A DNA stretch of 64,000 nt. Origin: an uncultured Porphyromonadaceae bacterium. GTDB taxonomy: Bacteria > Bacteroidota > Bacteroidia > Bacteroidales > UBA12481. The position numbers and the translations under genes were made by a program. Location: contig CAZJNQ010000001.1 of NCBI GenBank assembly GCA_964547475.1, positions 2,795 through 66,794 of the forward strand, read 5' to 3'. The notes under the pieces are model-generated. The model saw only the letters and a list, made by a program, of their open reading frames with translations, did not search any database and was not told the origin of the DNA. This document shows, in pieces, positions 1 to 64,000 of the stretch; position 1 is the stretch's first letter, and the number at the start of each line of letters is the position of its first letter.

Positions 1-228
1 GTTGCCCGCGCCATACTGGAAATTTCCCTGAAAATCCGTCGGGAAACCGGCCTTGACCGGGTGGTCCTGAGCGGTGGTACTTTTCAGAATGCCGTTTTGA
101 CGGCAATGACCAATAAACTTCTTGAAGATGAACGCTTTACGGTTTTCACTAACCGACTCGTTCCTCCGAATGACGGAGGCATCTCCCTTGGCCAGCTCGC
201 CATTGCAGCTCATCAAATAAAACTATGA
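1..228 (+). CDS. hypF: Hydrogenase maturation carbamoyltransferase HypF, C-terminal fragment (start upstream of window)
   Basis: Frame 1 is open from base 1 to TGA at 226-228. The translation ...RVVLSGGTFQNAVL...LVPPNDGGISLGQLAIAAH resembles the conserved HypF C-terminus. hypCDEAB follows directly. Confidence 0.8.
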   Translation, partial: VARAILEISLKIRRETGLDRVVLSGGTFQNAVLTAMTNKLLEDERFTVFTNRLVPPNDGGISLGQLAIAAHQIKL

Positions 229-229
229 T

Positions 230-478
230 ATGTGTTTATGCATCCCTGCACGCATCCTTTCGGTCGACGGTAGTTTTGCAACTGCTGAGGTCGGCGGCCT
301 GATCGTTAACACCGGCATCCATCTGATTGATGGGGTGAAAACGGGTGATTATGTGCTGATCCATTCAGGTTTTGCCATTCAGATCCTTTCTCCCGAGGAA
401 GCCGATGAAACTTTCAGTCTCCTGCGTGAGATTGAGAGCTATTCAGGAGAAGAACCGGTTAAAACCAATGAGCCATGA
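230..478 (+). CDS. hypC: Hydrogenase assembly chaperone HypC/HupF
   Basis: 82 aa with N-terminus MCLCIPARI (HypC Cys2 signature). Its stop overlaps the hypD start (ATGA at 475-478). Confidence 0.9.
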   Translation: MCLCIPARILSVDGSFATAEVGGLIVNTGIHLIDGVKTGDYVLIHSGFAIQILSPEEADETFSLLREIESYSGEEPVKTNEP

Positions 479-1527
479 ACAGGGTGGATGAACTGGTCGC
501 TATGATACGCCGCGAAAATCGGTCGCCTGTCAGGTTTATGGAAGTATGCGGTGGTCACACTCTGGCGATTAACCAATTGGGAATCAGAAGCCTTCTTCCC
601 GACAAGATCAATCTGTTGTCCGGTCCGGGGTGTCCGGTGTGTGTGACAGGAACCGGTTATATCGACTCCGCCTTGCGGATAGCGTCCAATCCGGAAGTGA
701 TACTCACTACTTTCGGAGACCTGATCCGGGTTCCCGGAAGTGAGGGTAGCCTCGAGACGGGGCGGGCATCCGGGATGGATGTCAGGTTGGTGCTGTCCCC
801 TCTGCACGCGCTTCAGATCGCCAGGCAGGAACCGGGCCGGCAGGTGGTATTCCTGGGCATTGGGTTTGAAACGACAGCACCCGGTGTCGCAGCAGTCATC
901 CGGATGGCACGATCTGAAAAAAGGGACAATTTCTTTGTGTTGAGCGCACATAAAGTAATGCCTCCCGCCATGGATGCACTCACTTCACGAGGGATCCGGC
1001 TGGATGGTTTCATATGTCCCGGTCATGTCAGCACCATAACGGGATCGGCCATCTATGAATCGCTGGCCCGGGACAGGCATATTCCCTGCGTGATATCCGG
1101 CTTCGAGGCTGCTGATATTCTCGAAACCATCCTTCTTTTGCTCCGGCAGGTGAATCAGGGTACGGCGTCCGTTGAGATACAGTACACGCGCGCTGTTAGG
1201 CCGGAAGGAAATCCCAGGGCATTGCAACTGATGGACGAGGTTTTTTACCGGCGAGATGACTGGTGGAGAGGCCTCGGGATCATTCCCGCAAGCGGTCTCG
1301 GAATCCGGGATGAGTTCCGCGCTCAGGATGCGGAGTACCTCTTCGGACGCGTTACCATGCAAGGAACCGAACCGGCAGGATGCGCCTGCGGTTCAGTGCT
1401 GACCGGCCAAATGACCCCATCCGAATGCGGGCTATTTGGTTCAGTATGCACTCCCGATTCTCCCGCCGGAGCCTGCATGGTTTCTTCAGAAGGAGCCTGC
1501 CAATCTTTTTTTCGCTTTTTACAATGA
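475..1527 (+). CDS. hypD: Hydrogenase formation Fe-S protein HypD
   Basis: 350 aa with GPGCPVCV, GFETTAP and CPGHVS motifs typical of HypD. Lies between hypC and hypE. Confidence 0.92.
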   Translation: MNRVDELVAMIRRENRSPVRFMEVCGGHTLAINQLGIRSLLPDKINLLSGPGCPVCVTGTGYIDSALRIASNPEVILTTFGDLIRVPGSEGSLETGRASGMDVRLVLSPLHALQIARQEPGRQVVFLGIGFETTAPGVAAVIRMARSEKRDNFFVLSAHKVMPPAMDALTSRGIRLDGFICPGHVSTITGSAIYESLARDRHIPCVISGFEAADILETILLLLRQVNQGTASVEIQYTRAVRPEGNPRALQLMDEVFYRRDDWWRGLGIIPASGLGIRDEFRAQDAEYLFGRVTMQGTEPAGCACGSVLTGQMTPSECGLFGSVCTPDSPAGACMVSSEGACQSFFRFLQ

Positions 1528-1540
1528 TACAAATATAACG

Positions 1541-2554
1541 ATGGGTACTTCGATTTTGCTGGCTCATGGCAGCGGCGGCGGGAAGACCCGGGAGCTCATC
1601 CGCTCTGTCTTCAGGCCCTTTTTCACGGACTCCCGCCTGATTGCCGCGACGGATTCGGCAATCCTGGATGGTGAAGCCGGACAACTGGCTTTCACCACCG
1701 ATGCATTTGTTGTGGATCCGATCTTTTTCCCTGGAGGGGACATCGGAAAACTGGCAGTCTGCGGCACTCTCAACGACCTGGCCGTGTCAGGTGCGAAGCC
1801 TCTCTGGATGGCCGTTTCATTCATCCTCGAGGAAGGCCTTGAACTTGAGGACCTTACAACCATCGCCCGCTCGATGGCGGCAACAGCCAATGCAAATAAT
1901 GTTGCGCTGGTCGCCGCCGATACCAAAGTGGTTCCCCGCGGCAAAGGAGACAAGGTGTTTATAACCACAACGGGCATCGGCCGCCTGTTGACCGGACTTG
2001 AACAGGTTTCTTCCGGTACCGGCATCAGGCCCGGGGACAAGGTTATCGTGAGCGGAACGGTTGGGGATCATGGTGCATCCATTTTCACTTCCCGGCTCGA
2101 ACAACCTCCGGCAACACCTGTCCTCAGCGACTGCGCTTCCGTTCTTCCCATAATGGGCGGTCTTTGCGACCTCGCTGAACATATCCGGTTTATGCGGGAT
2201 CCCACGCGCGGAGGGACCGCCACCGTGCTCTGTGAAATCACTGAGAAACAAAACTGGGGAATCCGCCTCATCGAACGGTCGATCCCCGTGGATGGCAAAG
2301 TCAGTGGCTTATGCCGGCTGGCGGGCCTCGACCCACTCTATCTGGCTTGCGAAGGCCGCGTAATCTGCATTGCCAGTCCTGAAAAGGGAGAAGAGGTCAT
2401 ACGCAGGATGAAAACCTGCCCTGCCGGCCTGAATGCCTGCGAAATCGGAACCATAACCAGTGAAAATCCGGGTCGGGTGGTCATGGAAACCACTATTGGC
2501 GGCACACGCCTGATTACGATGCTTTCCGGGGATCCGCTGCCCAGAATCTGCTGA
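1541..2554 (+). CDS. hypE: Hydrogenase expression/formation protein HypE
   Basis: I prefer the ATG at 1541 (MGTSILLAHGSGGG...) over the alternative start at 1436, which overlaps hypD. AIR-synthase-like sequence ending in the HypE C-terminal PRIC motif. Confidence 0.9.
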   Translation: MGTSILLAHGSGGGKTRELIRSVFRPFFTDSRLIAATDSAILDGEAGQLAFTTDAFVVDPIFFPGGDIGKLAVCGTLNDLAVSGAKPLWMAVSFILEEGLELEDLTTIARSMAATANANNVALVAADTKVVPRGKGDKVFITTTGIGRLLTGLEQVSSGTGIRPGDKVIVSGTVGDHGASIFTSRLEQPPATPVLSDCASVLPIMGGLCDLAEHIRFMRDPTRGGTATVLCEITEKQNWGIRLIERSIPVDGKVSGLCRLAGLDPLYLACEGRVICIASPEKGEEVIRRMKTCPAGLNACEIGTITSENPGRVVMETTIGGTRLITMLSGDPLPRIC

Positions 2555-2562
2555 CTTACAAC

Positions 2563-2904
2563 ATGCACGAACTTACATTCATAGAAAACATCCTGCGGGC
2601 CTGCACCGAGGCTTCCCAGCAGAACCATCTGAAGAAAGTCACCCGCATCAGCCTGGAGATCGGCAAGATGTACCAACTGGTACCGGACCTCCTACATTTC
2701 GCCTTTAAAACAGCTGTGACCGGGACCCTCTTCGAAGGTGCAACTCTTGATATCGAATGGAAATCTCTCACCGGGGAGTGCACAGGTTGCGGCCATTCTT
2801 TTACTATCGAGGAATTCGTTTTCATCTGCCCGGAATGCGGCAGTTTCAATATCAAGCTCGTATCAGGCAAAGAATTGTTAATTAAATCAATAGAAGGAAA
2901 CTAA
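2563..2904 (+). CDS. hypA: Hydrogenase nickel incorporation protein HypA
   Basis: 113 aa with an N-terminal MHE nickel motif and two CxxC pairs (CTGC, CPEC) forming the zinc site. Confidence 0.9.
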   Translation: MHELTFIENILRACTEASQQNHLKKVTRISLEIGKMYQLVPDLLHFAFKTAVTGTLFEGATLDIEWKSLTGECTGCGHSFTIEEFVFICPECGSFNIKLVSGKELLIKSIEGN

Positions 2905-2905
2905 C

Positions 2906-3544
2906 ATGGAAATCAAAATCATGAAGAATGTGCTGGACAGGAACCAGGACAAGGCCAATGATAACCGCAAGCTGTTATCGGACAAAGGAATAACAATGAT
3001 TAACCTGATCAGTGCTCCGGGTTCAGGCAAGACTTCCCTGCTCGAGAAGACGCTGGATCATTTCGGGAGCATGCGGAAGATCGGCATTATCGAAGGGGAC
3101 GTAGCCACCGATCATGACGCACGCAGGCTGGCCATCTTCCGGACTCCCGTGTTACAAATCAATACCGAAGGGGGTTGCCACCTCGATTCCCATTCGATAG
3201 ACAAGGCACTTCAAAACCTTGATCTTGGCAGCCTTGACCTGATTTTCGTGGAAAACGTCGGCAACCTGGTCTGTCCGGCAGCATTTGACCTGGGTGAGAA
3301 CCATAAGGTCGCTATCGTGAGCGTGCCCGAAGGAGATGACAAGCCTGTCAAATATCCTCTGTTGTTCAGGCAGGCATCGGCCATCATCCTCAATAAAACA
3401 GACCTGATACCCTACACCGATTTCAGGATGGACCGTTTCCGCAGTTATATCCGTGACCTCAATGGTTCAGTGCCCCTTTTTGAGATTTCCTGCTCAACCG
3501 GGAGTGGCCTGGAATACTGGTTCGAATGGGTGAAACAAGTATAA
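2906..3544 (+). CDS. hypB: Hydrogenase nickel incorporation GTPase HypB
   Basis: 212 aa with P-loop APGSGKTS, ENVGNLVCP and NKTDL motifs. No His-rich N-terminal stretch. Starts 1 nt after hypA. Confidence 0.9.
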   Translation: MEIKIMKNVLDRNQDKANDNRKLLSDKGITMINLISAPGSGKTSLLEKTLDHFGSMRKIGIIEGDVATDHDARRLAIFRTPVLQINTEGGCHLDSHSIDKALQNLDLGSLDLIFVENVGNLVCPAAFDLGENHKVAIVSVPEGDDKPVKYPLLFRQASAIILNKTDLIPYTDFRMDRFRSYIRDLNGSVPLFEISCSTGSGLEYWFEWVKQV

Positions 3545-3553
3545 AAGAAAAGA

Positions 3554-3575
3554 GGCAGCCTCGGGTGAGGCCGCC
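3554..3575. terminator. Bidirectional hairpin between convergent hypB and gdhA
   Basis: GGCAGCCTC / GGGT loop / GAGGCCGCC gives a 9-bp stem with one mismatch. On the minus strand it is followed by TCTTTTCTTTTAT. On the plus strand it is followed by the pyrimidine tract. Confidence 0.55.
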
Positions 3576-3614
3576 CCTTTCCCCTTTCTCCTTTTTCCTT
3601 TTTCCTTTTTCCTT
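3574..3614 (+). repeat. 41-nt uninterrupted homopyrimidine tract with 7-nt periodicity
   Basis: Read directly: CCCCTTT CCCCTTT CTCCTTT TTCCTTT TTCCTTT TTCCTT. It lies 30 nt after the hypB stop and abuts the gdhA stop (3616). Confidence 0.9.
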
Positions 3615-3615
3615 A

Positions 3616-5004
<1,389 letters not shown>

Positions 5005-5094
5005 TCATCAACAGATAGTTTTTATCAGGTCTTGGTATGATTTTCCTCATCCTTCCGGATCACTATCAGCCTATCAATCAGCAAGGCCAAGCAT

Positions 5095-8091
5095 TTAGCC
5101 ATTGACTTCGGCCATTTTCGGCTTGTAAATGACCCCTTTGTTGCGGACCCCGTCAATTTTAATCGTCAGGGGTTCCGGAAACCGGATATGCCGGATGTAT
5201 TCATCTTCCGAAACACATTCCAACCGGTTCAGGAAATCAATATCATAAAATCCGTCGTTTAGGAACGGATTAATGGTCAGATATCCAACGCGGAAAGAAG
5301 TAAGGTTCTGGAAAAAGTGGGTGCCCTGGCTGGGATCAATGCGGTAATCGGGCAAGCCCGATTCGACTATTAGCCGGGCGGCCGAAATCTGGGCCCATTT
5401 AACCGGGATCCCGAGCCACGGATCGCTCGAACCCCACCGGCCCGGGCCAACCAGTACATAATTCTCTCCCGAAGCCACAAACTGGTCATTGAGCTTTTCC
5501 ACTCTCCTGGCAATGGTTAGGCTGTCGGCAGCCCGGAAACATTCGGGCTTGACATAAACAAAATCCCTGATCCCGCGAATCAGCCCATTGCCGAGCGCTG
5601 ATCGCGAAAAAATCAGCGCTTCGTTTATATTAACCTCCTCCAGCTTGAAGTTCAAGGTATCCGTATTTTCCACAACAGGCCTGATCTGAAGGAAATTAAA
5701 GATCTTCGGCGTGCCGGGAGGCGTATCCAGGTTGACGGCAAACTCCATCTCGATCGGATTGTTCATCTCCTTTTCCCCGACCTTCATCAGTGTGTACAGG
5801 ACATCAGCCAGCGGAAAGGTATTATGCTTCAGTATATTGTTGAAAGTCACGATTTTCTTCCCTGCTGCGGTGAACTGGTCGCGGATGATGTGATTATTCA
5901 TGTCATAAACGGAGGCAACATGCCTTAACGCAGTATCTCCTTCAGCTTCCTTGATCTTAAGCTTGAACAGGTTGACGCCATCATTGGTGGATGGAACGAA
6001 ATGATCCGCCACCAGGTCAAGGGCATAAAACTCCCTTTGGGTCTCGCGCAGCGCACTCTCAGCGGTTGAAAGCTGCAACACCTTGTTCGGGTACCTGGGT
6101 GAGAAACGAAGACCGGTTCCGCCCTCTACGATCAGCCTGCCAAGCCCGTAAGCAATGTTGGCAATGCCGTCTTCCGGCTTTTCCTGCCCGATCGGATAGA
6201 AATTTATGGACCTGGCGACACCTGACAGGGTCGGGTAAAAACGTTCGCCATAACGACTGCCGCACACTTCCTGGAGGATGATGGCCATCCGTTCGGCATC
6301 AATGACATTCTGGGTTGCCGCGAGGTAAGTTTTTGAGCTTTTATAATAGACCGATGCATAAACTGCCTTGATCGCATCGGCAATCATGTAGATCATCCTT
6401 TGTTTATCGGTGTCGGCCGTCGGCAGCATAAAAGTCGAATAGACACCGGCAAAAGGCTGGTAATGACTATCCTCCAGCATACTGGAGGATCGAACGGCAA
6501 TCGGGTTCCTGACCACCCGGATAAAGGTCTCCAAATCCTTGTAGATCCTGACCGGCAGGGTGGCATTCACGAAGCTTTGAAGGATCTGCTCGTCGGTGAG
6601 CCGGGAAGTTGCCACTTTCCAAAGATTGTTCAGGTCCATGAACTCCTCGAAAACCTCGGTTGAGATTACGACGGTCCTGGGAATGGCTACGTGGATCCCT
6701 TCCCACCGGCTTCCCAGTTCATAATGCTTGATGAAGGAATCTATGAAAGCCAATCCCCTGGCTTTGCCTCCGAGCGATCCTTCACCAATCCTGGAAAAAA
6801 GCATATACTCATCAAACCGTGTCCGGTCGAAGGTGGAAATCACCCCCCGGGCTTTCGACAGACGATAGCTGGCAATGATGTTGAAAATGTACTGGCGGCC
6901 GATCTCCACGCTCCCGAAATCATCGAGCGTTTTGTATTTCAAGTGGGATCCGATCTGAAAGAATGCCCTGGCATTGAACCATTTGGAAAAGTCATTGTTT
7001 TTAAAATGATACTGCAGGGACTGAGCCGGGATCTTCAGGATGATATCCTGCATCTCCTTCAGGTTGGATGCTCTTCCGATCTCTTCACGGGTGGCAGGAT
7101 CCCTGAAAATGAAATCACCGAAATTCATGTACCGGAGCATGAAATTCCTGAGTTCGATTTCCAGCGTCTTGGAGTACTTATGCAGGAAACTGGCATTGAG
7201 TTCGGTTGCCGGTGCCTGGTTTGACAACTCCGAGGATTGCAGGAGAAAAGGCACGTAAGGATCCACTTTCCGGACCGCCTGGCAGAATTTCAGGCCGGCC
7301 TCCTGGTCTTTTTTCCCTTCCCTGATATAGGAGATGTCGGAAATAATTCCGAGTGTGCTGTCCTTGTATTGGTTGAAGAGGTGATTGGCCTGTTCATAAT
7401 TGGTGGCCAGAAGGATTTTCGGCCGGCCGCGCATCCTTAGCATCTTGCGGTGCTCGTTAAGGCCTTCCTGCATGAAGGACTTGCTTTGCTTGAAGACGAT
7501 TTTGTAAATGGCAGGAAGAAATGAGGAATAATAACGAATGGAGTCCTCCACCAGGAGGATGACCTGGACGCCCACTTCATGAACATCGTATTTCAGGTTC
7601 ATCTTGTCCTCTATCAGCTTGATGATGGCCAGGAGAAGATCGGCATTACCCAGCCACGAGAACACGTAATCAATGGCACTTAGGTCTTCTTTTTCCAGCT
7701 TGATCGATACTTCCCGGCTGAAATGCGTGAGCACCACGATGGGAATATGGGGATACTCGCTCTTGATCTTTTTTGACAGCCCGAAGGCATCCATCTCTCC
7801 AACGCTAAGCATGGAAATGACCAGGTCAATGTGTTCCTTTTCAAGGTACTCGAAAGCCTTCCGCGCCGTGTTGGCCTGGATGAAAACGGGAGGATACCGG
7901 AGGTTCAGTGAAACATATTCATTGTATATCTGTTCATCTATCCTTCCGTCCTCCTCCAGCATAAAGAAATCATAGTTGCTGCAGATGATCAGTACTCTAT
8001 TTATCCTCCTCTGCATCAGCAACTTAAATTCGGCTTCGCCGAAGTCCATGTTTTGCTGGTCAACCGTGACTATTTCATTCATTGAAGTCAT
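5095..8091 (-). CDS. Receiver-domain protein with PEP-synthase/PPDK_N-type ATP-grasp domain, paralog A (998 aa); function unknown
   Basis: Degenerate receiver at aa 31-165. Canonical receiver with LLVEDS, D252 in LGIISDIS, LLQSS and K305. ATP-grasp landmarks GSLGGKARGLAFI, IAVRSSSMLEDS, PFAG, MAIILQE and EMEFAV...LQIRP. I saw no GGxTSHAAI swivel-His motif. Confidence 0.75.
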   Translation of the reverse strand: MTSMNEIVTVDQQNMDFGEAEFKLLMQRRINRVLIICSNYDFFMLEEDGRIDEQIYNEYVSLNLRYPPVFIQANTARKAFEYLEKEHIDLVISMLSVGEMDAFGLSKKIKSEYPHIPIVVLTHFSREVSIKLEKEDLSAIDYVFSWLGNADLLLAIIKLIEDKMNLKYDVHEVGVQVILLVEDSIRYYSSFLPAIYKIVFKQSKSFMQEGLNEHRKMLRMRGRPKILLATNYEQANHLFNQYKDSTLGIISDISYIREGKKDQEAGLKFCQAVRKVDPYVPFLLQSSELSNQAPATELNASFLHKYSKTLEIELRNFMLRYMNFGDFIFRDPATREEIGRASNLKEMQDIILKIPAQSLQYHFKNNDFSKWFNARAFFQIGSHLKYKTLDDFGSVEIGRQYIFNIIASYRLSKARGVISTFDRTRFDEYMLFSRIGEGSLGGKARGLAFIDSFIKHYELGSRWEGIHVAIPRTVVISTEVFEEFMDLNNLWKVATSRLTDEQILQSFVNATLPVRIYKDLETFIRVVRNPIAVRSSSMLEDSHYQPFAGVYSTFMLPTADTDKQRMIYMIADAIKAVYASVYYKSSKTYLAATQNVIDAERMAIILQEVCGSRYGERFYPTLSGVARSINFYPIGQEKPEDGIANIAYGLGRLIVEGGTGLRFSPRYPNKVLQLSTAESALRETQREFYALDLVADHFVPSTNDGVNLFKLKIKEAEGDTALRHVASVYDMNNHIIRDQFTAAGKKIVTFNNILKHNTFPLADVLYTLMKVGEKEMNNPIEMEFAVNLDTPPGTPKIFNFLQIRPVVENTDTLNFKLEEVNINEALIFSRSALGNGLIRGIRDFVYVKPECFRAADSLTIARRVEKLNDQFVASGENYVLVGPGRWGSSDPWLGIPVKWAQISAARLIVESGLPDYRIDPSQGTHFFQNLTSFRVGYLTINPFLNDGFYDIDFLNRLECVSEDEYIRHIRFPEPLTIKIDGVRNKGVIYKPKMAEVNG

Positions 8092-11000
8092 TTATAACCG
8101 GGTATGCCGGGGAATCCTGGCCTTCCTCATCATTTCCGAGGCGGATCAGGGACTGTCTCTTTTTACCGTCCATAACTATATCCAGGTCCCTCTCAAACCT
8201 GACGTGCCGGAAGTACTGTCCCTCCTCCACCAGAACCTGCTGATTCAAAAGATCATAGTGAATAAAGTTCTTTCCGCCCGAATGAACCGAAAGATAACCC
8301 ACATTCATGGAGGTCACATTGTGGAAAAAATGAGATCCCATGGATGCTTCAAGCGGAAAATCAGCCAGATCGGTTTCCACAATGATGCGTGCTCCGGAGA
8401 TCTGGGACCATTTTACGGGTATTCCGATAAACTTGTCGCGGCTGCCCCATCTTCCGGGTCCGATCAGAACATATTCCTTCCTGGATCTGACCATTCTCTT
8501 GTTGAAATACTCGATCTCGGCAGCCATCTCAACCGTTTTCAGTTTGTCGAACCGGGCAGGGTCGAGGTAAACCACATCCCGGAGATACCGGATTCTCCCG
8601 TTACCGAGGCTTCTTTCTGCATAGAGCATGATATGATCCCGCTTGACGCTGTCAATGTCGACCGTATAATCTTCATCCGAGCCGACCATAGGCTTGATCT
8701 GCAAAAGGTAAAAAGATGACTTCATGCCGGCATCCGGGACCAGGTCTACCGCATATTCTATTTCAACAGCTGTCCCCAGCGCTTCATGCACTACATCGAG
8801 AATCACTTGTATGGTCTTTGCGAGTGGAATGTGATCAAACTGAAGGATATTGGCGAAATTGAGCACGCGTGGCCCACCGGTTGAGAGTCCCGGTTCAAAA
8901 CGGTCGTTATCCGGATCATAGACTGAAGCCAGGTGTTTTAGGGTGCCATGGGACTCGGCCAGGGAAACCTCCAACCTGGCCAGGCCTGCTTCTTCTCCCT
9001 CAAACAGGTCGATCTTATCCTTTCCGAGATCAGCGGCATAAAAATCCACCTGCGATGTTTTTAACTGGTCCTTGAGGGAGGTGACCTGTAAGGTCGGGTA
9101 TTTTGGCGAAAAACGCCAGGCTTTTTCACCTTCAACAACATATCTGCCCAAACCCAGGGCGACCACGGCACAACCGTCATCCGGCTCCATGTGCGCTACG
9201 GGATAGTAATTGTAAGATTGGGCCGTGCCGCTGATGTGTGGATAATAATACCGGTCAAATTGGTTTCCCACCAACTCCTGAATGATCACGGCCATCTTCT
9301 CCTCTTCAATCTTGTAATTCACCGCATCGAAGTACATCCTCGCCTCGGGAGAAAAGATGGATGCATAAACCATCTTGATCGCATCCTGAAGCTGGTTGAA
9401 ACGGGTATTGAAATCAGGATCCGAATTAGGCAGCACATAGGTCTCAAAAATCCCGGCAAAAGGATAAAGCAGAGAATCTTCAAAAATACTTGAGGAGCGC
9501 ACCGCCAGGGGACGGTTCAACAACTGCATGAAGGTCTTGAGTTTCTTCCGAAGGTTGAAGGAAAGTTCGCCATCCATGAACAACTTTCGGATCTCGCCAT
9601 AGTCCTCCATTTCCATTACCCTGGTGATCAGGTTATTGCGTTGCATGAAAATTTCAAACTCATCGGTTCCGATGATAGCGGTTCTCGGGGTCCGGATGTT
9701 AATGTCGGGAATGATCTGGGTGAAATCCAGATTATTGATAAGGGTATTGATAAAAGCCAGTCCCCTTCCTTTACCACCGAGGGATCCCGTACCCAAACTG
9801 ACTATGTTGCGCCAGTCAAGGACGGCCGATTCATCGAAATTGACCACTTTCCCCCTGTCCTTGTCAATCCGGTAATTTTGAATAACATCAATAATATATT
9901 CCCTGAGGTCCTTGGGGCTGCTGAAATCGGTAGCCTTGATCGGATTGATGATCTTGGCCAGATGAATTTCACCGCGGGCCATCAGCCAAAGGGAGAAGTG
10001 GTTCTTGAGGGCATGGTAGAGGATGGACTCTTCCGGTATGGTTCGGAGATGGTCTTCGAAATCTTTCATCGAACGGGCCACTGCGATCTTACGGCCCATA
10101 GTATCCCGGTAAACAAAATGGCCGAAGCCCAGGGAATAGGTGATGAAAGTCTTGAGGTCCTGCAGCAGTGTCTCGGAATTCTTGTTCATGAAAGTGGCCT
10201 TCAGTTTGACCGCGGAAGCGGCGAACTGGGCATCGGACGACTGCAGGATCATTGGGATTTCCTGCCTGTGGTCATGGACATACCGCAGGAAACTGATCCC
10301 TGCGGTTTCATCTGTGAGGCCGCTTCTCTTGAATTTGACGTCCGAAATGACACAAGCCAGGTAATCCTGGTATTTATTGAAATAACTCAGCGCTTCCTCA
10401 TAGCTCGTAGCCAGCACTATTTTAGTACGGGCTCTCATCCTGCTTATCTTGTCCTGCTCATTGGTGTTGGCTTCGGCGATCAGTTCCTGTGTCTGTTCGA
10501 ACACCAGTGTATAGAGCATCGGAAGATACCGGGAATAGTACCTCGGTGAATCTTCGACCAGCAAGACGACCCTGACCAGGCCGACCCGGGTATCGTTCTC
10601 GAGGTTGACTTCGTCTTCCAGGAGCTTGACCATGGTAAAGAATATCTTGGAATCTCCATTCCAGACAAACATCCTGTCGATCGACGGCAGGTAAACCTGG
10701 TCATCGTCAAACAAGCCGATCTTGGAACTGTTGTTCAGAAGGAGGAAGATTTTTATTTCCGGATAACGGCGGCGTATTCTTTCAGCCAGCCTCAGCGGAC
10801 TTCGCGTATCCACGCCTACCATCAGGACAACAAAATCATAGTTTTTTTCCTTCAGCAGCTCCAAGGCGTCATCAGCTGATGTGGCACCGGTTATCCTGGG
10901 CAGTGAAGACAGGCTCAGGTGGTAAACCTCCCCCATCGCCTGTTCAAAGAACCGGTCCTCGTTTTCCAGGATGAACGTGTCATAAAGGGTAGCGACCAGC

Positions 11001-11590
11001 AGGATCTCCGAAACCTTGTACTTCATCAGGTCATGGAAGATATTCTTATCCGCCGCCTGCTTGCTGAGAAATTGCTGGAGCAGAAGGCGGCTGTCCTTCA
11101 TCGATTCGGTATAGATGATCCTCTTGAATTTATAATCTTCCCGTTCGCGGGGTGGCGTTACTATCACTGCCTTACCCATGAGCCCGTTAAGGTAGCCGGT
11201 GATCAGGCCGGCAATATTCTGGATCAGATCTCTTTCCTCATTCAGGAAAGGGCCTTCATCCGCATCCGGCATCTTCTGCACATAGAAAACCTCAACAACA
11301 CCTGCTTTTCCATCGGCAGTCGTGAATTCCTTCTGTTGCAGCCATTCCGTCCGTTTGAACCTCAGGCTCAGGAATTCCTCGCCGTCATAAGCGATCCGTG
11401 CACAGGCTTTCTGAGGATATTGCCATCCCCTGGGAAGGATCAAGGCTATCTGTCGGAGGGTTTCCGGGAGAGGCTTTCCTTCCGATATAATTGAGTTGGT
11501 ACGGTTGATGGTCGTGAGCTCCTTGACGCGCTCGGTATGTTCCGCAACCAGCCGCTCAAGATCGGGATGTCTGTTCCGCTTTTCTGCCAT
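8075..11590 (-). CDS. Receiver-domain protein with PEP-synthase/PPDK_N-type ATP-grasp domain, paralog B (1171 aa, extra N-terminal sensor-like module); function unknown
   Basis: Same architecture as paralog A: LLVEDS, D417 in ACVISDVKF, ILQSS, K470, GSLGGKGRGLAFI, LAVRSSSIFEDS and EIEYAV...LQIKP. It has about 140 additional N-terminal residues. Its stop (8075-8077) lies inside the first codons of paralog A. Confidence 0.75.
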   Translation of the reverse strand: MAEKRNRHPDLERLVAEHTERVKELTTINRTNSIISEGKPLPETLRQIALILPRGWQYPQKACARIAYDGEEFLSLRFKRTEWLQQKEFTTADGKAGVVEVFYVQKMPDADEGPFLNEERDLIQNIAGLITGYLNGLMGKAVIVTPPREREDYKFKRIIYTESMKDSRLLLQQFLSKQAADKNIFHDLMKYKVSEILLVATLYDTFILENEDRFFEQAMGEVYHLSLSSLPRITGATSADDALELLKEKNYDFVVLMVGVDTRSPLRLAERIRRRYPEIKIFLLLNNSSKIGLFDDDQVYLPSIDRMFVWNGDSKIFFTMVKLLEDEVNLENDTRVGLVRVVLLVEDSPRYYSRYLPMLYTLVFEQTQELIAEANTNEQDKISRMRARTKIVLATSYEEALSYFNKYQDYLACVISDVKFKRSGLTDETAGISFLRYVHDHRQEIPMILQSSDAQFAASAVKLKATFMNKNSETLLQDLKTFITYSLGFGHFVYRDTMGRKIAVARSMKDFEDHLRTIPEESILYHALKNHFSLWLMARGEIHLAKIINPIKATDFSSPKDLREYIIDVIQNYRIDKDRGKVVNFDESAVLDWRNIVSLGTGSLGGKGRGLAFINTLINNLDFTQIIPDINIRTPRTAIIGTDEFEIFMQRNNLITRVMEMEDYGEIRKLFMDGELSFNLRKKLKTFMQLLNRPLAVRSSSIFEDSLLYPFAGIFETYVLPNSDPDFNTRFNQLQDAIKMVYASIFSPEARMYFDAVNYKIEEEKMAVIIQELVGNQFDRYYYPHISGTAQSYNYYPVAHMEPDDGCAVVALGLGRYVVEGEKAWRFSPKYPTLQVTSLKDQLKTSQVDFYAADLGKDKIDLFEGEEAGLARLEVSLAESHGTLKHLASVYDPDNDRFEPGLSTGGPRVLNFANILQFDHIPLAKTIQVILDVVHEALGTAVEIEYAVDLVPDAGMKSSFYLLQIKPMVGSDEDYTVDIDSVKRDHIMLYAERSLGNGRIRYLRDVVYLDPARFDKLKTVEMAAEIEYFNKRMVRSRKEYVLIGPGRWGSRDKFIGIPVKWSQISGARIIVETDLADFPLEASMGSHFFHNVTSMNVGYLSVHSGGKNFIHYDLLNQQVLVEEGQYFRHVRFERDLDIVMDGKKRQSLIRLGNDEEGQDSPAYPVINDFNE

Positions 11591-11698
11591 GGAAAAAGGA
11601 TGAACCTGATTAACGCCAATTTAGCAAAAACTGCGTTAACAGCATTCAAGTATTCAGGAATAATCGCCCCTGTTAAGTCAATCAGGTAAAGCAGTTTT

Positions 11699-12712
11699 TT
11701 ATACTTCCCAGGTGGCACCGGAATGCAGCAGGTCCCTGACCGTCTTGATCTCGCTCCGGCTCCTAACGGCGTCGATCTGATCCTCCAACTTCCTTTCATA
11801 AGCCGCCTGCAGGTTGCACGAACGGATCACACCCATGGCCACCGGGTATTTCGGGTAGTCCATAGTGGCCAGCATAAGGTGAATACCGGCAAATTCGGTT
11901 TGTGTATCATGGACCAGGACATCCTTTTCGGAGTAACCGCCTTCTCCCAATTGCACGACCTGCAGTTGGTTATCTTTAAGGATCAGGCCCTTATCCTGAT
12001 TTTTTCCGAAGATCATGGGTTCCCTGTGCTTCAGCAGGATGATCCGGTCATCACGGTTTTCACGGTCGGTAATGTCAGCCCAGGTATTATCGTTGAAAAT
12101 CACGCAGTTCTGCATCACTTCAACAATGGATGCTCCGATATGCTTTGCCGCCTCCAGCAGGATCTCGGTGGACATTTTGGGCATGGAATCAATCGTCCGG
12201 GCAAAGAAGCTCCCTCCCGCGCCGATGGTGATTCCTCCTGGTTTAAAAGGCCTTTCCACGGTCCCATAGGGTGATGTCTTTGACAACGCTCCATGAATGG
12301 AGGTCGGAGAGTATTGGCCTTTCGTCAGTCCGTAAATCCGGTTATTGAACAGGATCAGGTTCACATCAATATCCCGCCTGATCAGGTGCATGAAATGATT
12401 GCCGCCAATAGCCAGGGAGTCCCCGTCACCGGTGATTATCCAGACGCTCAAGGCAGGATTGGCCACCTTGACTCCGCTGGCGATTGCCATGGCTCGTCCG
12501 TGAATCCCGTGGACGCCATAGGTATTGACATAATAGGGAAACCTGGAGGAGCAGCCGATCCCGGAAATGAAAACCACGTCTTCGTGTTTGTACCCGATCT
12601 GGGGAAGGGCTTTCAACGTTGCGCTCAGGATGGCATGGTCACCACAGCCGGCACACCAGCGAACCATCTGGTCGCTCTTAAAATCTTCAGGTTGTAATTG
12701 TTTGACATCCAT
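11699..12712 (-). CDS. korB: 2-oxoacid:ferredoxin oxidoreductase beta subunit (2-oxoglutarate type, KorB-like)
   Basis: 337 aa with an N-terminal WCAGCGDH motif and the TPP-binding motif ITGDGDSLAIGGNHF. Starts 3 nt after the alpha subunit. Confidence 0.85.
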   Translation of the reverse strand: MDVKQLQPEDFKSDQMVRWCAGCGDHAILSATLKALPQIGYKHEDVVFISGIGCSSRFPYYVNTYGVHGIHGRAMAIASGVKVANPALSVWIITGDGDSLAIGGNHFMHLIRRDIDVNLILFNNRIYGLTKGQYSPTSIHGALSKTSPYGTVERPFKPGGITIGAGGSFFARTIDSMPKMSTEILLEAAKHIGASIVEVMQNCVIFNDNTWADITDRENRDDRIILLKHREPMIFGKNQDKGLILKDNQLQVVQLGEGGYSEKDVLVHDTQTEFAGIHLMLATMDYPKYPVAMGVIRSCNLQAAYERKLEDQIDAVRSRSEIKTVRDLLHSGATWEV

Positions 12713-12715
12713 GGC

Positions 12716-14560
12716 TCAGTCCTCCAGGTTTTTAAGTATAACTTCTGTCAGGTCCCTGACAGTGAACGGCAGTCCCATGATCTTATTAAACTGCCGGTAG
12801 GAATATTCGGGCAGCTTCATCCTCAGGAAACTGGCAAACTGGCCCAGATTGATCTCGCAAACCAGTCTCTTTTTAAACCGGGACATTATATCCCCGGTAT
12901 TGAGCGGAAGCGGGTTGATATAGTTGAAATGGGCCAGGGCCAGTTTGTGTCCCTCCCCGCGGATCTCGTTCAGGGCGCTCAGCAGATGCCCGTAGGTACC
13001 TCCCCAGCCCATGAGAAGGAGATCGGCATCCGGATCCCCGATTATTTCCAGGGGTGGAATATCCAGAGCCACTTTTTGAATCTTGGCATCCCGGATATGA
13101 GTCATGAGCTCGTGATTTTCTGGTACATAAGAAACGTTACCGGTCCGATCCGCTTTTTCCAGACTGCCCACCCGGTGCTCAAAGCCCGGAGTACCCGGGA
13201 TTGCCCAAGTCCGGACCAGAGTCTCAGGATCCCGGACATAGGGCAGCCAGTTTTCGGGAGATTCCTTGGGCCTTGGAACTTTTATGGCCGGAAATTCGTC
13301 AGGATCCGGGATTTTCCAGGGCTCCGAACCGTTGGCCAGAAAACCGTCCGTCATGAGGATGACCGGGGTCATGTGCTCAATTGAGATTTTGGAAGCCTGA
13401 TAGGCAAAATCAAAACAATTGGAAGGGGTGGAAGCAGCCAGCACAACCACAGGGCTTTCCCCGTTTCTGCCGAAGAGAGCCTGCATCAGGTCTGATTGTT
13501 CCGTTTTAGTCGGCAGCCCCGTGGATGGGCCTCCCCTCTGAACGTCAACCACCACCAGTGGCAACTCGGTCATGACCGCCAGGCCGATAGCTTCTCCTTT
13601 CAAAGCCAGTCCGGGCCCTGAGGTGGTTGTTGCAGCCAGGCACCCTGCATAACTAGCTCCAATGGCCGTGCAGATACCCGCTATTTCGTCTTCGGCCTGA
13701 AAAGTCTTGACCTTCAGATCCTTTCTGGAAGCCAATTCCTCCAGGATACCGGTCGCCGGAGTGATCGGGTAAGATCCGACAAATAAACCCAGGCCCGCAT
13801 TCTCTGCCGCAGCCATTAAGCCCCAGGCCACTGCGGTGTTGCCATTGATGTTGCGGTACGTTCCCTTTTCAATTTCAGCCGGCTTGACCCTGAAATGGCT
13901 GGTGAAAGCCTCGATGGTCTCGGCATAGTAGTACCCATCATAGAGTGCCTTGGTATTGGCTTCAACCAGGAGAGGCTTTTTACTGAATTTCTTGTTGAAA
14001 AAACTGACAGCATGTTCCAGGGGACGGTCGAAAAGCCAGCTTACTATACCCAGGGCAAACATGTTTTTGCAACGCATGATCGATTTCTGGTCCAGGCCTG
14101 TGTCCTTCAGGCTTTCGCGCGTGAGGGACGAAATCGGGGCTGAAATCACCTGGATGGCGCCCATTTTCTCCTCTTCAAAAGGGTTAACCTTATATCCGGC
14201 TTTGAGAATATTTTTCTCGTCGAATGCATCGATATCATAAATGATGATCCCGTCGGATTTGACCCACCTGAAATTGGCTTTCAGGGCTGCCGGGTTCATC
14301 GCCACCAGAACATCGCAAAAATCCCCGGGTGTATTGATCTGGGCATGACCGAAATGAACCTGAAAACCCGACACACCTGCCACGGTTCCCTGAGGAGCCC
14401 TGATCTCGGCCGGATAATCAGGGAACGTGGATACATCGTTCCCGAAAACAGCCGATGAATCAGAAAATAGGGTCCCGGTCAGCTGCATCCCGTCCCCGGA
14501 ATCCCCCGAAAACCGGATGGCCACCTCCTCTATTTCCACAACCTTAACCTGTTTACTCAT
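12716..14560 (-). CDS. korA: 2-oxoacid:ferredoxin oxidoreductase alpha subunit (KorA-like, fused alpha/gamma)
   Basis: Begins MSKQVKVVEIEEVAIRFSGDSGDGMQ. I prefer the ATG at 14560. The ORF-track start at 14593 is a TTG that adds 11 aa. Substrate specificity cannot be read from sequence. Confidence 0.85.
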   Translation of the reverse strand: MSKQVKVVEIEEVAIRFSGDSGDGMQLTGTLFSDSSAVFGNDVSTFPDYPAEIRAPQGTVAGVSGFQVHFGHAQINTPGDFCDVLVAMNPAALKANFRWVKSDGIIIYDIDAFDEKNILKAGYKVNPFEEEKMGAIQVISAPISSLTRESLKDTGLDQKSIMRCKNMFALGIVSWLFDRPLEHAVSFFNKKFSKKPLLVEANTKALYDGYYYAETIEAFTSHFRVKPAEIEKGTYRNINGNTAVAWGLMAAAENAGLGLFVGSYPITPATGILEELASRKDLKVKTFQAEDEIAGICTAIGASYAGCLAATTTSGPGLALKGEAIGLAVMTELPLVVVDVQRGGPSTGLPTKTEQSDLMQALFGRNGESPVVVLAASTPSNCFDFAYQASKISIEHMTPVILMTDGFLANGSEPWKIPDPDEFPAIKVPRPKESPENWLPYVRDPETLVRTWAIPGTPGFEHRVGSLEKADRTGNVSYVPENHELMTHIRDAKIQKVALDIPPLEIIGDPDADLLLMGWGGTYGHLLSALNEIRGEGHKLALAHFNYINPLPLNTGDIMSRFKKRLVCEINLGQFASFLRMKLPEYSYRQFNKIMGLPFTVRDLTEVILKNLED

Positions 14561-14736
14561 ATCGGATTGGATATTTAGTTTTTCTGACAGCAAAGTAAAC
14601 AGATTTCAGACTTGAAGAAAATGATTATTGCTTGTGTATTCTTGAAAGAGAGAAAAAATCAAAAATCAAAGGATGGCGATAATTAAACCGGTCAGGGGAT
14701 TTACACCCGTCATAGGGAACAACTTTAATAGAAAGT

Positions 14737-14766
14737 AGGAAGGAGGAAGGAGAAAGGAGAAAGGAA
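14737..14766 (-). repeat. 30-nt homopyrimidine tract (pyrimidine on minus strand), 7-nt periodic
   Basis: Minus-strand reading: TTCCTTT CTCCTTT CTCCTTC CTCCTTC CT. It begins 2 nt after the murI stop. Bases 14737-14759 are an exact 23-nt copy (opposite strand) of 57609-57631. Confidence 0.9.
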
Positions 14767-14768
14767 CT

Positions 14769-15557
14769 TCAGGTAAGTTGCCCGACGGGGTAATTACCTG
14801 CTACCTGGTTGACCATGGCCGTCAGCCGGTCAGGATTTCCGGTTGTCAGGAACCGGTATTCCGGAGCCCGTTCTCCCGGATTCAATAATCCGGATTCAGC
14901 AAGCACTTTTCTCGCTTGCCTGGCAACCGCCGGTGCCGGATCGATGATGGTGACCCATTCGGGAACCATCTGGCGGATCAACGGGATCAGGAACGGGTAA
15001 TGGGTGCAGCCGAGGACCAGCTGATCGACCCCGGATGCGATCATCGGGTCAAGATATTGCTTAAGCAAATCCCTCGTTTCCTTCGATTCCGTCCTCCCCG
15101 ACTCGATCAGCTCGACCAGTCCGTTGCCTGCCTGCACATGGACACGCACGGAGCCAGACCAGAGTCCGGTGGTCCTTAAGAAATGCTCCCCGTTGAAGGT
15201 TTGTTCCGTAGCCAGGACCCCGATATGCCCGGAACGGGAATTCCTGGCTGCAGGCTTGACTGCCGGCTCCACGCCGATGAACGGTACTGAAAATTTCTTC
15301 CTCAGCATGGAGATAGCCGCCCCGGTAGCCGTATTGCAGGCAACCACGATCAGCTTGCAGCCCTGTTCAAGCAGAAAACCGGTAATGAACCCTGACCGTT
15401 CCCGGATGTATTTCCGGGTCCTGGTCCCGTAAGGGGCGTATCCCGAATCGGCCACATAAATAATGGATTCACCGGGCATCTGCAACCTGAGCTCTTTCCA
15501 GACGCTCAGGCCTCCGATACCCGAATCGAATACACCGATCGGCGAAGAGGCAATCAT
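14769..15557 (-). CDS. murI: Glutamate racemase
   Basis: 262 aa with GVFDSGIGGLSV, VVACNTA and GCTHYP motifs (the two catalytic Cys regions). Confidence 0.93.
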   Translation of the reverse strand: MIASSPIGVFDSGIGGLSVWKELRLQMPGESIIYVADSGYAPYGTRTRKYIRERSGFITGFLLEQGCKLIVVACNTATGAAISMLRKKFSVPFIGVEPAVKPAARNSRSGHIGVLATEQTFNGEHFLRTTGLWSGSVRVHVQAGNGLVELIESGRTESKETRDLLKQYLDPMIASGVDQLVLGCTHYPFLIPLIRQMVPEWVTIIDPAPAVARQARKVLAESGLLNPGERAPEYRFLTTGNPDRLTAMVNQVAGNYPVGQLT

Positions 15558-15603
15558 AAAAAAAATCCCCGCCTGCCGGCAGGGATGGTTTTCGAAAGCG
15601 CGA

Positions 15604-16125
15604 TCACTTTAATCCTAATTTGGCCTTGACCAAGGGAAGCAGATCGAATGATTCATCCTCCGGGTAATAAAGGACCGCTGGGGATGCAAGGTCAAGGACA
15701 TAAGTGAACTTGTTGGCAACAGCCACCTCCTTGATGGCTAATTTGACTTTGTCGATGATCGGCTGCAGGAGCTCACCCTGCTTCTTCTGCAGTTCCTGGC
15801 CGGCAAGGTTCTGGTAATTCTGGATTTTCTGCTGCAGTTCCAGCAGCTCGGCTTCCTTGGCCTGGCGGATGAAAGAACTCAGCGAATCTTTCTGAAGATT
15901 GTACTGATCGGCTTTGTTGTTGAATTCCACCTGCATTTCTTCCAGCACCTTGTTAAGGTCCTGACTGTACTTTTCATAGATTTTTGCAGCACTGTCCCTC
16001 TCCGGCATCACGCTCATGATCTTTTCGGAATCGATATGCCCGATTTTCATCTGGGCGAAGACGGAAGTTCCTGAGGTTAAAGCCGGGAGTAAGCAAACAG
16101 CAAAGGCGAAAATAGATTTTTTCAT
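15604..16125 (-). CDS. OmpH/Skp family periplasmic chaperone
   Basis: The ATG at 16125 gives the signal peptide MKKSIFAFAVCLLPA. Coiled-coil Lys/Glu/Gln-rich body. Sits downstream of bamA as in other Bacteroidota. Confidence 0.8.
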   Translation of the reverse strand: MKKSIFAFAVCLLPALTSGTSVFAQMKIGHIDSEKIMSVMPERDSAAKIYEKYSQDLNKVLEEMQVEFNNKADQYNLQKDSLSSFIRQAKEAELLELQQKIQNYQNLAGQELQKKQGELLQPIIDKVKLAIKEVAVANKFTYVLDLASPAVLYYPEDESFDLLPLVKAKLGLK

Positions 16126-16197
16126 TGTTCCCAAATAATCAGTTAATACAGAACGGTCTAATATTGTGTCACTTAAAATGGACGACAAATATAAGAA

Positions 16198-16719
16198 TTA
16201 ATTCTGAATTCCCATCTTCTTCAGAACGTCATCGCTTTTATCGAACTTGGGATCTGTAAACAGGATCGTGGGACCTGCTGCCACATCAAAGATGATGGAG
16301 AAGCCTCCTTCTGCCGCCAGTTCTTTCACGGCATTGAAGACATCATCCTGGATGGGCTTGACCAATTCCTGGCGTTTTTTGTACAATTGCCCGTCCGGTG
16401 CAAAATACTTTTTCTGAAGCTCCTTGACATCCTTTTCGCGCTGCATGATCTCCTCCTCCCGCCGGGTACGAAGCTCTTCGGTCAGGAGAACTCTCTCGGC
16501 CTGGTAATCCTTGTAAAGCTTCTCGATATCCGTACGTTTGGCATCGATCTCTTTCTGCCACTCTTCCGATACCCGGTCGAGTTGTTTTTGAGCTGCATCA
16601 TAAGCCGGTATCCGGCCCAGGATATAATCGGTATTGACATAGGCAAATTTCTGGCTGAAGCCGAAACAAGCCCCGATCAGCAGTAAACTTAAAGTGAAAG
16701 CTATCTTTTTCATAACCAT
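16198..16719 (-). CDS. OmpH/Skp family periplasmic chaperone
   Basis: 173 aa with a signal peptide (MVMKKIAFTLSLLLIGA) and Skp-like helical repeats. Second of two tandem skp paralogs after bamA. Confidence 0.8.
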   Translation of the reverse strand: MVMKKIAFTLSLLLIGACFGFSQKFAYVNTDYILGRIPAYDAAQKQLDRVSEEWQKEIDAKRTDIEKLYKDYQAERVLLTEELRTRREEEIMQREKDVKELQKKYFAPDGQLYKKRQELVKPIQDDVFNAVKELAAEGGFSIIFDVAAGPTILFTDPKFDKSDDVLKKMGIQN

Positions 16720-16786
16720 GTTTTTTCCGTTTTATCAATTCTCATACCAAATCGTAAATCGTAAATTGTCAATCGTCTGTCGTCAA

Positions 16787-19279
16787 TTATAATTGTGAGC
16801 CGAGCACAAAATGGAACTGGCTGTGGTTTTTACCCGTTGTTCCCGGGATATCATCAAAGCCATATCCCCAGTCGACCCCCATCAGGCCGAACATGGGGAG
16901 GAAGATCCTTACACCGACACCTGCTGAACGTTTCATGTTAAAAGGATTGAATTGCTTGAATTCATACCAGGCATTCCCCGCCTCGAAAAAAGCCAGGGCA
17001 AAAAGGGTCGCATTGGGGTTCAGCGAAATCGGGAACCTCATTTCCATGGTAAACTTGGTATACAGGTTGGCACCGTTTGTCGGAGTCAGTGATCCGTTGG
17101 CATATCCCCGCATGGCGATGATGTCCCTTCCGTAATAACTGTATCCCATCATGCCGTCGCCTCCAACCTCGTAATTCTCAAACGGGGACCGGGCATAAGG
17201 ATCGTAGAAGCCCAGGTATCCGAATTCGGCTTTGGTGGCCAACACAAAATCCCGGGTTTCCCCGTCGGCCTCCTTGCTGCCGATGGACCAGAGCTTGGTA
17301 TACCAGGCCGATTTGAACGACCACTTGTGGTATTCGACCCATTTATACCTTTCGGCATCTTCCAGTGTACTGTAATCCTTTTTATTGAAGGCGGAATAAG
17401 GAGGAGTGATCTGGAGTGACAGGCTGAAATTTGACCCCGTTCTCGGGTAGATGATCTGGTCCTGGGAATTTCTCCCGAAAGTGGTGGTAAAGCTCAGGTT
17501 ATTGCTTACCCCGTCAGTGATGACAAAGTAGGACCAGGAATCGAGGTTGTAGCGCTGGTAGGAAAGTGCATTGTAGAGGGTGAAATAATCATCCGGCCAG
17601 CTCAGCCTCCGGCCCAGGCCAATGGAAGCTCCTGTTATTTTCATCGATTGGTTCAGGGGATCCTCTGCTTGCCTTCCGTTGGTCTGGACGGTATGATAAA
17701 GGGAAACCGATAGGGAGTTGGGTTTTTTCCCTCCCAGCCAGGGTTCAACGAAGGAAGCGCTGTATGCCTGGTAATACTTCCCGTTGGATTGCGCCCTGAT
17801 GCTCAGGTTTTGTCCGTCGCCTGAAGGCAGGGGCCTCCAGGCATCTTTCTTGAAGAAATTACGGGCTGAAAAATTACCGAACCTCACTCCCAGTGTCCCG
17901 ATAACCATTCCCGCTCCCCAGCCGCCTGAAATCTCGATCTGGTCATTGGCCCTCTCTTCAAGCTGGTATTCGATATCCACGGTTCCATCCATCTGGTTCG
18001 GTATCGGGACCGGATTGATCTTCTCCGGGTCAAAAAATCCCAGGTTGGCCAGCTCTCTCACCGAACGGATCACATCGGACCGGCGGAACAGGTCGCCCGG
18101 CCGAGTGTAGATCTCCCGGCGTATCACGTGCTCATTGGTGCGGTCATTACCGGTAATGATCACGTTATTGATGCGGGCTTCGGTCCCTTCATGGATGACA
18201 ATCTGGATGTCAACCGAATCACCCTCGACGTTCACTTCGATGGGCTCCGCGGAATAGAACAGGTAACCGTAATCCATGTACCAGTTCCCCACGGCATCGG
18301 GAGCCGATTCGAGCCGTTCCTGCAGGATGGCCTGATCATAGACATCCCCTTTCTTGATTCTCAGCATATTGCTCAGGAACTCGCTGGTGTACTTGGTGTT
18401 GCCTGCCCATGTTATATCCCTGAAGAAAAACTGCCTGCCCTCCTCAACTTTCAGCCGGAGGCCGACGGTTCCATCTTCGTTATGATACAGGGTATCGCCT
18501 ATGATCCTGGCGTCGCGGTACCCCAGTTCATTGTACTTGGCAATTACGTTCTCCTTGTCTGTTTTAAAATTTTCCTCGATGTATTTGGATGTTTTGAAAA
18601 TATTGTACCAGGCCTTCTGTTTTGTATCTTTCATCGAATGGCGCAACTTCTTTTCCGGCAGGACCGTATTGCCCTCAAATTGAATTTCCCGGATCTTGAC
18701 CTTGTTCTTCTTAGCGACCTGGATATCCAGTATCGTCGCGTTCTGCATGGCTGAATCCGGCCTCTGGAGAATCTCGACTTCCGTATTCAGGTATCCTTTG
18801 CTGATAAAATGATCCTTAGTCAGATAGATGGTCCTGGAGATGATGAAAGGAGTGACCAGCTCGCCACGCACCAACTTGACCTTTTCTTTCAGGTCATCGG
18901 CTTCCTGCTTATTGACACCCGAAAAGGAATACTGGCTCAGGCGCGGCATCTCCTGGAGATAAATATCCAGAAAGATCAGATCCCCTTCGATCCGTGTGGC
19001 TGTAATGCGTATATCGGAGAACAACTGCTGGTCCCAGAGCTTTTCGATGGCTTTCTTGATGTCCTCTCCGGGGAAGGTGATCACCCGCCCTACCTCGAGT
19101 CCGGAAAACTGATGCAAGATCCTTTGATCCAAATATTTTATTCCTGATATCGTAACTCCTCCGATCTCGTATCGCTGCGCTTCCCGGCTGTAATTCATCA
19201 CCGGGAGTGGCTCTTCCTGGGAGATCAGGGATATTGCGGATAACAGGAGCAGGGCACAGATAAGTATTCTCTTGATCAT
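16787..19279 (-). CDS. bamA: Outer membrane protein assembly factor BamA
   Basis: 830 aa with a signal peptide, POTRA-like repeats and a C-terminal beta-barrel ending in aromatic-rich strands (...HFVLGSQL). uppS lies upstream and skp downstream. Confidence 0.9.
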   Translation of the reverse strand: MIKRILICALLLLSAISLISQEEPLPVMNYSREAQRYEIGGVTISGIKYLDQRILHQFSGLEVGRVITFPGEDIKKAIEKLWDQQLFSDIRITATRIEGDLIFLDIYLQEMPRLSQYSFSGVNKQEADDLKEKVKLVRGELVTPFIISRTIYLTKDHFISKGYLNTEVEILQRPDSAMQNATILDIQVAKKNKVKIREIQFEGNTVLPEKKLRHSMKDTKQKAWYNIFKTSKYIEENFKTDKENVIAKYNELGYRDARIIGDTLYHNEDGTVGLRLKVEEGRQFFFRDITWAGNTKYTSEFLSNMLRIKKGDVYDQAILQERLESAPDAVGNWYMDYGYLFYSAEPIEVNVEGDSVDIQIVIHEGTEARINNVIITGNDRTNEHVIRREIYTRPGDLFRRSDVIRSVRELANLGFFDPEKINPVPIPNQMDGTVDIEYQLEERANDQIEISGGWGAGMVIGTLGVRFGNFSARNFFKKDAWRPLPSGDGQNLSIRAQSNGKYYQAYSASFVEPWLGGKKPNSLSVSLYHTVQTNGRQAEDPLNQSMKITGASIGLGRRLSWPDDYFTLYNALSYQRYNLDSWSYFVITDGVSNNLSFTTTFGRNSQDQIIYPRTGSNFSLSLQITPPYSAFNKKDYSTLEDAERYKWVEYHKWSFKSAWYTKLWSIGSKEADGETRDFVLATKAEFGYLGFYDPYARSPFENYEVGGDGMMGYSYYGRDIIAMRGYANGSLTPTNGANLYTKFTMEMRFPISLNPNATLFALAFFEAGNAWYEFKQFNPFNMKRSAGVGVRIFLPMFGLMGVDWGYGFDDIPGTTGKNHSQFHFVLGSQL

Positions 19280-19294
19280 GGCAGGGTTCCTCGG

Positions 19295-20032
19295 TTATAA
19301 TTGCTCGCTTGTTTTTCCGAAGCGACGCTCCCGGTTTTGATAATCGAGCAGGGCGGCATATAAATCCTCCTTGCGAAAATCGGGCCAGAATTTAGGTGTA
19401 AAGTAAAGCTCGGTATAGGCGATCTGATACAACAGGAAATTGCTGATTCTGTACTCACCGCTGGTCCTGATCAGAAGTTCCGGATCGGGGATGCCGGCCG
19501 TTTCCAGGTACGACTGAAAGCGCAGGTCATCCATCTCTTCAGGCCGGATTTTGCCGTTACGGCTGTCCTCGATGATCTTCCTGGCGGCCTTCAGGATCTC
19601 GGACCGGGAACTGTAGGAGAGCGCCAGCACGACCGTTAACCCTGTATTGTTTTTAGTCTGGTCGATCAGGCTCGCGAGCTCTTCCCGAGGTATAACGGGG
19701 AGAAGGCTCAAGTCCCCAATCATCAGCAACCTGACATTGTTTTCCATCAATTTCCGGGTCTCTTTTTTTATAGTCGAGACCAGCAATCCCATCAGGGCGT
19801 TGACTTCCTCAACCGGGCGACCCCAGTTCTCGGTGCTGAAAGCATAAAGCGTCAGGTACTCGATTCCCAATTCCCCGCTGGCTTCTACCACCTCCCTAAC
19901 CGGCAACACCCCGTTCTGATGACCGAACACGCGTGCAGCGCCTTTCTTCCGGGCCCACCTTCCATTGCCATCCATGATGATGGCGACGTGCCGGGGAAGT
20001 TTCTCGGTGATCAGTTTTTCCTTAATGCTCAT
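19295..20032 (-). CDS. uppS: Isoprenyl transferase (undecaprenyl diphosphate synthase)
   Basis: 245 aa with HVAIIMDGNGRWA and FSTENW...RTSGE.R.SNFLL motifs. Confidence 0.93.
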   Translation of the reverse strand: MSIKEKLITEKLPRHVAIIMDGNGRWARKKGAARVFGHQNGVLPVREVVEASGELGIEYLTLYAFSTENWGRPVEEVNALMGLLVSTIKKETRKLMENNVRLLMIGDLSLLPVIPREELASLIDQTKNNTGLTVVLALSYSSRSEILKAARKIIEDSRNGKIRPEEMDDLRFQSYLETAGIPDPELLIRTSGEYRISNFLLYQIAYTELYFTPKFWPDFRKEDLYAALLDYQNRERRFGKTSEQL

Positions 20033-20634
20033 CTGCGTTTCTTAGTGCGTTGCTTTTCGTAAAAGGGGCAGGTCGGGCAGGTTTTCTCTATGCTGTATCC
20101 AACCATCAGTCCCACATGCGACCGCCACGCAGGATCTATAAATTTAGTAAAATCTAGTCCGCCGCCGGAAATGACTACGATCTGTTTCCTTAATGCCCAT
20201 TCCAGCCCTAAAGTAATATGCTTTGAGACATTATAACGGACACCGACATTAAACGGGAGATATAAACCCGGCGTACTGCTGATGAATGCGCTTAAGCCGG
20301 TACCCACATAGGAACTGAATTTTGCATTATCCCTTCTCGGATTCAATGCATGGAAATTGAATTCAAACAGGCCATGAATATCACCTGCGGGTGGCATCAC
20401 ACCTTTCGGATCGAATCCTATATTAACCCCGCCGCGGATCGCATAACGAGAATTGAGATTGTACCGGAAATAGCCCCCCGGAGCCACAGTCACACTCATG
20501 GGGTCATATACGGGAAGAATATTGGAAAGGTGATTTCCGGTCGCACCCAGGAACAGGCCGTAATCATAACTTTTCTGGGCAATCAATCCCATGGAAAGCA
20601 GGATTAATCCGATAAATAAGAGAGTCTTCTTCAT
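20029..20634 (-). CDS. Small outer-membrane beta-barrel protein (DUF6089-like)
   Basis: The ATG at 20634 gives the signal peptide MKKTLLFIGLILLSMGLIAQ. Alternating beta-strand pattern. 4-nt overlap with uppS. The upstream TTG at 20661 is rejected. Confidence 0.6.
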   Translation of the reverse strand: MKKTLLFIGLILLSMGLIAQKSYDYGLFLGATGNHLSNILPVYDPMSVTVAPGGYFRYNLNSRYAIRGGVNIGFDPKGVMPPAGDIHGLFEFNFHALNPRRDNAKFSSYVGTGLSAFISSTPGLYLPFNVGVRYNVSKHITLGLEWALRKQIVVISGGGLDFTKFIDPAWRSHVGLMVGYSIEKTCPTCPFYEKQRTKKRR

Positions 20635-20694
20635 AACCGGGCAGATTGCAGACGGAACCAATTCCTGATGTCACCTACAATAACTGCGAAACCG

Positions 20695-20702
20695 CAAATA
20701 TA
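20695..20702 (-). promoter_or_regulatory. Candidate Bacteroidota -7 box TATATTTG for the DUF6089-uppS-bamA operon
   Basis: Plus-strand CAAATATA equals minus-strand TATATTTG (the TAnnTTTG consensus). It lies about 60 nt upstream of the ATG at 20634. Confidence 0.45.
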
Positions 20703-20767
20703 TTATTATCCGCGGAATTTAAGGCCTCCAATAAGACGTCAGAAAGCAGGACAAGTTACATGGCGGG

Positions 20768-21670
20768 TCAGTTTCTTTTATCGGCTCCCCACATCAGCTT
20801 GGAACGAAGCGTCTGGTAGAAGTTGTGCCCCCGGAGGCGGATGGTGGTTATCCGGAAAGAAGCTTTCCGGATAGTAAGCTCCAGGGAGTGATCCATGACC
20901 ACGGAGCGGGAATCGGCAGTGACCAGCAGGTTGCCGCCGCGGCTTTCCATCTTGAGTGTGAGTATCATGGAATCCTTGAAAACCAACGGTCTCATGGTCA
21001 GGTTATGAGGCGCTATCGGTGACAGGACCAGGTTCCCGGCATCGGGGAGCATGAGGGGGCCTCCCACGCTGAGTGAATAGGCCGTTGAGCCGGTCGGCGT
21101 GGCAACAATCAATCCGTCAGCCCAGTAAGTGTTCAGGAATTCTCCGTTAAGCCAGGCATGTACGCGGATCATGGAGGAATCGTCCCGCTTGTGAACGGTT
21201 ATCTCGTTCAGGGCAAAATTCAGTTCCCCGAAAAGAGTCTTCTCGCTGTCGACCCGGAGCAGGATCAGCTCTTCGGTCTGAAAGGCGTCCTCCATGACAG
21301 CATCAACGGCAGCCTGTATTTCGTCGCCGGAAATATCAGCCAGGAATCCCAGGTGTCCGCTGTTGATCCCGGCCAGGGGAACCGGGAGATCCCTGACCAT
21401 GGTAATGGCCTCCAGGAAGGTGCCGTCACCCCCGATACTGAACATCACTCCCTTGAGATCCCGGAGATCCTCATACTTCTTGAAAGTCCCGTCCCATGCC
21501 GGAAGATCCGGACAGCAGCCGCGAATGAACCGGTCGAAAGGCTCGAAGACAAAGATCCTCGCCTGTTCTTCCATGAGCCGGTCAAGCAGAAGGGTAAACG
21601 ATCCGCGGAAGGATTCGCTGAACTCACGCCCGAAAATAAGGACAGTCTTGTTGTTCTCCCTGTTTATCAT
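20768..21670 (-). CDS. nadK: NAD kinase
   Basis: 300 aa with GGDGTFL and NxGxLGFL-type motifs (SIGGDGTFLEA, INSGHLGFLAD). Confidence 0.9.
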   Translation of the reverse strand: MINRENNKTVLIFGREFSESFRGSFTLLLDRLMEEQARIFVFEPFDRFIRGCCPDLPAWDGTFKKYEDLRDLKGVMFSIGGDGTFLEAITMVRDLPVPLAGINSGHLGFLADISGDEIQAAVDAVMEDAFQTEELILLRVDSEKTLFGELNFALNEITVHKRDDSSMIRVHAWLNGEFLNTYWADGLIVATPTGSTAYSLSVGGPLMLPDAGNLVLSPIAPHNLTMRPLVFKDSMILTLKMESRGGNLLVTADSRSVVMDHSLELTIRKASFRITTIRLRGHNFYQTLRSKLMWGADKRN

Positions 21671-21674
21671 GGTA

Positions 21675-22340
21675 CTACATGCCCATATATTTCATTAACT
21701 CCTCGTATCTCGATCGGTAAAACTCATCCGACTGGCTATCGTTTAAAAAACAGGTCTTTACCGGGTATCCGAACCTTTCAAGGGAACGGATCATTGAATT
21801 GACCTCCGTTGAGTTTACTTTGATGGTCAGACTGACTTCCCTGGACTCAGGAACCGAGGTAACATACAGGCTGAGCACCTTGGCGTTGTTCTCCTCTATA
21901 ATCCGCGACAGGGTGGAAAGAGCATAATCCCTTTCCGCCATGCTCATCAGGAGGATGGCGCCGGGCTGGCCGGCTGCGGTCATCTGGTTTATGCCCCTTA
22001 AAAGATCGGGCAAAGTGATGCAACCTTTATATTCCTTCGCGGAATCCAGTACCGGCATTAAAGTGAGCCTCAGAGAAGCCATTCGTTCAATGGCCTCATA
22101 AATATGCTGATTATCAGTAATATGCACATTTATCAAATTCAGACCGGAATGACTGACCGGAGTATCGGGTTCCGGATAGTTCAGCAGGTCGGACTCCGAA
22201 ACCAATCCAAGATAGCGGGAATCGTCAGAGACAGGCAGGTGGATTACCCTGTACAGGTCCATCCAGTTGAGAGCCTGTCCGACCGTATCGCGGTCAGAAA
22301 CCAGCGGGATCAGGTCTGAAACCAGATCAATTGCTAACAT
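21675..22340 (-). CDS. CBS domain-containing protein
   Basis: 221 aa with two CBS-like repeats followed by an ACT-like C-terminus. Immediately upstream of nadK and divergent from pdxJ. Confidence 0.65.
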
Positions 22341-22382
22341 TCCGGGAGATGTTTCGTAATTTTAGCTGCTCAGGATTATATC

Positions 22383-23108
22383 ATGACCAGATTAAGCGTA
22401 AATATAAATAAAATTGCCACACTCCGGAATGCCCGGGGAGGCAATGTGCCCGATGTGCTTAAGGCAGCGGTTGATTGCCAGCGCTTCGGAGCCGAGGGTA
22501 TCACGGTTCATCCGCGTCCGGATGAACGGCATATCCGGTACCAGGATGTACTGGATCTGCGGCCAATCGTCAGGACCGAATTCAACATCGAAGGGTTTCC
22601 CTCAGAGTCCTTCATCCGCCTCGTGAGCGGGGTAGTCCCCGAGCAGGTTACACTCGTTCCTGACGCCCATGACGCCATCACTTCCAATGCGGGGTGGAAT
22701 ACCGTCCGGTACACCCAATTCCTGGAAGAGGTTGTGAACCGGTTCCATGCTAAAAAGATCAGGGTATCGATTTTTGTCGATGCCAATCCCGAAATGGTCC
22801 GTTATGCCGCAAAAACGGGAACCGACCGGGTTGAACTTTATACTGAACCCTACGCCAACCACTTCCCGACCGATCCTGATGAAGCCATCAAGCCGTTCAT
22901 CGAAGCCGCGCAGGTGGCACAGGAATGCGGGCTCGGGTTAAATGCCGGACATGACCTCAATCTCGATAACCTGAATTTCTTTGCTTCCCGGATACCCGGC
23001 CTGTTGGAAGTCAGCATCGGCCATGCCCTGATATCGGATGCCCTCTATTTTGGATTGGAAAATACGATCAGGATGTATCGCAGGAAACTGGAAATCAATT
23101 CTTTCTGA
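22383..23108 (+). CDS. pdxJ: Pyridoxine 5'-phosphate synthase
   Basis: 241 aa beginning [16 protein letters not shown], with HPRPDERHI and EVSIGHALI motifs. Confidence 0.93.
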
Positions 23109-23109
23109 T

Positions 23110-23766
23110 ATGAAAAAACTTGCATTATTGCTGATTTTCTCACCGGGCTTGCTGATGTCTCAGGTGGGACCGACACCGGAACAGGTTGCCAAAGCCCAGG
23201 AAAAAGCCCGCACGGAATGGGCCCAGCTCGAAAGAAAGGGTTGGAAAACCATGAGTGAAGGAGACGATCCGGTCGCTATGCTGGCTGATTACTGGACAAC
23301 CAAGGAAGTCTTCGACCAGGAAGGGGGTCCCTATTATGTTTATCCGGTAGCATTCGGGATGGGCGATAATCCGGAGGAAGCCTTGAAAGACGCAATAATC
23401 AAGGCTCACGATGAAATGACCGGGATCCTGGCTCTCTATTTCCAATCCTGGAACATGACCAACTCTTCCCAATTCCAAAACGAAACCTCCGCGGTCGACA
23501 AAGCAATCAATAAAACACAATCCGACTGGAAACAGGCCCTGTCAGCCATGCCCGGCATCAACACCGTTATCCTAGTCCGGCCCAGGGGAAACAAGACTGA
23601 AGTTCACCTCAGGATGAGATTTGTCCAGGAAGATGCCAAGAATATCATGCGCAGCATCATCCTGGATTGGCTGAAGAAAAACGAGATGTGGACGGATGAA
23701 ATGGGTCGGAAATTCCTCTATTTCAAGGCAACCAAGCCGGGTATTTCAATCTCCATCGGGAAGTGA
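23110..23766 (+). CDS. Hypothetical secreted protein
   Basis: The ATG at 23110 gives the signal peptide MKKLALLLIFSPGLLMSQ. The upstream extension to 23038 overlaps pdxJ and is rejected. No motif recognised. Confidence 0.5.
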   Translation: MKKLALLLIFSPGLLMSQVGPTPEQVAKAQEKARTEWAQLERKGWKTMSEGDDPVAMLADYWTTKEVFDQEGGPYYVYPVAFGMGDNPEEALKDAIIKAHDEMTGILALYFQSWNMTNSSQFQNETSAVDKAINKTQSDWKQALSAMPGINTVILVRPRGNKTEVHLRMRFVQEDAKNIMRSIILDWLKKNEMWTDEMGRKFLYFKATKPGISISIGK

Positions 23767-24584
23767 TATTGCATTATGGCAGGCTCGGATCCGGCCCTCC
23801 CCTGATCATTCTCCATGGGCTTTACGGATCTGGTGACAATTGGCTTTCCGTTGCCAGGGGGCTCTCCGACGAACATGAAGTTTTTTTGGTCGACCAGCGT
23901 AACCATGGCCGGTCCTTTCACTCAGAGATCCACGACTATCCTTCGATGGCGGACGACCTTACCCGCCTGATGGATCACCTGGAACTGAGCAGGGCAACCC
24001 TTTTGGGCCATTCCATGGGAGGGAAAACCGCCATGCGTTTCGCTGTCAGCAACCCCTCCCGGGTTTCCGGCCTGATAATCGCTGATATCAGCCCCAGAAC
24101 CTATAATAGTCCGACAACGGACCGGCAACAGCAGGACTTTCATTATCAGGTCCTGAAAATCTTATCAGGAATCCGTCTCAAAGATGTCCGCCTTTTCGGT
24201 GAAGCCGACCGGCTATTGGCGCCGGCCTTGCCGGATAAGAGACTGAGACAGTTTATCCTGAAGAACCTGGGAAGGACCCCGGATGGCCATCTGGCCTGGA
24301 AACTGAACCTTCCCGCACTTCTGTCCAACCTGAATGCCCTGATGTCAGGCATGGAAGACGTGGTCCTGGCAGGGATCACCCTGACCGGTTTTCCGGTCCT
24401 TTTCATCAGGGGCGATCAATCACCTTACATCCGGGATGAAGATGTCCGGATGATCCGTGTCTTGTTCCCTCTCGCTCAGGTAACGACCCTAAAAAATGCC
24501 GGCCACTGGCTTCACGCCGAGCAACCGGCCAGGTTTATAGCGGTTGTCAAACAGTTTCTGACGAGGTATTCAGATGTTCCCTGA
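23763..24584 (+). CDS. Alpha/beta hydrolase
   Basis: 273 aa with HGLYGSGDNW and the nucleophile elbow GHSMGG. GTG start overlaps the upstream stop (GTGA). Confidence 0.8.
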   Translation: MILHYGRLGSGPPLIILHGLYGSGDNWLSVARGLSDEHEVFLVDQRNHGRSFHSEIHDYPSMADDLTRLMDHLELSRATLLGHSMGGKTAMRFAVSNPSRVSGLIIADISPRTYNSPTTDRQQQDFHYQVLKILSGIRLKDVRLFGEADRLLAPALPDKRLRQFILKNLGRTPDGHLAWKLNLPALLSNLNALMSGMEDVVLAGITLTGFPVLFIRGDQSPYIRDEDVRMIRVLFPLAQVTTLKNAGHWLHAEQPARFIAVVKQFLTRYSDVP

Positions 24585-25173
24585 TCAGCGAGGTAAGTAC
24601 CCTGATCCCTACCTTGTTCTCGCCTCCCTGCGGAATGATTATATCAGCATATCGCTTGGACGGGTCAATGAATTCCAGGTGCATCGGCTTGACGGTCCGG
24701 TCGTACCGGTCAAGCACGATCTCCGCCGACCGGCCGCGTTCGGCCAGGTCGCGCCGGATAACCCTTGACAGCCGGTCATCCGGATCGGCATCCACGAAGA
24801 CCTTTATGTCAAGCAGGTCCCTCATTTCTTGTTGCGTCAGGATCAGGATGCCTTCCACGATCACTACCTTGTGCGGTTGCACAAGCAGGGTTTCAGCCGA
24901 CCGGGTGCAGGTCAGGTAGGAATAGATCGGTTGCCTGACTGAATTGCCCTTTTTCAGTTCCCGGATATGTTCAATCAGCAGGGACCACTCAATGGAGTCG
25001 GGATGGTCAAAATTCAGCTTCTGCCTCTCTTCCAAAGGCAAATGGGCACTATCCCGGTAATAGGAATCCTGTGGAAGCAGGGCAACGTCCCCGCTCCTGA
25101 AGCTGGCCATCACTTTATTGACCACGGTGGTCTTACCGCATCCGGTTCCACCGGCAATTCCAACGATCAGCAT
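24547..25173 (-). CDS. udk: Uridine kinase
   Basis: 208 aa with P-loop GIAGGTGCGKTT and the DSYY and FDHPD motifs. Confidence 0.92.
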   Translation of the reverse strand: MLIVGIAGGTGCGKTTVVNKVMASFRSGDVALLPQDSYYRDSAHLPLEERQKLNFDHPDSIEWSLLIEHIRELKKGNSVRQPIYSYLTCTRSAETLLVQPHKVVIVEGILILTQQEMRDLLDIKVFVDADPDDRLSRVIRRDLAERGRSAEIVLDRYDRTVKPMHLEFIDPSKRYADIIIPQGGENKVGIRVLTSLIREHLNTSSETV

Positions 25174-25296
25174 AAGGTGTATTTGGATTCGACAGGTAAT
25201 TGTATATTTACGGACGAGTCAAAAGTACCCATGATCCGATATCTCGCTGTTGTCAAAATAAATATTTTTACCGGGATTAATCAAAACTGATACTTC

Positions 25297-26280
25297 ATGC
25301 TGTACCCTTTGCGATTTAAACCCATTTACCAGTACCGGTTATGGGGCGGAAACAAACTCCGGGACCTGCTCGGGAAAAAAGATGCACCGGAGATGACCGG
25401 TGAGAGCTGGGAAATTTCGGGAGTTCAGGGCCAGGTTTCGGTTGTGAAGGAAGGTTTTCTCGAAGGCAACGATCTCCAGGAACTGATTGAAGTATACATG
25501 GGCGGTTTGATCGGGGACTCCGTGTATGAAAGGCACGGGACCGAATTCCCTCTGCTGTTCAAGCTGATCGACGCTCACGATGTCCTGTCTGTCCAGGTTC
25601 ATCCAGATGACAAGCTGGCTGCGGAAAGACATCAGGCTGTTGGAAAGACTGAAATGTGGCATGTGATCCAGGCAGACCCGGGATCGGTGGTCTATACCGG
25701 ATTTAACCGACAGACCAATCGGGAAGAGTACATGAAGTATTTGTCTGATAGAAAGATCCACGAACTTCTGAACACGGAAACGGCGAGTCCGGGTGATACT
25801 TTTTTCATCCCGTCCGGGCGGGTTCACGCAAGTGGGGCCGGCATCCTGTTCGCGGAAATTCAGCAAAACAGCGATATTACCTACCGGATTTTCGATTGGA
25901 ACCGCCTGGAAAAAAATGGAAGGCCACGCACCCTTCATACGGATCTTGCGCTGGGTGCGATTGATTTTCAACACTATCCCAATTACAGGACTTCGTTCAG
26001 TCCCGTCCTGAACCGCTCTTCTGAAATCGTCCGCTGTCCCTATTTCACCATCAACCTGATTTGGATGAACCGTCCGGTTGAACGTGATTATGTGGACATT
26101 GATTCCTTTGTGGTCTTTATGTGCCTGAAAGGCAGTTTTCTGCTGAATTACGGAGGAGAGATCCCGATACTGGTCAAAACAGGACGCACAGTCCTTCTGC
26201 CGGCGATCATCAAGGACGTGATCCTGGAGCCCCGCGAAGAAACCCGGGTCCTGGAGGTATATTGCCAGTATGATAATTAA
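25297..26280 (+). CDS. manA: Class I mannose-6-phosphate isomerase
   Basis: 327 aa beginning PIYQYRLWGG, with the cupin metal motifs SVQVHPDD and GRVHA. Confidence 0.8.
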   Translation: MLYPLRFKPIYQYRLWGGNKLRDLLGKKDAPEMTGESWEISGVQGQVSVVKEGFLEGNDLQELIEVYMGGLIGDSVYERHGTEFPLLFKLIDAHDVLSVQVHPDDKLAAERHQAVGKTEMWHVIQADPGSVVYTGFNRQTNREEYMKYLSDRKIHELLNTETASPGDTFFIPSGRVHASGAGILFAEIQQNSDITYRIFDWNRLEKNGRPRTLHTDLALGAIDFQHYPNYRTSFSPVLNRSSEIVRCPYFTINLIWMNRPVERDYVDIDSFVVFMCLKGSFLLNYGGEIPILVKTGRTVLLPAIIKDVILEPREETRVLEVYCQYDN

Positions 26281-26887
26281 GTCCGCCACATTTATTTGTT
26301 CGAATACCCACCCGGCCAGATGCCCGGCACCAGCCAGGCCCGAATATGCATTCATCGGCCGGTCGAATGTCGGCAAATCCACTCTGATCAATTTGCTGAC
26401 CGGCCGGAAAGGACTGGCCAAGATATCCGGAACACCCGGAAAGACCCGTGTGATCAACCATTTTCTGATCAATGACGCCTGGTACCTGGTCGACCTTCCC
26501 GGTTACGGTTATGCCCGGGTATCCAAATCGGTCAGGAACACTTTTCCGGGTTTTACCACTGAATACCTTAAGAGCCGTGAGAACCTGCTCTGTTTGTTTG
26601 TATTGATTGACAGCAGGCTGGAACCGCAAGCCATCGATCTGAATTTCATCACCTTTTTAGGCACGGAGCGGATACCTTTTGTGCTGGTTCATACCAAATC
26701 CGATAAGCTATCATCCAATATCCTGGAGAAACACCTCCGGCAATTCAGAAAGTCCCTCATGGGGAGCTGGGAGGAGCTCCCGCGGGAGTTTGTCACATCC
26801 TCGGTGACAGGCCGTGGCAGGGATGAAATCCTGGACTTTATTCAACAAACCAACCTACTTTTCAACCATCCTGAAATGAAGGGTTAA
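26270..26887 (+). CDS. engB: Ribosome biogenesis GTP-binding protein YihA/EngB
   Basis: 205 aa with G1 GRSNVGKSTLIN, G3 DLPGYG and G4 TKSDK motifs. Confidence 0.9.
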   Translation: MIIKSATFICSNTHPARCPAPARPEYAFIGRSNVGKSTLINLLTGRKGLAKISGTPGKTRVINHFLINDAWYLVDLPGYGYARVSKSVRNTFPGFTTEYLKSRENLLCLFVLIDSRLEPQAIDLNFITFLGTERIPFVLVHTKSDKLSSNILEKHLRQFRKSLMGSWEELPREFVTSSVTGRGRDEILDFIQQTNLLFNHPEMKG

Positions 26888-26895
26888 TTATTGAT

Positions 26896-26903
26896 TACAT
26901 TTG
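26896..26903 (+). promoter_or_regulatory. Candidate -7 box TACATTTG upstream of prs
   Basis: Matches TAnnTTTG. Lies 40 nt upstream of the prs ATG (26943). Confidence 0.45.
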
Positions 26904-26942
26904 CACAAGCGACCAGAAACCCTGTCTTAAAACACCACTTCA

Positions 26943-27881
26943 ATGCAGCCTAACAGTCCGATTAAGATCTTTTCGGGGACCGGCTCAAGGTACCTATCGG
27001 AAAAGATCGCCGCCTCCTATGGGATCGAATTAGGAAAATCATCCGTCCTACGCTTCAGTGACGGGGAAATTCAGCCTTGTTATGAAGAGACTGTCAGGGG
27101 AGATTTTGTTTTCATCATCCAATCCACCTTCGCTCCTGCTGAAAACCTGCTGGAGCTCCTGATGATGATCGACGCGGCGAGCAGGGCTTCGGCCTACAAG
27201 ATCGTTGCCGTCATACCTTATTTCGGCTTTGCCCGCCAGGACAGAAAAGACAGGCCAAGGGTTTCGATCGCCGCCAAGCTGATGTCCAACCTGCTGGCCG
27301 CTGCGGGTGTTTCCAGGATCATCACCATGGATCTGCATGCCGACCAGATCCAGGGATTCTTTGACATACCCGTTGACCATCTTTATGCCTCCACCGTCTT
27401 CATCGATTACATACGCTCCCTGAACCTCGAAAACCTGGTGATCGCATCCCCTGATACGGGTGGTTCAAAAAGGGCCAATTCCTATTCCAAATACCTCGAT
27501 TCCCCCATGGTGATCTGCCATAAAACCCGGAGAGGCCCGAATATGGTGGGTGAAATGACAATCATCGGCGACGTGACAGACAAGCACGTTATTCTGGTGG
27601 ATGACATGATCGATACCGGCGGAACCATCGCGACGGCAGCCAACCTGATCATGGAAAACGGGGCCAGGTCTGTCCGCTGCATGGCAACCCACGCCCTCCT
27701 CACGGGTCCGGCTTATGAACGCCTTGAACAATCAGCACTGGCAGAAGTAGTTGTGACCGATTCCATACCGCTCAGGAAACCCAGTCCCAAGATTCATGTC
27801 ATCTCCATCTCAGACCTTTTCGCTGATGTGATAAAAAAAGTTTACAACAACCAATCGATCAGCACCACCTATCTGTTTTAA
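26943..27881 (+). CDS. prs: Ribose-phosphate pyrophosphokinase
   Basis: 312 aa with PYFGFARQDRK, DLHADQIQGFF and the PRPP loop VDDMIDTGGT. Confidence 0.95.
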   Translation: MQPNSPIKIFSGTGSRYLSEKIAASYGIELGKSSVLRFSDGEIQPCYEETVRGDFVFIIQSTFAPAENLLELLMMIDAASRASAYKIVAVIPYFGFARQDRKDRPRVSIAAKLMSNLLAAAGVSRIITMDLHADQIQGFFDIPVDHLYASTVFIDYIRSLNLENLVIASPDTGGSKRANSYSKYLDSPMVICHKTRRGPNMVGEMTIIGDVTDKHVILVDDMIDTGGTIATAANLIMENGARSVRCMATHALLTGPAYERLEQSALAEVVVTDSIPLRKPSPKIHVISISDLFADVIKKVYNNQSISTTYLF

Positions 27882-27885
27882 TTGC

Positions 27886-27893
27886 TATATTTG
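27886..27893 (+). promoter_or_regulatory. Candidate -7 box TATATTTG upstream of rplY
   Basis: Exact TAnnTTTG match. It leaves a leader of about 100 nt before the rplY ATG (27998). Confidence 0.45.
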
Positions 27894-27997
27894 CACCCAC
27901 TTTTTTAGCCGGATAAATAACCAACGTGTAATGGGGGATCCTCGCTGCGGATGACCGGCTTGACGCAGTCGGGTCCTGAGTAGCACATTTTGATATC

Positions 27998-28615
27998 ATG
28001 AAAACTTACAATCTGACTGGTACTCGACGAACAGAGCTTGGAAAAAAAGCCAGCAAGCAGGTTCGTAAAAACGAATCCTTTCCCTGTGTGATGTATGGTG
28101 AAGGTGAACCGATTCACTTCCTTGCTAATGTCAAGGAATACTCCCACGTGGTCTACACTCCGCATGTTTACCTGATAAATCTCGACATTGATGGTACGGT
28201 ATATCCCTCCGTTATCCAGGATATCCAGTTCCACCCCGTGTCGGATGCCATCTTACACATGGACCTCCTCAGGGTCAATCTCGGTAAACCGGTCAGCGTC
28301 AGCATTCCGGTTCGTCTGGAAGGTTTCGCTGCAGGCGTGCAGCAGGGTGGCAAGCTGAAACTCGAAATGAAGAGGGTCAAAGTTCGCGGTCTTGTTGAAT
28401 CCATCCCGGATCAATTGGTCCTGGACGTAACTCCCCTTGAGCTTGGCCAGACGATCAAGGTTCGTGATTTATCCTATCCTGAATTCACCATCCTGGATCC
28501 AAAGAACAGCGTGATAGCTTCGGTCAGGGTAACCAGGGTAGCCAAGGCTCCGACAGCCTCCGAAGAGGCGGCGGCAGAGTCGGCTCCTGAAAGCCCTGAA
28601 GTTTCAGGCCAGTAA
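27998..28615 (+). CDS. rplY: 50S ribosomal protein L25/general stress protein Ctc
   Basis: 205 aa with the L25/Ctc N-terminal domain (R.ELGKKASKQVRK...P.V.YG) and an acidic/Ala-rich tail. pth lies downstream. Confidence 0.9.
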   Translation: MKTYNLTGTRRTELGKKASKQVRKNESFPCVMYGEGEPIHFLANVKEYSHVVYTPHVYLINLDIDGTVYPSVIQDIQFHPVSDAILHMDLLRVNLGKPVSVSIPVRLEGFAAGVQQGGKLKLEMKRVKVRGLVESIPDQLVLDVTPLELGQTIKVRDLSYPEFTILDPKNSVIASVRVTRVAKAPTASEEAAAESAPESPEVSGQ

Positions 28616-28627
28616 ACTGCACCTCCG

Positions 28628-29191
28628 ATGAAATATCTGATCGTTGGATTGGGTAATATCGGCGAAGAGTACACCAACACCCGGCACAATATTGGTTTTT
28701 CGATTTTGAATGCCCTGGCGGAAGCATCCGATGCTGTTTTTACACCCTGCCGGTACGGAGACAAGGCTGAGCTTCGCGTGAAATCGAATATCCTGGTTCT
28801 GCTCAAACCGTCAACCTACGTAAACCTCAGCGGTAATGCCGTCAGGTACTGGCTTAAAAAACTGGAAGTGCCCGATGAGAACCTGTTGGTGGTTGTTGAC
28901 GACCTGGCTCTCCCGTTCGGCAACCTCCGGATCAGGAAACAGGGTAGCGATGGTGGGCACAATGGCCTGAAACACATCATCCAGGTCCTTGGGCGCCAGG
29001 AGTTCGCCCGGATGCGCTTCGGCATTGGCACCGGGGAAAAAACCTTCAACCAGGTCAATTACGTTTTAGGGGAATGGACACCCGAGGAAAAGGATCAGCT
29101 CTCCGGCTACATTAAAACAGCCACGGAAGCTATCGTCAGTTTCACGCTCATCGGCATCTCGCGAACCATGTCACTCTTTAACAGGAAGTGA
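28628..29191 (+). CDS. pth: Peptidyl-tRNA hydrolase
   Basis: 187 aa with LIVGLGNIGEEYTNTRHNIGF and GGHNGLK motifs. Confidence 0.93.
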   Translation: MKYLIVGLGNIGEEYTNTRHNIGFSILNALAEASDAVFTPCRYGDKAELRVKSNILVLLKPSTYVNLSGNAVRYWLKKLEVPDENLLVVVDDLALPFGNLRIRKQGSDGGHNGLKHIIQVLGRQEFARMRFGIGTGEKTFNQVNYVLGEWTPEEKDQLSGYIKTATEAIVSFTLIGISRTMSLFNRK

Positions 29192-29300
29192 TCCGTGATC
29201 CGAAGCTCCATTGCCAGTATGCCCGCTAATTCCTGTTAAATAGTTGTTAATCACTTCTTCAGCCGGCCAACGAAGCGTATCTTTGAACAAAATTCTCCGC

Positions 29301-30569
29301 ATGAAGAGATATACTACCCGCCTGATTATCATCCTGTCCTCAATTTCCCTCGCCGGGCTCATCATCACCCAGCTTTTCTGGATTAAAAATGCCCTTAAGC
29401 TGGGTGAAGACCAGTTTAACAGCCGGGTCACCATTGCCCTGCAGGGTGCTTTGGACGAATATGTCCAGATGCACAGGGGAGCAACCTGCGATGTGACATG
29501 CGGGTGCCTGGCCGTTCCGGCAAAAGCTGACTCGCTATTCATCAACCTGGTTCCGGCGGAAATGGATTCTCTGTTGCGGATTCACTTCGCCTACCATGGC
29601 TTGGACACCGTTTTTATTTGGCGTGTCGTACGATGTGCAACCGGAGAAGTTCTCTTCGAGAAAAAGGGAGAAGTCAGCCTGCACGGCTATTTCAGCCAGC
29701 ACCGGATCAGCCTTTCCTGCCTGCACATCCAGGAAAGCCATCACATGGAAGTCCGGTTCGATCGGCCCAAACAACTAATCTTATCGGATCTTCTTCTCTG
29801 GTTGAGCGCTTCGGTCCTCTTCCTCCTGATCGTGGTCATTTCTTTCGCCTATATCGTCTTAACCATCCTGAAGCAGAAAAAGATCAGTGAGATGAAGAAT
29901 GATTTTATCAATAACATGACCCATGAATTCAAAACTCCCATATCCAACATCTCGCTGGCTTCAGAGGTTTTAAAACGACCTGATATCAGCAAGGATCCCG
30001 CCAGGCTGAACAAGTATGCCGATATTGTCACCCAGGAAAACATGCGCATGCGAACCCTGGTTGACCGGATCCTCAGGATGGCTGTCCATAACCGCGAGAA
30101 CCTGCACATCGACAGGCAACCGACAGATATGCACGAGTTGATCAGGGACGCAGTGGACAATATTTGCCTTGAAGAATGCATCGACGGATCGATAGTGAAC
30201 CTTGACTTTAAGGCAGAGAATCCCGAGTTGATGGTTGATCCGGTCCACTTTACCAATATCATCCATAACCTGATCGATAACGCCCAGAAATATACATCCG
30301 AAGATCCCAGGATACTGATCTTAACGCGTTCAGTGCAAGGCCATTTTATCATTGAAGTTCATGACAATGGCGTGGGCATCAGCCCGGAAGCGCAGAAGCA
30401 CATTTTTGAAAAATTCTATCGCGTCCCAACCGGGAATCAGCATGACGTCAAAGGGACGGGAATTGGCCTCTACTATGTCAAAACCATGGTCGAAGCCCAT
30501 GGCGGAACGATTACCGTGACGAGTGAAACAGGCAAGGGTTCCCGGTTTATCATAAATTTACCGGCATGA
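29301..30569 (+). CDS. Sensor histidine kinase
   Basis: The ATG at 29301 (MKRYTTRLIIIL, TM helix) is preferred over the TTG at 29244. H-box HEFKTPISNI and the N, G1 (DNGVGI) and G2 (GTGIGL) boxes are present. Confidence 0.88.
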   Translation: MKRYTTRLIIILSSISLAGLIITQLFWIKNALKLGEDQFNSRVTIALQGALDEYVQMHRGATCDVTCGCLAVPAKADSLFINLVPAEMDSLLRIHFAYHGLDTVFIWRVVRCATGEVLFEKKGEVSLHGYFSQHRISLSCLHIQESHHMEVRFDRPKQLILSDLLLWLSASVLFLLIVVISFAYIVLTILKQKKISEMKNDFINNMTHEFKTPISNISLASEVLKRPDISKDPARLNKYADIVTQENMRMRTLVDRILRMAVHNRENLHIDRQPTDMHELIRDAVDNICLEECIDGSIVNLDFKAENPELMVDPVHFTNIIHNLIDNAQKYTSEDPRILILTRSVQGHFIIEVHDNGVGISPEAQKHIFEKFYRVPTGNQHDVKGTGIGLYYVKTMVEAHGGTITVTSETGKGSRFIINLPA

Positions 30570-31267
30570 AAAACCCTAAAGCTGAATTATTGCTGGTCGA
30601 GGATGACCAAAATCTGGGGTTTATGCTCCAGGATTTCCTGGAGCTTGAAGGTTACAGCGTCAGGTGGGAGAAAAACGGTGTGGCTGGTCTGAATGCTTTC
30701 CGGTCGAGGCTTTTTGATCTCTGCATCCTGGATGTTATGCTGCCGCTTAAGGATGGTTTCACCCTGGCAGGGGAGATACATCAGATCAATCCCCACGTTC
30801 CGTTTATCTTCCTCACGGCCCGTGCGTTGGAAATGGACAGGATCAGGGGTCTGAAACTCGGTGCCGACGATTATATGACCAAACCATTCAGCACGGAAGA
30901 GCTGAAACTCCGGATCGGGATCATTCTTCGCCGAAATGGAAAATCACGGGACAATGAAAAAAACGAAGTCTATAGCATCGGCTCCGTCCTGTTCGATTTC
31001 AAAAACCAGCTCCTCAGGTTGCATGGCGAGGAAAAACGGCTGACGAAGAAAGAGGCCTCCTTGCTCAGGATGCTTTGCCAGAACAGCAATGAACTGGTAA
31101 GACGCGAGCAATTGTTGCTGAAAATCTGGGGTTCGGATGATTATTTCATGGGAAGGAGCATGGATGTTTATATTGCCAAGCTCAGAAGCTACCTGAAGGA
31201 TGAGCCGGGTGTGAACATAGTGAATATACACGGTTCCGGCTTTAAACTTGAAATCCATAAACGTTGA
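30566..31267 (+). CDS. OmpR/PhoB-type response regulator
   Basis: 233 aa with receiver motifs LLVEDD, ILDVMLP and K in YMTKPF. Winged-helix C-terminus (VYIAKLRSYL). 4-nt overlap with the kinase. Confidence 0.9.
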   Translation: MKNPKAELLLVEDDQNLGFMLQDFLELEGYSVRWEKNGVAGLNAFRSRLFDLCILDVMLPLKDGFTLAGEIHQINPHVPFIFLTARALEMDRIRGLKLGADDYMTKPFSTEELKLRIGIILRRNGKSRDNEKNEVYSIGSVLFDFKNQLLRLHGEEKRLTKKEASLLRMLCQNSNELVRREQLLLKIWGSDDYFMGRSMDVYIAKLRSYLKDEPGVNIVNIHGSGFKLEIHKR

Positions 31268-31638
31268 GTGAGGGTATCAGGATCGATAAATGGCTCTGGG
31301 CAGTCAGGATCTTCAAATCCAGGAACCAGGCAACTGATTTTTGCAAACGGGGGCGCATCCTGATCAGTGGCGAACCGGTCAAGGCCAGCCGGTCAATCCG
31401 GATCGGTGATGTGATTGAAGTCAGGCGCCCTCCGCTGACACTGACTTACCAGGTTACCGGATTGATTGAAAAACGGGTTTCCGCAACCATCGCGGCAGAA
31501 AATGTCCTGAACCTGACGCCTGCGCAAGAGATCGAAAAACATCGCCAGAAACTGGAAAGCGCGTTCTATTCCCGCGACAGAGGGATGGGAAGGCCTACAA
31601 AGAAGGAACGCCGGGACCTGGACAAGATCGGTTTTTAA
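31264..31638 (+). CDS. RNA-binding S4 domain protein (Hsp15-like)
   Basis: 124 aa beginning RIDKWLWAVRIFKSRNQA...G.V.V.G..VK.S, typical of Hsp15/S4. TTG start overlaps the regulator stop. Confidence 0.75.
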   Translation: MSEGIRIDKWLWAVRIFKSRNQATDFCKRGRILISGEPVKASRSIRIGDVIEVRRPPLTLTYQVTGLIEKRVSATIAAENVLNLTPAQEIEKHRQKLESAFYSRDRGMGRPTKKERRDLDKIGF

Positions 31639-31648
31639 AAATCATTCC

Positions 31649-32194
31649 ATGATCATCGCCAGACAGAAACGAAACGAAAACATCGCCGAGTATATTCTAT
31701 ACATGTGGCAGCTGGAAGACCTTATCCGTGCCAATGATTTCGATTTAGCCAGGATCAACCGGGAGATCGTGAGCCGGTTTGAGGCAGGTGGAGCAGAAAA
31801 AAAGAAAATCTTCGACTGGTATGAAGAACTCGTGGAAGCGATGAAAACGGAAAAGATCACGGTGCAGGGGCACCTGCAATTGCTGGTGAGCCTGGTGGCT
31901 GACCTGGATGACTTTCACTTCCGGCTGATTGAAAGCCCTCAGCACTCCGATTATCAGGAATTGTATGGGGATTCGGTTCACAACATCAGTGATTTCCGCC
32001 TGAAAATGAATAACCGTGACAAAATTTCCGATATGGAGGTATGCCTGACTGTCCTCTACGGGTACATGCTGATGAAGATGAAAAAGAGGACTATATCGGA
32101 TGACACACTTGAAGCCATTGAAACGATCCGGCGGATGATGGCCCTGTTAGCGGCAAAATACAAGGCCTTCGAGGAAGGCAGCCTGGAATTGTAA
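31649..32194 (+). CDS. DUF4924-like protein
   Basis: 181 aa. The N-terminus NIAEYILYMWQLEDLIRA is what I recall for the Bacteroidota DUF4924 family. Function unknown. Confidence 0.55.
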   Translation: MIIARQKRNENIAEYILYMWQLEDLIRANDFDLARINREIVSRFEAGGAEKKKIFDWYEELVEAMKTEKITVQGHLQLLVSLVADLDDFHFRLIESPQHSDYQELYGDSVHNISDFRLKMNNRDKISDMEVCLTVLYGYMLMKMKKRTISDDTLEAIETIRRMMALLAAKYKAFEEGSLEL

Positions 32195-32196
32195 AA

Positions 32197-32934
32197 TCAG
32201 AAGAGGAATCCCTGGCCGCTGTTGGTCCCCGGCAATTCAGGATACTCAACCGGTTCCTGCACCTTCGGACTGTTCCTGGCCGGATCCCTTGATGTGATCA
32301 GCCTCGAAACCGGCCAGGCTTTCATCTGTTCATCCGGGAAAGGCTTGAGCAGGTCAAAAGCGGCGGATTCCCGCGTGAGCCATATTCCCTCCCCTTCCTT
32401 CTGCAAGAGTACAGGCATCCTTTTTTTCCGGTTATGTATTATTTCCATCAGGGGATTGGCCACGGTTGTAAGGACAGTGAAAGTCGGGATCAGTTCTCCG
32501 GTCGAAGGATCTGTCCATTCCTCACAAAGACCCGCCAAGGCAAACAGTTCGTCTTCGGCGATCTTGATAAAATAGGGGTATTTTTTGCCCTGATATTCCC
32601 GGAATTCAAAAAAACCGTCTGCCGGGACCAGGCAATGCCCCGTACGGGCAGCTTTCCTGAAGGCCGGCTTCTCCTGTATGGTTTCAGACCTTGCGTTTAC
32701 GGTATTGATCCGGATTTTCAATGCACTATCCAGGTCCTTGATCCAGGATGGGATCAAACCCCATCTCATCAACCTGATTTCCCGCGGATTTCCTGAAGTT
32801 ACGACCGGCCACCGAGGATACTCAAAGGCACTCTGAACATAACGGGATCCGAACAGTTCCTCTTCAATAAAGCTGGCATCAAACCGTTTCATCAGGTGTG
32901 CCTTGTCAGCCCTCAACGATAGGAATACGCACAT
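32197..32934 (-). CDS. SOS response-associated peptidase (SRAP/YedK family)
   Basis: I set the start at the ATG-TGC (Met-Cys) at 32934, because SRAP chemistry requires Cys2. WGLIPSW, NARSE and F.FREY-type motifs are present. Confidence 0.8.
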   Translation of the reverse strand: MCVFLSLRADKAHLMKRFDASFIEEELFGSRYVQSAFEYPRWPVVTSGNPREIRLMRWGLIPSWIKDLDSALKIRINTVNARSETIQEKPAFRKAARTGHCLVPADGFFEFREYQGKKYPYFIKIAEDELFALAGLCEEWTDPSTGELIPTFTVLTTVANPLMEIIHNRKKRMPVLLQKEGEGIWLTRESAAFDLLKPFPDEQMKAWPVSRLITSRDPARNSPKVQEPVEYPELPGTNSGQGFLF

Positions 32935-32942
32935 CGAACAGG

Positions 32943-35786
32943 TTATTTTTGGGTATAAGGCCAATAATAAAGCTCGCTCTTTTGCTTGTCAACCGCTTTG
33001 ACACCCAATGTCATCCATTCGGGTGCGGGGCTGCCTTTGAGGTAATGATCGAAGAATTGCATCATCCTGACACTCCAGTCCTTCTTGTCAGCGAGCCTTG
33101 AGAGATTATGGGGAGCATTATTGTAATTGACAAGCCAGGCAGGTTTGCCCAACCTTCTGAGCGCCGTGAACAACTGGACCCCTTCGGAAAAGGGAACGGC
33201 GCCATCAGCGTCATCATGACGAATCAGGCACGGGGTATGGATCCTGTCTGCAAAGAAAAGGGGGCTGTTCTCAATGTAATACTCCGGTTTTTCCCACAAG
33301 GTTCCGCCAATCCGGCTCTGTGATTTTTCATATTGAAACTGCCTGACCATGCCGCTTTCGGCCCGAATCCCGCCATAGGCGGAAGTCATGTTGCTTACCG
33401 GTGCGCCCGGTGAAGCGGCAGCAAAGATATCGGTCTGGGTGATCATATAGGCTGTTCCGTATCCACCCCAGCTCTGGCCCTGTATGCCGAGGTGGTCCAT
33501 GTCGACATATTTCCTCTCCGACAGGAACAGGATGCCACTCATAATCGCGTTGTAGAAAGATTTACCCGGCAACCCCTTGAAGAAATGAATGTCAGGCATA
33601 AAAACCAGGTATCCGTTAGAGGCATATTCCACAGGATTCACGGTACTGGCACTGGCCCTTGGAGAATAATGCGTGTGCAGGCCATCGGAATGCCGTTCAT
33701 AGAAATAAACGATCATGGGATATTTCCTGGTGACATCGAGGTTCTCCGGCTTGTAGAGAATCCCCTGATGAACTTCGCCATACAGATCCTTCCATTCGAC
33801 CAATTCGGCATCAGCCCAAATGAAATCATCCTGCTGTGGATTGGCCAGGCTGACTTTCCTTGCATTCCCGAAACTGCCGGAACCCTGCCAAAGATCCGGG
33901 TACTCCCTGACACTGCTCCGCGTCCAGATCAGCTTGTCGGCGTTCCTGGCTTTGGCAAGCCCCGAGAAACGGACGTCTTGCAGTATCAATTGCTTCATGT
34001 CAGGTTTATCCAGGGAAAATCTGTAATATCCTGATTTCTTGTTCCCCGTGTGGAATGCGGAAAAGAGGTTCTCTTTTTCCGTATCGATGAATCTTTCATC
34101 CGGATCCGTTGACTGATACCTGATTCTGAGACCGTTATCTCTGCCATAACCTTTTGTGGCACAGACGGGTTCATTTTTCCCTTCGGGATCAAACATCCAG
34201 ATATCAAACCTGTCATAGAGAAAAAGAGAGCGATCCTTGTCAGACCATCCGAGTTGTCCATAGCTGCCGGGCTCATCCGGAGTGTCATGCTCCTCGTTGA
34301 CGAAGGCAACATCCAGACCGCCGGTGAGGTTGCGGGTAGTTCCATCCTTGATCGTGTAACAGTACCATGAACTGTCTGCCGGCTCCCACCAATAGAGGTA
34401 ATGCCCGAAAGGTGACAGCAACGGATTGACGCTGGTCTTTGTAAATATCAATTGATCCTTTCCTGTCGTCAGGTCGGTTAAATAAACATCCTTATAGCTT
34501 TCTGATGCAACTGAATTATTCCAGCGATAAGGTTTGTCATAAAATCCAAGTGCCAGGTCACCATCTCCCTGCCGGGCCAGCCTGTAGTTTTCGATAAAAT
34601 CAGGATGGGCCAGTTGGATGATCTGCTTTTTTGAAATATCATACACAGCCTGATAGGTCTTTTTCTTTTCCCGGTCAACCTGCTTGAGCTGCACCGATTG
34701 CAGTACGTTTTCATTCCAGTGCCATATATCGACCATCACCTTGTCATCTGCCAATAGCGTGTCCTTACCCTCCGGTTTAACATCGGGTTTGGCAGCGGTT
34801 CCAAAAAAAAGGCGGTGCCCATCGGGTGAAAAGGTGATCCTGCCATGCTCGCTGACGCTCCACCCATCCGGTATTCCCTCGGTATTCTCCCTTGCAATGC
34901 AAACGGGCTCTTCTGACTTATCATTCCAGTAGTAAAGATCAAAAACCTTAACCTTGGCAGTGTCCCGGGAGTACAGGAAAGCCAGCTGCCTGCCCGCTTC
35001 ATCGCTTTCCATCCCCTTGACGACCCCTTTGACATTCCAGATTTCAGACGCTGAACCGGTCGAGGTATTAAAAACCCTGACCACGCTGGTGACCGTGGAA
35101 TCTTCCGTGATGCTGGCCATGAATAAAAGTGATCCTTTCTTCGAAAAACCATACTCGGTGACTTTCTGAAATTGCTGGGAATCCCCGGTGACCGGATTGA
35201 TCACATAGAGTGGGAATCCTTCGAATTCAGGTTTTTTTGGAGATTTTCCTTCTTTCCTTCCGGCTGATTCCGTGGAATCTTTCTTTTCGGGCTTGACATC
35301 GCTTTTTTGCTCTTCCAGCTGGAAAGCCACCCATGAAGAGGTCTCCTGGGCCACTTTGAAACTCTTGAGAAGCGGATAGGTGACCCAGGCACCTTCCTTC
35401 AGGGTAAAGATGCCGAGGGTATCCTTGGGCATCTTTTCAGATTTAACTTTGAGGATCTTGGCTTTTCTTACTGTATCCGCCTGGGGCACAATACGAAAAG
35501 CGATAAAATCCGAATTGGGGCCAAAGAGAGCCTGCGAGCCCCTGCAAAAAGTTTTGGCTACACCGGAATCCGACCATCCCTGAAGAAAGAGGTTGCCGTC
35601 ACCGGTCGTCGGATTGACCTGCCACATCACCCATTCCCCGTCATCGGAAATTTTTTGTGCCGAGAGGGTATTCCAGGCATCGTATTGCCTGAAATCGAGC
35701 GGTCTTTTTTGATCCTGCGGTTTCCCGGGTATGCCCAGGGCCATGAACAGGACCAGCGGCAAGAGGTATCTTTTCATTGATTGCAT
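32943..35786 (-). CDS. S9 family serine peptidase (prolyl oligopeptidase/DPP-type)
   Basis: 947 aa with a signal peptide and a long beta-propeller-like N-terminal region. C-terminal alpha/beta hydrolase with the nucleophile elbow GQSWGGYG, later D and H. Confidence 0.85.
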   Translation of the reverse strand: MQSMKRYLLPLVLFMALGIPGKPQDQKRPLDFRQYDAWNTLSAQKISDDGEWVMWQVNPTTGDGNLFLQGWSDSGVAKTFCRGSQALFGPNSDFIAFRIVPQADTVRKAKILKVKSEKMPKDTLGIFTLKEGAWVTYPLLKSFKVAQETSSWVAFQLEEQKSDVKPEKKDSTESAGRKEGKSPKKPEFEGFPLYVINPVTGDSQQFQKVTEYGFSKKGSLLFMASITEDSTVTSVVRVFNTSTGSASEIWNVKGVVKGMESDEAGRQLAFLYSRDTAKVKVFDLYYWNDKSEEPVCIARENTEGIPDGWSVSEHGRITFSPDGHRLFFGTAAKPDVKPEGKDTLLADDKVMVDIWHWNENVLQSVQLKQVDREKKKTYQAVYDISKKQIIQLAHPDFIENYRLARQGDGDLALGFYDKPYRWNNSVASESYKDVYLTDLTTGKDQLIFTKTSVNPLLSPFGHYLYWWEPADSSWYCYTIKDGTTRNLTGGLDVAFVNEEHDTPDEPGSYGQLGWSDKDRSLFLYDRFDIWMFDPEGKNEPVCATKGYGRDNGLRIRYQSTDPDERFIDTEKENLFSAFHTGNKKSGYYRFSLDKPDMKQLILQDVRFSGLAKARNADKLIWTRSSVREYPDLWQGSGSFGNARKVSLANPQQDDFIWADAELVEWKDLYGEVHQGILYKPENLDVTRKYPMIVYFYERHSDGLHTHYSPRASASTVNPVEYASNGYLVFMPDIHFFKGLPGKSFYNAIMSGILFLSERKYVDMDHLGIQGQSWGGYGTAYMITQTDIFAAASPGAPVSNMTSAYGGIRAESGMVRQFQYEKSQSRIGGTLWEKPEYYIENSPLFFADRIHTPCLIRHDDADGAVPFSEGVQLFTALRRLGKPAWLVNYNNAPHNLSRLADKKDWSVRMMQFFDHYLKGSPAPEWMTLGVKAVDKQKSELYYWPYTQK

Positions 35787-35800
35787 CTGGTTATTTGCTG

Positions 35801-37219
35801 TTACTGATTCTTAACCAACAACTTAGGTTCCATCATATCGAGCATGGCGTATCGTACGCCTTCCCTTCCGAATCCCGATTCCTTCACACCGCCATAAGGC
35901 ATGTGGTCAACTCTGAAAGTGGGCACATCGTTGATCACGACCCCGCCAACCCTGATCTCGCGGAAAGCCTGGTTCATTTCCTCAATTTCGTTGGTATACA
36001 CACCGGCCTGCAGGCCAAAAACCGAATCATTGATCTGTCGGACACCATCAGCGAAAGTCTCGACAGGCTCGATCAGGACCACCGGGGCAAAGGCCTCCTG
36101 GCAGGAAACCTTCATGTCATTTCTGGTGTTCGTGAGGACGGTGGGCTCGAACCAGCTCCCTTCCCGGTGGCCTCCTGCCAGGATCTCGGCTCCGCCCTGC
36201 CTGGCTTCTTCCACCCAGGTTTCAATCCTGGCTGCGTTTTCTTCATCGATCATGACCGAAATATCGGTATGCGGTTCCAGAGGATTCCCTCTCTTAAGCT
36301 GGAGCGTGCGCCCGACAAACCGGGTTATGAAATCCGGATAATGTTCCTTAAGAACAAAGATGCGCTGCACATGGATGCATACCTGCCCTGAATAGGCGAA
36401 ACCGCCGGCCACGCATTTATTCACAGCCAGGTTCAGGTCGGCCGACCGGCTCACCAGTACACCTGCATTCCCGCCCAGTTCGAGTGTGACTTTTTTCCGT
36501 CCGGCCAATGCTTTCAATTTCCAGCCCACTTCCGGTGATCCGGTGAAGGTGATCATGTCAACTCCGGGATCCGTCACCAGCCCGGTTCCTGTTGACCGGT
36601 CCATCGGGAGGATGGAAACCGCCCCTTTAGGCAATGAGGTGGCATCAATTATTTTTGCCAGTTCCAGAACGGAAACAGGAGTCTGGGAGGCTGGTTTTAG
36701 AATGACGGCATTGCCTGAGGCAATGGCCGGTGCCAGCTTGTGAACAGCCAGGTTCAGCGGAAAATTGAAAGGGGAAATGGCACCGACGACCCCCACGGGA
36801 AAATACCAGACCCAGCCCTCCTTCCCCTCCCCTGCCACAGTCCAGTCAAGGCTCAGATACTCACCCGGGATTCTCCGGGTTTCCTCCGCGGCAATCCTGA
36901 ACACCTGTATGGCCCTGTCGACTTCAGCCATTGAAAACCGGTAAGGCTTGCCCGCTTCCTCGCAGATGATCCGTGTAAACTTCTCCCTCTTGTCCAGAAT
37001 ACCGTCCGCTATCTCATCCAGAATACGACTTCTTTGGTGGGAAGGAATCCTGGCTATTCCGTCCACCGCCTTTCGGGCTGCCATAATGGCCTGGTGTAAT
37101 ATATCCTGGTCCGCACTTGTGGTTACAGCGAATAGTCCCGAATCAAAGGGTCTCCTGATATCCAGCTGTTTCGGGCCGTCGATAAATTCCCCGGCGGCAT
37201 AAATTTTGTATTTCTCCAT
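35801..37219 (-). CDS. NAD(P)-dependent aldehyde dehydrogenase
   Basis: 472 aa with ELGGNA and catalytic Cys region (GQVCIHVQR) motifs and GFG.EG near the C-terminus. Substrate not assignable. Confidence 0.88.
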   Translation of the reverse strand: MEKYKIYAAGEFIDGPKQLDIRRPFDSGLFAVTTSADQDILHQAIMAARKAVDGIARIPSHQRSRILDEIADGILDKREKFTRIICEEAGKPYRFSMAEVDRAIQVFRIAAEETRRIPGEYLSLDWTVAGEGKEGWVWYFPVGVVGAISPFNFPLNLAVHKLAPAIASGNAVILKPASQTPVSVLELAKIIDATSLPKGAVSILPMDRSTGTGLVTDPGVDMITFTGSPEVGWKLKALAGRKKVTLELGGNAGVLVSRSADLNLAVNKCVAGGFAYSGQVCIHVQRIFVLKEHYPDFITRFVGRTLQLKRGNPLEPHTDISVMIDEENAARIETWVEEARQGGAEILAGGHREGSWFEPTVLTNTRNDMKVSCQEAFAPVVLIEPVETFADGVRQINDSVFGLQAGVYTNEIEEMNQAFREIRVGGVVINDVPTFRVDHMPYGGVKESGFGREGVRYAMLDMMEPKLLVKNQ

Positions 37220-37253
37220 GGGTAAAACAGTGGAAAGCTAAAAGTAAATAAAG

Positions 37254-37261
37254 TATATTTG
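37254..37261 (+). promoter_or_regulatory. Candidate -7 box TATATTTG only 5 nt before the start codon at 37267
   Basis: Exact TAnnTTTG match. The G of the box is at 37261 and the ATG at 37267. Confidence 0.4.
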
Positions 37262-37266
37262 AAAAA

Positions 37267-37953
37267 ATGCGTCTGACAACATTTGTATGGATTTGCCTGC
37301 TTTCCGCGGCATCCGGGTTTGCGCAGCAGGACACCCTGAAATGGATCAGGTACACCCCTGAATACCGGTTTCTTCCCGGAATATACCTGAATTTTGACCA
37401 GGTCAGGAAAAACGATCCGATACCGGCCATCAGGATCGTATCCAACAATGATCCGTTCGACTTCAACTTCTACAAGGATCTGGTCAAAAACAAGACCATC
37501 AGCTATTTCGATGCTTACGGAACCAGCCAGGAAGTTGCCACGGACAACATCTGGGGGTACTGCCAGGACGGAAAAATCTTTATCCAGTATAATGACCAGT
37601 TCAACCGCATGCCCATTATCGGGCATACCTGCCATTTCATATCGGATGTAACTGTTTATGATACCCGTTACGATCCCTATTACAATAACTATTACTATTA
37701 TGGTTATTACGACCGCTATTATATCCCCTACCAGCGTACCACGAAATCCAGCGAAACGCGTCAGTACCTGCTGGATTTTGAAACCGGTGAAGTCAGGCCT
37801 TTCGAGCGGGAAACGGTGAAGGCCATCCTGATGGAAGATCCTGAACTGTACGATGAATTCATGACCCTCCGGAAAAGAAAACAGAATGAATTGTTATTCT
37901 TCTTTCTTCGGCGCATGAATGAGAAAAATCCGGTAATGCTGCCGGTTCGATAA
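37267..37953 (+). CDS. Hypothetical secreted protein with a tyrosine-rich segment
   Basis: 228 aa with signal peptide MRLTTFVWICLLSAASGFAQQ. Residues 131-155 (YDTRYDPYYNNYYYYGYYDRYYIPY) contain 13 Tyr in 25 residues. Confidence 0.6.
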   Translation: MRLTTFVWICLLSAASGFAQQDTLKWIRYTPEYRFLPGIYLNFDQVRKNDPIPAIRIVSNNDPFDFNFYKDLVKNKTISYFDAYGTSQEVATDNIWGYCQDGKIFIQYNDQFNRMPIIGHTCHFISDVTVYDTRYDPYYNNYYYYGYYDRYYIPYQRTTKSSETRQYLLDFETGEVRPFERETVKAILMEDPELYDEFMTLRKRKQNELLFFFLRRMNEKNPVMLPVR

Positions 37954-38090
37954 GTTAATCAACTCATTTACAAATTAATAATCTCTCTTTTTTGTGTAAT
38001 TAGCAGAAAATCTGCATCTTTGCGCCAGATTACTTAAACGGAACAAAACAAAACGGATTTTTTTGCGTTAAGGAATCAAGGAGACAAGAG

Positions 38091-38669
38091 ATGAGTTTGC
38101 GTCGTTATATTATCCTTTTTCTGTCGCTGGTAATACCCGGACTGCTGCCAGCTCCCGGCCTTCCACCTGGCGGAGACTCATTCACAATGCTGAAAGCCAT
38201 GCGGGAGGAGATAGTCAGCAAGGACAAGATCCAGTTCCACATGAAATATTCGCGTTTTAAAAAATCACTGGCCAGGCTTGAATCGCGGAATGACTGGACA
38301 CAGCATAACCGTTACGGCTATATCGGAAAATACCAGTTTGGCAAGAGTGCTCTTGAGGCGACGGGGTATGGACATATCACTGCAGGCAGTTTCCGTGCCG
38401 ATCCGGGTGTCTTTCCCGAAGCCGAACAGGAAAAAGCCATGGATATCCTCCTGAGGCTTAACGAGTCTGTCATGAAAGACTGCTTCAACCGGTATGTTGG
38501 TTACACGATCTGTGATTCCATCCGGATCACCCGGGCAGGTATCCTGGCTGCCTCCCATCTGGCGGGGACGGCCAATGTAAGGGAGTTTCTGGAATCCTTC
38601 GGTGATAAAGACGCTAAAGACGGGATGGGGACAAGGATTTCCGATTACTTCTCGCAGTTTTCCCGCTAA
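38091..38669 (+). CDS. Hypothetical secreted protein
   Basis: 192 aa with an N-terminal hydrophobic signal. The GYIGKYQFGKSALEATGY segment is weakly reminiscent of muramidase-like domains, but I cannot confirm this. Confidence 0.5.
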   Translation: MSLRRYIILFLSLVIPGLLPAPGLPPGGDSFTMLKAMREEIVSKDKIQFHMKYSRFKKSLARLESRNDWTQHNRYGYIGKYQFGKSALEATGYGHITAGSFRADPGVFPEAEQEKAMDILLRLNESVMKDCFNRYVGYTICDSIRITRAGILAASHLAGTANVREFLESFGDKDAKDGMGTRISDYFSQFSR

Positions 38670-38684
38670 TTCCGCTCACAAACC

Positions 38685-38721
38685 ACCCGGCTTCCCTGTG
38701 TCGGGTTTTTATTTTATTTTT
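38685..38721 (+). terminator. Intrinsic terminator after the 38091-38669 gene
   Basis: ACCCGGC / 8-nt loop / GTCGGGT gives 7 bp including one G-U. It is followed by TTTTTATTTTATTTTT. Confidence 0.6.
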
Positions 38722-38741
38722 ACGGTCAACCGGCGACCGTT

Positions 38742-40142
38742 ATGAATCAGAAAACCGCAATACCTAAAGGCACCCGTGATTTCGGACCCGTTCCGATGAT
38801 GCGGAGGAACTACATCTTCAATACTATCCGTTCGGTTTTTGAGCTTTACGGCTACCAGCCGATCGAAACCCCGGCCATGGAGACCCTTGAAACCCTGACC
38901 GGCAAATATGGTGACGAAAGCGACAAGCTGATCTTCAAGATCCTGAATTCAGGGGATTTTGCCGGAGGAATGGATCCTGACCTGTTAAGCCGTTGGATTA
39001 ATGAATCTGAAAAATCGGCAGAAATCAGCAGGCAAATTATTCCTCTGATTACTGAAAAAGCCCTCCGCTATGACCTGACCGTTCCATTTGCACGGTTCGT
39101 CGTCCAGCATCGCGACGAAATCTCTTTTCCTTTCAAGCGCTATCAGATCCAGCCGGTCTGGAGGGCCGACCGGCCCCAGAAAGGACGTTACCGGGAGTTC
39201 TATCAGTGTGACGTTGACGTGATCGGTAGTGATTCCCTTCTCAATGAAGCCGAACTTATCCGGATGATCGACGAGGTTTTCCGGAGGCTGGGGATCCCGG
39301 CAACGATCAAGATCAATAACAGGAAAATCCTGGCCGGTTTGGCCGAGGCTGTCGGGATGGGTGAACATTTTCAGGAGATGACCCTTATCCTTGATAAGCT
39401 TGACAAGATAAGCCCTTCCGATCTGAAAGAGGAATGGATAGGGAAAGGTTTCCCCGAAGCGGCTTTTACATGCCTCTGGCCCGTGATATCACACAAAGGC
39501 ACAGACGTGGAGAAAATGCACAAGGCAAGTGACTTTTTAGTCTCCTCCGAAACCGGCAGGCTCGGCATCGAAGAAATCCAAACCCTGCTTAAACTGATTT
39601 CCTCTTTCGACCTGAAGGCGACTGTTGAACTCGACCTTTCACTCGCCAGGGGACTCAACTATTATACAGGAGCCATCATTGAAGTCAAGGCTGACAGGAT
39701 CTCGATGGGTTCCATTTGTGGCGGAGGCCGGTACGATGACCTTACGGGAATTTTCGGAATGCCCGGCATTTCGGGAGTGGGAGTCTCTTTCGGGGCTGAC
39801 CGGATCTATGATGTCCTGGACCAGACCGGTTCTTTTCCGGAGGTCACACGCACCACCACACAAGTCTTATTCCTTAATTTTAAAAACCCGGATCCTTCTG
39901 AATACCTGCCTTTTGCTGAGAAAATCAGGCAAGCGGGCTTGCGCACTGAAATCTTTCCGGATGCCATCAAAATCAGGAAACAGCTTCAGTATGCCGACAA
40001 CAACCATATCCCGTTCGTGATCATGATTGGGGATGAGGAATGGTTAAAAAGTACGGCCACAATAAAGAACATGCTTACAGGTAACCAAGAGACCGTTCCT
40101 CTCGCTGGTTTGACTGAACATCTTTGTCATTTGATAGGCTGA
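38742..40142 (+). CDS. hisS: Histidine--tRNA ligase
   Basis: 466 aa with class II motifs (GTRDF, FKRYQIQPVWRADRPQKGRYREFYQCD, GGGRYD) and a C-terminal anticodon-binding domain. Confidence 0.95.
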   Translation: MNQKTAIPKGTRDFGPVPMMRRNYIFNTIRSVFELYGYQPIETPAMETLETLTGKYGDESDKLIFKILNSGDFAGGMDPDLLSRWINESEKSAEISRQIIPLITEKALRYDLTVPFARFVVQHRDEISFPFKRYQIQPVWRADRPQKGRYREFYQCDVDVIGSDSLLNEAELIRMIDEVFRRLGIPATIKINNRKILAGLAEAVGMGEHFQEMTLILDKLDKISPSDLKEEWIGKGFPEAAFTCLWPVISHKGTDVEKMHKASDFLVSSETGRLGIEEIQTLLKLISSFDLKATVELDLSLARGLNYYTGAIIEVKADRISMGSICGGGRYDDLTGIFGMPGISGVGVSFGADRIYDVLDQTGSFPEVTRTTTQVLFLNFKNPDPSEYLPFAEKIRQAGLRTEIFPDAIKIRKQLQYADNNHIPFVIMIGDEEWLKSTATIKNMLTGNQETVPLAGLTEHLCHLIG

Positions 40143-40143
40143 T

Positions 40144-41640
40144 ATGAAGATCCACGAGATAAGTCCCAAACGGCTCACCATCAGGAGAATCCAGGAAATC
40201 CTTTCAATACCCCACCGGTTGGAATTATCAGAAGAAGCCCGCAAACGGATTGTCCGTTGCAGGGAATATCTCGACAGAAGGATAACCGTCAGAGAGGATC
40301 CGGTTTATGGGGTGACAACCGGTTTCGGGGCACTCCTTGACAAGACCATCCCTCTCAAGGATCTGAGAAAACTCCAGCTTAACCTGGTCCGGTCACATGC
40401 CTGCGGAACCGGTGGATATGTCCCGGAACCGATCATCCGGCTCATGCTGTTATTGAAAATCCAATCCTTATCCTACGGCCATTCAGGTGTTCAGTTATTC
40501 ACGGTTCTCCGTTTGATCGATTTTTTCAATGAAGATATCCTGCCCGTGGTTTATGACCAAGGTTCCCTCGGAGCCAGCGGAGATCTCGCACCTCTCGCTC
40601 ATCTGTCACTTCCCCTGATTGGGGAAGGTGAAGTCTGGCACAAGGGTACCCGTAAATCCGCCTCCGAGGTGTTGAGGCAATTCGGTTGGGATCCGGTAGA
40701 GCTCCAGCCCAAAGAGGGGCTGGCCCTGCTGAACGGGACGCAGTTCATGAGCGCCTATGGCATCTGGTGCCTCATTCGCGGACACCGGCTTTACGGTTGG
40801 TCTAACCTGATCGGAGCCCTTTCACTGGATGCATTTGATGGCCGAGTGGAACCATTTGATCCGATGGTCCACGCGGTCAGGCCCCATCCCGGCCAGGTTG
40901 AAACTGCCCGCAATATCATGGACATTCTGTCGGGCAGCGGTATAATGAAAAAAAATAAGAACCAGGTTCAGGATCCTTACTCTTTCCGTTGCATTCCCCA
41001 GGTTCACGGGGCTACAAAAGATGCCCTGGATTATGCCTCATCGGTATTCTCATTGGAAATAAATTCCGTGACGGATAATCCCACGATTTTTCCGGAACAG
41101 GACAAAATCATCTCAGCTGGCAATTTCCACGGTCAGCCGCTGGCTCTTGCCTTTGACCTGATGGGAATCGCCCTGGCAGAGCTTGGGAATATCTCTGAAA
41201 GAAGAACATACCAGCTGCTCTCTGGAAAACGGGGACTTCCTGCCTTTCTGGCTTGCGATCCGGGATTGAATTCAGGCCTGATGATTCCCCAGTATGCGGC
41301 AGCTTCGCTGGTGAGCCAGAACAAGCAATTGGCTACGCCCGCTTCGGTTGATTCAATTGAATCTTCGAACGGGCAGGAGGATCATGTGAGCATGGGAGCT
41401 AACGCGGCCACGAAAACGCTGCGAATTCTTGACAACCTGGCAAACATCCTGGGAATTGAATTGCTTAATGCCTCTCAGGCCTTGGAATTCAGAAGACCGG
41501 AGAAATCATCCGACAGGCTTGAAACAATGGTGTCCGCTTATCGCACAATCGTACCTTTTGTTCCGAAGGACATCGTTCTGCATCCCCTGATCAGGAAGTC
41601 TGCCGAATTCATCAATAGCCGGAGCCCTGAGGAGTTCTGA
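40144..41640 (+). CDS. hutH: Histidine ammonia-lyase
   Basis: 498 aa with the MIO-forming triad in GASGDLAPLAH. The selectivity dipeptide is SH (NLVRSHACG), as in HAL rather than TAL/PAL. Starts 1 nt after hisS. Confidence 0.88.
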   Translation: MKIHEISPKRLTIRRIQEILSIPHRLELSEEARKRIVRCREYLDRRITVREDPVYGVTTGFGALLDKTIPLKDLRKLQLNLVRSHACGTGGYVPEPIIRLMLLLKIQSLSYGHSGVQLFTVLRLIDFFNEDILPVVYDQGSLGASGDLAPLAHLSLPLIGEGEVWHKGTRKSASEVLRQFGWDPVELQPKEGLALLNGTQFMSAYGIWCLIRGHRLYGWSNLIGALSLDAFDGRVEPFDPMVHAVRPHPGQVETARNIMDILSGSGIMKKNKNQVQDPYSFRCIPQVHGATKDALDYASSVFSLEINSVTDNPTIFPEQDKIISAGNFHGQPLALAFDLMGIALAELGNISERRTYQLLSGKRGLPAFLACDPGLNSGLMIPQYAAASLVSQNKQLATPASVDSIESSNGQEDHVSMGANAATKTLRILDNLANILGIELLNASQALEFRRPEKSSDRLETMVSAYRTIVPFVPKDIVLHPLIRKSAEFINSRSPEEF

Positions 41641-42124
41641 GCTGCTGGCGGCCCGTTCCTTTGGGATTCTCACCAGGAGGATGGCCTTCCCGTATCCGGT
41701 TAAGCATATGATTCAGGAACTCCTGTTCAACCCGGTGCAGGGTCAGAACCTTCCGCACAGGCAACACCTCGCGTATCTTCAGGAAAAAATCCTTTTTTAA
41801 CTGGGACAGCTTGATCTCCTGATCGAGCAGGTCATTCAGCATCATGTCAAGATCCTGATCCGTGGCTTCATTAAAACTACCATCCTTCTGCATCTTTTCA
41901 CGCCTTCCCCTGATCAGCTCTTCCCTTTGCTTCTGATATTCATTGTATATCGGCCAGAATTTCTGAGCTTCATCAACGGTGAGATCCAGCTTGTCAGTCA
42001 GAAAGGAAACCCTTTCAGCCTGCATTCTTTCCATTGCCTCCTGAAAGCCGGAGCGTTTCTCCTGTCCGTTGGCCGTGAGGGTTGACAGGAGGAAGATCAA
42101 TACTATCCATTTTAGCGATTTCAT
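41612..42124 (-). CDS. Periplasmic helical protein (Spy/CpxP-like), third gene of the ECF sigma operon
   Basis: The ATG at 42124 gives the signal peptide MKSLKWIVLIFLLSTLTANG. Helical Lys/Glu/Gln-rich body with LDLTVDEAQKFWPIYNEY. Confidence 0.5.
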   Translation of the reverse strand: MKSLKWIVLIFLLSTLTANGQEKRSGFQEAMERMQAERVSFLTDKLDLTVDEAQKFWPIYNEYQKQREELIRGRREKMQKDGSFNEATDQDLDMMLNDLLDQEIKLSQLKKDFFLKIREVLPVRKVLTLHRVEQEFLNHMLNRIREGHPPGENPKGTGRQQLRTPQGSGY

Positions 42125-42134
42125 GATACTTGAT

Positions 42135-42578
42135 TTAATGATCCAACGATTCATAAACAGCTTCTTCCGTTATGACAGGCTCGAGCGAAATCAGGTTGTT
42201 GTAATCGACTCCCGGTTGATCCCCGGTCAGCTCAATCTGATTCTCCTCAATATAGTTTGCCAATTGGTCTTCATGCAGCTCTCCCGCGTAAAAATCAACA
42301 AAGAGGGCGACTTGTTCCTGAAACAGGTTCTCCTGTTGGGGCTTCAGGTAGAAGTTCCGGAAACCAAACCAGCCCACGACAAGGAGGGCTGCCACGCCTG
42401 ACACCCAGACCATCCAGGGTTTTATTATCCTTTTATTCTGAAAGGGTATTCTGTCAGGTTGACGGGTAATCCGACGCAGGATCCGGTCGGCCAGAGTGTC
42501 AAAATAGTCCTCCGGCACCCGGTAAGGATTTTTGTTGAATCCTTCTTTCTCCCATGAAAAACGATCTTCACTCATCAT
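42135..42578 (-). CDS. Putative anti-sigma factor (single-pass membrane protein)
   Basis: 147 aa with one TM helix (WMVWVSGVAALLVVGWFGF). Lies directly downstream of the ECF sigma gene. Confidence 0.55.
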   Translation of the reverse strand: MMSEDRFSWEKEGFNKNPYRVPEDYFDTLADRILRRITRQPDRIPFQNKRIIKPWMVWVSGVAALLVVGWFGFRNFYLKPQQENLFQEQVALFVDFYAGELHEDQLANYIEENQIELTGDQPGVDYNNLISLEPVITEEAVYESLDH

Positions 42579-42619
42579 TCAGATCTCCCTGATTATAGAC
42601 GATCACCCATGCCAAGGGT

Positions 42620-43177
42620 TTAATCCGACCGTACAAATGCTGCCTGTATTTTCCTGACTGCGTGATGAAAAGAGGCTTTCATCGCCCCAACGGATGTCTT
42701 CAGCACAACTGACATGTCTTCATAGGTCATATCATCAAAATACTTCATCCTGAAAACCATCTGCTGCTTGGGCGGCAAACGGGCGATCAGGACCTGGAGT
42801 TTGGCAAAAAGCTCGTCCCCGTCATAGTAAGGATCGGATTTGAACCGGTTCTTGATCAGGTCTTCCGGGTCATCCGCCAGCAGTGCCCGTTCTCGCTGCC
42901 TGCTTTTCAGGAAAGTGATGGCTTCATTGGAAGCGATCCTGTACATCCAGGTATACAAACCTGATGATTCCCGGAAGCCGGGTAATCCGTTCCAGATCTT
43001 GATCATGGTGTTCTGAAGCACATCATCCGCATCCTCATGAATACAAACCAGGCGACGGATATGCCAGTACAGTTTCTCCTGATAACCGGCCAGGATCAGC
43101 CTGAAGGCCCGTTCCCGCTGATGCGGATCACGGAACATGCTGATCAGTTCGGTATCGCTGGGCGTGTTATTGATCAC
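42620..43177 (-). CDS. ECF-type RNA polymerase sigma-70 factor
   Basis: 185 aa with region 2 (DADDVLQNTMIKIW...FRESSGLYTWMYRIASN) and the region 4 HTH (MTYEDMSVVLKTSVGAMKASFHHAVRKI). Confidence 0.9.
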   Translation of the reverse strand: MINNTPSDTELISMFRDPHQRERAFRLILAGYQEKLYWHIRRLVCIHEDADDVLQNTMIKIWNGLPGFRESSGLYTWMYRIASNEAITFLKSRQRERALLADDPEDLIKNRFKSDPYYDGDELFAKLQVLIARLPPKQQMVFRMKYFDDMTYEDMSVVLKTSVGAMKASFHHAVRKIQAAFVRSD

Positions 43178-43216
43178 GATACAATCTTTCCGTTGCGGAA
43201 AACCAACCTTCGGTCG

Positions 43217-45265
43217 TCAAGCTTTGAAACGGGCCAGCAGGCGAAGAACCTGTCTGACCACATTCGCAGGCGTAAATCCGAATTTTCTGTCCAACACCTC
43301 AGCCGGGGCGGAATAGCCGAAATGGTCGAGCCCCCATACCATTCCCAAGGTGCCGGACAAAGACTCGAGAGTGACCGGCAGTCCCGCTGTCAGTCCGAAT
43401 ACCGGGATTCCGGGAGGGATCACCTCGTCGCGGTAAGATGATTTCTGCTGCCTGAAAAGGGACTCGGACGGAACTGAAACAACCTGGGTACAAACTCCGT
43501 GTTTCTTCTCCAGGATTCCGGAAGCCTCCACCAGGGTTGACACTTCAGAACCGTTTCCGATGAGGATCACACCGGGATGTTCACCGGCTTTCTTCACGAC
43601 ATAAGCCCCTTTTGCAGCCTGGGCGGCCTCTGTCAGCCGCTTGCCTCCGGCTCCCGCCGGGAGATCTCTGATGTTCTGCCTTGAAAGCAATAATGCTGTG
43701 GGTGTCCTACGATTAGCCAGTGCCATCTTCCACGAAACGACGGTTTCGGCCGAATCGCAGGGCCTGAGAACCAGCATGGAAGGCCGGCCGGAATGATTCT
43801 TCAGCTTTTCCATGAGGCGGATCTGTGCTTCCTGCTCGACCGGCTGATGGGTGGGACCATCTTCTCCCACCCGGAAGGCATCATGTGTCCACAGATATAC
43901 AACAGGCAACTCCATCAAGGCAGCCATCCTGACGGCCGGTTTCATATAATCGGAGAAAACAAAAAAGGTTCCGCACACCGGAATGACACCTCCATGCAAA
44001 GCCATTCCGTTGGCCAGGGCTCCCATGGTCAGCTCTGAAACACCAACATGCAGGAACTTTCCTGTAAAATCATGGTACCCGAAAGGTTTGGTTTTCTTTA
44101 AATAACCATCTGTCTTGTCGGAATTAGCCAGATCGGCTGACATGACCACGAGGTTGTCGACCGAATCCGCGAGTGAAGAGAGCACCACTCCCGAGGCTTC
44201 ACGGGTAGACAGGCCGGGCTTGAAGGCTATGTGATTCCAGTTGATAGGAACTTGCCTGCCGGCAAGCCACCGGTCGAGCAATTGCGCTTTCTCCGGATTT
44301 CCGCACCGCCAGGCTTTCTCTGATGTTTTTTGTTCTGCCGCTTTATCCTTTTTGGCTGTCAGAACCTTTTGATAATAGGTTTTCACCTCGTCAGGAATAA
44401 GGAAAGGATCGGCCGGATTTCCGCCCAGGTTTATCACTGTTTTCTCGAAGGAAGCGCCAGCTTTTGAGATAGGCTGTCCATGGGTGGAACTCTTGCCTTC
44501 AAATGAAGTGCCGTCAGCCGTGACACACCCGATCCCCATCAGCGTTTTCCCTATGATCAGGACAGGTTTCTCCTGCTCGCTCACAGCCTCAGTCAAAGCC
44601 AGGCGTATTTCCTCCGCGTCATTCCCATTGATGGTAAGGACCTTCCATCCCCAGGAAGCATATTTGGCAGCAGTATCCTCGCGCGTTACCGCCCGGGTTT
44701 CGGTCGAAAGCTGAATCCCATTCGAATCATAGAACATGATGAGGTTGTTCAATCCGAGATAGCCCGCTATCCTGCCTGCACCCTGGGAAATCTCTTCCTG
44801 GATACCGCCATCGGATATGAATGTGTAGATCTTGTGCGCCGTCCATTCACCAAACCGTTCGGACAAAAAACGCCCGGCAATTGCAGCACCGATGGCGATG
44901 GCGTGTCCCTGCCCCAGGGGTCCGCTTGTATTTTCTATCCCTCTTTCCAAATCAACCTCCGGATGACCCGGCGTAGGACTTTTCCATTGCCGGAATTGCC
45001 TGATTTCATCAATCGAGTAAAATCCGCACAGGGTCAGGACCGAATAGAGCATCGGCGACATGTGACCAGGATCCAGGAAGAACCGGTCGCGGAATGGCCA
45101 CCGGCGATCCTCGGGATCAAACGTGAGAAATTCCGAAAACAGCACCTGGATGAAATCAGCTCCTCCCATCGCTCCGCCCGGATGGCCCGATTTGGCTTTT
45201 TCCACCATCGATGCAGACAAAATACGGATCGTATCGGCCGATCGTCTTGCAATGTCATTGTTCAT
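43217..45265 (-). CDS. tkt: Transketolase
   Basis: The ATG at 45265 (MNNDIARRSADTIR) is preferred over the start at 45310. Motifs: SGHPGGAMG, GPLGQG, GEDGPTHQPVE. Confidence 0.93.
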   Translation of the reverse strand: MNNDIARRSADTIRILSASMVEKAKSGHPGGAMGGADFIQVLFSEFLTFDPEDRRWPFRDRFFLDPGHMSPMLYSVLTLCGFYSIDEIRQFRQWKSPTPGHPEVDLERGIENTSGPLGQGHAIAIGAAIAGRFLSERFGEWTAHKIYTFISDGGIQEEISQGAGRIAGYLGLNNLIMFYDSNGIQLSTETRAVTREDTAAKYASWGWKVLTINGNDAEEIRLALTEAVSEQEKPVLIIGKTLMGIGCVTADGTSFEGKSSTHGQPISKAGASFEKTVINLGGNPADPFLIPDEVKTYYQKVLTAKKDKAAEQKTSEKAWRCGNPEKAQLLDRWLAGRQVPINWNHIAFKPGLSTREASGVVLSSLADSVDNLVVMSADLANSDKTDGYLKKTKPFGYHDFTGKFLHVGVSELTMGALANGMALHGGVIPVCGTFFVFSDYMKPAVRMAALMELPVVYLWTHDAFRVGEDGPTHQPVEQEAQIRLMEKLKNHSGRPSMLVLRPCDSAETVVSWKMALANRRTPTALLLSRQNIRDLPAGAGGKRLTEAAQAAKGAYVVKKAGEHPGVILIGNGSEVSTLVEASGILEKKHGVCTQVVSVPSESLFRQQKSSYRDEVIPPGIPVFGLTAGLPVTLESLSGTLGMVWGLDHFGYSAPAEVLDRKFGFTPANVVRQVLRLLARFKA

Positions 45266-45316
45266 GGGCACCAATACTTTGAAATGAATGGAAAAGAACG
45301 AAAATAGCATTTTTTT

Positions 45317-45324
45317 TACCTTTG
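45317..45324 (+). promoter_or_regulatory. Candidate -7 box TACCTTTG upstream of ychF
   Basis: Matches TAnnTTTG. Lies 20 nt upstream of the ychF ATG (45344), in the 78-nt divergent spacer shared with tkt. Confidence 0.4.
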
Positions 45325-45343
45325 CTGCCTAACAGGATGCACC

Positions 45344-46441
45344 ATGAGCCTTAAATGCGGAATTATCGGGATTACCAATACAGGCAAATCCACCCTTTTC
45401 AACTGTATTTCTGAAACCCGAGCGGCAACCAGCAATTTCGCTTTCAGCACCAATAAATCCAACCTGGGGCAGGTCAAGGTTCCTGATGAACGGCTGTACC
45501 TGATTGACAAACTGATCCATTCAGCACGGATCGTTCACACCACGGTGGATATCACTGACATACCGGGGCTGACCAAAGGATCATCGAGAGGGGAAGGTGT
45601 CGGCAACAGCTTTCTGGCTGATATCCGGAATTGTGATGCCCTGATCCATGTAGTGCGATGCTTTGACGATCCCAACCTCCCCCATATCGAGACAACCGTT
45701 GATCCGGTGAGGGACCGGGAAACCATCGACCTGGAACTGCAGGTCAAGGACCTGGAGTCGATCGAAAAACGGATCACGAAGTTCGAGAAAGCGGCCAAAA
45801 CCGGGGAAAGATCCGTAATAAAAGGTTTGGAAGCGTGCCTGAAAATCCGTGCACAGCTTGAAAATTTCAGGAACGTCAGGGATTTGGCCCTGACCAGCGA
45901 AGAGGGGGGGCACGTTGCCGATCTATGCCTCTTGACTGCCAAACCGGTCATCTATGTTTGCAACGTGGACGAAAAATCAGCCGTTTCCGGAAATCACTAT
46001 TCAGCCAGATTCAAGGAATCCGTGAGCGGGGAAAAGGCTGAAGTGCTCATTATCGCGGCTAAGGCTGAGGCTGAGATTGCTGAACTCGAGTCGCCGGAGG
46101 ACCGCCTGGCCTTTCTATCAGAAATAGGCCTCGAGGAGCCGGGAGTGAACAAACTGATCCGGTCAGCCTTTTCAATTCTCAATCTCGAAGTGTTTTTTAC
46201 AGCCGGACCTAAAGAGGTCAGGGCCTGGACCATCCGCAAGGGCTCAACGGCTCCGGTAGCTGCCGGAGTCATACATTCCGACCTTGAGCGGGGCTTTATC
46301 CGTGCGGAGGTGATGAAATACAGCGATTTTATTTTCCTGGGATCGGAAGCAGCCTGCCGGGATGCAGGAAAACTGCTCATCGAAGGGAAAAACTATATTG
46401 TCAAAGACGGGGATATCCTTCACATTCGTTTTAATGTTTAA
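45344..46441 (+). CDS. ychF: Redox-regulated ATPase YchF
   Basis: 365 aa with GIIGITNTGKSTLFN and the C-terminal TGS-like region (RAWTI.KG..AP.AAG.IH.D.E.GFI.AEV). Confidence 0.93.
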   Translation: MSLKCGIIGITNTGKSTLFNCISETRAATSNFAFSTNKSNLGQVKVPDERLYLIDKLIHSARIVHTTVDITDIPGLTKGSSRGEGVGNSFLADIRNCDALIHVVRCFDDPNLPHIETTVDPVRDRETIDLELQVKDLESIEKRITKFEKAAKTGERSVIKGLEACLKIRAQLENFRNVRDLALTSEEGGHVADLCLLTAKPVIYVCNVDEKSAVSGNHYSARFKESVSGEKAEVLIIAAKAEAEIAELESPEDRLAFLSEIGLEEPGVNKLIRSAFSILNLEVFFTAGPKEVRAWTIRKGSTAPVAAGVIHSDLERGFIRAEVMKYSDFIFLGSEAACRDAGKLLIEGKNYIVKDGDILHIRFNV

Positions 46442-46456
46442 CCTACAGGGTCAGTC

Positions 46457-48106
46457 ATGCGCAAGTTCTTTCGGAACATCGTCATCATAGTATTCACAGT
46501 AAGCCGGTTCAATGCACTTGCAGCCCAGCAGTACCTTGCCCAGGATCCGCCGGTCCTGATCGTTGGGATTGTTGTCGACGGACTTCGATACGATTGGATC
46601 GGACGCTATTGGAACCTGTTCAGCGAGGGAGGCATTAAAAAGCTCATCCGTCAGGGAACTGAATATTCCAATGCCACCGTTCCTTTTCTCCTGGCTGACC
46701 AGGCATCTTCCTCGGCATCGATCTCAACCGGGGCGCCGCCGTCGCTCCATGGCATCATATCAGAACAATGGTACGACCGGCTCAGGAAAGAAGAGGTTCA
46801 TTGCACCCGGGATTTTCTCTATAAAACCATCGGTACCGGTAATGGAAACGGAAAGCACTCGGCCAGTCGCCTGCTGGCTCCCTCCATCGGCGACCGGATG
46901 ATCCTCGCCTCTGATTATAAAAGCAAAGTCGTCTCGGTTTCCCTCCGACCGGAATCGGCGATATTATTATGCGGACATCTTCCGGGATCAGCCTACTGGT
47001 TCGATACGCAGTCGGGTTACTGGGTGACCAGTTCGCAATACGCCAATAGCCTGCCTGCCTGGGTTTCCGATTTTAACCAGCGGAACAGCTCAGGTCATTA
47101 CCTCACGCGCGACTGGGAACTCCTCCTGGCTGATAACCTCTATTACGGTTGCCCGCCGGACGATAATGATCTGGAATCAGGATATTATAGCCAATACAAG
47201 ACCTTTCCCTACAAGCTCAGTAAAATCCGTAAAGAGAGCCTTGGCCAGGACAGCGAGGTTCTTACCCTCGTTCCTTTCGGAAATTCACTGACCACCGATT
47301 TTTCGATTTCAGCTATCCGGGAAGAGAAACTGGGAACGGACAATTACACGGATATCCTCTGGATCAGCTACACAGCCATCCAGGAAATAACCAACAGGTT
47401 CGGACCCGATTCCAGGGAAGTGGCAGACGCTCTTCTCCGGCTGGATATCGACATCCAGCGGTTGCTTTACCAGATAGAAGAAGTTGCTGGCAAGGACAGG
47501 TACCTGGTCGTGCTGACTTCAACTCATGGATCAGCAATGAATCCTGAGTATGCCCGTGCCTTAAACCTGCCGGGAGGATTTTTCAGGTACCGTAACGCCA
47601 TCGCTTTGCTGAACTCTTATCTAATTGCTGTTTACGGAGAAGGAACCTGGATTGAGAGCTATGTCAATCATCAGGTCTATCTGAATGAGACACTGATAGA
47701 GCAAAAGAAAGTCCCTTTTACCGAGATCCAGGATGTCTGTGCCCGTTTCCTGACGCACTTTGAAGGAGTGGCCCGTGCCGTCCCGTCCGACCGGCTATTG
47801 TCGGGACAAATAACCAGCCCATGGGACAACCTGATTCAGAATTCATTCAATCCGGATCGCACGGGCGACCTGCTGGTTATCCTCCAGCCAGGCTGGATTG
47901 AGGATAATAACAATGACAGTGAATCAGGATCACCCTATGCTTATGACACAAGGGTCCCACTGATTTGGTACGGTTGGAAAATTCCCCGCCAGACTGTCAG
48001 CTTGCCCGTGTCAATCCTTGATATTGCTCCCACCCTGGCCCATATCCTGAAGCTTTCGCCACCTGATGCGGCGACAGGTAAGAACCTGACAGAAATCCAG
48101 AAGTGA
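46457..48106 (+). CDS. Alkaline phosphatase superfamily protein (nucleotide pyrophosphatase/phosphodiesterase-like)
   Basis: 549 aa with a signal peptide, VVDGLRYDW near the N-terminus and TSTHGS later. This is the AP-superfamily metal-site pattern. Confidence 0.7.
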   Translation: MRKFFRNIVIIVFTVSRFNALAAQQYLAQDPPVLIVGIVVDGLRYDWIGRYWNLFSEGGIKKLIRQGTEYSNATVPFLLADQASSSASISTGAPPSLHGIISEQWYDRLRKEEVHCTRDFLYKTIGTGNGNGKHSASRLLAPSIGDRMILASDYKSKVVSVSLRPESAILLCGHLPGSAYWFDTQSGYWVTSSQYANSLPAWVSDFNQRNSSGHYLTRDWELLLADNLYYGCPPDDNDLESGYYSQYKTFPYKLSKIRKESLGQDSEVLTLVPFGNSLTTDFSISAIREEKLGTDNYTDILWISYTAIQEITNRFGPDSREVADALLRLDIDIQRLLYQIEEVAGKDRYLVVLTSTHGSAMNPEYARALNLPGGFFRYRNAIALLNSYLIAVYGEGTWIESYVNHQVYLNETLIEQKKVPFTEIQDVCARFLTHFEGVARAVPSDRLLSGQITSPWDNLIQNSFNPDRTGDLLVILQPGWIEDNNNDSESGSPYAYDTRVPLIWYGWKIPRQTVSLPVSILDIAPTLAHILKLSPPDAATGKNLTEIQK

Positions 48107-48203
48107 CAGTTGATCATAAAGCATTTTTAAATCCCATTGTTGGAATCGCTTCCCTTGTACGGAATTTCGGCAATCATGAAAACCGTTATTTTTACAAACT
48201 TTA

Positions 48204-49466
48204 ATGATGGCAGTGACTAGATATTTAGCTCCAGCCCTGGCACTTCTTGTTCTCCCGTCCTTCAGTTTTTATGCTGGTGATCACAGGATCCTGTCCAGCG
48301 AAGGCCTGGAACCCCAGGTCAATCTGGTGCAAGGGGAAGAATTCATTTCCAGGGGACTAACCGGGAAAGGTATCACCATCGCAGTTATCGATGCCGGATT
48401 CAAAGGGACGGATACGCATCCGGGGCTGGCACACCTTTTCAGAAACGGACAAATAGCAGGGACATGGGATTTTATCAGGAACCAGGAAGACGTATTTGCC
48501 GGACATTCCCACGGCACTGCCGTATTATCGTGCATAGCAGGCATTCATGAAGGCAAACAGCTGGGATTGGCTCCGGATGCCCGGTTTCTGCTCGCCCGCA
48601 CCGAGAGGCGCAATGAACCCGCCAGGGAGGAGGCCGATTGGGCCAAAGCAGTTGACTGGGCTCTCAGGAATGGCGCCGATATCATCCAATCTTCAATCGG
48701 TTTTACTTATCACCGCTATTTCCCCGAAGAGATGAACGGCCGGTACAGCCTGGCTGCCAGGGCAGCTCTGAGGGCTGCCCGGGCCGGTGTGTTGCTGGTA
48801 AACTCGGCTGGCAATGAAGGACGTAATCGATGGAAAACCATGACCACTCCGGCGGATGCCGATTCCATCCTGAGTGTCGGAGCTATCAGTCCATTGACCG
48901 GACTGGCAGAGCGTTACAGTTCCCTTGGCCCGGCAGCGGATGGGCGCATCAAGCCCAATGTCTGTGCCTCAGGCCGGGTGATTGCATTTACTGCGGGAGG
49001 GAAAGCCAGAGCGATGGATGGCACCTCATTTGCCTCTCCCATGATCTCAGGCTTTGCTGCCTGCCTGATGCAGCTTCTGCCTGGAGCCACCGCGCAGGAA
49101 ATACTGGAACGGATTGAACGGTCGGGGCATCTTTACCCTTATTATGATTACAGCCATGGATATGGTGTTCCGCAAGCTTCGAGATTTTTTCATGCCACAG
49201 AGCGGGAAATCCCATGCCGCCTGGTGATCGATACGCTTAACCAGGCTTTTAAAATCGAAACGGGTAATCCGTGTGATCTGCCAGCCCGGAATTTATGGTC
49301 GCGATATCTTTATTATCACATCAGCGATTCATCAGGTTTACTGATAAAATATGGAGTTAAGGAGATGAATCCACTGATCCGGACTTCCATTGCGCGAGGT
49401 TCATGGAATAGAAGCAATATCCTGCAAGTTTTTTATAACGGAATGACGGCTCAATGGACAGAGTAA
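48204..49466 (+). CDS. S8 family (subtilisin-like) serine peptidase
   Basis: 420 aa with a signal peptide and the catalytic triad motifs AVIDAGF (D), HGTAVLS (H) and GTSFASP (S). Confidence 0.88.
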   Translation: MMAVTRYLAPALALLVLPSFSFYAGDHRILSSEGLEPQVNLVQGEEFISRGLTGKGITIAVIDAGFKGTDTHPGLAHLFRNGQIAGTWDFIRNQEDVFAGHSHGTAVLSCIAGIHEGKQLGLAPDARFLLARTERRNEPAREEADWAKAVDWALRNGADIIQSSIGFTYHRYFPEEMNGRYSLAARAALRAARAGVLLVNSAGNEGRNRWKTMTTPADADSILSVGAISPLTGLAERYSSLGPAADGRIKPNVCASGRVIAFTAGGKARAMDGTSFASPMISGFAACLMQLLPGATAQEILERIERSGHLYPYYDYSHGYGVPQASRFFHATEREIPCRLVIDTLNQAFKIETGNPCDLPARNLWSRYLYYHISDSSGLLIKYGVKEMNPLIRTSIARGSWNRSNILQVFYNGMTAQWTE

Positions 49467-50182
49467 GGCTATCGATCCGCATGTCAATAATAGCTCTGTA
49501 TGCGGCTTTCTTTTGTTCAGCCGGCCTGCAAGGGCAGGCCTTTGAACTAAAAGTCAAACCGTTGTCCGAAAAATCCTCCTTTGGTCCTAACCGCCTGCAT
49601 TTCACCCATTTCTTCCTGGGTACGGCATGGATCCCACCTGTTTCCCGGGCTGGCGATTCTCAAACAGGATTTTCATTGGGCTTCAGAGGAGGCTTGCGCT
49701 ATAAAATCAGGCTTTCGCGGTCGCTCGCCCTGGTTGCAGAAGCTGGCATCGCCGGCCAGAAGTTCAGGATGCAGCCGGGCTTTCCCCTGCTCCCGGGAGA
49801 CACCCTTTCATTCCGGAGGCAAAGCCTTTCGGTGACCGGATTCGAGGGAGCTTTCGGACTGAGGATCAGATTAGGCCAACGAGGAAACTATCTCGGTACC
49901 TACATCGATGCCGGGATATCTGCAACAACTCCCGTATCGTCCGTTCTGTCGACGACCATGCCGAGTCCTGAATCAGGCGGATCAGGCATCCGGTCAGATA
50001 TGAAAATCAAGAGGCGGGTTGATTGCATCCGGCCTTTTCTTTATGCCCCGTATGTCAGGCTGGGCTTTAACAAGCTGGCTGTTCAGGTTTCCTGGCGCCC
50101 GTCAGCCATGACAGATCAACCGGCAAATTACGATATGCCGGCTCTGCAGATCGGGATTGAGTTTTCCCCGGTCAGGTATTGA
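49454..50182 (+). CDS. Hypothetical outer-membrane beta-barrel protein
   Basis: 242 aa (an alternative ATG lies at 49481) with a signal peptide ending AGLQGQA. Alternating amphipathic strands and a C-terminal aromatic residue. No motif recognised. Confidence 0.45.
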   Translation: MDRVRLSIRMSIIALYAAFFCSAGLQGQAFELKVKPLSEKSSFGPNRLHFTHFFLGTAWIPPVSRAGDSQTGFSLGFRGGLRYKIRLSRSLALVAEAGIAGQKFRMQPGFPLLPGDTLSFRRQSLSVTGFEGAFGLRIRLGQRGNYLGTYIDAGISATTPVSSVLSTTMPSPESGGSGIRSDMKIKRRVDCIRPFLYAPYVRLGFNKLAVQVSWRPSAMTDQPANYDMPALQIGIEFSPVRY

Positions 50183-50906
50183 AGCGATCGCGTTCGTGAA
50201 TGAAATCTTCAATCAGCCCCGGATCCCGCTCGGCGGCGTTCCCAACCACGATGATGTCGGCACCCGCCTCATAAGCCGTCCTCGCCTGGTTTGCTGAACT
50301 GATCCCTCCACCGACAATCAGGGGGACTTTTACCCCCGAGGATACCGACCGGATCATGGGGACCGGCACAGGATCCGGCGCTCCGCTTCCTGCATCCATG
50401 AATATAAGACGGAGTCCAAGCATTTCGCCTGCCATTGCCGTTGCCAGTGCAAGGTCGGGCTTGTTATTGGGTATGGGTTGGGAATTGCTCATGTAGGCGA
50501 CAGAAGTTTGTGTACCTCCATTTACCAGTATATACCCGGTAGGCAGGATTTCTATACCCGATTCCCTGATAAAGGGAGCAGCAATCACATGCTGTCCGAT
50601 CAGGAACTCGGGATTTCTCCCGGATATCAAGGACAACAACAGGATGGCATCGGCCCGGGAACTGACCTGAAGAGGAGAACCGGGGAACAGGATGACCGGC
50701 ATCACGCAAAGCGGTTTGATCAGTTTTATCAGGGAATCAACATGGTTAAAAACCAGGCTTCCTCCCACAAACAGGTAATCAACGCCCAACTGGTTGGCAG
50801 TCTGAATCCGCTGGCTGAGCCGGGTGTGATCGCATTTATCGGGGTCGATCAGCCAGGCAAAGGCTTTCTTTTTTCCCTTAAGGGCGGAAATTTGATCGAT
50901 GATCAT
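50172..50906 (-). CDS. Geranylgeranylglyceryl/heptaprenylglyceryl phosphate synthase family protein
   Basis: 244 aa TIM-barrel-like protein of the PcrB/GGGPS family (FVGGS..., GGGI...A...AGAD..VVGN). Confidence 0.75.
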   Translation of the reverse strand: MIIDQISALKGKKKAFAWLIDPDKCDHTRLSQRIQTANQLGVDYLFVGGSLVFNHVDSLIKLIKPLCVMPVILFPGSPLQVSSRADAILLLSLISGRNPEFLIGQHVIAAPFIRESGIEILPTGYILVNGGTQTSVAYMSNSQPIPNNKPDLALATAMAGEMLGLRLIFMDAGSGAPDPVPVPMIRSVSSGVKVPLIVGGGISSANQARTAYEAGADIIVVGNAAERDPGLIEDFIHERDRFNT

Positions 50907-50909
50907 CTT

Positions 50910-51530
50910 TCAGTTCTTTGTTTTCCAGGTTAATGTTTCAATCAGCCGCTCAATGTCCTGTCGCAGGAAATCGTTTACCGGTGCAAGCGAATCCATGTTG
51001 GGTTCCCGATCAAAATAGAGCGCACCGCGCAGAAAATGGCGGATGCTGTCGGTCATGTAAAACTGAACCGACGAAGCCGTATTTCCCTTGATGTCGAACA
51101 GGACACCGTAGACCCGGTGTTCCGGGTTATAGTATTCCTTCTGGTTGATCGCATCGGCCTTGATGCTGTGTTTGTACGCAAAAGTATGGGAATCTTCGAT
51201 CAGCCTCTGCAGGTTATTCTGCACAGGCTTGTAGGTCAGATGAATACGGCTCCTGAACTGGGGAAACGCTACATTGATCCAGTATCTTGTAGTGTCGGTG
51301 TCCCTGTTCGTACCGCTGTAGGATTCCACTTTTGCGTAGACAGGAATATCAAAATCATAAGGATAATTACCCTGAAAGGGCTTGTACTCCTTGGCCGGCA
51401 GGTCAATCCGGAAATAAGCCCGGGGCTTTGCGGAATATTTCTCACGGCATCCGTTGAAGAGGCAAGTCAGTATCAGTCCTGCCAGGATCAGTTTAGTTTT
51501 CAGGCATTTCATCCGGTGGTCGGCCGACAA
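50910..51530 (-). CDS. gldD: Gliding motility lipoprotein GldD
   Basis: 206 aa with lipobox LFNGC. Its position directly downstream of gldE and ssb matches the gldD context I recall from Flavobacterium johnsoniae. Confidence 0.7.
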   Translation of the reverse strand: MSADHRMKCLKTKLILAGLILTCLFNGCREKYSAKPRAYFRIDLPAKEYKPFQGNYPYDFDIPVYAKVESYSGTNRDTDTTRYWINVAFPQFRSRIHLTYKPVQNNLQRLIEDSHTFAYKHSIKADAINQKEYYNPEHRVYGVLFDIKGNTASSVQFYMTDSIRHFLRGALYFDREPNMDSLAPVNDFLRQDIERLIETLTWKTKN

Positions 51531-52782
51531 GGACCTGGACTTCTTTTATCCGGCGGTCGTCACGGCTCTTCACAATAAAAGTAAGATGATTAATGGTAAT
51601 CTTATCACCCGGATCGGGAATTTCACCGCGTATTTCCAGGATCAGACCCGCCAGGGTATCGGCGCCGCCTTTAACTGCATCGAAGAAATCCTCCTCGAGG
51701 GACAGGGCCCGGATAAGGTCGTTAAGAAGTGTCTTGCCATCGAACAGGTAGGCATTCTCACCTACCTTCCGGAACAAGATATCCTCATCATCCGATTCGT
51801 CCCTGATCTCACCCACGATTTCTTCCAGTATATCCTCCAGGGTCACCAGTCCTGAAGTCCCGCCGAACTCATCCACGATCAGGGCCACGTGCATCTTGTT
51901 TTTCCGGAACTCTTCAAGCAGGTCGTTGATCCTCTTGCTCTCCGGTATGAAAAAAGGTGGCCTGATCAGTGATTGCCACCGGAAGCTATCGGGTTTACGG
52001 ACATGGGGCAGAAGGTCCTTCAGGTAAAGTATTCCCCGGATGTCATCCAGATCCTCGAAATAAACCGGAACCCTCGAGTAACCCAGTTCGACCATCTGAT
52101 TGAAAACCTGGCTGAATGAAGCGGTGATGTCAAGGGATACAATGTCCACCCTGGGTTTCATGATTTCCCTTACCTCAATGTTACCAAACCGGACAATGCC
52201 CTTCAGGATTTTTTCCTCCTCGATGAGATCTTCACCGGTCAGGTTCAGGGCATCGGACAATTCATTCATGGTCAAAGGATCCGGCTGGTTGCTGATGCGT
52301 CTCCTTACCAGTGTGGTTGATCCGATCAGGACACGGTTGACGGGGCGGAGCAGTCTCTCCAGGGAAGCCAATGGCATGGCCATCAGCTTGGCTACCCGAA
52401 GATTATGACGTGTGGAATAGACTTTTGGAAGCAATTCCGCCACCAGCAGGATCAGGAAGGTGATGACAACGACCTGCAGGATGAATGTCAGAACCGGGTG
52501 TTCATGAAAATTGAGAATCTCGCTGGTAAACCAGGTTGAGAGAATCACGATCCCGATATTCAGCAGATTGTTCGTAACCAGCAGGGTAGCCAGAAGATTT
52601 TCCGGTTTTCCGAGCAGATACAAGATCCTTTCGTATTTCTTTCCCTTTTTTTTTCTGATGGATTCAATATCAGAGGGACTGAGTGAAAAAAATGCAACTT
52701 CTGCCCCGGCGATCAGGGCAGAGGCTGCCAACAATACAAGGATGATGGCCAGGTCGATGATTATCGCCGGTGCGACTGACAT
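51493..52782 (-). CDS. gldE: Gliding motility-associated protein GldE (CNNM/DUF21 + CBS pair + CorC_HlyC)
   Basis: 429 aa with an N-terminal DUF21 membrane domain, two CBS repeats and a C-terminal transporter-associated domain. Overlaps the gldD start. Confidence 0.75.
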   Translation of the reverse strand: MSVAPAIIIDLAIILVLLAASALIAGAEVAFFSLSPSDIESIRKKKGKKYERILYLLGKPENLLATLLVTNNLLNIGIVILSTWFTSEILNFHEHPVLTFILQVVVITFLILLVAELLPKVYSTRHNLRVAKLMAMPLASLERLLRPVNRVLIGSTTLVRRRISNQPDPLTMNELSDALNLTGEDLIEEEKILKGIVRFGNIEVREIMKPRVDIVSLDITASFSQVFNQMVELGYSRVPVYFEDLDDIRGILYLKDLLPHVRKPDSFRWQSLIRPPFFIPESKRINDLLEEFRKNKMHVALIVDEFGGTSGLVTLEDILEEIVGEIRDESDDEDILFRKVGENAYLFDGKTLLNDLIRALSLEEDFFDAVKGGADTLAGLILEIRGEIPDPGDKITINHLTFIVKSRDDRRIKEVQVLVGRPPDEMPEN

Positions 52783-52794
52783 TAAACGGTTAAT

Positions 52795-53238
52795 CTAGAA
52801 GGGCAGGTCATCGCTTTCACCCGGCTGCAGGATGTCATCTGCCGGCTGCGGGGTGGTGCTTTCACCCGCTGCCCGGCCCGTCACGGCATCCCTGTGCGCT
52901 TCATTCTCCTCTTTCCTGCCCAACAGACGGATGTTGTCAGCCACAATCTCGGTAATGTAACGTTTGTTCCCGTCCTTGTCGTCGAACTGCCGGTTGGTTA
53001 TCTTGCCTTCTACATAGAGCTGCCTTCCCTTGCGGATATATTTCTCGGCCAGGTCAGCCAGCTGCCGCCAGGCAACAATGTTATGCCATTCCGTATTCGT
53101 TACCAGTTCGCCGCTTTTGTTCTTGTACGTTTCGGATGTTGCCATGGTAAAGCGGGCGACGGAAGTTCCTCCTTCCAGATGCCGGATTTCAGGATCCTTG
53201 CCTACATTTCCGACCAAAATCGCTTTATTTACAGACAT
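52795..53238 (-). CDS. ssb: Single-stranded DNA-binding protein
   Basis: 147 aa with the OB-fold N-terminus MSVNKAILVGNVGKDPE and an acidic C-terminal tip DDLPF. Confidence 0.95.
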   Translation of the reverse strand: MSVNKAILVGNVGKDPEIRHLEGGTSVARFTMATSETYKNKSGELVTNTEWHNIVAWRQLADLAEKYIRKGRQLYVEGKITNRQFDDKDGNKRYITEIVADNIRLLGRKEENEAHRDAVTGRAAGESTTPQPADDILQPGESDDLPF

Positions 53239-53410
53239 TTGAATAAAATTTATTTGATTAATAAAAATACGAACATTTCCCGATTCGCAAAATCCCGCCA
53301 GCAGGAGCTTCCTGCAGACGATTGTCTGACATATAGATGCGTTTCAACCGGAAGAATGGAAAAAAAGCAAAAAAAAAATAATGAGGGCTTATTAATTAAT
53401 GAAAAAGGAT

Positions 53411-53418
53411 TATATTTG
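53411..53418 (+). promoter_or_regulatory. Candidate -7 box TATATTTG upstream of hup
   Basis: Exact TAnnTTTG match. Lies 43 nt upstream of the hup ATG (53461), in an AT-rich divergent spacer. Confidence 0.5.
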
Positions 53419-53460
53419 CAGACCTAATGTAATTAGTTGATAATTAAAGTATTTATAGAG

Positions 53461-53754
53461 ATGACTAAAGCAGACATTGTAAACGAAATCAGCAAGAACA
53501 CCGGAATTGAAAAGGTGGCTGTTCAGAAGACGGTTGAAGCTTTCATGAGCACCGTGAAAACCTCGTTAGTGAATGGTAACAATGTATACCTGAGAGGTTT
53601 TGGAAGTTTTGTGGTTAAGAAAAGGGCTGAAAAAACCGCCCGGAACATTTCGAAAAACACCACCATTATAATCCCGCAGCATTTTATCCCGTCATTTAAG
53701 CCGGCTAAAACTTTTGTTGCCAAGGTTAAAGATCAGGTAAGGAAGAAAAAATAG
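53461..53754 (+). CDS. hup: HU family DNA-binding protein
   Basis: Starts at the ATG at 53461 (MTKADIVNEI...) and contains GFGSF..K.RAE...RN. The 53437 start in the ORF track is a non-ATG extension. Confidence 0.9.
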   Translation: MTKADIVNEISKNTGIEKVAVQKTVEAFMSTVKTSLVNGNNVYLRGFGSFVVKKRAEKTARNISKNTTIIIPQHFIPSFKPAKTFVAKVKDQVRKKK

Positions 53755-53780
53755 TTCGCTTCAAGTAAATTGACAGTAAC

Positions 53781-53873
53781 ATGCCAAGCGGAAAAAAACG
53801 CAAAAGACACAAGATGGCTACGCACAAGCGTAAAAAACGCCTGCGTAAGAATCGCCATAAAAAGAAGAAATAG
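53781..53873 (+). CDS. 30-aa highly basic peptide (bS22/THX-like small ribosomal-type protein)
   Basis: Hand-translated as MPSGKKRKRHKMATHKRKKRLRKNRHKKKK plus stop. Absent from the ORF track because it is under 60 aa. Followed by a strong terminator. Confidence 0.6.
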   Translation: MPSGKKRKRHKMATHKRKKRLRKNRHKKKK

Positions 53874-53896
53874 TCTTTCATTAATGGTGCTATGGG

Positions 53897-53940
53897 ATAA
53901 ACCTAAGGAGGCCTTCTCTTTAGGTTTATGCTGTTTTATT
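53897..53940 (+). terminator. Intrinsic terminator after hup and the basic peptide gene
   Basis: ATAAACCTAAGGAG / GCCTT loop / CTCTTTAGGTTTAT gives a 14-bp stem with one G-U. It is followed by GCTGTTTTATT. Confidence 0.7.
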
Positions 53941-53988
53941 GAGAAGTCAAAGCCCGCCGTGCTCTTTTCTCCAAAGACTTGATGAGCT

Positions 53989-55539
53989 GTGAGTAACGAA
54001 TTGATCATTGATGCCGGTACGAACGAGATTGCTATTGCACTGCTCGAGGAACAACGGCTGGTTGAGCTCAATAAGGAAAAATCCAATATCCAGTTTTCGG
54101 TCGGAGACATCTACCTGGGCAAGGTCAAGAAGATCATGCCCGGCCTGAATGCCGCTTTTGTGGATGTCGGGTACGAAAAAGATGCTTTCCTTCATTACCT
54201 CGACCTGGGACCCCAGTTCCAATCGCTGAACAAGTACCTGAACATGGCCCTCAACCGGAAGACCAAGGTTCCACCCCTTGACAAATTCCGATCCGAGCCG
54301 GATATCGACAAGCATGGGAAAATAACAAACCTGATGAAAACGGGTCAAACCGTGCTGATCCAGGTAACCAAGGAACCCATCGCATCCAAGGGGCCCCGCC
54401 TGACCAGTGAAATCTCACTGGCGGGAAGAAACCTGGTTCTTCTGCCTTTCTCCGACAAAGTCTCCGTTTCGACCAAGATTAAATCGGAAGAAGAACGTGA
54501 CCGCCTGAAACGGTTGATCCTGTCGATCAAGCCACGAAATTACGGCGTGATCGTCAGGACGGTCGCCAAGGAGCGCAAAGTAGCCTTACTGGATGCCGAG
54601 CTCAGAGGACTGGTTGAAAAATGGGAGGCGATCTTCAACGACATCAAATCGGTTCAGACGCCGAGCCTGGTGCTGGGTGAGCTTAACAGGACCTCCGCCA
54701 TCCTGCGGGATATCCTGAACTCAACTTTTAACAGCATCATAGTCAATGACCAGTCACTCTACCGGGAAATCAGGGAATTCATTGTCACGATTGCACCCGA
54801 AAAACAGAAAATCGTCAGGCTCTATACCGGCCGCGTCCCTATCTTCGAACATTTCGGCATTGACAAACAGATCAAGACCCTTTTCGGGAAAACCGTTTCC
54901 TTTAAAAGCGGGGCCTACCTGATCATCGAACATACCGAAGCCCTTCACGTGATAGATGTGAACAGCGGAAACCGTGCCCAATCCGCTGCCGACCAGGAGA
55001 CCAACGCTATGGAAGTCAACCTGGCCGCCGCTGACGAGATTGCCCGACAGCTCAGGCTTCGTGATATGGGAGGCATTATCGTGATCGACTTCATCGATAT
55101 GGTAAAAGCAGACCACCGGCAGAAGGTCTTTGAACGCATAAGGGAAAACATGAAATCCGACAGGGCCAAGCACCATATCCTGCCTCTCAGCAAATTCGGA
55201 CTTCTTCAGATCACCAGGCAGCGCGTCCGGCCGGAAATGGAAGTCCAGATCATGGAAACATGCCCTACCTGCAATGGCTCCGGCGAGATAACACCCACCA
55301 TCCTGATCATCGACCAGGTCCTTAATCATTTTCTCTTTATCCTGGAAAAATTTCCCAAATCCAAGGTGACACTCAGGGCTCATCCTTACCTCATCGCCTA
55401 CCTGAAACAAGGTGTCACCTCCATCCGGATGAAATGGTTCCTGAAGCAGAAAAAATGGCTCCGCCTGCAGGCCGACGGCAACCTCGGAATCATCAATTAC
55501 GAATTTATCGATTCAGCCGGTGAGAAAGTCATCCTCTAA
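53989..55539 (+). CDS. rng: Ribonuclease E/G family protein
   Basis: 516 aa with a GTG start, an S1 domain (GDIYLGKV..I.PG..AAFVD.G) and the catalytic region (HVIDVNSG, DFIDM). Confidence 0.9.
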   Translation: MSNELIIDAGTNEIAIALLEEQRLVELNKEKSNIQFSVGDIYLGKVKKIMPGLNAAFVDVGYEKDAFLHYLDLGPQFQSLNKYLNMALNRKTKVPPLDKFRSEPDIDKHGKITNLMKTGQTVLIQVTKEPIASKGPRLTSEISLAGRNLVLLPFSDKVSVSTKIKSEEERDRLKRLILSIKPRNYGVIVRTVAKERKVALLDAELRGLVEKWEAIFNDIKSVQTPSLVLGELNRTSAILRDILNSTFNSIIVNDQSLYREIREFIVTIAPEKQKIVRLYTGRVPIFEHFGIDKQIKTLFGKTVSFKSGAYLIIEHTEALHVIDVNSGNRAQSAADQETNAMEVNLAAADEIARQLRLRDMGGIIVIDFIDMVKADHRQKVFERIRENMKSDRAKHHILPLSKFGLLQITRQRVRPEMEVQIMETCPTCNGSGEITPTILIIDQVLNHFLFILEKFPKSKVTLRAHPYLIAYLKQGVTSIRMKWFLKQKKWLRLQADGNLGIINYEFIDSAGEKVIL

Positions 55540-55555
55540 CGTCAATCCCGCCCCC

Positions 55556-57583
55556 ATGAATCTCTCCCGAAAACTCAGGAAAATCCTCTTTCCGTTGCTG
55601 GTCGCCGCAGCATTGGCCACACCGGCCAAGGCGCAACTGGTTGACCCGGTTTCCTGGAACTACACTGCCAGTCAGGTCAGTGACTCGGTTTATGAACTGG
55701 TGTTCATTGCATCCATTGATCCGACCTGGCACATGTACAGCCAGGATGTTCCTGAAGGACCCGTGCCTGCCCGCTTTACCTTCAACGCATCCGAATTATG
55801 GGAGAGAATAGATACGGTCGCGGAGATCACCCCGGCCACCGAGGAATTTGACGAGATGTTCGGGGTCAAAGTCAAGTACTTTACCCTGGAGGCCCGGTTT
55901 TCACAAAGAATCAGGGTCCTGAAACCCGGATCCTTAACTGTTACCGGCACGGTTGAATATCAGGTTTGTGATGACAAGGTTTGTACCTTGGGGGAAGATG
56001 ACTTTTCTTTTTCCCTGGGTCCGGAACCAGCGGCAGGAAGCCGGTCTGATGCTTCAGCGACCATAAAATCCGAAAAGCCTGACGAACCGGGTTCCTCCTC
56101 CAAATCCCTCTGGGCACTTTTTTGGATAGCTTTCGGCAGCGGATTGATCGCCCTGCTTACTCCCTGTGTTTTCCCGATGATCCCGATGACAGTATCCTTT
56201 TTCATGCATGGCAAGGATCCGCGCAGAAAATCGATCGGGAAAGCCCTCTTTTTCGGAGTATCCATCGTCGCCATTTTCACGGTGATAGGTACAATTGTTG
56301 CCCTCATCTTCGGTCCGGGAATAGCCAATTTCCTAAGTACCCACTGGATTCCCAATGTGCTTTTCTTCCTGGTATTCATGTTTTTTGCCGCCTGGTTCTT
56401 CGGCATGTTCGAGATAAACCTTCCCAACTGGATGATCACCCGGTCAGACCAGCAGGTCGACAAAGGGGGATGGGGCGGACCTTTTTTCATGGCCTTCACC
56501 ACGGTTCTCGTCTCCTTTTCCTGTACCGGTCCGATTGTGGGTACAGTGCTGGTCCAATCAGCCGGCGGGCAGGTGCTTCAGCCCATCATCAGCATGCTGG
56601 GTTTCGGCCTGGCCTTTGCCCTCCCTTTCACCCTGTTCGCCGTATTTCCCACCTGGCTGAATTCCATGCCCAAATCAGGAGGATGGCTGAACTCGGTCAA
56701 GGTAGTACTGGGCTTCATCGAACTGGCCCTGGGACTGAAGTTTCTTAGCATCGCAGACCAGACCTATCACTGGGGCATCCTCGACCGCGAAATATACCTG
56801 GCTTTCTGGATCGTCATCTTTACCCTGATGGGCTTCTACCTCCTGGGGAAAATCAGGTTTAAGCATGACAGTGAAGTTACCCATATCGGTGTTCCCAGGC
56901 TCCTGCTGGCCATCGTGACCTTTACCTTCGTCATTTACCTGATACCGGGCATGATCGGGGCACCGTTAAAAGCCCTCGCAGGTTACCTTCCGCCGGAAAC
57001 TACTCATGACTTTGACATCCGGGAAGTCATCCGGGAAAATGCCGCTTCCTATCCTTCGTCCGCCAAGCCATTGGAGAGTGTTTGTGAGAAGCCTAAATAT
57101 GCCGACCGGCTGAAATTGCCCCATGGGCTGACAGGCTATTTCGATTATGACCAGGCGCTTGCCTGTGCCAGAGCCCAGAACAAACCGGTTTTCGTGGATT
57201 TCACCGGTCATGGTTGTGTCAACTGCAGGGAGATGGAAGCACGGGTATGGTCCGATCCCAGGGTGATCAAGCGGCTTCGTGAGAACTTTGTACTGGTTGC
57301 CTTGTATGTTGATGACAAGGTTATCAAGCTTCCTGAAAACGAATGGGTTACATCGATATTTGACGGAAAGGTCAAGAAAACGCTCGGGAAAAAGAACCAG
57401 GATTTCCAGATTACCCGTTTCGGGCAGAACACCCAGCCCCAATACACTTTGCTGGACACCAACGGCGAACTCCTGATCCCAACCCGGTCCTACAATTTGG
57501 ATATTGACGCTTTCATCGAATTCCTGGACCAGGGATTGGCTGAATACTCCAGCCGGTCTGCTCAAATCCCCTTCAAATTCTAA
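55556..57583 (+). CDS. dsbD: Thiol:disulfide interchange protein DsbD-like
   Basis: The ATG at 55556 gives a signal peptide (MNLSRKLRKILFPLLVAAALA). Central CcdA-type membrane domain and a C-terminal thioredoxin fold with CVNC. Confidence 0.8.
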   Translation: MNLSRKLRKILFPLLVAAALATPAKAQLVDPVSWNYTASQVSDSVYELVFIASIDPTWHMYSQDVPEGPVPARFTFNASELWERIDTVAEITPATEEFDEMFGVKVKYFTLEARFSQRIRVLKPGSLTVTGTVEYQVCDDKVCTLGEDDFSFSLGPEPAAGSRSDASATIKSEKPDEPGSSSKSLWALFWIAFGSGLIALLTPCVFPMIPMTVSFFMHGKDPRRKSIGKALFFGVSIVAIFTVIGTIVALIFGPGIANFLSTHWIPNVLFFLVFMFFAAWFFGMFEINLPNWMITRSDQQVDKGGWGGPFFMAFTTVLVSFSCTGPIVGTVLVQSAGGQVLQPIISMLGFGLAFALPFTLFAVFPTWLNSMPKSGGWLNSVKVVLGFIELALGLKFLSIADQTYHWGILDREIYLAFWIVIFTLMGFYLLGKIRFKHDSEVTHIGVPRLLLAIVTFTFVIYLIPGMIGAPLKALAGYLPPETTHDFDIREVIRENAASYPSSAKPLESVCEKPKYADRLKLPHGLTGYFDYDQALACARAQNKPVFVDFTGHGCVNCREMEARVWSDPRVIKRLRENFVLVALYVDDKVIKLPENEWVTSIFDGKVKKTLGKKNQDFQITRFGQNTQPQYTLLDTNGELLIPTRSYNLDIDAFIEFLDQGLAEYSSRSAQIPFKF

Positions 57584-57635
57584 CTTTCTCCTTCCTCCTT
57601 CCTCCTTCCTCCTTTCTCCTTCCTCCTTCCTCCTT
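57584..57635 (+). repeat. 52-nt uninterrupted homopyrimidine tract of 7-nt repeats filling a convergent intergenic spacer
   Basis: Read directly: CTTTCTC (CTTCCTC)x3 CTTTCTC (CTTCCTC)x2 CTT. It starts at the base after the dsbD-like stop and runs into the ubiD-family stop codon (57634-57636). Confidence 0.95.
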
Positions 57636-59526
57636 ACTCTATGACCCTCGCTCCCCCCTCTCTCACCAGCGGCCGGTACTCCAGTGAAGGTGACGGGATC
57701 ATGGGTCCCAGGCCGTAACTGTCCCATTTCCGGTCGACCAGGCTGATCGTTGTGTCATCCATCACCACAGGGTTAGGCCACGGCCTCCTGAATCCATCCA
57801 TCTCCCTGGATTTGGCGGTTGCATCGACGAACAAAATTCCATTTTCACTGGTTTGTCCCGGTGCGGATATCACGATGTCATTTGACGCGTCCGCATGGTT
57901 TCCGACCAGCCAGACCAGGTCATAGGTCCTCTTCAGGTTGACCTCCCTGTCAAAGAAGAACCAGAATCGGATAGGGGAAAAAAACTCTTCCTGGCGGATA
58001 TCATCCATCAATTCACGGATCATTCCCGGCCGCCCCTTTGACAAGGAAACGAGCCCCACTGCGATTCCTTTCCGGATCCAATCGAGATTGATGTCCGTAA
58101 TCTCAGGATGAACCGACCGGAAAGAAGCCAGTGAATTCAGGTCCGGATACTGATCCTGAACGGCATCGGTTTCCAGGACCGGACCGGTTGCGTCAAGGCC
58201 CAATTTCCCTCCGTACACGGGTTCTGCCGATGAATGATCAAGACAATCCAGCGGTCCTGTCGCCCTTTCGACATGTTTGGCAGGATCTACGCGGGCCGAA
58301 ACAAATCGGGCTAAAGCCTCATAATCCGTCAATCGAGGTTCGTTACCTACGATGATGGCTAACTTGGTGAACATCATCTGCCCCGCGCCCCAGAGGGCGT
58401 GCAGGGCCTTGCGTCCGTGCCCGGGAAAAGCCGTTTCGATTGATGCCAGGACCAGGTTATGGGCCACTCCTGCCGTTGGCATATGGAAACCGGTCAGTTC
58501 GGGCACCAGGGACAAACGGATTAAAGGTTCAAACAGCCGTTCGGTCGCCCATTCGATCCAGGCATCTTCCTGAGGGGGAATTCCGACGACCGTTGCCGGG
58601 TAAACAGCCTCTTCCCGGTGAGTAATGGCCGTTACATGGAATACCGGATAGGCATCTTCGAGGGAATAGAATCCGGTATGGTCACCAAACGGGCCCTCCT
58701 GACGGAGGGGCTCCTCCGGATCAACATACCCCTCAATCACAAAATCGCAATCCTGCGGAACCCATAAATCCTGTGTAATGCACCTGACCAGCCTGACCGG
58801 TTCCTTTCGGATAAAGCCAGCCAGCAGGTATTCGTCGATCCCGTCCGGCAGGGGTGCCGTGGCGCAATAGGTGTAAACCGGATCTCCGCCCAGCGCCACA
58901 GCCACAGGCATTTTCCTTTTGAGCCTTTCATGTTCGCGGTAGTGCCGTGCCCCGGTTTTATGCAAGTGCCAGTGCATTCCTGTCGTCCTTGTATCGAAAA
59001 CCTGCATCCGGTACATACCCAGGTTCGGCGACCCGGTCACAGGATCTATTGTGTGCACGAGAGGCAGCGTGATGAAAGGGCCGCCGTCATGGGGCCAGCA
59101 TGTCAGTACCGGTAGTTTTTGTAGGTCAGGTTCCGGTTCTATTATTTCCTGACAACGTCCCCGGCCATTTTTCTTCACCGGCAGCCAACCCGATACCTTA
59201 CCCAGGAGAGGAAGCTTACCGACTTTTGCGATCAGGCCTGAACCGGCTCCGGTCAGGGAGCTGATCAGCCGGGTGACCTCGAGGGCCAGCTCTTCCGGCA
59301 GATATCCCCTGAAGGCGAGCTTGATCCGGCTTGCAGATCCCAGGGAATTGATCAGAAGAGGGAATCCGGTTCCGTTGTTTTCAAACAGCAATGCCTTTCC
59401 TCCGCCTTCTGACTTGGATATCCTGTCGGTTATCTCCGTGATTTCAAGTCGTGTCGATACCTTTTCCCTGATCCTGGTCAGTTCCCCGCTCTTTTCAAGC
59501 AGCCGAATAAAAGCCTGCAGATCCAT
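57634..59526 (-). CDS. UbiD family decarboxylase (menaquinone-biosynthesis-decarboxylase-like) with long C-terminal extension
   Basis: 630 aa. The N-terminal ~440 aa show UbiD-like sequence (MDLQAFIRLLEKSGEL..., GGDP, GPFGDHTGFY). About 190 extra C-terminal residues follow. Confidence 0.8.
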   Translation of the reverse strand: MDLQAFIRLLEKSGELTRIREKVSTRLEITEITDRISKSEGGGKALLFENNGTGFPLLINSLGSASRIKLAFRGYLPEELALEVTRLISSLTGAGSGLIAKVGKLPLLGKVSGWLPVKKNGRGRCQEIIEPEPDLQKLPVLTCWPHDGGPFITLPLVHTIDPVTGSPNLGMYRMQVFDTRTTGMHWHLHKTGARHYREHERLKRKMPVAVALGGDPVYTYCATAPLPDGIDEYLLAGFIRKEPVRLVRCITQDLWVPQDCDFVIEGYVDPEEPLRQEGPFGDHTGFYSLEDAYPVFHVTAITHREEAVYPATVVGIPPQEDAWIEWATERLFEPLIRLSLVPELTGFHMPTAGVAHNLVLASIETAFPGHGRKALHALWGAGQMMFTKLAIIVGNEPRLTDYEALARFVSARVDPAKHVERATGPLDCLDHSSAEPVYGGKLGLDATGPVLETDAVQDQYPDLNSLASFRSVHPEITDINLDWIRKGIAVGLVSLSKGRPGMIRELMDDIRQEEFFSPIRFWFFFDREVNLKRTYDLVWLVGNHADASNDIVISAPGQTSENGILFVDATAKSREMDGFRRPWPNPVVMDDTTISLVDRKWDSYGLGPMIPSPSLEYRPLVREGGARVIE

Positions 59527-59552
59527 AATTCACCTGATTAGCCGTAGAAGAT

Positions 59553-59582
59553 AACAAAAAACCCGGGTTTGCGGGCCCGGGT
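59553..59582 (-). terminator. Intrinsic terminator after rplQ
   Basis: Minus-strand reading ACCCGGG / CCCGCAAA loop / CCCGGGT followed by TTTTTGTTAT. It begins 22 nt after the rplQ stop. Confidence 0.7.
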
Positions 59583-59603
59583 GGTCGTAATCTGAAATTA
59601 ATA

Positions 59604-60275
59604 TCATTCCCTGGTTTCTGAAGCCTCTTCGGCAGCCGGTTCATTCTTCACCGGGGTTTCTTCAACGGCTTTGACTTTCTTGGTTTTACCTGCTTCTTCA
59701 GCTTTCTTGGTCTTCACTGCTCCCCCTGCATTCTTTTTGGGAGTTTTAGGAGCCGGTTTCTTTTTTTCAGCGGCAGGTTTGGCTTTTTCAACGTCAATTT
59801 TTTCGGCTGTTTCACCAGCAACTTTTTCGGTCGTTTCACCGGCAATTTTTTTTGTGGTTTTCCGGGAACGGCGGGTTGTTTTAACTTTGGCTTCGGCTTT
59901 GCCCTTCAGCATGTTGTCATTGAAATCGACCAGTTCTATGATGCACATTTCAGCTCCGTCTCCCAGACGGGTACCGGTCTTCAGGATCCGGGTATAACCA
60001 CCGGGACGATCGGCCACTTTCTGTATCACATCCCGGAACAAGGTTGTAACAGCTTCCTTATCTGTCAGATAGCTAAAAACAATCCTGCGTGAATGGGTCG
60101 TATCTTCCTTGGCACGGGTAATCAGAGGTTCAACATATTTGCGCAATGCCTTGGCTTTGGCAACGGTAGTGGTAATCCTCTTGCTTTTTATCAGTGAACT
60201 GGCCATGTTGGCCAGCATAGAATCCCTGTGTGAGTCTGTCCTTCCTAAATTATTCTGTTTATCACCGTGTCTCAT
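59604..60275 (-). CDS. rplQ: 50S ribosomal protein L17 with Lys/Ala/Glu-rich C-terminal tail
   Basis: 223 aa beginning [29 protein letters not shown] (L17 signature). A low-complexity tail of about 100 aa follows. Confidence 0.93.
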
Positions 60276-60300
60276 TTCTTTTTTCTTAAATCTTTACTCT

Positions 60301-61293
60301 TTATTCTTTATCCAACTTGTACTTAGCCACATCCATGCCGAAATTCAGGTTCATGGTTTTCAGCAGGTCTTCCAGCTCGGTAAGGGATTTCTTGCCGAAA
60401 TTCCTGAATTTGAGCAGGTCGTTTTTATTATAGGCTACCAGGTCCCCCAGGGTTTCTACATCGGCAGCCTTGAGGCAATTCAGAGCCCTGACCGACAGAT
60501 CCAGGTCGGTCAGTTTGGTTTTCAATTGCTGCCTCATATGGAGGACTTCCTCATCGAACTCTTCGCTGTCCATTTTTTCATCCGATTCAAGGGTGATTTT
60601 CTCATCCGAGAAAAGCATGAAATGGTGAATCAGTATTTTGGCCGACTCTTTCAAGGCATCTTTAGGGTGGATCGAACCATCCGTCTGGATCTCCAGGATC
60701 AGTTTTTCATAGTCGGTCTTTTGTTCAACGCGGAAATTCTCGATCGTGTACTTAACGTTCCGGATCGGCGTGAAGACCGAGTCAAGGGCAATCAGGCCGA
60801 TTTCGGCATCATCCGGTTTGTTTTCTTCTGAGGGCACATAACCCCTGCCTTTATTGATAGTCAGCGTCATCTGAAATTTCACTGCCGGATCCATCCTGCA
60901 GATCGGCTGGTCCGGGTTCAGAACCTTAAAACCGCTAAGAAAATTCCCGATATCGGCAGCCTTAAGAGAATCTTGGCCTGTAACCGCGATGGTAACCCGT
61001 TCATCCTCCACTCCTTCAATCTGCTGTTTAAACCGGATCTGTTTCAGGTTAAGCAGAACCTCTGTCACATCTTCCATAACACCCTTGATGGTGGAGAACT
61101 CGTGATCCACCCCTTCAATCTTGACAGTTGTGATGGCGAATCCTTCGAGTGAGCTCAGGAGGATGCGGCGGAGGGCATTACCAATGGTAATCCCGTAGCC
61201 CGGTTCAAGTGGCCGGAATTCGAACTTCCCGTACTGCGGGTCCGATTCAAGCAGGATAACCTTATCAGGTTTCTGAAAAGATAAAATGGCCAT
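60301..61293 (-). CDS. rpoA: DNA-directed RNA polymerase subunit alpha
   Basis: 330 aa with the N-terminal domain ([12 protein letters not shown]) and C-terminal domain ([14 protein letters not shown]...LG DL). Sits between rpsD and rplQ. Confidence 0.97.
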
Positions 61294-61311
61294 TGATCAG
61301 GATTTAAGCGT

Positions 61312-61920
61312 TTATTTGGAATATAATTCAACTATAAGCTGTTCCTTGATGGTTTCCGGAATTTCCGACCGTTCGGGAACGTTCAGGAATTTGCCGGTCA
61401 TCAGGTTATTATCCCATTCGAGCCAGGAAGTTCTGGATCTGGTAGAAGAGGCTAATGCATTGAGTATCACTTCCAATGATTTTGACTTTTCGCGTACTGC
61501 GACGATGTCGCCGGGTTTGACGGTATAGGAAGAGATATTGACAACCTTCCCGTTGACCACGATGTGACGATGGCTGACCAGCTGGCGGGCGGCTGCGCGG
61601 GTGTTGGCAATCCCGAGGCGGTAGACCACGTTATCAAGGCGCGATTCCAGCAGCTGAAGCAACACTTCGCCTGTGATCCCTTTGGTTCGCTGGGCTTTGT
61701 AAAACAGGTTGGCAAATTGTTTTTCGAGAACGCCATAGGTATATTTGGCCTTTTGCTTCTCCTTCAACTGTACGCCGTATTCCGATAGTTTTCTCCTTCT
61801 GCGCGACGGGCCGTGGAACCCCGGAGGATAATTCCGCTTGTCAAAATACTTGTCCGATCCGTATATCGGTTCACCGAATTTTCTGGCAATCTTGGTTTTG
61901 GGTCCTATATACTTAGCCAT
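61312..61920 (-). CDS. rpsD: 30S ribosomal protein S4
   Basis: 202 aa beginning [17 protein letters not shown], with an S4 RNA-binding domain. Confidence 0.97.
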
Positions 61921-61956
61921 CTGGTTCTTATTTAACGTTATTTACTTGCCCTGGAA

Positions 61957-62349
61957 TTACACCCTTCTGCGTTTTGCCGGACGGCATCCATTGTGCGGAA
62001 GCGGAGTGACATCCACAATCTCAACCACTTCAATTCCGCTGTTATGGATCGTGCGAATGGCTGATTCCCGGCCGTTACCGGGGCCTTTCACGAATACCTT
62101 GACTTTCCGCAATCCGAGGTCGTAAGCCACTTTTGATGCATCTTGTGCGGCGACCTGGGCTGCGTAAGGGGTGTTCTTCTTGGATCCCCTGAATCCGTTT
62201 TTTCCGCTCGAGGACCATGAAATCACCTGACCGGCATTGTTGGTCAGGGATATGATTATATTATTGAATGAAGAGTGGATGTGTGCTTCTCCCAGGGGTT
62301 CAACCTGGACGATCCGTCTCTTCGCCGTTTTAGTCTTCTTTTTTGCCAT
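61957..62349 (-). CDS. rpsK: 30S ribosomal protein S11
   Basis: 130 aa with S11 signature sequences ([26 protein letters not shown]). Confidence 0.97.
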
Positions 62350-62359
62350 ACTTCACCGG

Positions 62360-62737
62360 TTATTTAGTCGCTTTTTTCTTGTTTGCCACGGTTTTACGTC
62401 TTCCTTTACGGGTGCGCGCGTTATTCTTGGTACTCTGGCCGCGGACCGGAAGTCCCAGGCGGTGGCGGATCCCGCGATAGCATCCGATATCAAGGAGACG
62501 TTTAATATTCAACTGGGTTTCTGAACGTAATTCTCCCTCAATCTTAAAGTTCTCATTGATATAGTTACGGATGGCTGCACTTTGTTCATCGGTCCAGTCC
62601 TGTACCTTGCGGTCCTTGTCGACACCGGCGGCAGCCAGGATCTTCCTTGCGTTGCTCCGGCCGATCCCGTAAATATAGGTGAGGCCGATTTCGCCCCTCT
62701 TGTTGTTTGGTATGTCAACACCAACGATACGTGCCAT
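62360..62737 (-). CDS. rpsM: 30S ribosomal protein S13
   Basis: 125 aa beginning [14 protein letters not shown] and containing [15 protein letters not shown]. Confidence 0.97.
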
Positions 62738-62772
62738 ATTAGATATTCCTAAATGAGTTTAAAAAATCCTGT

Positions 62773-62889
62773 TTAACCCTGACGTTGCTTGAATTTCGGG
62801 TTCTTCTTGTTAATCACGTATAACCGTCCTTTCCGGCGTACGATCTTGCACTCGGCGGAACGTTTTCTAACGGATGCTCTGACCTTCAT
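62773..62889 (-). CDS. rpmJ: 50S ribosomal protein L36
   Basis: Hand-translated on the minus strand as [38 protein letters not shown] plus TAA. Too short for the ORF track. Lies between infA and rpsM as expected. Confidence 0.93.
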
Positions 62890-62904
62890 AATCGATCGGT
62901 ATTA

Positions 62905-63126
62905 TCAGTTTTTGTATCGGTATGCAATTCTTCCTTTTGTCAGGTCATAGGGTGACATTTCAACTCTTACCTTGTCACCCGGTAATATTTTAATATAATG
63001 CATGCGCATCTTCCCTGAGATATGGGCTGTTATAACATGCCCATTTTCCAGTTCAACGCGGAACATGGCGTTTGAAAGCGCCTCGATGATTGTTCCATCC
63101 TGTTCGATAGAAGGCTGCTTTGGCAT
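62905..63126 (-). CDS. infA: Translation initiation factor IF-1
   Basis: 73 aa: [17 protein letters not shown]...[28 protein letters not shown]. Confidence 0.97.
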
Positions 63127-63129
63127 ATA

Positions 63130-63906
63130 TTACTGTTTACAAACTACTTCTTCAATCACAGAGAAATCAGACAAAATATCTGCCCCGTATTCCCGGATGG
63201 CCACCGTATGTTCAAAATGGGCCGAAGGCTTGTGATCGGCAGTCCGGATAGTCCATCCGTCCCGTTCCTGGTAGATATGCCTTTTCCCAAGATTGATCAT
63301 CGGTTCTATGGCAATGGTGAGTCCGGTTTGAAGAGCCGGTCCGGTGCCCGGCTTCCCGTAATTGGGCACCTCCGGAGGCTCATGCAGTGACCTGCCAACT
63401 CCATGCCCCACCATCTCTCTTACTATCGAAAAGCCGTTACTCTCCGCATGTTTTTGAACCGCGGAGCCAATATCACCCACCCGGTTTCCACTCCTGGCTT
63501 TTTCTATGCCCAGGTAAAGACACTCTTTAGTGATACGGACGAGTTTCCGCACATCGGCCGGTACATCACCTATCATAAAGGTGTAAGCGGAATCCCCGTT
63601 GAAGCCGTTCAGCAGCACCCCGCAGTCGACTGATACAATATCGCCGTCCCTGAGGACTCTGGCCGACGGGATACCGTGCACCACCTGATCGTTGATCGAG
63701 ATACACAAAGTGGCCGGGTAGGCATGGTAACCCTTAAAACCGGGTATTCCCCCGTGGTCACGGATGAACTCCTCCGCGAGGCGGTCGATGGATCCGGTTG
63801 TTACACCCGGTTTCATCATTCCGGCGGTGGCAGCGAGTGTGGCAGAAACCAGTAGATTGCTTTGCCTGAGCAATTCAATCTCTTCGTCTGATTTTATCTG
63901 AAACAT
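63130..63906 (-). CDS. map: Type I methionine aminopeptidase
   Basis: 258 aa with the metal ligand pattern (D in VSVDCG, GDSA, HGVG, IEPM, EHT). Confidence 0.95.
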   Translation of the reverse strand: MFQIKSDEEIELLRQSNLLVSATLAATAGMMKPGVTTGSIDRLAEEFIRDHGGIPGFKGYHAYPATLCISINDQVVHGIPSARVLRDGDIVSVDCGVLLNGFNGDSAYTFMIGDVPADVRKLVRITKECLYLGIEKARSGNRVGDIGSAVQKHAESNGFSIVREMVGHGVGRSLHEPPEVPNYGKPGTGPALQTGLTIAIEPMINLGKRHIYQERDGWTIRTADHKPSAHFEHTVAIREYGADILSDFSVIEEVVCKQ

Positions 63907-63927
63907 ATAAAGAACACCTTAATGCAG

Positions 63928-64000
63928 CTAGATGGAAGCCATGCTACCTGTACGGCCCTTGATCCGGCCGGATTTCATCAGGCCGTCATAGTGCCGCATG
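63928..64000 (-). CDS. secY: Preprotein translocase SecY, C-terminal fragment (start beyond window)
   Basis: The minus-strand translation ...MRHYDGLMKSGRIKGRTGSMASI plus TAG matches a SecY C-terminus. The position upstream of map is the canonical spc operon order. Confidence 0.75.
   Translation of the reverse strand, partial: MRHYDGLMKSGRIKGRTGSMASI

Follow-up and report, generated by a model that had tools for sequence, protein, structure and literature searches.

Two adjacent Bacteroidales genes, A and B, encode putatively signal-controlled enzymes related to phosphoenolpyruvate (PEP) synthase, and they lie in the 64,000-nucleotide stretch of DNA analysed here (the window). Both proteins end in the same C-terminal module, which, judged by its sequence relatives, is a real and widespread domain. 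We put the chances at about even that this module is the phosphoryl-handling His domain (carrier or catalytic) of a lineage new to the PPDK/PEPS/RPH dikinase superfamily.

Gene and domain organization

Paralog A (998 aa; 5095..8091, minus strand) and paralog B (1171 aa; 8075..11590, minus strand) were defined from the list of open reading frames, their translations and Pfam, and for B also from a comparison with A. The B stop overlaps the A start. A database twin of A is 100% identical and starts three codons later (995 aa). Protein A is ordered as pseudo-receiver, receiver, DUF5752-like linker, PPDK_N ATP-grasp and C-terminal module, and B has the same architecture with ~160 additional residues at its N-terminus. 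Identity between the two is 37% over 969 aa, 41% in the module and 56% in the module core (aa 876–945), a likeness at the sequence level that is far beyond chance. Our literature search returned no paper mentioning DUF5752 and nothing on the A/B family, whose NCBI name turns up only for unrelated organisms and of which no member is known to have been characterised. When the window was searched by tblastn, no canonical gene for PPDK or PEPS came up. Membership in a defence system was considered and dropped, as PADLOC gave no match for A or B.

The first receiver-like domain fell under the Response_reg (PF00072) cut-off of 30.2 bits in both proteins (A aa 72–145, 30.0 bits; B aa 229–284, 28.8 bits), and by eye a Met apparently occupies the position of the phospho-acceptor Asp. 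The second receiver-like domain (about aa 175–320 of A; 7132..7569, minus strand) had no Pfam match. Among 32 full-length relatives its E-D acidic pair (within LLVEDS in A), the Asp of GIISD, the S-S and the Lys were nearly invariant.

The ATP-grasp domain is dikinase-like

The PPDK_N-type ATP-grasp occupies aa 439–805 of A (5677..6777, minus strand), with the motifs GGK, VRSSS and E...Q-I-R-P, and aa 603–967 of B (8690..9784, minus strand), where LQIKP stands for the LQIRP of A. Pfam placed PPDK_N (PF01326) at aa 439–811 of A (E = 5.7e-40), with scores of 138 bits for A and 123 bits for B against a cut-off of 27. Foldseek matched the domain to RPH (E = 6e-11), HpeI (9goj, ranked fifth, E = 6e-9) and PPDK at a probability of 1.00. 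The dikinase residues known from PpsA were all found (the GGK Lys, the VRSS Arg, the Glu and Q-x-R-P), with Lys replacing the Arg of Q-x-R-P in B. By score, fold and residues, A and B belong to the PPDK/PEPS/RPH dikinase superfamily.

RPH and the PRK06241/PigC/RedH group supplied the best structural and NCBIfam matches of this ATP-grasp. A and B are not members of these families, because their NCBIfam scores were 40–55 bits against cut-offs of 883–1350. The best NCBIfam equivalog reached 53–54 bits (cut-off 883) and TIGR01418 only 22–34 bits (cut-off 740), and Pfam found no PEP-utilizers_C pyruvate-binding barrel (PF02896) in either protein. We concluded from these sub-threshold scores and the missing barrel that the 'phosphoenolpyruvate synthase' label in databases is unjustified.

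A conserved module that matches no named domain

The original prediction held that both paralogs continue past the ATP-grasp into a shared module with two conserved blocks, and the translations agree. The module begins one residue past LQIRP (aa 801–805) in A and follows LQIKP (aa 963–967) in B. It spans aa 806–998 of A (5098..5676, minus strand) and aa 968–1171 of B (8078..8689, minus strand), a length of 193–205 aa. Block 1 of A (YVLVGPGRWGSSDPWLGIPVKWAQISAARLIVE) covers aa 878–910 and block 2 (PSQGTHFFQNLTSFRVGYLTI) aa 920–940; the B blocks lie at aa 1040–1072 and 1082–1102.

A profile built from nine sequences and searched against 1.84 billion proteins recovered at least 2241 clusters of module relatives at 50% identity (E ≤ 1e-3), 599 of which reached E ≤ 1e-30; weak hits (E from 1e-10 to 1e-3) numbered ~850. 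Minimal homologs measure ~580 aa. 'Stand-alone' modules of 180–330 aa were rejected as an architecture of their own, since they proved to be genes cut off at contig ends or parts of genes broken by frameshifts. A second, distant clade of the module shares ~24% identity with the first, and HHalign between the two clades gave 99.95%.

Conservation centres on a single His: His925 of A, position 120 of the module (codon 5317..5319, minus strand), within S-x-G-[ST]-H-F-F, which corresponds to His1087 of B (codon 8330..8332, minus strand). This residue was present in 155 of 155 clade-1 copies taken from the 150 best cluster representatives of the 2241. When clade 2 was added, giving 276 copies in two deep clades, His120, Arg80, Gly89 and Gly118 were each conserved in 276/276. 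Arg80 belongs to the loop G-P-G-R-W-G-S (aa 882–888 of A; 5428..5448, minus strand), which follows the strand YVLVGP and in which the Arg (276/276), the Trp (274/276) and the Gly positions (273–275/276 each) hardly vary. Among clade-1 copies, position 119, just before the His, was Ser or Thr in 145 of 155, and position 83 was Ser or Thr in all 155. The polar residues counted as invariant were N63, R80, D85, E105, S116, H120 and Y132, and apart from His120 no His in the catalytic half of the protein is absolutely invariant. The invariance proposed for the His of G-[ST]-H-F-F therefore extends across the copies of both clades.

The module was also said to be no named domain, and database searches bore this out. 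Pfam gave no match at E ≤ 10 for the module of A, of B or of 30 relatives, NCBIfam none at E ≤ 1, and PDB sequences none with either single sequences or profiles; thus no domain with an unrelated role was matched. Foldseek against PDB and BFVD returned no significant match for the module alone, with no PDB entry under E = 0.03, and the top 50 included neither PPDK nor EI nor PEPS. The weak neighbours that did appear have alpha/beta hydrolase- or phosphatase-like folds, including Ser-His-Glu LD-carboxypeptidases (E = 0.03–0.04).

Comparison with the canonical swivel domain

In E. coli PpsA, PPDK_N (22–349) is followed by the PEP-utilizers domain PF00391 (386–457), and in A and B the module directly follows PPDK_N on a linker predicted at low confidence. 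The module thus sits where the canonical phosphohistidine carrier is found, as had been proposed. We compared it with canonical profiles drawn from E. coli PpsA and PtsI, from 78 metagenomic PpsA domains and from five PDB swivel domains. Against a profile of swivel domains from PpsA, archaeal PEPS, the C-terminal domain of pyruvate kinase, RPH and EI, hhalign gave a probability of 0.25–0.9%, with a match limited to 'LGIP' in a register unlike that of a manual alignment. Canonical HMM scores on the 155 modules were no better than those of shuffled or reversed controls. In the Pfam search, the positive controls E. coli PpsA and PtsI scored 102 and 85 bits with PF00391. The manual alignment (YVLVGP / RLIVES / G-T-H helix / GYLTIN / IKIDG..GVI) had suggested a diverged PF00391. 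That reading was set aside, and we claim no homology to PF00391, because hhalign, HMMER with controls and Pfam at E ≤ 10 were all null.

Several features nonetheless resemble those of the swivel domain; kinship at the level of the fold is only hinted at. The single invariant His follows a hydroxyl residue in both (S-x-G-[ST]-H in the module, G-G-x-T-S-H in PDB swivel domains). Both are beta-rich, the modelled order of secondary-structure elements in the module resembles the canonical one, and both finish in D-G-x-x-G-x-[VI], the canonical end being V-T-V-D-G-x2-G-x-V-Y and that of the module I-x-I-D-G-x4-G-V-I. In contrast, the module is ~70 residues larger (~190 aa versus ~75–115), contains a long inserted helix (49–69), has a 13-residue loop before its His where the canonical domain has G-G-x-T-S, and carries an extra invariant G-P-G-R-W-G-S, Asp and Glu. 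Unlike PpsA and PPDK, A and B have no PEP/pyruvate barrel after it.

An AF2 model of the module alone predicted a compact beta/alpha domain (pLDDT 88, pTM 0.86) with an N-terminal beta-meander, three beta-strands split by loops or short helices, and C-terminal beta-strands. In this model the His loop follows the second of the three central strands, and His120 is the first residue of a helix (120–127). The helix after the His was poorly predicted in a two-domain model (aa 430–998), where pLDDT fell below 50 in the linker (residues 379–383 of the model) and in the stretch beside the His, a pattern that fits the expectation for mobile elements. With the two-domain model, Foldseek alignments spanned 653–674 columns for seven PPDK entries versus 373–421 for RPH and HpeI, in which no His domain directly follows the ATP-grasp. 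The PPDK alignment thus appears to extend past the ATP-grasp, and judging from the spans, the extension probably covers the modelled module.

Linkage to glutamate dehydrogenase

A glutamate dehydrogenase (GDH) gene lies 144 nt downstream of A (3616..4950, minus strand), identified by Pfam ELFV_dehydrog and by NCBIfam PRK14030 (831 bits, cut-off 743). No terminator was predicted on the minus strand in the gap between A and gdh, and a terminator-like hairpin with a 20-bp stem and a T tract is predicted after gdh (3543..3586, minus strand). Besides this window, gdh adjoins family genes in 32 of 79 Bacteroidota loci and in 7 of 7 clade-2 loci. Clade-2 proteins consist of two fused units plus a Pol-beta-type nucleotidyltransferase domain, and fragments matching this clade carry the names of Ignavibacteria, Acidobacteria, Zixibacteria, Gemmatimonadota and Marinimicrobia, among others. 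The nucleotidyltransferase part alone of a clade-2 protein weakly matches PADLOC PDC-S09. Genes for 2-oxoacid:ferredoxin oxidoreductase are also linked to the family.

Discussion

In the mechanism that we propose, the PPDK_N ATP-grasp would bind ATP, and the C-terminal module would dock on it via a flexible linker of ~18 residues. His925 (His1087 in B) would then attack the beta-phosphate, yielding AMP and pyrophosphoryl-His and then phospho-His, which Ser116, the Ser or Thr at 119 and the Gly118 backbone could stabilise, together with the helix N-terminus if the module-only model is right. The phosphoryl group would next be handed to an acceptor. As A and B have neither a PEP/pyruvate barrel nor an acceptor domain of the RIF type, the acceptor site may be formed by the module's own Arg80, Asp85 and Glu105 or may lie on a partner protein, and conserved gene linkage makes GDH the leading acceptor candidate. 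The N-terminal receiver domain would gate the activity. The module itself would be either a very remote swivel-domain homolog or an independent invention.

The carrier function is supported by the position of the module, its invariant His, the [ST]-H motif, the dikinase ATP-grasp and the precedent of RPH, which works through phospho-His (PMC4844700), and of VadK, which has only an ATP-grasp and a His domain and autophosphorylates His422 (PMC13400623). It is weakened by the lack of PF00391 similarity and of any significant Foldseek match for the module alone, by the poor prediction of the helix after the His in the two-domain model, by the larger size, and by invariant Arg, Asp and Glu residues that would be superfluous in a simple carrier. 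The original prediction had offered two roles for the His, phospho-acceptor or catalytic/substrate-binding site. Position, lone invariant His, [ST]-H context and dikinase residues partly sustain that pair, and with the charged Arg80, Asp85 and Glu105 invariant as well, either member of it still fits.

Those same residues lead to the strongest alternative, a possible one to which we give a minority share of our confidence: the module may be an acceptor-binding or second catalytic domain that functionally replaces PEP-utilizers_C or the RIF-binding domain. His925 would be a general acid/base or substrate ligand acting with Arg80, Asp85, Glu105 and Ser116, and the ATP-grasp would transfer phosphate directly to the substrate or via a phospho-carrier in trans. 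The numerous invariant polar residues are more active-site-like than carrier-like, similarity to PF00391 is absent, and the weak structural neighbours, LD-carboxypeptidases among them, are hydrolase- or phosphatase-like. Dikinases made of two components, with the His on a subunit of its own, are known (HpeH/HpeI; PMC12167813). However, neither the surroundings of A and B nor the clade-2 loci showed a separate PEP-utilizers gene. We also know of no characterised PPDK_N enzyme that phosphorylates its substrate without a His intermediate; the module is the one remaining domain that could provide such a His, and its single invariant His is found in an [ST]-H motif.

It is quite unlikely that the module has no catalytic part and instead serves dimerisation, regulation or the sensing of a ligand such as 2-oxoglutarate, glutamate or a nucleotide, with which the His would make contact. 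Metabolite sensing could account for the linkage to genes for GDH and 2-oxoacid:ferredoxin oxidoreductase, and the paired units, whether translationally coupled A/B or two fused, suggest unit–unit interaction. Yet sensory and regulatory domains are already present in the receivers and the extra N-terminus of B, PPDK_N would be left without a phospho-acceptor, and four residues at 276/276 across phyla would be unusual for a sensor pocket alone. Very unlikely is a strongly diverged swivel domain in another register (G-P-G-R-W-G-S...L-G-I-P-V against G-G-R-T-C-H...L-G-I-P-A-V), with the ancestral catalytic His replaced by Ser/Thr83 and His120 serving another role in an added C-terminal subdomain: the constant Ser/Thr at position 83 and the sole local hhalign match, LGIP(V)/LGIP(A), which relaxed settings extend to GPGRWGS/RGGRTCH, agree with it, but a probability below 1% and E = 0.06–0.07 in a single pairwise comparison are compatible with chance, the helix after the canonical His would have to be deleted, and the invariance of H120 would go unexplained.

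For the preferred phosphoryl-handling role, known dikinases offer partial parallels. As in the RPH group, the His domain would stand at the extreme C-terminus, whereas in RPH a substrate-binding domain of 430 aa separates the ATP-grasp from a His domain of the canonical PF00391 kind. HpeI, a stand-alone PPDK_N ATP-grasp, shows the modularity of the superfamily; in HpeH/HpeI the canonical His domain forms a subunit of its own, whereas A and B carry a fused, non-canonical module. By analogy, VadK (Rv1127c) of Mycobacterium tuberculosis is the best functional comparison for a GDH-linked regulatory dikinase, being a dikinase derivative with an ATP-grasp and a His domain that acts as a regulator and interacts with metabolic enzymes (PMC13400623). 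Beyond the ATP-grasp this likeness is one of description, and VadK differs from A/B in retaining a recognisable PPDK central domain and in having no receiver domains.

GlnE and AceK are covalent regulators of a central nitrogen or carbon enzyme, and the AceK gene adjoins the genes of its target pathway. The clade-2 relatives recall GlnE in their Pol-beta-type nucleotidyltransferase domain, an analogy that implies no sequence relationship. Post-translational control of Bacteroides GDH has been reported, and to our knowledge its mechanism was never explained; an older study reportedly found Bacteroides GDH activity to depend on trans-acting genes adjoining gdhA. The gdh coupling suggests a GDH-directed regulatory dikinase. 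A fuller and rather doubtful extension is an unrecognised covalent GDH control system built on a new phosphohistidine or catalytic domain, which would add phosphate to GDH and, in clade 2, perhaps a nucleotide as well. As hypothesised, its members would be A/B pairs gated by their receivers in Bacteroidota and, in other phyla, two fused units joined to a nucleotidyltransferase.

Proteins of the A/B type abound in Bacteroidota of the gut and the environment, and their routine misnomer is 'phosphoenolpyruvate synthase'. If His925 is a phospho-carrier, they would form a large branch of the dikinases, amounting to at least 2241 clusters at 50% identity, with a carrier that is absent from every domain library, and known phosphohistidine sequence space would be widened. 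The gdh coupling may matter more than the identity of the module. It is shared by several phyla and by two clades that diverged deeply, and it gives a testable hypothesis of a receiver-controlled dikinase that would regulate the step at which ammonia enters metabolism. If true, covalent control of GDH would provide a molecular basis for the trans-acting genes beside gdhA in Bacteroides.

Results

Paralog A (5095-8091, minus strand) is a 998-aa ORF, and paralog B (8075-11590, minus strand), a 1171-aa ORF, lies directly upstream of it, such that the stop of B overlaps the start of A (junction 8075-8091). The two proteins were 37% identical over 969 residues; by region, identity was 41% in the C-terminal module, 56% in the module core and 38% in the ATP-grasp. 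Pfam placed PPDK_N, the ATP-grasp that binds AMP/ATP in pyruvate phosphate dikinase, at residues 439-811 of A and 603-973 of B, and a receiver domain was matched at borderline level in both. The ATP-grasp is of dikinase type, with GGK, VRSS, Glu and Q-x-R-P elements that align with PpsA, and A and B belong to the PPDK_N dikinase superfamily. In NCBIfam, the ATP-grasp matched ‘PEP synthase’ PRK06241, PigC and RedH only far below threshold. The possibility that A and B are PEP synthases was ruled out: equivalog scores were 22-54 bits versus cut-offs of 598-883, and Pfam found no PEP-utilizers_C domain.

The first receiver-like domain of A (aa 22-170; window ~7582-8028, minus strand) appears to have Met (DLVISM) where the phospho-acceptor Asp is expected, and is probably a pseudo-receiver. 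The second retains all signature residues, its acidic pair, Asp, Ser and Lys being nearly invariant, which suggests that a histidine kinase probably gates activity of the family by phosphorylating this domain. Between this receiver and the ATP-grasp, B matched DUF5752 (aa 505-576; window ~9860-10080, minus strand; 26 bits versus a cut-off of 23), and A did so below threshold (aa 340-373); we found no mention of DUF5752 in the literature searched. Paralog B also has ~160 N-terminal residues that are absent from A (aa 1-160; window 11110-11590, minus strand; LxxINRTNSIISEG...GWQYP...DEGPFLNEERDLI), and these resemble the N-terminal sensory domains that some sensor kinases have. The dikinase motif of B is LQIKP (window 8690-8704, minus strand), whereas A and most relatives have LQ[ICV]RP. 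Given Lys in place of the Q-x-R-P Arg, the two paralogs could be catalytically non-equivalent.

The C-terminal module of A (5098-5676, minus strand) corresponds exactly to residues 806-998. Its two conserved blocks were found in both A and B where the original prediction had placed them, and the module proved, as proposed, to be no named domain: the last ~190 residues had no match in Pfam, in NCBIfam, or among all PDB sequences by single-sequence and profile searches. A word-indexed search returned 2636 relatives, and an exhaustive HMM search covering 1.84 billion cluster representatives returned 2241 clusters at E<=1e-3, of which 599 reached E<=1e-30. The module is a genuine domain with a wide distribution. 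With fragments set aside, it occurred in three architectures: receivers, ATP-grasp and module (~990-1000 aa); ATP-grasp and module only (~580 aa); and two [ATP-grasp + module] units per protein (~1500-1650 aa). Second-unit modules of the long proteins were diverged (~24% identical to A), and were homologous to A’s module over its whole length (HHalign probability 99.95%). Carriers included many Bacteroidales, Flavobacteriales (Gillisia limnaea, Lutibacter), Bacteroides and Parabacteroides species, and MAGs labelled Chlorobiota and Victivallales. Among the homologs, short ‘stand-alone’ modules were artefacts of broken gene calls and no separate architecture. Several very long ENA/NCBI contigs (contig_4462, locus L162, and similar long-read contigs at loci L167-L170) had family genes broken into 2-4 ORFs, most likely through assembly frameshift errors, which accounts for such spurious proteins in the databases.

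In a merged alignment of both clades (A/B-type members and a distant clade with two fused units), the His predicted to be invariant was present in all 276 copies. This residue, His120 in module numbering (His925 in A, His1087 in B), was unique in this respect, as no other histidine of the catalytic half was invariant. Arg80, Gly89 and Gly118 were likewise invariant, Glu105 and Ser116 were each found in 275 of the 276 copies, and the G-P-G-R-W-G-S loop was essentially fixed.

An AlphaFold2 model of the module, built on a 30-sequence alignment, was confident and compact (pLDDT 88, pTM 0.86). It begins with a four-strand meander (20-42) and a long helix (49-69), followed by strand 73-78, the G-R-W-G-S loop, and strand 100-106 with the invariant Glu at its end. 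A 13-residue loop bearing S-x-G-[ST] leads to helix 120-127, whose first residue is the invariant His; strand 131-136 and four C-terminal strands complete the model. Foldseek found no significant neighbour in the PDB, the top matches being weak ones to LD-carboxypeptidases (E 0.03-0.04, TM 0.32-0.34), and a BFVD structure search gave no match. The C-terminal domain of LD-carboxypeptidases is presumably classed in SCOP as a swivelling beta/beta/alpha fold.

By eye, element order and three short motifs of the module align with PpsA: G-N-G-x-I-x-G-I with G-x-G-x-V-x-V-I, I-V-E-[ST]...G-[ST]-H with I-V-T-[NDE]-x-G-G-x-T-[SC]-H, and I-x-I-D-G-x4-G-V-I with V-T-V-D-G-x2-G-x-V-Y. We compared the module with canonical swivel profiles (E. 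coli PpsA and PtsI, 78 metagenomic PpsA domains, five PDB swivel domains). Results showed hhalign probabilities below 1% in all settings, and the sole local match, LGIP, differed in register from the by-eye alignment. Canonical-HMM scores on 155 modules were no different from those of shuffled or reversed sequences, and PF00391, the canonical phosphohistidine domain, gave not even a weak match in 30 members tested. Thus, the idea that the module is a diverged PF00391 homolog, although it may hold at the level of fold, is unsupported by sequence. The module shares the position and the [ST]-His signature of PF00391, but fails all sequence tests for membership.

In 20 of 79 Bacteroidota loci, each representing a species, an A-like gene (~995 aa) came immediately after a B-like gene (1156-1276 aa in complete copies). 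The ends of the two genes usually overlapped or abutted, as they do in the window (for example, loci L083, L084 and L092-L096). In the distant relatives P0242, P0255 and P0277, two [ATP-grasp + module] units are fused in one polypeptide. Together, the recurrent pairs and fused proteins suggest that the functional unit may be the pair, and a two-unit enzyme may be the rule. Of three long proteins scanned, one has a Pol-beta-type nucleotidyltransferase at its C-terminus, a domain common in this clade’s fragments; it follows the second module directly in P0277 (aa 1531-1597) and in proteins P0391-P0510 (PF01909/PF18765), and weakly matches the PADLOC candidate PDC-S09. Names on matching fragments place this clade in Ignavibacteria, Acidobacteria, Zixibacteria, Gemmatimonadota, Marinimicrobia and Syntrophomonadaceae.

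Downstream of A, after a gap of 144 nt and in the same orientation, is a glutamate dehydrogenase (GDH) gene (3616-4950, minus strand). A strong terminator is predicted after gdh; none is predicted in the gap between the two genes. Within ~8 kb, GDH genes occurred in 32 of the 79 Bacteroidota loci, mostly immediately adjacent to the family gene, and six loci had one on each side. At the distant clade’s loci, on unrelated contigs, the GDH gene was adjacent or one small gene away in 7/7, and in at least five it lay directly upstream in the same orientation; locus L168 has three gdh genes around the family gene. Directly upstream of B are two genes for a 2-oxoacid:ferredoxin oxidoreductase (POR_N/POR and TPP_enzyme_C; 11699-14593, minus strand), with homologs upstream in 12-14 of the 79 related loci. 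Both this enzyme and GDH act on a 2-oxoacid (for the oxidoreductase, 2-oxoglutarate if of Kor type, a candidate specificity). Just beyond gdh are hydrogenase maturation genes for HypD, a HypE-like AIRS protein and a HypB/CobW GTPase (475-3544, plus strand).

Discussion

In the literature covered, characterised enzymes with a PPDK_N-type ATP-grasp pass the ATP beta-phosphate via a histidine on a mobile domain (PMC4844700, PMC13400623). In RPH the phosphoryl passes through His825 (PMC4844700). VadK, made up of just an ATP-grasp and a His domain, is autophosphorylated at His422 and has metabolic enzymes among its interaction partners (PMC13400623). VadK and RPH use phospho-His, and in the present family only one residue is a candidate for this histidine, the invariant His in the C-terminal module. 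As originally predicted, the module occupies the site of the canonical carrier, directly after the ATP-grasp. It lies behind a flexible linker, and a hydroxyl residue immediately precedes the His. We therefore favour, at about even confidence, a phosphoryl-carrying His domain, in which the invariant His would carry phosphoryl from ATP. Position, invariance and the lack of any matching unrelated domain lend partial support to the earlier interpretation, whereas homology to the canonical carrier was undetectable. The main rival, in which the module has a purely acceptor or catalytic role and the His serves as general base, we consider less likely. Since the protein has neither a PEP/pyruvate barrel nor a RIF-type domain, the module may also form the second, transfer active site, as its additional invariant Arg, Asp and Glu suggest.

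The linkage to GDH is consistent across clades only ~24% identical in the module, which suggests a functional tie of the family to GDH or 2-oxoglutarate, the family acting on or with GDH. In its simplest form, GDH would be the target of phosphoryl transfer. We found no paper treating the family in the literature searched. We conclude that it is an enzyme of dikinase type whose His domain is non-canonical and unannotated; with lower probability, the domain and its GDH-linked role are of a new kind altogether.

Follow-up and report, generated by a model that had tools for sequence, protein, structure and literature searches.

The window analysed here is a 64-kb stretch of DNA (64,000 nucleotides) from an uncultured Bacteroidales-like bacterium of the Bacteroidia type. 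Within it, a dsbD-like gene and a ubiD-family gene run towards each other and are separated by a short array of pyrimidine heptamers (Table 1). Pfam domains confirm the identity of these two neighbours (DsbD_TM/Thioredoxin and UbiD) as well as of the genes beside two further arrays (Asp_Glu_race for murI, cobW/HypB, and ELFV dehydrogenase). Homologues of the UbiD protein are named menaquinone biosynthesis decarboxylase by NCBI, and the best match among species representatives, at 66%, is from Bacteroidetes bacterium GWF2_49_14.

The dsbD-like reading frame stops with a TAA at 57581-57583 and the ubiD-family frame with a TAA on the minus strand at 57634-57636, so the spacer between the two convergent stop codons is 50 nt long and consists of the array throughout, as the original prediction stated. 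The predicted 52-nt run without a single purine was likewise confirmed, and it reads CTTTCTC (CTTCCTC)3 CTTTCTC (CTTCCTC)2 CTT; when the window was shuffled 200 times, no run made of purines or of pyrimidines alone exceeded 23 nt. TRF describes 57584-57639 as a repeat of period 7 with 8.0 copies and 91% matches. Head-to-tail iteration to a length beyond chance is that of a heptanucleotide long simple-sequence repeat (LSSR, 5-11-nt units), and the array, flanked by two stop codons, is non-coding, in keeping with this class. Neither inverted nor direct repeats were found flanking it. A mobile-element (MITE-like) origin was ruled out, as the array has no terminal inverted repeats and no target-site duplication. 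A scan of the whole window with Rfam gave no family at gathering score and no known RNA at any of the arrays.

Table 1. Genes, heptamer arrays, and the C-rich segment discussed in the text, with positions in the 64-kb window.
Feature	Position	Strand	Description
dsbD-like thiol:disulfide interchange gene	55556-57583	+	675 aa from ATG; TAA stop adjoins array
Heptanucleotide array (CTTYCTC)n	57584-57635	+	7 full units plus partial unit, purine-free; 50-nt spacer allele
C-rich, G-poor 78-nt segment	57590-57667	+	C 0.55, G 0.03; array plus antisense of ubiD 3' end
ubiD-family gene	57634-59526	-	TAA stop fused to purine-strand array (TAAGGAGGAAGG...)
Second array (CCTTTCT)2(CCTTCCT)2 plus degenerate unit	14730-14766	-	begins 4 nt past murI stop
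Third pyrimidine heptamer array (CCCCTTT/CCTTTTT)	3574-3614	+	convergent hypB/gdh spacer
Heptamer array (ACGATTT)4, unrelated unit	16749-16776	-	10 nt past bamA stop; invariant among strains
A-rich heptamer array (ATAAAGA)n	60276-60311	-	spans rpoA stop and rplQ (L17) start codon
Short (GATTTTT)2.4	14654-14670		TRF

Among the arrays with at least three copies that TRF detects in the window, five of eight have a period of 7. The tract in the hypB/gdh spacer is, as had been described, purine-free and 7-periodic over 41 nt, and the array behind murI comprises four full units. Since the window also holds (ACGATTT)4 and (ATAAAGA)n, the common property of the arrays is the period of 7 and not the pyrimidine content. 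Two-unit matches to CCTTYCTCCTTYCT number 13 in the window against 0.15 expected, and all of them lie in the dsbD/ubiD, murI, and hypB/gdh arrays. The 23-mer at 57609-57631 does recur exactly on the minus strand at 14737-14759, where dinucleotide-preserving shuffles give an expectation of 0. The extent of this identity depends on the alleles compared: it is 23 nt between the alleles of the window, 16 nt when the common 36-nt allele of the dsbD/ubiD spacer (see below) is used, and 27 nt with the five-unit allele of the murI array. The shared 23-mer presumably reflects two arrays that use the same two units and is not a conserved motif. We also considered purine-only or pyrimidine-only runs of 13-21 nt as further family members and rejected them, as they lie within genes and reflect codon composition, with the single exception of 14644-14658 in the murI-POR spacer.

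Comparison between strains revealed that both CT arrays built from these units vary in length. The UbiD cluster at 90% has eight members. The dsbD/ubiD spacer is 50 nt long in the window and in contig L001, while seven contigs (L082-L088), from seven other samples of the same species and with 97.7-98.8% DNA identity to the window, carry a spacer of 36 nt with the five-unit array CTTCCTCCCTTCTCCTTCCTCCTTTCTCCTTTCTCT. The two alleles differ by exactly 14 nt, both are purine-free, and their C/T unit variants are ordered differently; in the flank, one base differs across the 83 nt shown in the alignment. The same MurI protein sequence occurs in 22 contigs, and the murI spacer is present in nine fetched contigs. 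The array reads (CCTTTCT)2(CCTTCCT)2 in six of these nine, as in the window, and contains (CCTTCCT)3, giving five units, in L214, L215, and L218; the 208-nt spacer is otherwise identical in all nine, apart from one SNP in L215.

These changes stand out in longer alignments. The alignment of L214 with the window spans 20.8 kb (99.3% identity) and is broken by one gap only, of 7 nt. That of L083 spans 16.4 kb (98.6% identity), and the two sequences differ in net length by 14 nt, the aligned segments on both sides of the array being equal in length by their coordinates. Whole-unit changes at the two CT arrays are the sole net length differences in these 16-21 kb of strain alignment. As the CT arrays alone differ in length, and do so by whole units, they bear the signature of slipped-strand mispairing, and whole-unit length change between close relatives is a property of LSSRs. 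The encoded proteins keep their lengths (UbiD 630, DsbD 675, and MurI 262 aa) whichever allele a contig carries. The dsbD/ubiD array is not wildly unstable, because seven contigs share an identical 36-nt allele while their flanks differ from the window by about 1.5%.

The array appears to be a recent feature of the locus when viewed against other genomes. In four loci with 69-71% UbiD identity (L208-L211), synteny is kept and there is no spacer at all, the 3' ends of ubiD and dsbD overlapping by 11 nt; in L212, the spacer is 11 nt. At the dsbD/ubiD site, the array is absent in L003 and L004, and L005 and L006 have hairpins there instead. Because UbiD and DsbD of the window species end at homologous residues, the array appears to have been inserted, or to have expanded, where the two ends used to adjoin. 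Judged from these comparisons, it is clearly dispensable at the dsbD/ubiD site. In the closest GTDB relative, L002, this site is occupied by a degenerate, purine-rich spacer with a 7-nt periodicity, which could represent persistence or recurrence of the array.

We consider it probable that the tract is a young, strain-polymorphic heptanucleotide SSR of the "long SSR" class (5-11-nt units), grown by slippage in this lineage, and not a conserved signal. Four observations form the basis of this explanation: the tandem 7-nt structure, the gain and loss of whole units, the absence from relatives, and the period shared among arrays that share no sequence. Slipped-strand mispairing would have created the array where convergent stop codons formerly abutted or overlapped, and the array would persist at a position tolerant of insertions. 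We infer replication slippage as the mechanism, which is the one published as favoured for 7-nt units. The purine-free purity would then result from youth and from slippage-driven homogenisation of two C/T unit variants rather than from selection. The array separates the two 3' ends by 36-50 nt, and dsbD transcripts would gain a C-rich, G-free, unstructured tail open to Rho loading, which we take for an unselected side effect. For this species, the explanation is based on 64 kb of the genome and the overlapping strain contigs, and neutrality of the array cannot be demonstrated from sequence.

In most prokaryotic genomes, no class of long SSR is more abundant than the heptanucleotide repeats, for which an origin by polymerase slippage has been suggested (Mrazek et al. 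2007, from the summaries in PMC4679880 and PMC4692102). The present tract resembles the LSSRs of that work (Mrazek, Guo & Shah 2007, through the same two accounts) in being a non-coding tandem array of 7-nt units beyond chance in a free-living environmental host, and in varying by whole units; the explanation offered there is that 7-nt units tend in general to expand by polymerase slippage, with no specific physiological role. In contrast, the CTTYCTC unit and an uncultured Bacteroidales-like host are not described in these two secondary accounts, through which the comparison was made. In the window species, both dsbD/ubiD alleles are 100% pyrimidine, an observation that counts against a neutral reading.

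The preponderance of a 7-nt period seen in the window extends to other Bacteroidota. We surveyed 80 ubiD loci of this phylum, together about 1.39 Mb, and 7 nt was the commonest period of their tandem repeats: TRF found 35 arrays of this period with at least three copies, as opposed to 18 of period 6 and 20 of period 8. Counting exact repeats of at least three copies, independently of TRF, gave 10 at period 7 compared with 4, 3, and 1 at periods 5, 6, and 8, respectively. The period-7 units in these loci are very diverse and mostly AT-rich. In the window, three of the five heptamer arrays with at least three copies are CT/GA-only, while other Bacteroidota arrays are mostly AT-rich.

The placement of these arrays is not random. 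We examined 44 period-7 arrays in 1.45 Mb of Bacteroidota sequence, with genes called by a simple longest-ORF heuristic in which stops are exact and starts approximate. Intergenic DNA makes up 11.5% of the sequence but harbours 38 of the 44 arrays (p=7e-30). Spacers between divergent genes contain just 2, where 8.2 would be expected (p=0.006), and 20 of the 29 arrays in co-oriented (tandem) spacers fall in the stop-proximal third (p=9e-5). The expectation of non-random placement thus held, as the arrays are intergenic, stop-proximal, and scarce between divergent genes, although the orientation rule attached to it did not, since arrays in metagenomes are mostly purine-sense (see below). Clustering near stop codons beyond a uniform null could point to selection rather than permissiveness. 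Together with this stop-proximal placement of Bacteroidota heptamers, the CT/GA bias of the arrays of this species is the main residual oddity under the slippage explanation.

A similar placement has been described for the GGGNATC/GGGGAYT heptamers of Xanthomonas and Nostoc, which are found more often than expected between aligned ORFs and less often between divergent ones (Rehm et al. 2015, PMC4692102). They lie at most 50 bp from stop codons and vary in length and sequence between close relatives (PMC4692102). The present arrays are like them in being heptameric, intergenic, and stop-proximal, in preferring co-oriented spacers and being few in divergent ones, and in varying at the same sites. 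However, the published heptamers contain GGG runs, form G-quadruplexes (G4) in vitro, and prefer four units, whereas the purine strand of the present tract has GG runs only and no preferred number of units is evident (4, 5, and 7 full units). One may ask if the heptamer arrays of Bacteroidota are a selected modular 3'-UTR device, placed after stop codons and rare in divergent spacers, which in this species is made of C and U only, loads Rho or phased single-strand-binding proteins, and tunes 3'-end formation or insulation through a unit number that varies between strains. We regard so comprehensive a role as distinctly improbable.

For loading, Rho uses stretches of some 70-80 nt of RNA that are rich in C, poor in G, and unstructured. 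On either strand of the 64-kb window, the segment at 57590-57667 (+) is the most C-rich and G-poor of all 78-nt segments, and in composition it is what a rut site requires. In both the MFE and the centroid structures, the RNA of the dsbD/ubiD array is fully unpaired (z-score 0.0), in keeping with the unstructured state of rut sites; folds of the two strands gave z-scores of 0.0 and 0.9, no better than shuffles. No terminator-like hairpin was found on either strand between 57000 and 58200, so that the dsbD/ubiD spacer does not have the form of an intrinsic terminator. Going by its composition, this RNA would be a good place for Rho to load, and dsbD read-through transcripts may well be terminated at the array by Rho.

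From these features, together with the stop-proximal placement of heptamer arrays in general, it could be argued that the pyrimidine strand is a selected rut-like Rho-loading site, which ends the transcripts of dsbD (and of murI and hypB) before they run as antisense into the convergent gene. Several results weigh against such selection. The array is not conserved, and strains differ in its length (36-50 nt). In relatives at 69-71% identity, the two genes overlap and leave no spacer, which means that no such element is needed for termination there; as these relatives manage with overlapping genes, we treat Rho loading as a side effect. The hypB/gdh locus has its own hairpin: at 3543-3586, a predicted 20-pair terminator-like hairpin has a T tract behind it when read on the gdh strand, and the 5' part of the 3574-3614 array forms one of its arms, paired with an upstream purine run. 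This structure is, as modelled, a conventional terminator serving gdh, and the third array is thus unlike the other two. In the stop-proximal heptamers of other Bacteroidota, no tendency towards C over G on the sense strand was seen among the units compared. Selection for Rho loading is therefore an unlikely origin of the tract. Natural rut sites resemble it in being C-rich, G-poor, and unstructured, with about 80 nt of untranslated RNA just past a stop, but they are not tandem repeats and are defined by their dependence on Rho, while the tract is known by its composition and is dispensable in relatives.

The original prediction had further proposed that the tracts are strand-specific: for each of dsbD, murI, and hypB, whose ends lie about 0, 4, and 29 nt before the respective array, the pyrimidines are on the sense strand. 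The description of these three genes is correct, but it does not establish orientation specificity: two of the three loci are convergent, and there a gene on the other strand (ubiD or gdh), for which the purines are sense, ends 0-1 nt away. Because of this, information on orientation comes from the murI array alone.

A metagenome scan for (CCTTYCT)3 returned at least 119 stretches, from which 80 loci were used; they belong to unrelated organisms with GC contents of 0.31-0.70, and none matches the window. Among the matches listed, intergenic (CCTTYCT)n arrays within 15 nt of a stop codon were purine-sense for the gene ending there in 10 cases and pyrimidine-sense in 2 (p=0.039), a majority that also speaks against a rut-like role of the pyrimidine strand. 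Among the stop-proximal matches listed, a TAA is fused to the array in seven. In L144, L159, and L133, among the matches listed, purine-sense arrays also take up the whole of a short tandem spacer directly before a start codon. In bacteria that use Shine-Dalgarno (SD) sequences, TAAGGAGG is a natural seed for such arrays, and several of them occupy short operon spacers. With whole-unit changes between strains, absence from relatives, and purine-sense arrays prevailing by 10 to 2, the idea of an orientation-dependent element rather than a microsatellite finds no support.

The regular phase of the array raises the question of proteins that bind single strands. The array might be a platform for a single-stranded nucleic acid-binding protein that covers about 7 nt per monomer, such as a cold-shock-domain or S1/OB-fold protein, and might in this way affect mRNA stability or 3'-end processing. 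The 7-nt phasing and the pure CU composition would fit a pyrimidine-preferring protein, and the array is predicted to be unstructured. There is also a precedent in B. subtilis CspB, which binds heptamer repeats with one protein per heptamer and prefers T/C-rich sequences, e.g., TTCTTTT (reviewed in PMC4679880). By analogy, phased binding by a protein of the cold-shock-domain type is conceivable. However, wholly different units (ACGATTT, ATAAAGA, and others) show the same period, so that mutation is a likelier source of the period than recognition, and the array is neither conserved in relatives nor consistent in its orientation. We hold a binding platform to be very unlikely.

The duplex itself might form an unusual structure, either H-DNA (an intramolecular triplex) or a two-tetrad G-quadruplex of the purine strand as RNA or DNA, that acts as a barrier between the convergent transcription units. 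The duplex is purely purine/pyrimidine, the 50-nt allele contains a perfect mirror repeat of 24 nt, the purine strand has 12 GG runs, and in Xanthomonas and Nostoc, G-rich heptamers fold into G4 in vitro (PMC4692102). Against this, the perfect mirror in the common 36-nt allele is only 10 nt, so that the potential for a triplex appears not to be maintained; the runs are GG and not GGG, which makes for weak quadruplexes; and the array is not conserved. A structural barrier is accordingly hard to credit.

Lastly, the tract contains CCTCCTTTCT, which we take to be the 3' tail of many bacterial 16S rRNAs, matching CCUCCUUUCU. A transcript of the array could on this basis mimic the anti-SD tail of 16S rRNA (CCUCCUUUCU), while the tandem GGAGG sites of its complement would titrate or recruit ribosomes; several purine-sense arrays from metagenomes, among the matches listed, indeed lie just 5' of a start codon like expanded SD sites. 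The host is, however, of the Bacteroidia type, and the ribosomes of Bacteroidia sequester their anti-SD and are blind to SD sequences (PMC7797042, PMC9976891). The window gives little sign that the host uses SD-antiSD pairing, with an SD-like core upstream of only 7 of its 57 genes and leaders that are A-rich. For these two reasons a role as anti-SD is unlikely. In addition, the GGAGG repeats on the ubiD strand are not followed by a start codon and run into the antisense of dsbD, and any CT repeat with CCTCC would look alike. The Rfam scan found no 16S gene in the window, and none is present in the 212 fetched loci, from which GGATCACCTCCTT is absent. Taken together, ribosome mimicry is extremely improbable.

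The slippage explanation can also be set beside other families of short repeats. The TAACTGA direct repeats of Beggiatoaceae, cyanobacteria, and some Bacteroidetes (MacGregor 2015, PMC4679880) and the cyanobacterial STRRs resemble the present arrays in being intergenic heptamers, of which several different kinds can occur in intergenic regions. TAACTGA repeats differ in consisting of one unit, placed in most cases directly before a start codon and in forward orientation, where they are proposed sites for a translational regulator (PMC4679880). The present arrays have another unit and adjoin stops, the (ATAAAGA)n array between rpoA and rplQ being nearer to the TAACTGA arrangement. None of the units found here (CTTCCTC/CTTTCTC, CCTTTTT, ACGATTT, and ATAAAGA) belongs to the named TAACTGA, STRR, or GGGNATC families.

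Contingency loci are, like the present arrays, tandem repeats prone to slippage that vary in unit number from strain to strain. Their units are usually 1-5 nt and lie inside ORFs or between promoter elements, where they switch genes, whereas the present arrays lie past stop codons, and a change of 7 or 14 nt alters no reading frame and touches no evident promoter. Both polymorphic arrays start 0-4 nt past a stop codon, and the murI array is about 170 nt upstream of the next start. Phase variation was rejected, as neither a reading frame nor an evident promoter is affected.

The dsbD/ubiD spacer is a useful calibration case, in which a 52-nt purine-free spacer that looks designed behaves as a young heptanucleotide microsatellite. 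It provides, with the murI array, two clean natural cases of unit gain or loss (5 vs 7 and 4 vs 5 units) in co-occurring strains. Because these whole-unit changes are the only indels in 16-21 kb, such arrays are useful as strain markers and are likely trouble spots for assembly and binning. The locus is also an example of an array prying apart convergent genes that overlap in relatives, and the survey extends the published placement rule of heptamers, just past stops and avoiding divergent spacers, to Bacteroidota. If the arrays were indeed platforms of tunable length for Rho loading or protein binding, they would offer a simple handle on 3'-end formation, which would be of value in Bacteroidota, where termination signals are poorly defined.

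The 3' ends of the convergent ubiD and dsbD genes share 11 nt in relatives at 69-71% UbiD identity (L208-L211), and since the two genes overlap, each transcript must end within the other gene. In the closest species-representative genome (L002), the orthologous spacer holds a degenerate purine-rich stretch with 7-nt periodicity, which reads GTAAGGC GAAAGGC GAAAGAA GAAGGAT AGAGGCA... There are two ways to read this: the ubiD/dsbD array is older than the window species and the 69-71% relatives have lost it, or this spacer acquires arrays again and again.

In the terminator-like hairpin between hypB and gdh, the pyrimidine heptamer array contributes its first part to the stem, paired with a purine run that lies upstream, AAAAGAAAAGAGG; the array at this locus therefore extends the terminator stem.

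Features located in the window and in related loci (the window and each L-numbered locus have their own coordinates).
Feature	Sequence	Position	Strand or context
A-rich heptamer array	window	60276-60311	- strand, rpoA-rplQ (L17) spacer
24-nt tandem repeat, 3.0 copies, 80% matches	window	59781-59851	- strand, within rplQ
ubiD/dsbD 11-nt 3'-end overlap	L208	2309-2319	
ubiD/dsbD 11-nt 3'-end overlap	L209	11883-11893	
ubiD/dsbD 11-nt 3'-end overlap	L210	4370-4380	
ubiD/dsbD 11-nt 3'-end overlap	L211	2521-2531	
Degenerate purine-rich 7-periodic stretch	L002	about 11885-11945	orthologous ubiD/dsbD spacer
Terminator-like hairpin, 20 pairs	window	3543-3586	between hypB and gdh
(GATTTTT)2.4	window	14654-14670	sense strand, murI-POR spacer
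15-nt purine run	window	14644-14658	adjoins (GATTTTT)2.4
ACGATTT array	window	16749-16776	- strand
ACGATTT or ACGAATT array (cyclic register)	L011	9748-9807	
ACGATTT or ACGAATT array (cyclic register)	L013	9270-9299	
ACGATTT or ACGAATT array (cyclic register)	L022	8980-9013	
ACGATTT or ACGAATT array (cyclic register)	L042	9903-9929	
ACGATTT or ACGAATT arrays, two (cyclic register)	L048	15191-15218 and 17691-17717	

Other short repeats were also seen. The (GATTTTT)2.4 repeat lies about 60-90 nt upstream of the start codon of pyruvate:ferredoxin oxidoreductase (POR) and does not vary among nine strain contigs. The heptamer of the window's ACGATTT array also forms tandem arrays in distantly related Bacteroidota, as ACGATTT or ACGAATT when cyclic register is allowed for. 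These usually lie a few to tens of nucleotides past a stop codon, and most share one orientation with respect to the gene before them; the recurrence may reflect convergence or a shared element. Ribosomal protein L17 has a C-terminal extension, and the 24-nt repeat lies in the part of rplQ that encodes it. The protein is 223 aa long in the window; in relatives with about 70% identity it was called at 192-204 aa, and there the extensions have repeats of 9, 12 or 18 nt rather than 24 nt.

The spacer between rpoA and rplQ is filled by the heptamers ATAAAGA, ATAAGGA, TTTAAGA and GACTAAA, which begin at the stop codon of rpoA and continue up to the start codon of L17. We compared this spacer in the window, L002, three same-species strain contigs (L083-L085), two of the 69-71% relatives (L209 and L210) and L212, a relative with an 11-nt ubiD/dsbD spacer. 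The A-rich, heptamer-phased leader is kept in every relative compared (66% to 100% UbiD identity), while its copy number and unit variants differ among them. TAACTGA repeats near start codons have been reported from ribosomal operons (PMC4679880), and the A-rich heptamers of the window species and its relatives resemble them; this stretch may be a functional SD-less leader.
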